In this document: positions 1 through 8,267 of the stretch, one piece after another
Position numbering within the stretch: the first letter of the stretch is position 1
Layout: every line of letters starts with the position of its first letter
Virus record (IMG/VR): IMGVR_UViG_2582580933_000007
Coordinates: 1-8,267 of that record
DNA from: a virus
Taxonomy: Duplodnaviria > Heunggongvirae > Uroviricota > Caudoviricetes
DNA length: 8,267 nucleotides
Strand: one strand, 5' to 3'
Position numbers and translations under genes: made by a program
The notes under the pieces: model-generated
The model's input: only the letters and a program-made list of their open reading frames with translations
What the model was told of the DNA's origin: nothing
The model's database searches: none

Positions 1-677
1 TCCCACTTCTGAACATCACTTTTCGCCCTGCGCAGCGCCAGGTTTGCCCTGCGAAGGGACGGAAAAATCAGCTCATCTGCTTGCGTTTCGGTAAACGATG
101 GCAACGGCTGCACAATGTCCGCCACAGTTTCTGTTTTAATTTCTTCCTGTGTTGCGGCTTCCCGGACTGGTAACGCAGCACCTGCTGGCTGAGGAAAGGC
201 CTTACCATCACTTTCCGTTACCAGCGCGGCTTTCGGCTCTGCTGGTAAATTATCGCCCGGCATGCAGTAACGAAATTTACCGTTCTGATTAACGCGTGCC
301 AGCCGCCCCGTTGCGGTTACCACCGCCAGCGTGGAAGCAACCTTGCGAGTACTGACACCGAACTTACCCGCCAGTTCCTCACACGTTTTAGCCCCATCCT
401 GACCGATAAACTCAATCATCATGTCTGCGGTAATTTTTTGTTCGACCTCCCCGGTCAGCATATCCTGTGCTTCAGATTTTACTGGCCGCTCTTCGGTTAC
501 CCGGGATTCACCTTCGCCAGCCAGAAACCAGGTGTGACCAGTTTTATCAACGACGCCATTTCTTTTGAGTTCCCACAGCTCGTTGACAGCCTCTTCACGA
601 CTGATTCCAAGGCTGGCCGCCACTACCTGTGAAGAGGCTCTTTTCAGTGCTTTCAGTGCGTCAAATACGGTTTCCAT
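1..677 (-). CDS. Hypothetical prophage protein with two winged-helix-like segments; 5' end complete, 3' end beyond the window
   Basis: Stop-free minus-strand frame from ATG at 677..675 to the window edge; absent from the ORF track only because it has no in-window stop. SD GGAGG (revcomp of 686-690) lies 8 nt upstream. My translation begins METVFDALKALKRASSQVVAASLGISREEAVNELWELKRNGVVDKTGHTWFLAG and has a second similar segment CEELAGKFGVSTRKVASTLAVVTATGRLARVNQNGKFRYC. Starts 34 nt after the stop of the P-like gene. Confidence 0.65.
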   Translation of the reverse strand, partial: METVFDALKALKRASSQVVAASLGISREEAVNELWELKRNGVVDKTGHTWFLAGEGESRVTEERPVKSEAQDMLTGEVEQKITADMMIEFIGQDGAKTCEELAGKFGVSTRKVASTLAVVTATGRLARVNQNGKFRYCMPGDNLPAEPKAALVTESDGKAFPQPAGAALPVREAATQEEIKTETVADIVQPLPSFTETQADELIFPSLRRANLALRRAKSDVQKW

Positions 678-710
678 TAATATTTCCTCCGACAAAATCG
701 TTTCTCAGAT

Positions 711-1373
711 TCAAATAAAACCAGCTGCCTTCCGGCGTTCGTATTCCTGTTTCAGCCGTTCAATTGGCGTTGGCCCTTGCGGGTGTTTCGCCCCTTCCAG
801 TTGTCGTCGCACTGGCGGAACACTCATCCCGTTACCAACATGCTTTGCCCATTTCGTCAGTTGCCGTTCCGCAAGTCGTTTTAACTCACCCTGCGTCATC
901 TGGCGCTCAATCCCTCTGGTACGCATTTCGAGGCAGATGTGGTACAGCACAGGCTGTGGCCACGGGTATTTATCACTCCCGTCGTATCGCCAGGATTCAT
1001 TGCGCCAGCGCCGGTACTCTTCCATCACTGCATCCACCGTAAGACCAAATGGATTTGCCCCACTCTCCGAAATCAGTGCAACAAACTCAGCCAGGTCCGG
1101 GGGCCACGTTTCACCCGCCCGGCAGCGGTCCATGCACCGACGGCAGATCTGCCGGATTTGCTGTTCAGTCATCGCGCCAATCTGAGCAATCCAGAGTTTC
1201 GACGGCGCAGCCCCGTTCTTCTGAGTCCAGCGGTTCGAATACACCTCCCCCATAAGCTCCCACAGCTTCCAGGCCGTTTCCGTTGCTGATAAATCCGTTT
1301 TCACGTTCCCACTGTTCGCGTGCAGCCCGGATTTCCTGAACTGCCCGTGATGCGGTGCCACCTGGTGCTGCAT
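711..1373 (-). CDS. Replication protein P-like (DnaB helicase loader, lambda P family)
   Basis: ORF-track 220-aa frame. The C-terminal two thirds resemble lambda P by eye (PPDLAEFVALI vs lambda PSPGQFVAWC; KYPWPQ vs SYPWKS; MTQGELKRLAERQLTKWAKHVGNGMSVPPVRRQL vs LTDAELRRKAADELVHMTARINRGEAIPEPVKQL, lambda segments quoted from memory). ATG at 1373 is preceded by AAGGGGG with a 6-nt spacer. Alternative start ATG 1172..1170 lies in an ATGACTGA junction with the upstream gene stop and would give 153 aa. Confidence 0.6.
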   Translation of the reverse strand: MQHQVAPHHGQFRKSGLHANSGNVKTDLSATETAWKLWELMGEVYSNRWTQKNGAAPSKLWIAQIGAMTEQQIRQICRRCMDRCRAGETWPPDLAEFVALISESGANPFGLTVDAVMEEYRRWRNESWRYDGSDKYPWPQPVLYHICLEMRTRGIERQMTQGELKRLAERQLTKWAKHVGNGMSVPPVRRQLEGAKHPQGPTPIERLKQEYERRKAAGFI

Positions 1374-2202
1374 GGCTTACCCCCTTGCTGACTGGTTTTA
1401 CCTGTGCCCTGACGTGCTGCACGTGGCGGGCAAATTTCTGCTCCCACTGAACCTGCGTGAAAACCTTCCCCTCCGCCATCCAGTAATCCCGGAATGCGGC
1501 AAGCTCAGCAGGTGTAAACTCAGGCTCAGGCAGAGCCATACCCCACACTGCTGCCCGCTGTCGAAAATCCGGCGACGGTTGCCAGACTCCAGTCATCGGA
1601 AATTTCCCGATCGGTTCGCTCAGGCCGTCCAGGTATTCAGGTTCGGCTGTCTGCAACGACGCGTCATTCAACTCACCGGTCGTAGCACTCTCGCGCATGC
1701 GCGCGTTATGTGTGGGGTTTAATTCTTTATCTGTATCTGTATCTGTCGTGATTTGTCGTGACATATGCGTGACGCGTCGTGACTCATCGTGACAATCAGT
1801 GTTCTGCTTCCGCAGTCTTTCCCGCTCCCGCTGCGCTCTCTTGCGCTCTGCCGGGGATTTTGCGGTTTGCGAAACATTACCGTTATCCTCCTTCATCACC
1901 TGGCGTTTTTCCCATCCGGAAATAAGATCACCATCCAGAACTCGCCCCTGCATTGCATGCAAAATTGAATCAATCACGTCTTCCGTCACATCAAGCGCAC
2001 TTGCTAAATCTTCCGTCGTGACATCAATGTGACCACGTAGTGACACGCCGTGACATGTCGTGACATTTCGTGACGCACTCACCAGAAGGTGGATATACAC
2101 CGCCATCACTGTTGCAATTGGCTGCCCTGACACCCTGGCAATTGTTCGCCACTTAGGGTCATTTGGCATGTCATGCCATAATCTGAGCCAAGCGTTAGCC
2201 AT
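1165..2202 (-). CDS. Phage replisome organizer / replication initiator (lambda O-like role), contains origin iterons
   Basis: ORF-track frame 1165..2208 (GTG). I prefer ATG at 2202..2200, which has SD GAGGTG upstream. N-terminus MANAWLRLWHDMPNDPKWRTIARVSGQPIATVMAVYIHLLVSAS fits the phage replisome-organizer N-terminal pattern (W-L-R-L...D-PK...I...G...VY-IHLL). Position after Cro/CII-like genes and before the P-like gene; two iteron arrays inside the gene. Confidence 0.7.
   Translation of the reverse strand: MANAWLRLWHDMPNDPKWRTIARVSGQPIATVMAVYIHLLVSASRNVTTCHGVSLRGHIDVTTEDLASALDVTEDVIDSILHAMQGRVLDGDLISGWEKRQVMKEDNGNVSQTAKSPAERKRAQRERERLRKQNTDCHDESRRVTHMSRQITTDTDTDKELNPTHNARMRESATTGELNDASLQTAEPEYLDGLSEPIGKFPMTGVWQPSPDFRQRAAVWGMALPEPEFTPAELAAFRDYWMAEGKVFTQVQWEQKFARHVQHVRAQVKPVSKGVSHAAPGGTASRAVQEIRAAREQWERENGFISNGNGLEAVGAYGGGVFEPLDSEERGCAVETLDCSDWRDD
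1728..1793. repeat. Origin-like repeat block A: 3 tandem TATCTG hexamers followed by 5 iterons (CGTGAT/CGTGAC) at 10-11 bp spacing
   Basis: TATCTG at 1728-1733, 1734-1739, 1740-1745. CGTGAT at 1747-1752; CGTGAC at 1757-1762, 1768-1773, 1778-1783, 1788-1793. Helical-turn periodicity inside the organizer gene, analogous to ori-lambda inside O. Confidence 0.55.
2017..2074. repeat. Origin-like repeat block B: 6 iterons (C/T/A)GTGAC at 10-11 bp spacing
   Basis: GTGAC cores beginning at 2017 (CGTGAC), 2028 (TGTGAC), 2039 (AGTGAC), 2049, 2059, 2069 (CGTGAC); same orientation and period as block A, about 225 bp away, in the N-terminal coding part of the organizer gene. Confidence 0.55.
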
Positions 2203-2273
2203 ACTCACCTCTTCTGATACCGAATCTTTTTACTCACGAGTTGCCGGAAGCGATTCGATATGGCTATTGTCAG

Positions 2274-2699
2274 TCAATGTACTGCCACAGCATTTCCTGC
2301 CGGGCCACCACGGTTCATCTGATTGAAACCGGCGATTACCACTGCGACAAAATCATCAGCGTCTCTCACCAATCGCTCCCGCGTCTCCACCAGCTCCCGA
2401 AAATAAGCTGAACTGTGGCTGCGCATTCTGGCCACCAGCAAAGGTGGCATTGCTTTTTCGATAGCTGGTAACAACGCCTGAATTTTTTTAACCGCATCAG
2501 GGGTGTCTTTCTCCACCCAGCGGAAAATTTTCTGAGTATTGCGAGCCAGAGCTTCCGGATGGCTGTCGTCATACAGTTCCGGGAACGTCATTCCCAGCTC
2601 GAAATACGCTTTGGTAATTTTCGCAGCAGGTACTTTTTCGCCGTCCGGATGCGCCCAGACATTCATCGCCATGCGGATGTGTTCATGCTTGATTTTCAT
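2274..2699 (-). CDS. ydaT: YdaT-family protein (CII-like regulator of Rac-type prophages)
   Basis: 141-aa ORF beginning MKIKHEHIRMAMNVWAHPDGEK, an N-terminus I recognise from memory as YdaT family. Lies immediately downstream of the Cro-like gene with an ATGA start/stop overlap at 2696-2699. Confidence 0.65.
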   Translation of the reverse strand: MKIKHEHIRMAMNVWAHPDGEKVPAAKITKAYFELGMTFPELYDDSHPEALARNTQKIFRWVEKDTPDAVKKIQALLPAIEKAMPPLLVARMRSHSSAYFRELVETRERLVRDADDFVAVVIAGFNQMNRGGPAGNAVAVH

Positions 2700-2998
2700 G
2701 AATCAACTCCATCAGATAAGCATGCACTACAATCACCTTCAGCATGAACTACATGCGTTTGCCCCAAACGAATGCCGCTAGCATACTCAGGCCAAATAAG
2801 CTCCCAATCATGGGGTCGTAGCTCCGCCCTACTTACTTGGCCTTCCGTCGCAGATTCGATCATAAGGGCGCGGGTTGGAGATATAGCTGCTCGTCCGGAC
2901 GCCATTTGCGATAAGTAAGATGGCGATACACCAAGTCTGGCCGCGAATTTCTTAGCATCACCAACCCTCAATGATTTAATAAACTCTTTTAATGTCAT
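2696..2998 (-). CDS. ydaS: YdaS-family Cro-like HTH regulator
   Basis: 100-aa ORF. HTH segment AARLGVSPSYLSQMASGRAAISPTRALMIESATEGQVSRAELRPHDW matches the YdaS/Cro-like family pattern. SD GAGGAAGG upstream of ATG 2998..2996. Divergent from the repressor gene. Confidence 0.7.
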   Translation of the reverse strand: MTLKEFIKSLRVGDAKKFAARLGVSPSYLSQMASGRAAISPTRALMIESATEGQVSRAELRPHDWELIWPEYASGIRLGQTHVVHAEGDCSACLSDGVDS

Positions 2999-3095
2999 AC
3001 CTTCCTCGGTTTAGTGTTTTCTTGCGAGTTTAGTGTTTAATAAACCATTAAGTCAAGTATTTGCTTGTTTAGTGATTACTAAAGATAATTACCAC
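2999..3095. promoter_or_regulatory. OR-like divergent promoter/operator region between the Cro-like (minus) and repressor (plus) genes
   Basis: Three direct copies of GTTTAGTG (3009-3016, 3028-3035, 3067-3074). Imperfect palindrome GTTTA-A-TAAAC at 3035-3045. Minus-strand promoter candidate: -35 TTGACT (revcomp of 3051-3056), 18-bp spacer, -10 TAAACT (revcomp of 3027-3032). Plus-strand promoter candidate: -35 TTGCTT (3061-3066), 17-bp spacer, -10 GATAAT (3084-3089), which would put the transcription start at or next to the repressor ATG at 3096. Confidence 0.55.
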
Positions 3096-3467
3096 ATGCA
3101 GAAAAAAGAAATTCGCCGTTTACGTCTCAAGGAGTGGTTTAAAGATAAAACTCTGCCACCCAAAGAGAAGAGCTACCTATCTCAACTAATGAGTGGGAGG
3201 GCCTCGTTTGGAGAAAAGGCTGCCAGAAGAATAGAGCAAACATACGGGATGCCGGAAGGGTATCTGGATGCGGAATACGCAGAACAACCGGAGATTTCTC
3301 CACCACATGCAGGGTTAACGTCTAATCAACTGGAATTATTGCAGATTTTTTCAGCCTTCCCTGAGGATGAGCAACGCCAGATAATCAGCGAGTTAAAGCA
3401 GAAAAAAGAATCAATGGAAGATCTCATAGCGAGATGGATTGCGGCGCAAAAATGCCGCCGCGCCTAA
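3096..3467 (+). CDS. paaR2: cI/DicA-like HTH repressor; PaaR2-like regulator of the three-component TA module
   Basis: In frame with the ORF-track 3033..3467 (GTG); first ATG at 3096. N-terminal HTH_XRE-like segment KEKSYLSQLMSGRASFGEKAARRIEQTYGMPEGYLD. C-terminal LTSNQLELLQIFSAFPEDEQ resembles the DicA C-terminal motif as I recall it. No SD before the ATG, consistent with a leaderless mRNA. Sits in the cI position, divergent from the Cro-like gene and directly upstream of the antitoxin/toxin pair. Confidence 0.65.
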   Translation: MQKKEIRRLRLKEWFKDKTLPPKEKSYLSQLMSGRASFGEKAARRIEQTYGMPEGYLDAEYAEQPEISPPHAGLTSNQLELLQIFSAFPEDEQRQIISELKQKKESMEDLIARWIAAQKCRRA

Positions 3468-3487
3468 GTTATAAAACCGGAGGAAAC

Positions 3488-3679
3488 ATGAATAGAGCCC
3501 TTTCACCAATGGTTTCTGAATTTGAAACCATTGAACAAGAAAACAGTTACAACGAATGGCTGCGTGCGAAAGTAGCAACGAGCCTTGCAGATCCGCGCCC
3601 AGCAATTCCCCATGACGAAGTTGAGCGCAGAATGGCAGAACGCTTTGCTAGAATGCGCAAGGAACGGAGCAAGCAGTAA
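3488..3679 (+). CDS. paaA2: ParD-like antitoxin (PaaA2) of a ParE-family toxin
   Basis: 63-aa ORF from ATG 3488 (internal start of ORF-track 3434..3679), SD GGAGG 4 nt upstream. Sequence MNRALSPMVSEFETIEQENSYNEWLRAKVATSLADPRPAIPHDEVERRMAERFARMRKERSKQ matches my recollection of PaaA2. Stop TAA 3677-3679 is 1 nt before the toxin ATG. Confidence 0.7.
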   Translation: MNRALSPMVSEFETIEQENSYNEWLRAKVATSLADPRPAIPHDEVERRMAERFARMRKERSKQ

Positions 3680-3680
3680 A

Positions 3681-3959
3681 ATGTTACCCGTGTTATGGCT
3701 TGAAAGCGCAGATACCGACCTAGATGATATAACCAGTTATATTGCTCGTTTCGACATAGATGCGGCTGAACGCTTATGGCAGCGATTAAGGGGTTGTGTG
3801 CTGCCGTTATCCGAACATCCGTATTTATACCCACCAAGCGACAGAGTACCTGGCTTGCGTGAGATTGTGGCCCACCCTAACTATATAATTCTATACCGCG
3901 TAACAACATCAAGCGTTGAAGTAGTAAACGTGATCCACGCAAGACGCCAGTTTCCCTAA
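3681..3959 (+). CDS. parE2: ParE/RelE-family toxin (ParE2)
   Basis: 92-codon ORF from ATG 3681, in frame with ORF-track 3585..3959. Sequence MLPVLWLESADTDLDDITSYIARFDIDAAERLWQRLRGCVLPLSEHPYLYPPSDRVPGLREIVAHPNYIILYRVTTSSVEVVNVIHARRQFP carries ParE-family hallmarks (LREIV...YIILYRV...V..V.H.RR). Tightly coupled to the upstream antitoxin gene. Confidence 0.75.
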   Translation: MLPVLWLESADTDLDDITSYIARFDIDAAERLWQRLRGCVLPLSEHPYLYPPSDRVPGLREIVAHPNYIILYRVTTSSVEVVNVIHARRQFP

Positions 3960-4029
3960 CTTTAACTACCAATAGAAACATAACAACCGCAACGACTTTA
4001 CCAAAAGCGTTGTGTTTGTTACGCCCCAC

Positions 4030-4072
4030 GGTTTAGTTTTTGCTTGACTTAAGTTTAATGTTTATTAAACTA
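4030..4072 (+). promoter_or_regulatory. OL/PL-like operator-promoter, a second copy of the OR operator module, driving the plus-strand early operon
   Basis: GGTTTAGT at 4030-4037, GTTTAATG at 4053-4060, palindrome GTTTA-T-TAAAC at 4060-4070. The 18-bp module GTTTA(A/G)TGTTTA(A/T)TAAAC occurs at 3028-3045 and 4053-4070. Promoter candidate: -35 TTGACT 4044-4049, 16-bp spacer, -10 TAAACT 4066-4071. Confidence 0.5.
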
Positions 4073-4250
4073 AAAATACCAACCCACCCCGCCCCACAGA
4101 ACGCAGGGCAATACTTCGAGTTACCCGGCAGTGGTCAGGGGTTAAGTAGCCAGCCCGAGGCGTAAGAACATGACGGCAGGGTTCAACTTTAATAACTATG
4201 CAGCAGGTTTTTGTTCCGCTACCCCGGCGTTAAGGGGAAATGAGGTCAAC

Positions 4251-4406
4251 ATGGATACTATCGATCTTGGCAACAACGAATCTCTGGTGTACGGCGTGTT
4301 TCCCAACCAGGACGGCACGTTCACCGCGATGACGTATACCAAAAGCAAAACGTTTAAAACCGAAAATGGTGCCCGTCGCTGGCTGGAAAGAAACTCAGGT
4401 GAGTGA
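4251..4406 (+). CDS. Small protein (51 aa), YdaF-like small protein of Rac-type prophages (tentative)
   Basis: ATG 4251 is preceded by TGAGGT with a 4-nt spacer. Translation MDTIDLGNNESLVYGVFPNQDGTFTAMTYTKSKTFKTENGARRWLERNSGE. The ORF track offers a longer form from ATG 4170 (78 aa), which has SD GAGG with a 9-nt spacer; the true start is unresolved. First gene downstream of the PL-like promoter. Confidence 0.55.
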   Translation: MDTIDLGNNESLVYGVFPNQDGTFTAMTYTKSKTFKTENGARRWLERNSGE

Positions 4407-4407
4407 T

Positions 4408-4536
4408 ATGGATTTCGACACAATCATGGAAAAGGCTTACGAAGAATACTTCGAAGACCTTGCCGAAGGCGAAGAAGCTCTCAGCTTCAGTGAGTTTAAA
4501 CAGGCGCTTTCCAGCTCGGCAAAATCTAACGGCTGA
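4408..4536 (+). CDS. Small acidic protein (42 aa), YdaG-like (tentative)
   Basis: Below the ORF-track length cutoff; found by hand. ATG 4408 overlaps the stop region of the preceding gene (GTGATATG). SD AGGTGA with a 5-nt spacer. Translation MDFDTIMEKAYEEYFEDLAEGEEALSFSEFKQALSSSAKSNG, stop TGA 4534-4536. Confidence 0.5.
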   Translation: MDFDTIMEKAYEEYFEDLAEGEEALSFSEFKQALSSSAKSNG

Positions 4537-4565
4537 TAAGCGAAGTAGCACCGCGAGGAATCAGT

Positions 4566-4784
4566 ATGCAGAAACGAGAACCCGTCATAATCGCGCCAGA
4601 CTATACCGATGATGAACTTTATGAGTGGATGCGCCAGAAAATTAATGCAGCGCAGGATCTGAAATGGGCTAATGAAGCCAGGGCTAAGCAGGCTGAAAAT
4701 CTGTCCGCTCTGGAGCAGGATATCACCAGGCTGGAAAAAGCAGCGGCATTAAGCATTGCCAGAATGATTACATACCCGCGTTAA
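4566..4784 (+). CDS. Hypothetical protein (72 aa)
   Basis: ORF-track frame; SD GAGGAA with a 5-nt spacer before ATG 4566. Translation MQKREPVIIAPDYTDDELYEWMRQKINAAQDLKWANEARAKQAENLSALEQDITRLEKAAALSIARMITYPR. No family recognised. Confidence 0.6.
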   Translation: MQKREPVIIAPDYTDDELYEWMRQKINAAQDLKWANEARAKQAENLSALEQDITRLEKAAALSIARMITYPR

Positions 4785-4806
4785 TAGCTAACCAACGAGG
4801 CTAATA

Positions 4807-5136
4807 ATGGAATTTAAAGATTTACCAATGCAATTCCAGGAAATGGCAGCGAATATAGTTCGTTCCCAACTGGCGACTCTTGACCTGAGTACCGTAGAAA
4901 AAGAAACCATCGATACTATATCCGGTAACGTGCGTCGTGCCTTTATCGGTCTGTACGAAGAGAAGAAGCTCTCTGATAACCAGGATTTACATGAAAAATA
5001 CTTCCTGGATCTAATGGACATCATTAATAAGGGGTTTGGCTTGTTAATGGAAAAGAAAGGGATTCGGATAGAACCCCTTGAAAATTGCTTCGTAACAAGA
5101 AGCATCAATTCTTTTGATTCAAAACAAGAGAATTAA
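4807..5136 (+). CDS. Hypothetical protein (109 aa), AT-rich codon usage
   Basis: ORF-track frame; SD GAGG with a 6-nt spacer before ATG 4807. Hydrophilic, Lys/Glu/Ile/Asn-rich. Its 3' end overlaps the convergent minus-strand gene by 32 bp. No family recognised. Confidence 0.6.
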   Translation: MEFKDLPMQFQEMAANIVRSQLATLDLSTVEKETIDTISGNVRRAFIGLYEEKKLSDNQDLHEKYFLDLMDIINKGFGLLMEKKGIRIEPLENCFVTRSINSFDSKQEN

Positions 5137-5380
5137 TTACAGATTTAACATGCTCTTTCTCATGATTGAAGCTCTCAGGGTTGAAAGTGCCCGGCTGAAG
5201 CGAGTCGATATAATCAACGAGATTCTTTCGTACCGTTTCATCTTTATTCATGGCAGATGCAAGGTATGAAATTGCTAACAATGTTATATCACTACGCGCC
5301 GCAGCATGCTGTAGTGTTTTATCAAAATCATTAATTTTCCGTATAAGAGAGTTAAGAGTTTCATTGACATCAAACCCCAT
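5105..5380 (-). CDS. Hypothetical protein (91 aa), antisense to the PL-like operon; likely moron
   Basis: Internal ATG 5380..5378 of the ORF-track frame 5105..5713, with strong SD AGGAGG (revcomp of 5386-5391) 5 nt upstream. Translation MGFDVNETLNSLIRKINDFDKTLQHAAARSDITLLAISYLASAMNKDETVRKNLVDYIDSLQPGTFNPESFNHEKEHVKSVINSLVLNQKN. The upstream 111 codons of the track ORF start at a TTG with no SD and are Arg/Pro/Cys-rich, so I treat them as non-coding. Confidence 0.5.
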   Translation of the reverse strand: MGFDVNETLNSLIRKINDFDKTLQHAAARSDITLLAISYLASAMNKDETVRKNLVDYIDSLQPGTFNPESFNHEKEHVKSVINSLVLNQKN

Positions 5381-5946
5381 TTCATCCTCCTGAGGGTTAG
5401 TAATTAAGGAGTTCTCCACGGGTGAGGTGGAGTGCGTGCGCCGGACACGGGTGAGCATCCGGCACTGACAGTTTACTGAAAGGATATCTCCCTGAAAAGT
5501 CAGGGCATAACGCGAAAGCGCACGGCGAAGTTGTTGGTTCATAGATAGCCTGTCGTTAAATTTTCGTCGACCGTGCGCTTCCGGTTGTGGCACTCCGCGA
5601 AATGGCGCGGCGGTAAGTATGGCGGGGTTATTCCTTCCCCGTTGAGGACACCGGGTTGTCAGGTTGACCATACGCTTAAGTGACAACCCCGCTGCAACGC
5701 CCTCTGTTATCAATTTTCTGGTGACGTTTGGCGGTATCAGTTTTACTCCGTGACTGCTCTGCCGCCCTTTTTAAAGTGAATTTTGTGATGTGGTGAATGC
5801 GGCTGAGCGCACGCGGAACAGTTAAAACCAAAAACAGTGTTATGGGTGGATTCTCTGTATCCGGCGTTAATTGTTAACTGGTTAACGTCACCTGGAGGCA
5901 CCAGGCACCGCATCAACAAAGTTCATTTGTAAAAATGGAGATAATT

Positions 5947-6168
5947 ATGATTGCTCATCACTTCGGAACTGATGAGATTCCTCGTCAGTGCGTGACTCCC
6001 GGTGATTATGTTATTCATAAAGGAAGAACATATATTGCTTCGGTAAACAACATTAAAAAACAACGGCTCTATATTCGTGATTTTTCCACACAACACTGTA
6101 TTAAGGAAACCATGATTAAAGTCTTCCTTGGTCGTGATGGTTTACCTGTAAAAGCAGAGTCATGGTGA
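5947..6168 (+). CDS. Hypothetical small protein (73 aa), AT-rich
   Basis: In frame with ORF-track 5935..6168. I prefer ATG 5947, which has SD GGAG (5937-5940) 6 nt upstream; the ATG at 5935 overlaps that SD. Translation [73 protein letters not shown]. Lies directly upstream of the exonuclease gene. Confidence 0.5.
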
Positions 6169-6291
6169 GCAGTAATAAAATAACTGCCACAATACGACAT
6201 TCAGCTTAATGAATACATCAGATTTGATTCTTATATGCCAGCAATGGCAGGGATTTGTTCATCCTTAAATCTGTCATGAGGTTAAAACAAA

Positions 6292-8267
6292 ATGAGTAAA
6301 GTCTTTATTTGCGCCGCCATTCCGGACGAACAGGCAATAAAGGAAGAAGGTGCAGTTGCTGTAGCCACTGCCATTGAAGCCGGTGACGAACGCCGCGCCC
6401 GTGCCAAATTTACCTGGCAATTCCTGGAGCAATATCCGGCTGCTCAGGACTGCGCTTATAAATTTCTTGTCTGCGAGGATAAACCTGGCATACCCCGCCC
6501 TGCCCTCGATTCATGGGATGCTGAATATATGCAGGAAAACCGCTGGGATGAGGAGTCTGCTTCTTTTGTCCCGGTTGAGACGGAATCCGATCCGATGAAC
6601 GTCACTTTTGACAAGCTGGCCCCTGAAGTACAGAACGCTGTCATGGTTAAGTTCGACACATGTGAAAACATCACCGTTGATATGGTTATTAGCGCACAGG
6701 AATTGTTGCAGGAAGACATGGCAACATTCGACGGACATATCGTTGAAGCGTTGATGAAAATGCCAGATGTTAACGCCATGTATCCGGAGCTTAAGCTGCA
6801 TGCCATCGGGTGGGTTAAGCATAAATGTAAGCCTGGTGCCAAATGGCCCGAAATTCAGGCAGAGATGCGCATCTGGAAAAAACGTCGCGAAGGTGAACGC
6901 AAGGAAACCGGAAAATACACGTCTGTTGTTGATCTCGCCCGCGCCAGAACCAATCAACAGCACACTGAAAATTCAACAGGAAAAATCAGCCCGGTCATTG
7001 CTGCCATTCATCGCGAATACAAGCAGACATGGAAAACACTGGATGACGAACTGGCCTACGCTCTCTGGCCTGGTGATGTGGATGCCGGAAACATTGACGG
7101 CAGCATCCATCGCTGGGCAAAAAATGAAGTTATCGACAACGACCGCGAAGACTGGAAGCGTATCTCGGCATCAATGCGCAAACAGCCTGATGCCCTTCGC
7201 TACGACCGCCAGACTATTTTTGGCCTTGTCCGTGAACGTCCGATCGACATTCACAAAGACCCTGTGGCACTGAACAAATACATTACTGAATACCTGACTA
7301 CAAAGGGCGTGTTTGAAGATGAAGGAAGAAATCAGAGCGCAACTGATACTCTCTCGTCGCCAGTACCAGAAACTGATGCAGTGGAAACGGCAATTCCGGA
7401 CAACGAAAAAACCGAATGCAAAGTGGAAGTCGAACCATCTGTAGAGCGTGAGGGGCCGTTCTACTTCCTCTTCACCGACAAGGATGGCGAAAAATACGGT
7501 CGCGCAAACAAACTTTCTGGTCTGGATAAGGCACTGGCTGCCGGGGCTACTGAAATCACCAAAGAAGAATACGTCGCCCGAAAAAATGGCACATACACAG
7601 GCTTACCGCAAAATACCAATGCCGCACAAAACTCTGAACAACCAGAGCCGGTAAAAGTTAACACGGTCGAAACAAATAAAAAAATGGAGACAGAAAATCT
7701 GCCTGATGCAGACAAAGTGCTTGCTGCATCACGTGGTGAATTTGTTGAAGGAATTAGCGACCCGAATGATCCGAAGTGGGTTGAGGGGATCCAGACTCGC
7801 GATTCTGTGTACCAGAATCAGCAAGAAATGGAACAGAACGACCAGAAAGCGGAACAAAACAGCCCGGATGCGCAACAAAACGGGCCAGAAGTGCAACAGT
7901 CAGAGCCAACAGCACAACAGGAGACTGAAAAAAGCTGCAATACTTGCGGCCGGGCTGGCGGCGGAAAATGTCCGGACTGCGGGCCTGTTATGGGTAACAC
8001 AACATATCAGGAAACATTCGATGAAGAAAATCTGGCTGAAAAAGATTCGGAGAAAATGGAAAGCACTGCGCATTCTCGTAAGGAGAGCGCTGGTGACGCT
8101 CAGCATGGCAATAGCAGTGATGAAACTGGCGAGACGGCAAATCCCCTAATTACGGTGAACAGTCATCATAAATACATATCCACCAGCAACAGAATGTGGA
8201 CTCATATGATGATCGACCTGGAAACCATGGGAAAAAATCCTGATGCCCCGATCATCTCAATAGGTGC
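6292..8267 (+). CDS. RecE-like (exodeoxyribonuclease VIII family) prophage exonuclease; 5' end complete, 3' end beyond the window
   Basis: Stop-free frame from ATG 6292 to the window edge (at least 658 codons); absent from the ORF track because it has no in-window stop; in-frame TAA at 6283-6285 just upstream. Segment DADKVLAASRGEFVEGISDPNDPKWVEGIQTRDSVYQNQ matches a RecE linker segment as I recall it. Also contains a Q/E-rich quasi-repeat, a CxxC-x7-CxxC motif (7936-7980) and MMIDLETMG (8206-8232) resembling the Exo I motif of DEDD exonucleases. The ORF-track frames 6374..6598, 6456..6842, 6511..6963, 6767..7273, 7448..7654, 7461..7715, 7706..8149, 7818..8000 and 7900..8106 are shadows of this gene. 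Confidence 0.7.
   Translation, partial: MSKVFICAAIPDEQAIKEEGAVAVATAIEAGDERRARAKFTWQFLEQYPAAQDCAYKFLVCEDKPGIPRPALDSWDAEYMQENRWDEESASFVPVETESDPMNVTFDKLAPEVQNAVMVKFDTCENITVDMVISAQELLQEDMATFDGHIVEALMKMPDVNAMYPELKLHAIGWVKHKCKPGAKWPEIQAEMRIWKKRREGERKETGKYTSVVDLARARTNQQHTENSTGKISPVIAAIHREYKQTWKTLDDELAYALWPGDVDAGNIDGSIHRWAKNEVIDNDREDWKRISASMRKQPDALRYDRQTIFGLVRERPIDIHKDPVALNKYITEYLTTKGVFEDEGRNQSATDTLSSPVPETDAVETAIPDNEKTECKVEVEPSVEREGPFYFLFTDKDGEKYGRANKLSGLDKALAAGATEITKEEYVARKNGTYTGLPQNTNAAQNSEQPEPVKVNTVETNKKMETENLPDADKVLAASRGEFVEGISDPNDPKWVEGIQTRDSVYQNQQEMEQNDQKAEQNSPDAQQNGPEVQQSEPTAQQETEKSCNTCGRAGGGKCPDCGPVMGNTTYQETFDEENLAEKDSEKMESTAHSRKESAGDAQHGNSSDETGETANPLITVNSHHKYISTSNRMWTHMMIDLETMGKNPDAPIISIG

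Follow-up and report, generated by a model that had tools for sequence, protein, structure and literature searches.

The placement of a replication origin inside the gene of its own initiator is a textbook arrangement for the phages lambda and SPP1. Lambda has a single block of four to six iterons of about 19 bp, which have internal dyad symmetry and are bound by O dimers. In iteron plasmids (P1 incC/incA, F, RK2, and Vibrio chrII), pairing or looping between arrays is established. Phage P4 needs both ori and crr, which are clusters of one short repeat that lie apart from each other and are each bound by the initiator. Winged-helix domains of PhoB and OmpR bind head-to-tail direct repeats spaced at 10–11 bp. 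The origins of lambda and the Stx phages lie inside O, and the protein becomes longer with additional iterons; 933W and P27, two of the Stx phages, have six iterons, and Stx O is longer by 13 amino acids (PMC7466680). SPP1 oriL lies inside gene 38, with a second gp38 site at oriR (PMC5737612, PMC6316719). The gp38 protein bound at oriR has been proposed to act as a fork roadblock in the switch from theta to sigma replication (PMC6316719).

We analyzed a viral stretch of 8,267 nt, referred to here as the window, in which an O-like initiator gene carries two arrays of a short repeat (arrays A and B). On sequence grounds, the region is very probably a two-part, lambda-style origin in the initiator gene. 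As in lambda and the Stx phages, the candidate origin lies in the initiator gene, in linker DNA between a predicted DNA-binding N-terminal domain and a predicted loader-binding C-terminal part. The repeats are followed by an A/T-rich tract, and the next gene encodes a P-type loader. The N-terminal domain and the repeats are exchanged as one specificity module, and extra units lengthen the protein, by 7 amino acids here compared to 13 in Stx O. The locus differs from lambda in that the initiator is not an O homologue and has a DnaT-like C-terminus. The units here are direct repeats of 10–11 bp with an asymmetric core of 6–7 bp, arranged in two blocks, and the second conserved array lies inside the coding region of the DNA-binding domain, whereas lambda has one block.

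The layout is also analogous to that of SPP1 G38P, a non-AAA+ replisome organizer with its origin (direct repeats and an A/T-rich DNA unwinding element) in its own gene, which binds a further set of sites elsewhere (PMC5737612, PMC6316719); such a further set is predicted here. However, SPP1 oriR is kilobases away, intergenic, and has its own A/T-rich tract, whereas the second array in the 8,267-nt window is 224 bp away, in the same gene, and without an unwinding element; the C-terminal domain and the loader also differ. The iteron plasmids likewise have two arrays of the same initiator repeat near the rep gene, one at the unwinding element and another that can modulate. Their arrays are, however, intergenic with units of 17–22 bp, much longer than the 10–11 bp found here, their Rep proteins are unrelated, and nothing in the present sequence points to copy-number control. 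The P4 clusters are kilobases apart and are bound by an unrelated protein, so that P4 serves as an analogy for a bipartite origin only. PhoB and OmpR are unrelated transcription factors and are analogous only in placing one subunit per helical turn.

Two phased arrays and an adjoining A/T-rich tract

The sequence of the window is that of a lambdoid prophage in its immunity and early-right region. ORF, Pfam, and PHROG analyses placed the early operon on the minus strand in the order cro/YdaS-like gene (2696–2998), cII/YdaT-like gene (2274–2699), O-like replication initiator gene (1165–2208), lambda-P-like helicase loader gene (711–1373), and then a DUF1627 gene. The initiator ORF encodes 347 amino acids from a GTG codon, and the MANAW... 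start lies at 2202. The loader matched Pfam PF06992 (E 5.7e-16) and PHROG 109, and is the likely partner recruited by the C-terminal part of the initiator. In an O157 relative, the PGAP-annotated P has 153 amino acids and overlaps the O stop by 8 nt. A consensus scan marked a pR-like promoter candidate at 3027–3056 on the minus strand (9/12 matches). This promoter might drive the cro/YdaS-, cII/YdaT-, O-, and P-like genes, in which case transcription would pass through both arrays. An Rfam scan of the window gave nothing at the locus and only DicF elsewhere.

On the gene (minus) strand, the unit of both arrays was (T)GTCACG, with a core of 6–7 bp. Array A (1747–1793) consisted of five GTCACG units, the last of which was degenerate (ATCACG), spaced in gene orientation at 10, 10, 11, and 10 bp. 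In window coordinates, its units started at 1747 (CGTGAT), 1757, 1768, 1778, and 1788. Array B (2017–2074) consisted of six GTCAC(G) units spaced at 10, 10, 10, 11, and 11 bp in gene orientation, with starts at 2017, 2028 (TGTGAC), 2039 (AGTGAC), 2049, 2059, and 2069. The arrays had the same orientation and were separated by 224 bp (1793 to 2017), with array B upstream in gene orientation; both lay inside ORF 1165–2208 on the minus strand, in agreement with the preliminary description, which had placed both blocks within the O-like coding sequence.

Exact CGTGAC occurred 10 times in the window compared to 3.2 expected, and 8 of the 10 copies were inside the two blocks, all on the plus strand. 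TRF detected period-10 arrays at 1756–1793 and 2040–2074. Chains of a 5-mer at 10–11 bp spacing reached six for GTGAC and five for CGTGA. When the window was shuffled 1000 times with dinucleotides preserved, no 5-mer exceeded a chain of two in 961 shuffles or a chain of three in the other 39. The arrays are far beyond chance, and the motif counts, TRF, and shuffles together bear out the repeat positions and the 10–11 bp phasing that had been noticed from the sequence alone. As 10–11 bp does not divide by three, successive copies of the core fall in each of the reading frames, as TCA-CG (S-R), GTC-ACG (V-T), and xGT-CAC (C-H or G-H), and the units of both arrays give no periodic peptide. The earlier attribution of a TDTDTD peptide to these repeats was incorrect, as that peptide is encoded by neighbouring TATCTG hexamers, while the units rotate through three frames.

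When aligned at both the protein and the DNA level with phage Evi, pAEv1818, phi1, and 20 or more genomes, array B had an in-frame insertion of 21 nt (7 amino acids, TCHGVSL) at 2038–2058 on the minus strand, compared to relatives with four units. The insertion corresponds to exactly two iteron units and two helical turns. Some 28 bp downstream of array B, at 1985–1989 (plus), a single inverted copy of the core was present, with the gene strand reading GTGAC. This copy codes for D-V-T (GAT GTG ACN) in the turn of the predicted helix-turn-helix.

Directly after array A in gene orientation, an A/T-rich tract was found at 1710–1746 (minus), composed of (ACAGAT)x3 followed by AAAGAATTAAAC and coding for TDTDTDKELN. 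TRF reported TCTGTA x3.8 at 1724–1746, and the regional GC minimum, 0.30 at 1720–1749, adjoined array A. The tract is short here (about 35 bp). Its GAT and AAA codons were 90–100% fixed in homologues with gene GC of 42–69%, high-GC hosts included. The tandem hexamers and the AT-rich stretch reported beside block A were thus confirmed by TRF, GC content, and conserved codons, and the tract is a candidate DNA unwinding element. The GC around array B was 0.43–0.57, and no A/T-rich tract adjoined it.

Just beyond the A/T-rich tract, a 12-bp GC palindrome, CGCGCATGCGCG, was located at 1692–1703 and could possibly mark the outer edge of the origin. Relatives, including phage TL-2011b with a different repeat core, shared a GC-rich CGCGCG element after AAACCCCACACATA, and the exact palindrome CGCGCATGCGCG was not kept in every relative. 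Terminator-like stems at 1689–1717 were not taken as terminators, as they are on the plus strand, antisense to the operon, and coincide with the GC palindrome. An explanation by RNA or hairpin structure was dropped, since single-strand folding of the array A region gave z = -0.47 and no structure. No DnaA boxes were found within the origin region, and their count was not above chance.

Conservation, codon constraint, and co-variation of the arrays

Homologues were examined at 38 genomic loci from species representatives, with N-terminal domain identities of 46–91%, and in annotated phages. Both arrays occupied equivalent gene positions in about 30 homologues, with GTCAC at approximately nt 129, 139, 149, and 160 of the gene and again at approximately nt 387–420. 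Array A was present at the latter position in all homologues of the GTCAC type, and array B was present in most homologues as four units at the former positions. E. albertii (L005) and many viral contigs also had the six-unit array B of the window. The inverted GTGAC was present at approximately nt 193 of the gene in nearly all homologues of the GTCAC type. The hosts with two arrays included Escherichia, Shigella, Aeromonas, Pseudomonas, Bordetella, Serratia, Rahnella, Aquitalea, Chromobacterium, Acidovorax, Gilvimarinus, Castellaniella, Entomomonas, and others. Since the arrays were kept across about 30 homologues in many genera, the layout is an old family trait and not a local accident. A subclade of three loci (L032, L034, and L038) had no clear array B, and two further loci (L039 and L041) were without both arrays, indicating that array B is not indispensable in every member. 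We rejected the idea that the two arrays keep a fixed distance or phase, as distances differed in L019 and L030, and L030 and L037 had longer insertions in array B.

Codon usage was compared in 24 homologues of the GTCAC type with a mean pairwise amino acid identity of 63% (minimum 53%) and gene GC of 42–69%. At degenerate conserved columns, the frequency of the top codon was 0.91 inside the arrays and 0.53 outside (Mann-Whitney p ~1e-6). When only residues with 4- or 6-fold degeneracy were counted, the frequencies were 0.90 and 0.43, respectively (Mann-Whitney p ~8e-6). Relatedness of the homologues cancels in this comparison, because both sets of columns are on the same tree. The fixed codons of array B were Ser TCA (96%), Val GTC (100%), Thr ACG (100%), Gly GGT (100%), and His CAC (100%), and the array A codons TGT, CAC, TCA, and GTC were all 100% fixed. 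The Val codon of the inverted copy was GTG in 22/22. Invariant residues outside the arrays typically had a top codon at 25–60%, and third positions in the spacers within the arrays were free (e.g., Arg57, 0.42). Selection on both arrays acts at the DNA level. The phased repeats suggested from a single sequence were therefore conserved in homologous genes of many genera, with the codons frozen in the motif, and were not lost to synonymous drift.

Three cores were distinguished among the homologues, GTCACG, GTAACG, and CGAACGC, which are single steps apart around a constant ACG. The GTAACG type comprised phage TL-2011b and loci L025, L027, L036, and L037, and the CGAACGC type comprised loci L031, L033, L035, and L040. 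Among genes with at least two copies in each array, the dominant core was identical in arrays B and A in 36/36 (28 GTCAC, 4 GTAAC, and 4 GAACG), which, given the phylogenetic relatedness of the homologues, amounts to perhaps 3–5 independent switches. The flanks also agreed between the arrays, with the consensus tGTCACG, GTAACG, or CGAACGC in both. In the GTCAC type, G was found at +6 of the 5-mer in 82% and 90% in the two arrays, and in the GAACG type, C was found at -1 and +6 in 80–94%. In 63 non-redundant genes, including a more diverse viral set, the 5-mer picked from array B alone reached a density of 2.06 per 100 nt in the array A region compared to 0.125 per 100 nt over the remainder of the gene, a 16-fold difference. 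Arrays A and B co-vary.

The initiator protein and its exchangeable N-terminal module

The initiator had a predicted N-terminal winged-helix-like domain, a disordered linker, and a C-terminal DnaT-like ssDNA-binding domain (Pfam PF17948 DnaT, amino acids 203–269, E 1.4e-17). It belonged to PHROG 1408/3729, annotated as "replication initiation protein", and the PHROG replisome-organizer families 4880 and 5968 matched it at 6e-5 and 9e-4. Close homologues are named "phage replisome organizer" by NCBI, and the O157 homologue is named DnaT-like ssDNA-binding domain protein by PGAP. The whole-protein Pfam scan gave only PF17948, with no match to PF04492 (Phage_rep_O) that would indicate homology to lambda O, and NCBIfam gave only a sub-threshold DnaT match. 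The N-terminus matched PF09681, the N-terminal phage replisome organiser family, weakly and below threshold (E 0.0087; 16.5 bits compared to a cut-off of 23.3; profile positions 1–116 of 121), a possible further likeness to SPP1 G38P.

The N-terminal domain had no significant assignment in Pfam, PDB, or Foldseek, and a PDB sequence search with it gave no match even at E = 10. In the AF2 model (mean pLDDT 69), the domain comprised three helices, a loop at residues 46–62, a helix-turn-helix at 63–84, and a beta wing, with pLDDT >90 for most of residues 11–40 and 61–90 and of 63–70 in the loop. Foldseek against PDB returned weak winged-helix matches (CRP, MepR, GntR, and the 4pta plasmid initiator), all with E > 0.2. 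These matches support a winged-helix-like fold but no family assignment. The moderate AF2 model and the weak winged-helix matches together suggest that the N-terminal domain may bind DNA.

Array A codes for part of the disordered interdomain linker (CHDESRRVTHMSRQIT, pLDDT <50), and array B codes for the last part of helix 3 together with the surface loop that precedes the helix-turn-helix (SRNVTTCHGVSLRGHIDVT). The array B loop was the most variable part of the N-terminal domain between iteron types, the remainder being nearly constant, and it took in-frame insertions built of extra units. These insertions were +7 amino acids (21 nt, two units, and two turns) in the window and E. albertii, +7 in L025–L027, +15 in L037, and +23 in L030. 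Because the loop varies between types and tolerates insertions, the invariance of its V, T, G, and H residues within one type is better explained by constraint on the DNA. These loop residues probably reflect DNA rather than protein constraints.

The two halves of the initiator had different relatives. The N-terminal half (amino acids 1–153) was related to those of phage Evi (86%), Pseudomonas phi1 (61%), and Aeromonas pAEv1818 (56%), and the C-terminal half (amino acids 150–347) to those of Rac-SA53 YdaU and PPompW (about 80%). The mosaic joint was at amino acids ~150–160, and the E. coli homology breakpoint was at window positions ~1724–1728, inside the A/T-rich tract, at which recombination has joined the N- and C-terminal modules. 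Downstream partners varied among homologues (P-like, IstB/DnaC-like, primase-helicase, and others), as did the C-terminal halves, and the upstream neighbours of the initiator gene also varied while the arrays stayed. The N-terminal domain was the only constant companion of the arrays. As in lambda, the N-terminal domain and repeats form a specificity module that can be separated from the module comprising the C-terminal part and the loader.

Close relatives of the initiator module, about 96% identical over this stretch, were carried by E. coli O157:H7 genomes, and 2564 of the 5426 complete E. coli genomes searched matched the stretch at least in part. More distant relatives were found in prophages across Gamma- and Betaproteobacteria. 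Two scans of viral contigs returned near-identical E. coli copies only and are informative for copy number, not for divergence.

The candidate origin and alternative roles of the arrays

Taken together, the region probably serves a lambdoid prophage as its origin of vegetative replication, located inside the gene of its own initiator and made up of array A, the unwinding tract, and the auxiliary array B. The short A/T-rich tract and the brevity of the units compared to classical iterons of 17–22 bp count against this reading, as does the lack of array B in some members of the family. Repeated predicted initiator-binding sites lie within the coding sequence of the initiator itself, where both arrays are conserved. 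The lambda arrangement of linker-coded repeats followed by an A/T-rich tract was found at array A and not at array B. From the sequence, we infer the initiator as the binder of the arrays, opening at the A/T-rich tract, and the role of array B. The N-terminal domain of the initiator would be the most economical candidate reader, since it is the only constant companion of the arrays and since the motif varies among phages of one host yet is shared by very different hosts.

In the proposed mechanism, the winged-helix-like N-terminal domain would recognize the 6–7 bp core (T)GTCACG. As the core recurs head to tail once per helical turn, the subunits bound to it would be aligned along the same side of the helix. 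Initiator subunits would bind array A, one per turn, and the duplex would open at the conserved A/T-rich tract beside it. Recruitment of the host DnaB helicase would follow, through the DnaT-like C-terminal part and the P-like loader. Array B, with six units here, four in most relatives, and the inverted copy, would bind the same initiator and pair with array A by looping, which would raise local initiator occupancy and yield an O-some-like complex. We consider it most likely that array B acts in this auxiliary way, through looping to array A.

Array B could instead be a negative or regulatory element outside the initiation complex, acting in autoregulation, handcuffing, or fork stalling. Bound initiator might block pR-derived transcription, handcuff sister origins, or stall forks and so switch replication from theta to sigma. 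We regard such a role as the main alternative, though the less likely one. It would be consistent with the lack of an A/T-rich tract at array B and its position early in the coding sequence of the initiator, downstream of the pR-like promoter. The copy number of array B also varies among relatives (four or six units and larger insertions), one subclade is without it, as expected of a modulatory element, and in SPP1 a second initiator site is a precedent for a roadblock (PMC6316719). However, the sequence fits a positive and a negative role equally, and the shared orientation and the insertion of an integral two turns suit cooperative assembly at least as well.

A bolder reading concerns array B itself, in which the same nucleotides would be both initiator sites and the code for the surface loop, beside the helix-turn-helix of the DNA-binding domain, that helps to read them. 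A more modest version is that this widespread family of proteobacterial prophages may use an obligatorily looped two-array origin, for which we know of no description among phage initiators. We consider this line of reading unlikely. If array B is self-referential in this manner, a change in the core would rewrite the reading head and the target in one step, which would explain the joint switch of specificity in both arrays and the protein.

Another protein, either a host factor or the Cro/YdaS-like or cII/YdaT-like regulator encoded close by upstream, might bind the arrays in place of the initiator. This appears quite unlikely, as the motif differs within one host (GTCACG here and GTAACG in E. 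coli phage TL-2011b) and is the same from Entomomonas to Bordetella, which argues against a host factor. In addition, the genes on both sides vary while the arrays stay, and only the N-terminal domain is always co-inherited with them.

The preliminary description had offered two options for the paired blocks, two initiator-binding arrays or a duplicated origin. The first fits better with the present results. The second, in which two separate or duplicated origins would each fire alone, is in keeping with the identical motif, orientation, and phasing of the arrays, but it is very unlikely. Only array A is followed by a conserved unwinding-type tract, and the pair has been inherited as one module over deep divergence, which argues against a recent duplication. 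Finally, repeats without any DNA-level function, arising as a by-product of peptide selection (V, T, G, and H are invariant in array B of the GTCAC type) or by slippage, through which tandem repeats can expand, are scarcely credible, since fixation of synonymous codons is confined to the core and codons drift at other invariant residues, the reading frame of the core takes all three values, the loop peptide is wholly different in the GTAACG and CGAACGC types with the rest of the domain conserved, and the same core recurs in the disordered linker.

A literature search returned no description of the origin, arrays, or GTCACG iterons of this initiator family. It also gave no account of such short one-turn units for a phage origin, and no two-array layout with a second co-evolving array in the coding sequence of a DNA-binding domain; mentions of Rac oriJ were without sequence detail. 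The origin of this widespread E. coli and proteobacterial prophage module thus appears to be undescribed. The three iteron cores, each with its own N-terminal domain, form a specificity series for the evolution of initiator–origin recognition, and could be used to study how DNA that codes for a folded DNA-binding domain can accommodate an array of binding sites. The results also supply candidate orthogonal origin–initiator pairs and mark the likely origin of prophages in enterohaemorrhagic E. coli.

Variation of the iteron arrays among homologues

The O-like initiator gene carries two iteron arrays, array A (1747-1793) and array B (2017-2074), and both were compared among the homologous loci. 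Both arrays were absent in two homologues, a Serratia and a Pantoea locus (L039 and L041), in which an inserted segment at gene nucleotides ~376-570 replaced the linker and array A. The peptide encoded by this insert (YVYYV...GIS.NPWAR) looks like a candidate GIY-YIG-type module. In L030 (Pseudomonas sp. JAI111), a 23-amino-acid insertion at gene nucleotides ~150-215 enlarged array B, adding extra direct GTCACG units and three inverted GTGAC units with 9-bp spacing. Judged from its repeat units, array B of this locus is an unusually elaborate version. Among the near relatives L043-L122, which are viral contigs, array A contained 4-6 exact units, and the A-rich tract adjoining it (1710-1746) contained approximately 3-5 ACAGAT(A/C) hexamers. 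The copy numbers differ among close relatives, and array A and the hexamers of the A-rich tract therefore expand and contract in-frame.

Sequences flanking the tract and between the arrays

A perfect 12-bp GC palindrome, CGCGCATGCGCG, was located at 1692-1703, just beyond the A/T-rich tract. Relatives share the adjoining sequence AAACCCCACACATA and a CGCGCG-rich element, and the GTAACG-type phage TL-2011b is one of them; an intact palindrome was not present in every case. This palindrome may represent the outer edge of the putative origin. Between arrays A and B, at 1823-1849, CGCTC occurred three times with 10-bp spacing and TGCGCTCT occurred twice, 10 bp apart. The same DNA encodes a basic helix, RERERLRK, and these repeats possibly arose by chance.

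Overlap of the O-like and P-like reading frames

The P-like frame (711-1373, minus strand) was open for approximately 200 nt upstream of the PGAP start used in a close O157 relative, where the annotated P has 153 amino acids and an 8-nt overlap with the O stop. The P-homology of the long ORF also began upstream of the PGAP start, at amino acid 55 by Pfam and at amino acid 20 by PHROG, and PHROG 15931 is an O-P fusion of 482 amino acids. Possible readings of this arrangement are that the 3' end of O and the 5' end of P overlap in two frames, or that frameshift variants are involved.

Other features and the type of prophage region

A three-gene toxin-antitoxin-like module was observed at 3096-3959 on the plus strand, opposite to the early operon. 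In this module, a regulator-like ORF at 3096-3467 (+), assigned by PHROG to the transcriptional regulators, is followed by genes for a PaaA2-type antitoxin (3488-3679, +; PF21217, 1e-19) and a ParE toxin (3681-3959, +; PF05016, 2e-16). The module is similar to paaR2-paaA2-parE2, a system found in prophages of E. coli O157:H7. A 21-nt imperfect tandem repeat (7832-7898, +; 3.2 copies, 74% matches) was found inside a large ORF extending from 6292 to the window end, in which it encodes a Q/E/N-rich repeat; a 3'-5' exoribonuclease-like domain (weak match) begins at the C-terminal end of this ORF. The DicF antisense sRNA was detected at full length at 5716-5767 on the plus strand (Rfam RF00039, 76.7 bits), and dicB was present in the immunity-side flank of the close O157 relative. 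Because DicF lies in the window and dicB in the flank of this relative, the prophage region of the window is, by its gene content, evidently Qin/Kim-like and of the dicB-dicF type.

Follow-up and report, generated by a model that had tools for sequence, protein, structure and literature searches.

The 97-bp intergenic region at positions 2999-3095 of the window, by which we mean the whole 8,267-nucleotide stretch of viral DNA analysed here, is with a probability of roughly 0.93 the right-operator region (the OR equivalent) of a CP-933P-type lambdoid immunity switch. CP-933P is the cryptic lambdoid prophage of E. coli O157:H7 that is also designated Sp12. The features of the region are real, functional and already published: the 97-bp paaR2/ydaS intergenic region of CP-933P is the subject of Jurenas et al. 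2021 (mBio 12:e02947-21, PMC8630535). What appears to go beyond the published work on this locus is the conservation across genera of its leaderless promoter-to-gene geometry and of two of its operators.

Identity of the locus

In the window, paaR2 and ydaS are divergently transcribed across the 97 bp. Orthologues of PaaR2, YdaS and YdaT are all encoded, paaA2-parE2 lies downstream of paaR2 in the same operon, and 18-bp repeats with GTTTAGTAA half-sites lie over both promoters and recur in a PL/OL copy. This gene order, ydaT-ydaS on one side and paaR2-paaA2-parE2-PL on the other, is that of CP-933P/Sp12, with an identical PaaR2 DNA-binding domain (PMC8630535). The genes and the region between them are:

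2274-2699, minus strand: ydaT, functional CII equivalent; Pfam YdaT_toxin PF06254, function from PMC8630535 and PMC9986795.
2696-2998, minus strand: ydaS, Cro-like regulator of 100 aa; PDB 8C7K, 'Phage antirepressor protein Cro', E = 7e-63; Pfam YdaS_toxin and HTH_3.
2999-3095, no strand: paaR2/ydaS intergenic control region; EMSA primers FL1 and FL2 at 2999-3018 and 3074-3095, zero mismatches.
3096-3467, plus strand: paaR2, CI-like repressor of 123 aa with an HTH N-terminal domain; residues 1-65 identical to PDB 7NKV and 8C3K.
3488-3679, plus strand: paaA2 antitoxin; Pfam PaaA2 PF21217, E = 1e-19.
3681-3959, plus strand: parE2 toxin; Pfam ParE_toxin PF05016, E = 2e-16.

Both PDB entries matched by PaaR2 are titled 'Phage repressor protein CI'. 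The protein is identical to EDL933 PaaR2 at 121 of 123 residues, with both changes in the linker (E66/I67 vs GG). Searches with the paaR2 product returned no Pfam family and no S24 peptidase domain, and the sole strong PDB match was its own N-terminal domain; PaaR2 has been reported to lack a peptidase motif and to be unresponsive to mitomycin C (PMC8630535). YdaS matches its EDL933 counterpart at 99 of 100 residues, with A37 instead of T37; this Ala-for-Thr codon (2888-2890) falls inside the stretch matched by Pfam HTH_3 (residues 16-50). Against Pfam P22_Cro, YdaS gave a weak, sub-threshold match (16.6 bits vs a cutoff of 30.2).

All sixteen primers from the published study that we tested are exact on an EDL933-derived locus (L002, genome WS4202) and collinear on the window. 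Mapped through them, the 73-bp PRM/PR reporter corresponds to 3023-3096, the PL-gfp fragment to 3960-4077 and the PRE fragment to 2671-2790. The 97 bp agree with the WS4202 locus at 96 of 97 positions, the sole change being C3021 vs T. This base adjoins the predicted PR start and is a T in EDL933, the allele on which the published experiments were made (PMC8630535).

Of 5426 complete E. coli genomes, 582 carry a segment of about 1.1 kb around the region at near full length. Strain Z1323CEC0003 matches this segment at 100% identity, and Escherichia phage Evi, whose genome is deposited, at 99.6%; neither differs from the window in the 97 bp (LR597642.1, 5400-5496, in the phage). The 40-kb deposited genome of Evi carries the whole ydaT-ydaS-paaR2-paaA2 block, which indicates that the module is not limited to defective prophages. 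The parE2 DNA is also there, although the record does not annotate parE2.

The window itself is a mosaic, in which CP-933P-type immunity DNA is confined to 2285-4240 (95.7% identical to EDL933), between flanks at 1-2284 and 4241-8267. Its replication genes encode a lambda-P-like protein (711-1373) and a DnaT-domain protein (1165-2208), and are unlike those beside the same immunity region in strain Z1323CEC0003 and in EDL933, where CP-933P has an HTH and ATP-binding pair as its replication module.

Divergent promoters and transcription starts

The promoters and associated signals of the locus are:

2689-2706, no strand: YdaT operator OM, TTGATTTTCATGAATCAA; exact match to the published TTGATTN6AATCAA (PMC9986795).
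3003-3007, minus strand: Shine-Dalgarno GAGGA of ydaS, read from the sequence; the ydaS mRNA is leadered, unlike that of paaR2.
3027-3056, minus strand: PR933P-type promoter of ydaS-ydaT; -35 TTGACT (3056..3051), 18-bp spacer, -10 TAAACT (3032..3027).
3061-3089, plus strand: PRM933P-type promoter of paaR2-paaA2-parE2; -35 TTGCTT (3061-3066), 17-bp spacer, -10 GATAAT (3084-3089).
3096-3098, plus strand: paaR2 start codon and transcription start; 5' RACE, MQKKE N-terminus and intact mass (PMC8630535).
4031-4071, plus strand: PL933P promoter, TTGACT, 16 bp and TAAACT at 4044-4071, with OL-type 18-bp repeats at 4031-4048 and 4053-4070.

A preliminary description of the region had read back-to-back divergent promoters from these same PR and PRM hexamers. 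They are present where it placed them, the 73-bp PRM/PR reporter fragment includes them, and both PR933P and PRM933P have been confirmed by 5' RACE, with a gfp fusion further documenting PR933P activity (PMC8630535). Our comparison with the published hexamers and +1 positions is based on primer mapping and on the running text of that paper. The experiments that the preliminary description had proposed were in fact already in print: 5' RACE located both starts as predicted, EMSA and footprinting showed that PaaR2 and YdaS bind the 97 bp, and reporter fusions gave the anticipated outcome (PMC8630535).

When the window was scanned with a promoter consensus, the minus-strand promoter was called (9/12 matches), as was the near-identical promoter at 4044-4071. 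The plus-strand promoter scored below threshold at 8/12 (3/6 to TTGACA, 5/6 to TATAAT), which fits the weaker basal activity of PRM933P compared with PR933P (PMC8630535). The PL933P segment lies downstream of parE2, contains GTTTA...TAAAC repeats and is a paralogue of the PR/IR3 segment described below; it is the OL equivalent of the published study, in which PL933P is repressed by PaaR2 and YdaS (PMC8630535). The OM site stretches across the stop codon of ydaS and the start codon of ydaT and adjoins the fragment carrying PRE933P (2671-2790), a promoter activated by YdaT (PMC8630535).

A leaderless repressor message and a promoter-to-ATG geometry conserved across genera

The preliminary description had further proposed that the repressor mRNA is leaderless and that its gene lacks a Shine-Dalgarno sequence. 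The first proposal is borne out by 5' RACE, which maps the paaR2 start to its start codon, and leaderless translation has been demonstrated by Western blot, N-terminal sequencing (MQKKE) and an intact mass of 15,081 Da, the MQKKE N-terminus and expected mass being obtained for protein made from its own promoter as well as from a +1 fusion construct (PMC8630535). The second holds in the window, where none of the tetramers GGAG, GAGG, AGGA or AAGG occurs in the 20 nt upstream of the paaR2 ATG. In the window the GATAAT hexamer is followed by 6 nt (TACCAC) and then by the ATG at 3096. The message is weakly structured over its first 60 nt (z = +1.37), in keeping with a leaderless start. An in-frame GTG at 3033, opening a 144-aa ORF, was considered as the true start of the gene and was ruled out by the N-terminal sequence and by the PDB constructs, which start MQKKE.

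A scan of one genome per species yielded 27 PaaR2-like loci with 44-76% identity, and 22 of these have a divergent YdaS-like gene. We aligned 17 PaaR2-like loci from about a dozen genera: E. coli, Escherichia sp., Raoultella, Enterobacter, three Yersinia, Erwinia, Winslowiella, Acerihabitans, Arsenophonus, Photorhabdus caribbeanensis, Mycoavidus, Glomeribacter, Massilia and a record labelled Martelella. Xenorhabdus and most Photorhabdus loci (L005, L006, L008-L012, L016 and L017) were left out of the alignment; in the roughly 60 nt upstream of position 1501 they have a different, longer upstream region, which ends ...CTTATAAATAAA-ATG and has no clear Shine-Dalgarno sequence. Majority-base frequencies over the 17 loci were:

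PR -10: 0.98.
PR -35: 0.87.
PRM -35: 0.98.
PRM -10 (CAAAAT in relatives): 0.94.
ydaS leader: about 0.5.
6 nt before the ATG: 0.51.

The 17-bp PRM spacer is kept in 17/17 loci. The ATG is likewise invariant, and the gap that separates it from the -10 hexamer measures 6 nt in 15 of the 17 loci; of the other two, one has 5 nt and one has 7 nt. A constant spacing, a freely varying sequence and no Shine-Dalgarno sequence are together what is expected if transcription begins on the start codon, and the comparison gives independent support to the hexamers named in the preliminary description and to the 6-nt gap between -10 and ATG. In two Yersinia loci and in Mycoavidus, CAAAAT is followed by 6 nt and ATG, and the 6-nt gap is itself -10-like. 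In most relatives the ydaS-like CAT is preceded by CCTC or CTCC, which read GAGG or GGAG as reverse complements.

Variation within E. coli was largely uninformative, since identity is 95% or higher in 593 of the 612 genomes that match, and one divergent allele was useful (L003/L004). Its regulators are 74% identical to those of the window, and it keeps TTGACT/18/TAAACT, TTGCTT/17/GATAAT and the 6-nt gap, in which TACCAC is changed to GTATGT. The -10/6 nt/ATG geometry, the lack of a Shine-Dalgarno sequence and the cross-genus conservation support a predicted paaR2 start on its ATG in the window's allele as well.

It could be argued that paaR2 is expressed chiefly from a leadered transcript, initiated at PRE933P inside ydaS/ydaT or at another upstream start, and that the leaderless 5' end is minor or artefactual. 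PRE933P does exist and is activated by YdaT, the window contains an exact OM at 2689-2706, and the GTG at 3033 leads into the 144-aa ORF. However, protein from the native promoter and from the +1 fusion has the MQKKE N-terminus and the expected mass, no Shine-Dalgarno sequence precedes 3096, the 6-nt gap is fixed across genera while its sequence is free, and upstream conservation takes the form of promoter and operator blocks, not of codon-like variation; we regard a chiefly leadered paaR2 as very improbable. The leaderless mRNA is nevertheless not the sole route to paaR2: PRE933P would yield a transcript with a long leader.

Operators

The sequence GTTTAGTG occurs at 3009, 3028 and 3067, in each case on the plus strand, and has no other copy on either strand of the 8267-bp window. 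Dinucleotide shuffles of the window give an expectation of 0.20 copies, and none of 200 shuffles reached the three copies that lie here within 66 bp. When the 97 bp alone were shuffled, some 8-mer reached at least three copies in 197 of 20000 shuffles (about 1%). A palindrome, GTTTAATAAAC (GTTTA-A-TAAAC), lies at 3035-3045. Palindrome strength alone is not significant, as 3031 of 20000 shuffles (15%) of the 97 bp, which have 32% GC, equalled the best 18-bp score; with palindrome statistics this weak in the 97 bp, we rely on the enrichment at the level of the window, on the published experiments and on conservation.

The published description of the region is of four equally spaced 18-bp inverted repeats with the half-site consensus GTTTAGTAA, of which IR1 overlaps PRM933P and IR3 lies over PR (PMC8630535). 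We scored every 18-mer against this half-site, with the following result:

3009-3026, no strand: IR4, weak; halves 7/9 and 4/9; the left half, the only one that matches the consensus, is the first GTTTAGTG.
3028-3045, no strand: IR3, halves GTTTAGTGT and TTAATAAAC; 7/9 and 8/9; overlaps the PR -10 and spacer.
About 3047-3064, no strand: IR2, weak, at an inferred position; left half ATTAAGTCA, 6/9; overlaps the PR -35.
3067-3084, no strand: IR1, halves GTTTAGTGA and TTACTAAAG; 8/9 and 8/9, with 7/9 palindromic pairs; fills the PRM spacer and touches the -10.

IR2 was placed with the help of the published text (PMC8630535) and of the 19-20-bp interval that separates the other three repeats. The repeated operator motifs of the preliminary description, three GTTTAGTG copies and the GTTTA-A-TAAAC palindrome, are therefore present, but the units they belong to are 18-bp inverted repeats and not direct repeats plus an 11-bp palindrome. 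The second GTTTAGTG and the palindrome together make up one operator, IR3, while IR1 has the third GTTTAGTG as its left half and adjoins the PRM -10 with its right half. The palindrome does lie in the spacer of the minus-strand promoter and the third GTTTAGTG in that of the plus-strand promoter, in agreement with the coordinates in the preliminary description.

Conservation divides the four repeats. Majority-base frequencies over the same 17 loci were:

IR3 halves: 0.91 and 0.88.
IR1 halves: 0.77 and 0.92.
IR4: about 0.5; not kept outside E. coli.

Because two of the four repeats are kept in distant genera and the other two are not, the comparison points to IR1 and IR3 as the putative core operators. 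Reverse-complementing the consensus of the relatives, GTTTATTAAACACTAAAC, gives exactly the IR3 of the window, so that in the E. coli lineage the two half-sites have changed places; a swap of this kind argues for dyad-symmetric recognition. On this comparison, the E. coli lineage would have flipped IR3 and added an extra weak repeat.

HTH repressors of the PaaR2/YdaS kind generally bind DNA as symmetric dimers. This speaks against a reading in which the units of recognition are not 18-bp inverted repeats occupied by such dimers but direct GTTTAGTG repeats bound head-to-tail, a reading for which the three exact direct copies can be cited. Beyond E. coli, however, IR1 and IR3 are kept in both halves but the first of those copies (3009-3016) is not, and the flip of IR3 with respect to the other genera would leave a dyad-symmetric site unaffected, which does not hold for a directional site. 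We consider direct-repeat recognition unlikely and retain the inverted repeats as the recognition units.

The AT-rich composition of the region raises a more general doubt, namely that the motif cluster is a chance product of intergenic DNA with no regulatory role. At 32% GC, with the best 18-bp palindrome score equalled in 15% of shuffles of the 97 bp, the dyads would not by themselves dispel it. Against it stand the confinement to this region of all three GTTTAGTG copies in 8.3 kb where 0.2 would be expected, the blocks kept across genera and the paralogous repeats at PL; it is refuted by published EMSA and footprints, in which PaaR2 and YdaS bind specifically here (PMC8630535). A chance origin is thus next to impossible, and the repeats are best read as operators.

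Distribution of the control region

The conserved core of the control region spans 63 bp and has a mean identity of 73% to the window, compared with 66% for the first 180 nt of paaR2, which encode the DNA-binding domain. The core is kept near base-for-base in prophages of about a dozen genera, among them Yersinia, Raoultella, Erwinia, Arsenophonus, Mycoavidus, Glomeribacter and Massilia, while the regulators are about 50% identical overall. On balance, we lean slightly towards the view that this core, consisting of the PR and PRM hexamers, two GTTTAGTAA-type repeats and a -10 hexamer placed 6 nt from a leaderless ATG, is an ancient module that is widely spread in prophages.

Nearly the same control region occurs in the Burkholderiales Mycoavidus (L024), Glomeribacter (L027) and Massilia (L031), and these copies suggest wide horizontal spread. 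It also occurs on a 5-kb scaffold labelled Martelella alba (L026), an alphaproteobacterium, which may be contamination.

Regulation and a model of the switch

The regulation of the EDL933 allele has been characterized in detail. In EMSA, several complexes form on the 97-bp fragment with PaaR2 and likewise with YdaS, and in DNase I footprints PaaR2 protects about 78 bp and YdaS 27 and 32 bp, in both cases spanning the two promoters (PMC8630535). In gfp fusions both proteins repress both promoters, up to 45-fold, with PaaR2 having its stronger effect on PR and YdaS on PRM. At a low level, PaaR2 apparently has a stimulating effect on PRM, an observation based on leaky expression rather than on a designed experiment. 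Expression states are bistable and heritable, and bistability is lost in stop-codon mutants (PMC8630535).

Applied to the window, these data would give the following switch. PR933P, a predicted sigma-70 promoter on the minus strand, would drive a leadered mRNA with a Shine-Dalgarno sequence for ydaS, the Cro analogue, and ydaT, the CII analogue; the weaker PRM933P, also presumed to be of the sigma-70 type and on the plus strand, would drive paaR2-paaA2-parE2 from the A of the paaR2 ATG. PaaR2, as the CI analogue, and YdaS would compete for the overlapping 18-bp GTTTAGTAA operators, that is, IR1, IR3 and the weaker flanking repeats. PaaR2 at IR3 and neighbouring repeats would block PR, and YdaS at IR1 would block PRM, with YdaS needing a higher concentration to occupy its own promoter than to occupy PRM. 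A high level of either protein would repress both promoters, and mutual repression may then hold two heritable expression states. YdaT on TTGATTTTCATGAATCAA would activate PRE and so provide an alternative paaR2 transcript, and the PL/OL segment at 4031-4071 would serve as the distal operator set. In this scheme, we infer the bases contacted by each protein, the order in which single repeats are occupied and looping to OL.

Relation to lambda and to the Rac prophage

An analogy with lambda PR/PRM and its leaderless cI message, drawn in the preliminary description, is made explicitly by the authors of the published study (PMC8630535). The divergent repressor/cro layout is visible in the window's sequence, and the sharing of operators follows from the published binding data (PMC8630535). 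In common with lambda OR, the locus has back-to-back divergent promoters, operators common to both regulators with opposite preference, a repressor mRNA that is leaderless and starts on its AUG, a distal PL/OL copy, and a CII-type activator with a PRE-type promoter. It differs in that lambda has three 17-bp operators, OR1-OR3, whereas the window has 18-bp repeats, two strong and two weak, at a spacing of 19-20 bp. Lambda CI undergoes autocleavage through an S24 (LexA-like) domain and is RecA/SOS-inducible, but PaaR2 has no S24 autocleavage domain, and because of this the switch is not SOS-inducible. The place of rexAB in lambda is taken here by paaA2-parE2. Neither lambda CI nor lambda Cro was among the PDB sequence matches of PaaR2 and YdaS; the locus works like the lambda CI/Cro switch and is not its homologue.

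The RacR/YdaS/YdaT locus of the Rac prophage in E. coli K-12 has the same Pfam families, YdaS_toxin and YdaT_toxin, and the same divergent layout. Its YdaS and YdaT are only 26% and 31% identical (PMC8630535), its operators differ, and no toxin-antitoxin pair follows the repressor.

Discussion

The promoters, the leaderless repressor mRNA, operator occupancy and bistability of this locus have been in print since 2021, and structures for each of the three regulators became available later. That a lambda-like switch and a leaderless gene were recovered from raw sequence in the preliminary description amounts to a validation of that reading. The useful addition made here is comparative: the candidacy of IR1 and IR3 as core operators bears on a question that the authors of the published study left open (PMC8630535), and the conserved promoter-to-ATG geometry provides a natural set of leaderless genes for studies of leaderless translation outside E. 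coli. If the core is indeed an ancient and widely spread module, there would be a large family of repressors, not inducible by the SOS response, that share leaderless expression, and perhaps immunity specificity too, across Enterobacterales and Burkholderiales.

Follow-up and report, generated by a model that had tools for sequence, protein, structure and literature searches.

The two small convergent genes described here appear to currently occupy a recombination-prone slot for accessory genes in dicBF, the early-left operon of Qin/Rac-type prophages, and not to form a dedicated two-protein machine, a reading to which we assign a probability of about 0.5. They lie in a window of 8,267 nucleotides (the whole stretch of DNA that was analysed, positions 1 to 8,267 of IMG/VR record IMGVR_UViG_2582580933_000007), in which gene A (4807..5136, plus strand) encodes a protein of 109 amino acids and gene B (5105..5380, minus strand) one of 91 amino acids. 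The second of these, B, is probably an independently exchangeable accessory gene that is expressed in the lysogen and opposed by transcription of the early operon.

Judged by its sequence, the window comprises the immunity and early-left region of a prophage of the Qin/Rac type. The operon around A and B, which a preliminary description of this DNA had called PL-like, is dicBF, with the gene order ydfA, ydfB, ydfC, the convergent A/B pair, a leader, DicF, a dicB remnant, kil, and recE; ydfA, ydfB, ydfC, the dicB remnant, kil, and recE are all annotated on DNA identical to the window. The final conserved gene of the operon ahead of the variable part is ydfC (4566..4784, plus strand), and the alignment of the window with ydfC of K-12 Qin reaches position 4802. 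It is followed by a block of around 590 bp (4803..5392, with edges accurate to about 3 bp) that contains A, B, and both ribosome-binding sites and is missing in K-12 Qin, where ...CAAAGCT runs straight into AAGGTTAGTAATTAAGGAG in a four-way alignment. As had been noticed from the letters alone, this stretch is AT-rich, with a GC content of 0.37 to 0.40 across 4801-5400 compared with 0.46 to 0.55 in the flanks on either side. Because K-12 Qin lacks exactly the A/B block, the GC content of the block is low, and there is no match to Pfam, NCBIfam, or PADLOC, the proposal of an accessory insertion in the early-left operon was upheld. On the right, the block borders on the conserved structured leader of the DicF precursor (5393..5715, plus strand), whose left edge bounds the slot on the right at a fixed place and which leads into the DicF small RNA itself (5716..5767, plus strand; Rfam RF00039, 76.7 bits, E 4.7e-16). 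The leader matches no family in an Rfam scan and contains 82 predicted pairs, of which 13 show compensatory changes, and its G-U pairs form on the plus strand. Since the covariation and the G-U pairs both point to the operon strand, we conclude that the leader acts there and rejected it as a 5' UTR of B.

Both open reading frames were confirmed together with their shared 3' ends (5105-5136, 32 bp), and both carry the Shine-Dalgarno (SD) sequences that had been claimed for them: GAGG at 4797-4800, 6 nt ahead of the ATG of A, and AGGAGG (5386..5391, minus strand; CCTCCT on the plus strand), 5 nt ahead of the ATG of B. The minus-strand frame is open across 5105-5713, with the ATG at 5380 giving the 91-aa protein. 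On identical DNA, RefSeq calls both A and B, the latter as a protein of 145 amino acids (5105-5542). We rejected this longer model: It would run through the conserved non-coding leader of DicF, the length of this leader differs between loci by non-multiples of three (282 to 289 nt), the same leader sits before other slot genes in other frames, and every slot gene begins at one common SD-ATG. For these reasons the extension is not credible, and comparison of the loci clearly puts B at 91 and not 145 amino acids.

An over-extended gene model of this kind, as well as the lack of relatives of the B family (B1) beyond Escherichia and Salmonella, might be expected if the minus-strand ORF were open by chance or an artefact of annotation. 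However, when the 590-bp block was shuffled 2000 times with its dinucleotides preserved, ORFs of 91 or more amino acids starting with ATG arose on both strands in no case and on either strand in 67. Compared with a second allele, B has a Ka/Ks of 0.30 in its own frame, the lowest value among the six frames, and its ORF is intact in all of the approximately 50 IMG/VR loci that have it, including one that tolerates an in-frame duplication of 5 amino acids. With its SD conserved and invariant residues in a remotely homologous family (see below), a chance or artefactual origin is disfavoured and in our estimate very improbable; by these sequence comparisons, B is a conserved protein-coding gene under purifying selection.

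Gene A begins with an ATG and is predicted to encode an acidic (pI 4.9), soluble protein. The statement of the preliminary description that neither protein matches a recognised family stands for both with regard to Pfam, NCBIfam, and PADLOC and falls for A with regard to PHROG 6937, a family of unknown function to which residues 1-107 align over profile positions 1-107 of 124 (E 2.2e-66). An N-terminal domain of about 55 amino acids is common to A, PHROGs 1363, 2151, 9419, and 33007, and early-left proteins of Stx phages; going by this homology, A is a member of a widespread modular family of phage early proteins and not an orphan. The family is laid out with a conserved helical domain at the N-terminus, C-terminal parts that are swapped, and a disordered tail encoded by the overlap. 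Helices are predicted for residues 8-23, 32-54, and 59-83 of A and a disordered tail for residues 92-109, and an AlphaFold2 model (pLDDT 67) contains three helices and a disordered tail with pLDDT below 50.

The product of B is predicted to be soluble as well (GRAVY -0.42, top 19-residue Kyte-Doolittle mean 1.09, hydrophobic segment absent) and to form four helices, which are also seen in its AlphaFold2 model (pLDDT 66). It represents allele a of the B1 family, and profile comparison shows it to be remotely homologous to the B2 family (92 amino acids; PHROG 18692) of other E. coli and Salmonella prophages. Direct comparison of B with PHROG 18692 and with the B2 protein of 118UI gave no match; the link runs via P0138 of Salmonella (34% identity, pairwise E 1e-9; profile E 1.3e-4 for the whole library). 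Six columns are invariant across the B1/B2 family (R29, D31, L34, S38, K46, and R51) and the lengths are alike, while the C-terminus of B is not conserved in the alignment. A search of the B profile against 1.84 billion representatives returned P0138, fragments of B, two long proteins with repeated short matches, and nothing else, and none of 50,697 phage records matched B in a tblastn search. Scans of A, B, and slot variants from other loci against Pfam, NCBIfam, PADLOC, and PHROG hit only PHROGs of unknown function, with no match to the defence models of PADLOC-DB 2.0 beyond a chance-level BrxA hit (E 0.024, 12 bits). At the level of structure, both models are helical bundles of low confidence. 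Foldseek found no match reaching E 0.001 for the A model in the PDB or for the B model in the PDB and BFVD (designed helical bundles ranked best), so that no fold was assigned, and searching PDB sequences with the profiles of A and B gave nothing below E 0.2. Literature searches by protein accession and on dicBF found no description of either gene.

When loci are compared, the slot has the last conserved early gene on one side and, on the other, the structured leader ahead of DicF. Its right edge is constant and consists of the leader start, the SD, and the ATG; the AGGAGG motif is common to five slot-gene families of E. coli, and the Salmonella relatives have GGAGG. Occupants of the slot in E. 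coli belong to at least 5 families of small soluble proteins (63-92 amino acids), all encoded opposite the operon strand and meeting the upstream early gene tail-to-tail, with the last codons of the upstream gene coming from the far end of the cassette. A set of 119 IMG/VR loci with the constant junction contains B4 (77 amino acids), B2 (92), B1 (91), B3 (73), or B5 (63); only 3 of the slot ORFs listed from these loci are clearly truncated, and in all five families the SD is strong and the ORF intact. As hhalign detected no homology to B1/B2 for B3, B4, or B5, such a relationship was rejected, and on this comparison they are unrelated.

Most E. coli genomes contain Qin/Rac-type prophages with a dicBF operon (the locus is in around 4700 of 5426 complete ones), and most of these loci, K-12 among them, are without any slot gene. 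Across the same 5426 genomes we counted B2 in 127, B3 in 88, and B4, the version found in O157 strains, in 650. The preliminary description had named absence or disruption of the minus-strand ORF in most homologous prophages, together with lack of a transcript, as an observation that would speak against it. With B1 in 198 of 5426 genomes and the surrounding locus in about 4700, the absence holds in a literal sense only: Alternative intact slot genes are found in around 865 more genomes, and the genes are almost always intact where they are present.

It had also been asked whether the pair travels as a unit, and our comparison shows that A and B are not obligate partners. Around 28 of 89 loci with A have no B (e.g., O157 strain Z1723), and the family of B is found with unrelated partners. 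One type of A body (mid1) pairs with either B1 or B3, which are mutually unrelated, and the B2 genes of Salmonella overlap a 71-aa protein or HTH proteins of 171 and 191 amino acids by the same 41 bp, with the similarity between these partners ending around 20 nt beyond the B stop. These alignments indicate that the B1/B2 family moves between prophage backbones with different upstream partners.

The same data bear on the possibility that A and B form a cognate pair whose products interact, either a toxin and its neutraliser or an effector and its inhibitor, of which one would be made in the lysogen and the other upon induction; the C-terminal part of A, which varies, would be what recognises the matching B. 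All slot genes that we saw in E. coli adjoin a gene of the A family, all complete ones overlap it, and each B type goes with one type of A body (B1 and B3 with mid1, B4 and B5 with mid2, B2 with mid3). Further points that would fit a cognate pair are that the 71-aa module corresponds to the C-terminal part of 118UI A and adjoins B2 in Rac-like prophages of Salmonella too, and that the convergent layout is retained across backbones. Yet the mapping of A to B is many-to-one and not one-to-one, A with the mid1 body is often found without any B, and B2 also adjoins unrelated HTH proteins of which only the last 20 or so residues, encoded by the cassette, resemble other partners. Moreover, neighbouring DNA is co-inherited irrespective of any interaction of its products, the genes are convergent and not co-transcribed, and the best match to a toxin or antitoxin family was a RelB-like one for 118UI B2 at E 0.014, below any threshold. 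We therefore regard a cognate pair as unlikely. Of the initial proposal of a candidate accessory module, the accessory insertion survives, and the obligate pair and the status of A as an orphan do not.

The 32-bp overlap (5105..5136) falls in termini of low constraint, as it encodes the disordered tail of A (pLDDT below 50) and the non-conserved C-terminus of B, and overlap lengths are fixed for each slot type at 11, 23, 32, or 41 bp. Just past the B stop, within the coding sequence of A, pattern matching revealed two hairpins (5047..5104, minus strand) that are candidate terminators of the B transcript; on the B strand, the first (5104-5086) is followed by AUUUUC and the second (5079-5057), which is kept in the other B1 allele, by UCUUUUCC. 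Hairpins with short U runs are present past the B stop in both B1 alleles, and the signals are less clear in other slot types.

From the opposite orientation of B and its own ribosome-binding site, the gene had been likened to a moron. The ribosome-binding site is present and the opposite-strand position is the one of sieB in lambda and Rac, but a search for a promoter of B found none: Upstream of B, no sigma-70-like consensus match was detected in the leader. The lone minus-strand promoter match (5877-5850) lies beyond DicF, is shared by K-12, where B is absent, and is missing in 118UI, where B2 is present; this site was dropped as a B promoter, its presence not being linked to B. Hexamer candidates picked by eye in the leader complement were likewise dropped, as they are weak and not conserved in Salmonella. 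Any promoter of B must be located inside or beyond the complement of the leader. The empty promoter search near B and the orientation of B, which is shared with the rightward (replication) genes of the window, would be in line with expression of B late in the lytic cycle and not in the lysogen, e.g., by rightward read-through, as a phage-cycle or anti-defence protein. This scenario is at odds with the positional analogue sieB, which PMC10883804 places, for P22, among prophage-expressed functions. We give it little credence.

The resemblance of B to sieB is close in position. In Rac, ydaF is followed by a convergent sieB gene with a 4-bp overlap and then by the DicF-like KilS small RNA and the FtsZ inhibitor gene kilR, much like the place of B, and in lambda N and sieB meet tail to tail without a gap in the same opposite-strand geometry. 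SieB proteins are hydrophobic, membrane-associated proteins of around 160-190 amino acids. B differs from them in its length (91 versus 162-192 amino acids) and in lacking a hydrophobic segment; BLASTP of B against Rac SieB found no similarity (E 1.3), Pfam and PHROG scans gave no SieB match, and the Rac leader beside sieB is without the SD junction common to the B-slot genes. In P22, translation of sieB is switched by the antisense RNA sas (PMC7067206, PMC12197685). Any functional analogy between B and sieB would be purely positional.

Other known systems share single aspects of the locus. Morons are independent accessory transcription units between conserved phage genes, such as bor and lom of lambda or gene 15 of HK97. 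Accessory or "moron" loci that are expressed in lysogens have been discussed (PMC7067206). The A/B block is like them in being present or absent among collinear prophages with different cargo at the same place in other loci, in having a base composition unlike its flanks, in being dispensable to the prophage backbone, and perhaps in the terminator-like hairpin past B. In contrast to a moron, B is not free-standing, as its 3' end overlaps that of the early gene upstream, and unrelated genes of the slot reuse one fixed region for translation initiation. The search for a promoter of B found none. Fixed hotspots with conserved flanks and alternative unrelated cargo genes depending on the isolate are also known from P2- and P4-like elements. 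The slot resembles these in its fixed position and in cargo that is unrelated between isolates, but its cargo is very small (63-92 amino acids) and matched no known defence model.

Complementary 3' ends of convergent genes that form a duplex and undergo RNase III-dependent decay are found in lambda OOP/cII and in the type I toxin-antitoxin pairs par/fst of pAD1 and txpA/ratA, the latter kind combining a small hydrophobic toxin peptide with a non-coding antisense RNA. A and B share the convergent orientation and the complementary 3' ends with these systems, but both are protein-coding (around 100 codons) and specify soluble proteins of 109 and 91 amino acids without a small hydrophobic toxin, and their duplex would span just 32 bp, going by the ORF ends. 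OOP is mentioned in PMC7067206. Neither does the pair look like a type II toxin-antitoxin system, since the genes are convergent, match no toxin or antitoxin in Pfam, NCBIfam, or PADLOC, and do not strictly co-occur.

Under the reading of A and B as occupants of an accessory slot, B would be transcribed alone against the DicA-repressed operon and thus be made in the lysogen, while A would be made only once the early promoter fires, which in turn would shut B down by transcriptional collision and the 32-bp RNA duplex. By analogy to sieB and morons, B would most likely benefit the lysogen, be it by excluding or aborting other phages or by modulating a host target, and A would be an early accessory protein of the ordinary kind. 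The empty promoter search and the operon-strand function of the leader count against this reading. A more far-reaching idea is that the opposite-strand slot where the DicF/KilS leader begins is an unrecognised hotspot of lysogen-expressed anti-phage or host-modulating mini-proteins, equivalent to sieB, whose cargo B1 to B5 would be silenced by convergent early transcription at induction and for which the variable C-terminal part of A could be the phage's escape or antidote factor. We put this forward tentatively and consider it unlikely.

Alternatively, the minus-strand unit might mainly be a regulator at the level of RNA, with opposing transcription and antisense RNA limiting how much transcription leaks through into the toxic genes for DicF, DicB, and Kil in the lysogen and the protein being secondary. 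The slot always adjoins the DicF leader (the KilS leader in Rac) upstream of division inhibitors, the orientation is always opposite with the upstream gene always overlapped, and five unrelated coding sequences occupy this one place in an operon that is already known to be processed by RNase III (PMC5069750). All of this would suit such a role. Against it stand purifying selection on B at the protein level, the residues invariant across Escherichia and Salmonella, the strong SD and intact ORF of all five families, and the fact that the majority of dicBF loci, including K-12, do without a slot gene. We consider a primarily RNA-level role quite unlikely.

Prophages with dicBF already provide the phage-resistance factor DicB and the well-studied small RNA DicF. 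If the slot proteins had no phenotype, the locus would be one more case of lambdoid mosaicism. As it stands, around one-fifth of complete E. coli genomes have an uncharacterised small gene of at least 5 families at a fixed, sieB-like position. These slot genes form a delimited set of candidate exclusion, defence, or host-control genes that is easy to clone, and the locus offers a natural setting in which to study how convergent transcription beside the precursor of a small RNA controls genes.

The window comprises the immunity and early-left region of an E. coli lambdoid prophage of the Qin/Rac type. Replication genes, a YdaT-like gene and a YdaS/Cro-like gene lie on its minus strand, while the plus strand encodes, in this order, an HTH regulator, a PaaA2 antitoxin, a ParE toxin, ydfA (DUF1391), ydfB and ydfC, followed by a pair formed by gene A (4807-5136, plus strand, 109 aa) and gene B (5105-5380, minus strand, 91 aa). 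On the plus strand 3' of this pair come a GC-rich leader of around 320 nt (5393-5715), the small RNA DicF (5716-5767; Rfam, 76.7 bits) and, according to the annotation of identical DNA, a dicB remnant, kil and a RecE-type exonuclease gene. Given this gene order and the presence of DicF, the operon that the preliminary description had called PL-like is therefore the dicBF operon described for Qin of E. coli K-12 (PMC5069750). Of dicB, only an N-terminal remnant is present (~5837-5920, plus strand), and a Rac-type kil follows (5947-6168, plus strand), so that one FtsZ-directed division inhibitor has been swapped for another downstream of DicF. In the immunity region (3033-3959, plus strand), a 144-aa HTH protein at the repressor position is followed by the PaaA2-type antitoxin (3434-3679) and the ParE toxin (3585-3959), a toxin-antitoxin module that appears to be wired into the immunity switch of this prophage. 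This trio resembles the three-gene paaR2-paaA2-parE2 module of an O157 prophage.

As initially described, A and B are convergent genes whose 3' ends overlap by 32 bp, both have good Shine-Dalgarno (SD) sequences (GAGG for A and AGGAGG for B, six and five nt 5' of the respective ATG), and the AT-rich block that they form (GC 0.37-0.40) contrasts with its flanks (0.46-0.55). None of 2000 dinucleotide shuffles of this block produced an ORF of 91 aa or more on each strand. Compared with a second natural allele (43 differences over 276 nt), B has a Ka/Ks of 0.30 in its own frame, the lowest among the six frames, and purifying selection thus acts on B. The ORF is also unbroken in all ~50 IMG/VR loci that bear it (one has a 5-aa in-frame duplication), and the idea that B is a chance ORF is scarcely credible beside these observations. 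The RefSeq model for this allele (WP_001317923.1; 5105-5542, minus strand) has 145 aa, and a cluster of 481 member sequences (P0003) holds the same over-extended version. We rejected this model because its N-terminal extension passes through the DicF leader, its first 54 residues being translated from non-coding DNA; the leader varies in length among loci by non-multiples of three and stands ahead of other genes at the same site in other frames, and the 91-aa protein is therefore the right form.

In Qin of E. coli K-12, the sequence just after ydfC is joined straight to the leader and 4803-5392 is absent, so that the A/B block is an indel at a fixed place, here called the slot. Different E. 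coli loci carry different genes there: 133 aa on the plus strand and 92 aa on the minus strand in 118UI, 124 aa and 73 aa in E09, 135 aa and 77 aa in O145 strains, O157 strains and phage Evi, 201 aa and 63 aa at some other loci, and a 124-aa plus-strand gene alone in O157 strain Z1723. When IMG/VR was scanned for the constant junction (leader start and SD), we found 119 loci at which the minus-strand ORF from the same SD-ATG falls into one of five families (B1 to B5), with three clearly shortened ORFs among those listed. Among 5426 complete E. coli genomes, B1 (91 aa) is found in 198, including 21 with the allele of the window, B2 (92 aa) in 127, B3 (73 aa) in 88 and B4 (77 aa) in 650; B5 has 63 aa. 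The surrounding locus is present in ~4700 of these 5426 genomes; the slot is therefore empty in most dicBF loci and filled in roughly a fifth of the genomes. Several of the E. coli B2 genes that we aligned (alignment A8; P0152, P0156, P0158-P0160) are frameshifted in their last third, and some copies of slot genes are thus decaying.

Gene B matches nothing in Pfam, NCBIfam, PADLOC or PHROG, in line with the initial impression that it belongs to no recognized family, and has no match in phage records. A word-indexed protein search returned E. coli relatives only, and an exhaustive profile search made one informative addition, a 92-aa protein (P0138; E 1.3e-4 over the whole library, 34% identity and E 1e-9 pairwise) with close relatives annotated as Salmonella enterica. 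Since P0138 is clearly related to the B2 protein of 118UI, B1 and B2 are one diverged family, in which R29, D31, L34, S38, K46 and R51 are invariant and K75 nearly so; no relationship of B3, B4 or B5 to this family was found. B is soluble (pI 5.8, no hydrophobic segment), and its low-confidence model of four helices (pLDDT 66) has no significant structural neighbor. Gene A had likewise been thought to match no family, which did not hold: it aligns with PHROG 6937 along its entire length (E 2e-66) and has its N-terminal ~55 residues in common with PHROGs 1363, 2151, 9419 and 33007, and early-left proteins of Stx-converting phages have this part too, with 40-46% identity. Its relatives come from Escherichia and Salmonella only, every one named hypothetical. 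The AlphaFold2 model (pLDDT 67) shows three helices followed by a tail, residues 92-109, that is disordered and is encoded by the A/B overlap; it has no significant fold or PDB match. A is thus a modular early protein with a constant N-terminal domain, exchangeable bodies (mid1, mid2, mid3) and a tail dictated by the downstream cassette.

The two genes do not travel together as a unit, a point on which the preliminary description had suggested a check. In E. coli, all complete slot genes overlap an A-family gene, with one A body per B type and an overlap of constant length for each type (11, 23, 32 or 41 bp). That A and B form a cognate interacting pair is rather unlikely, with the relationship being many-to-one (mid1 with B1 and B3, mid2 with B4 and B5) and the mid1 form of A commonly present where B is lacking; the Z1723 type seems to have arisen from the E09 type by deletion. 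Salmonella relatives of B2 have different partners with an identical 41-bp overlap. In Rac-like prophages this is a 71-aa protein that equals the C-terminal module of A from 118UI; elements that show Cox-like and C4-RNA features have an unrelated HTH protein of 171 or 191 aa instead. Similarity among these partners ends ~20 nt past the B stop codon; what moves is therefore B together with a short stretch 3' of it. Translation of the gene upstream simply runs on into the B cassette as far as a stop, and the overlap falls where both proteins are least constrained. By these comparisons, A and B are not an obligate unit. The slot is fixed and offers a constant translation start, small coding cassettes are exchanged on the strand opposite to the operon, and B is independent of its partner.

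The leader (5393-5715, plus strand) is strongly conserved from E. coli prophages to Salmonella elements and matches no Rfam family. Its predicted fold is a closed multi-helix domain of 82 pairs, 13 of them compensatory, with G-U pairs on the operon strand; the covariation and the G-U pairs argue that the leader functions on that strand and not as the 5' UTR of gene B. The fold includes a long perfect helix (AAGCGCACGG with CCGTGCGCTT) resembling RNase III substrates and, recalling lambda boxB, a CCCUGAAAAGUCAGGG hairpin; a role in DicF processing or terminator read-through is possible. At three Salmonella enterica loci (L093, L094 and L095; ~4640-4990), this leader is found together with a B2 gene in an element of another kind, one with a Cox-like gene, an HTH repressor, an integrase, Phage_ASH and a C4 antisense RNA (77 bits). 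No DicF was detectable there, and a terminator-like hairpin stands at the leader end; the leader therefore also travels with something other than canonical DicF.

The K-12 Rac prophage has the order racR, ydaG, ydaF (DUF1391), sieB on the opposite strand, a short leader, the annotated sRNA KilS and kilR, and sieB overlaps ydaF by 4 bp, convergent like B and A. KilS (L218 3906-4003) is DicF-like (39 bits, E 5e-7, under the Rfam gathering score) and is placed with respect to sieB and kilR as DicF is to gene B and dicB/kil. The leader ahead of KilS is related to the short one at a Salmonella locus (L096), which likewise ends in a DicF-like RNA (36 bits). In lambda, sieB (34482-35036, plus strand) likewise stands tail to tail with N on the complementary strand (35037-35438). 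From these layouts, gene B thus occupies the sieB position. The likeness is one of place and geometry, not of family: B is not a SieB homologue, has half the size and is not hydrophobic. P22 sieB has been listed as a prophage-expressed function (PMC10883804), and the antisense RNA sas acts as a switch on its translation (PMC7067206, PMC12197685). The Salmonella sRNA family STnc100 gives matches below threshold just 3' of DicF (5769-5954, plus strand, 37.9 bits) and of KilS (L218 3723-3909, minus strand, 28 bits), in both cases in the spacer preceding the division-inhibitor gene.

We propose a reading, with a probability of about 0.5 as a whole, in which B would be transcribed separately and counter to the repressed early operon, and so would be made in the lysogen and most likely benefit it. 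Once the early promoter fires, A would be made and B would be opposed by transcriptional collision and the 32-bp complementary ends; it is improbable that the B unit is instead mainly an RNA-level brake on leaky expression of DicF, DicB and Kil. Just 3' of the B stop codon lie two hairpins with short U runs, a candidate end of the B transcript. Weak points of this reading are that the upstream search found no promoter for B, that the leader functions on the operon strand, and that the analysis yielded no pointer to a biochemical activity. B as a late-expressed phage protein is quite improbable. Judging from position and moron logic, B would most likely be a factor of benefit to the lysogen, for example by excluding other phages or aborting their infection, or by acting on a host target. 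The initial view of an accessory or moron module agrees with the absence from K-12 Qin, the low GC content and the separate SD; the pair, though, is not obligate.

No description of A, B or the slot was found in the searchable literature. In concept, the locus adds a further case to a class already known, that of mosaic accessory or moron loci at the site of sieB, and is not a new kind of system. It deserves attention because its host prophages are so common and its set of cargo genes is small, defined and testable.
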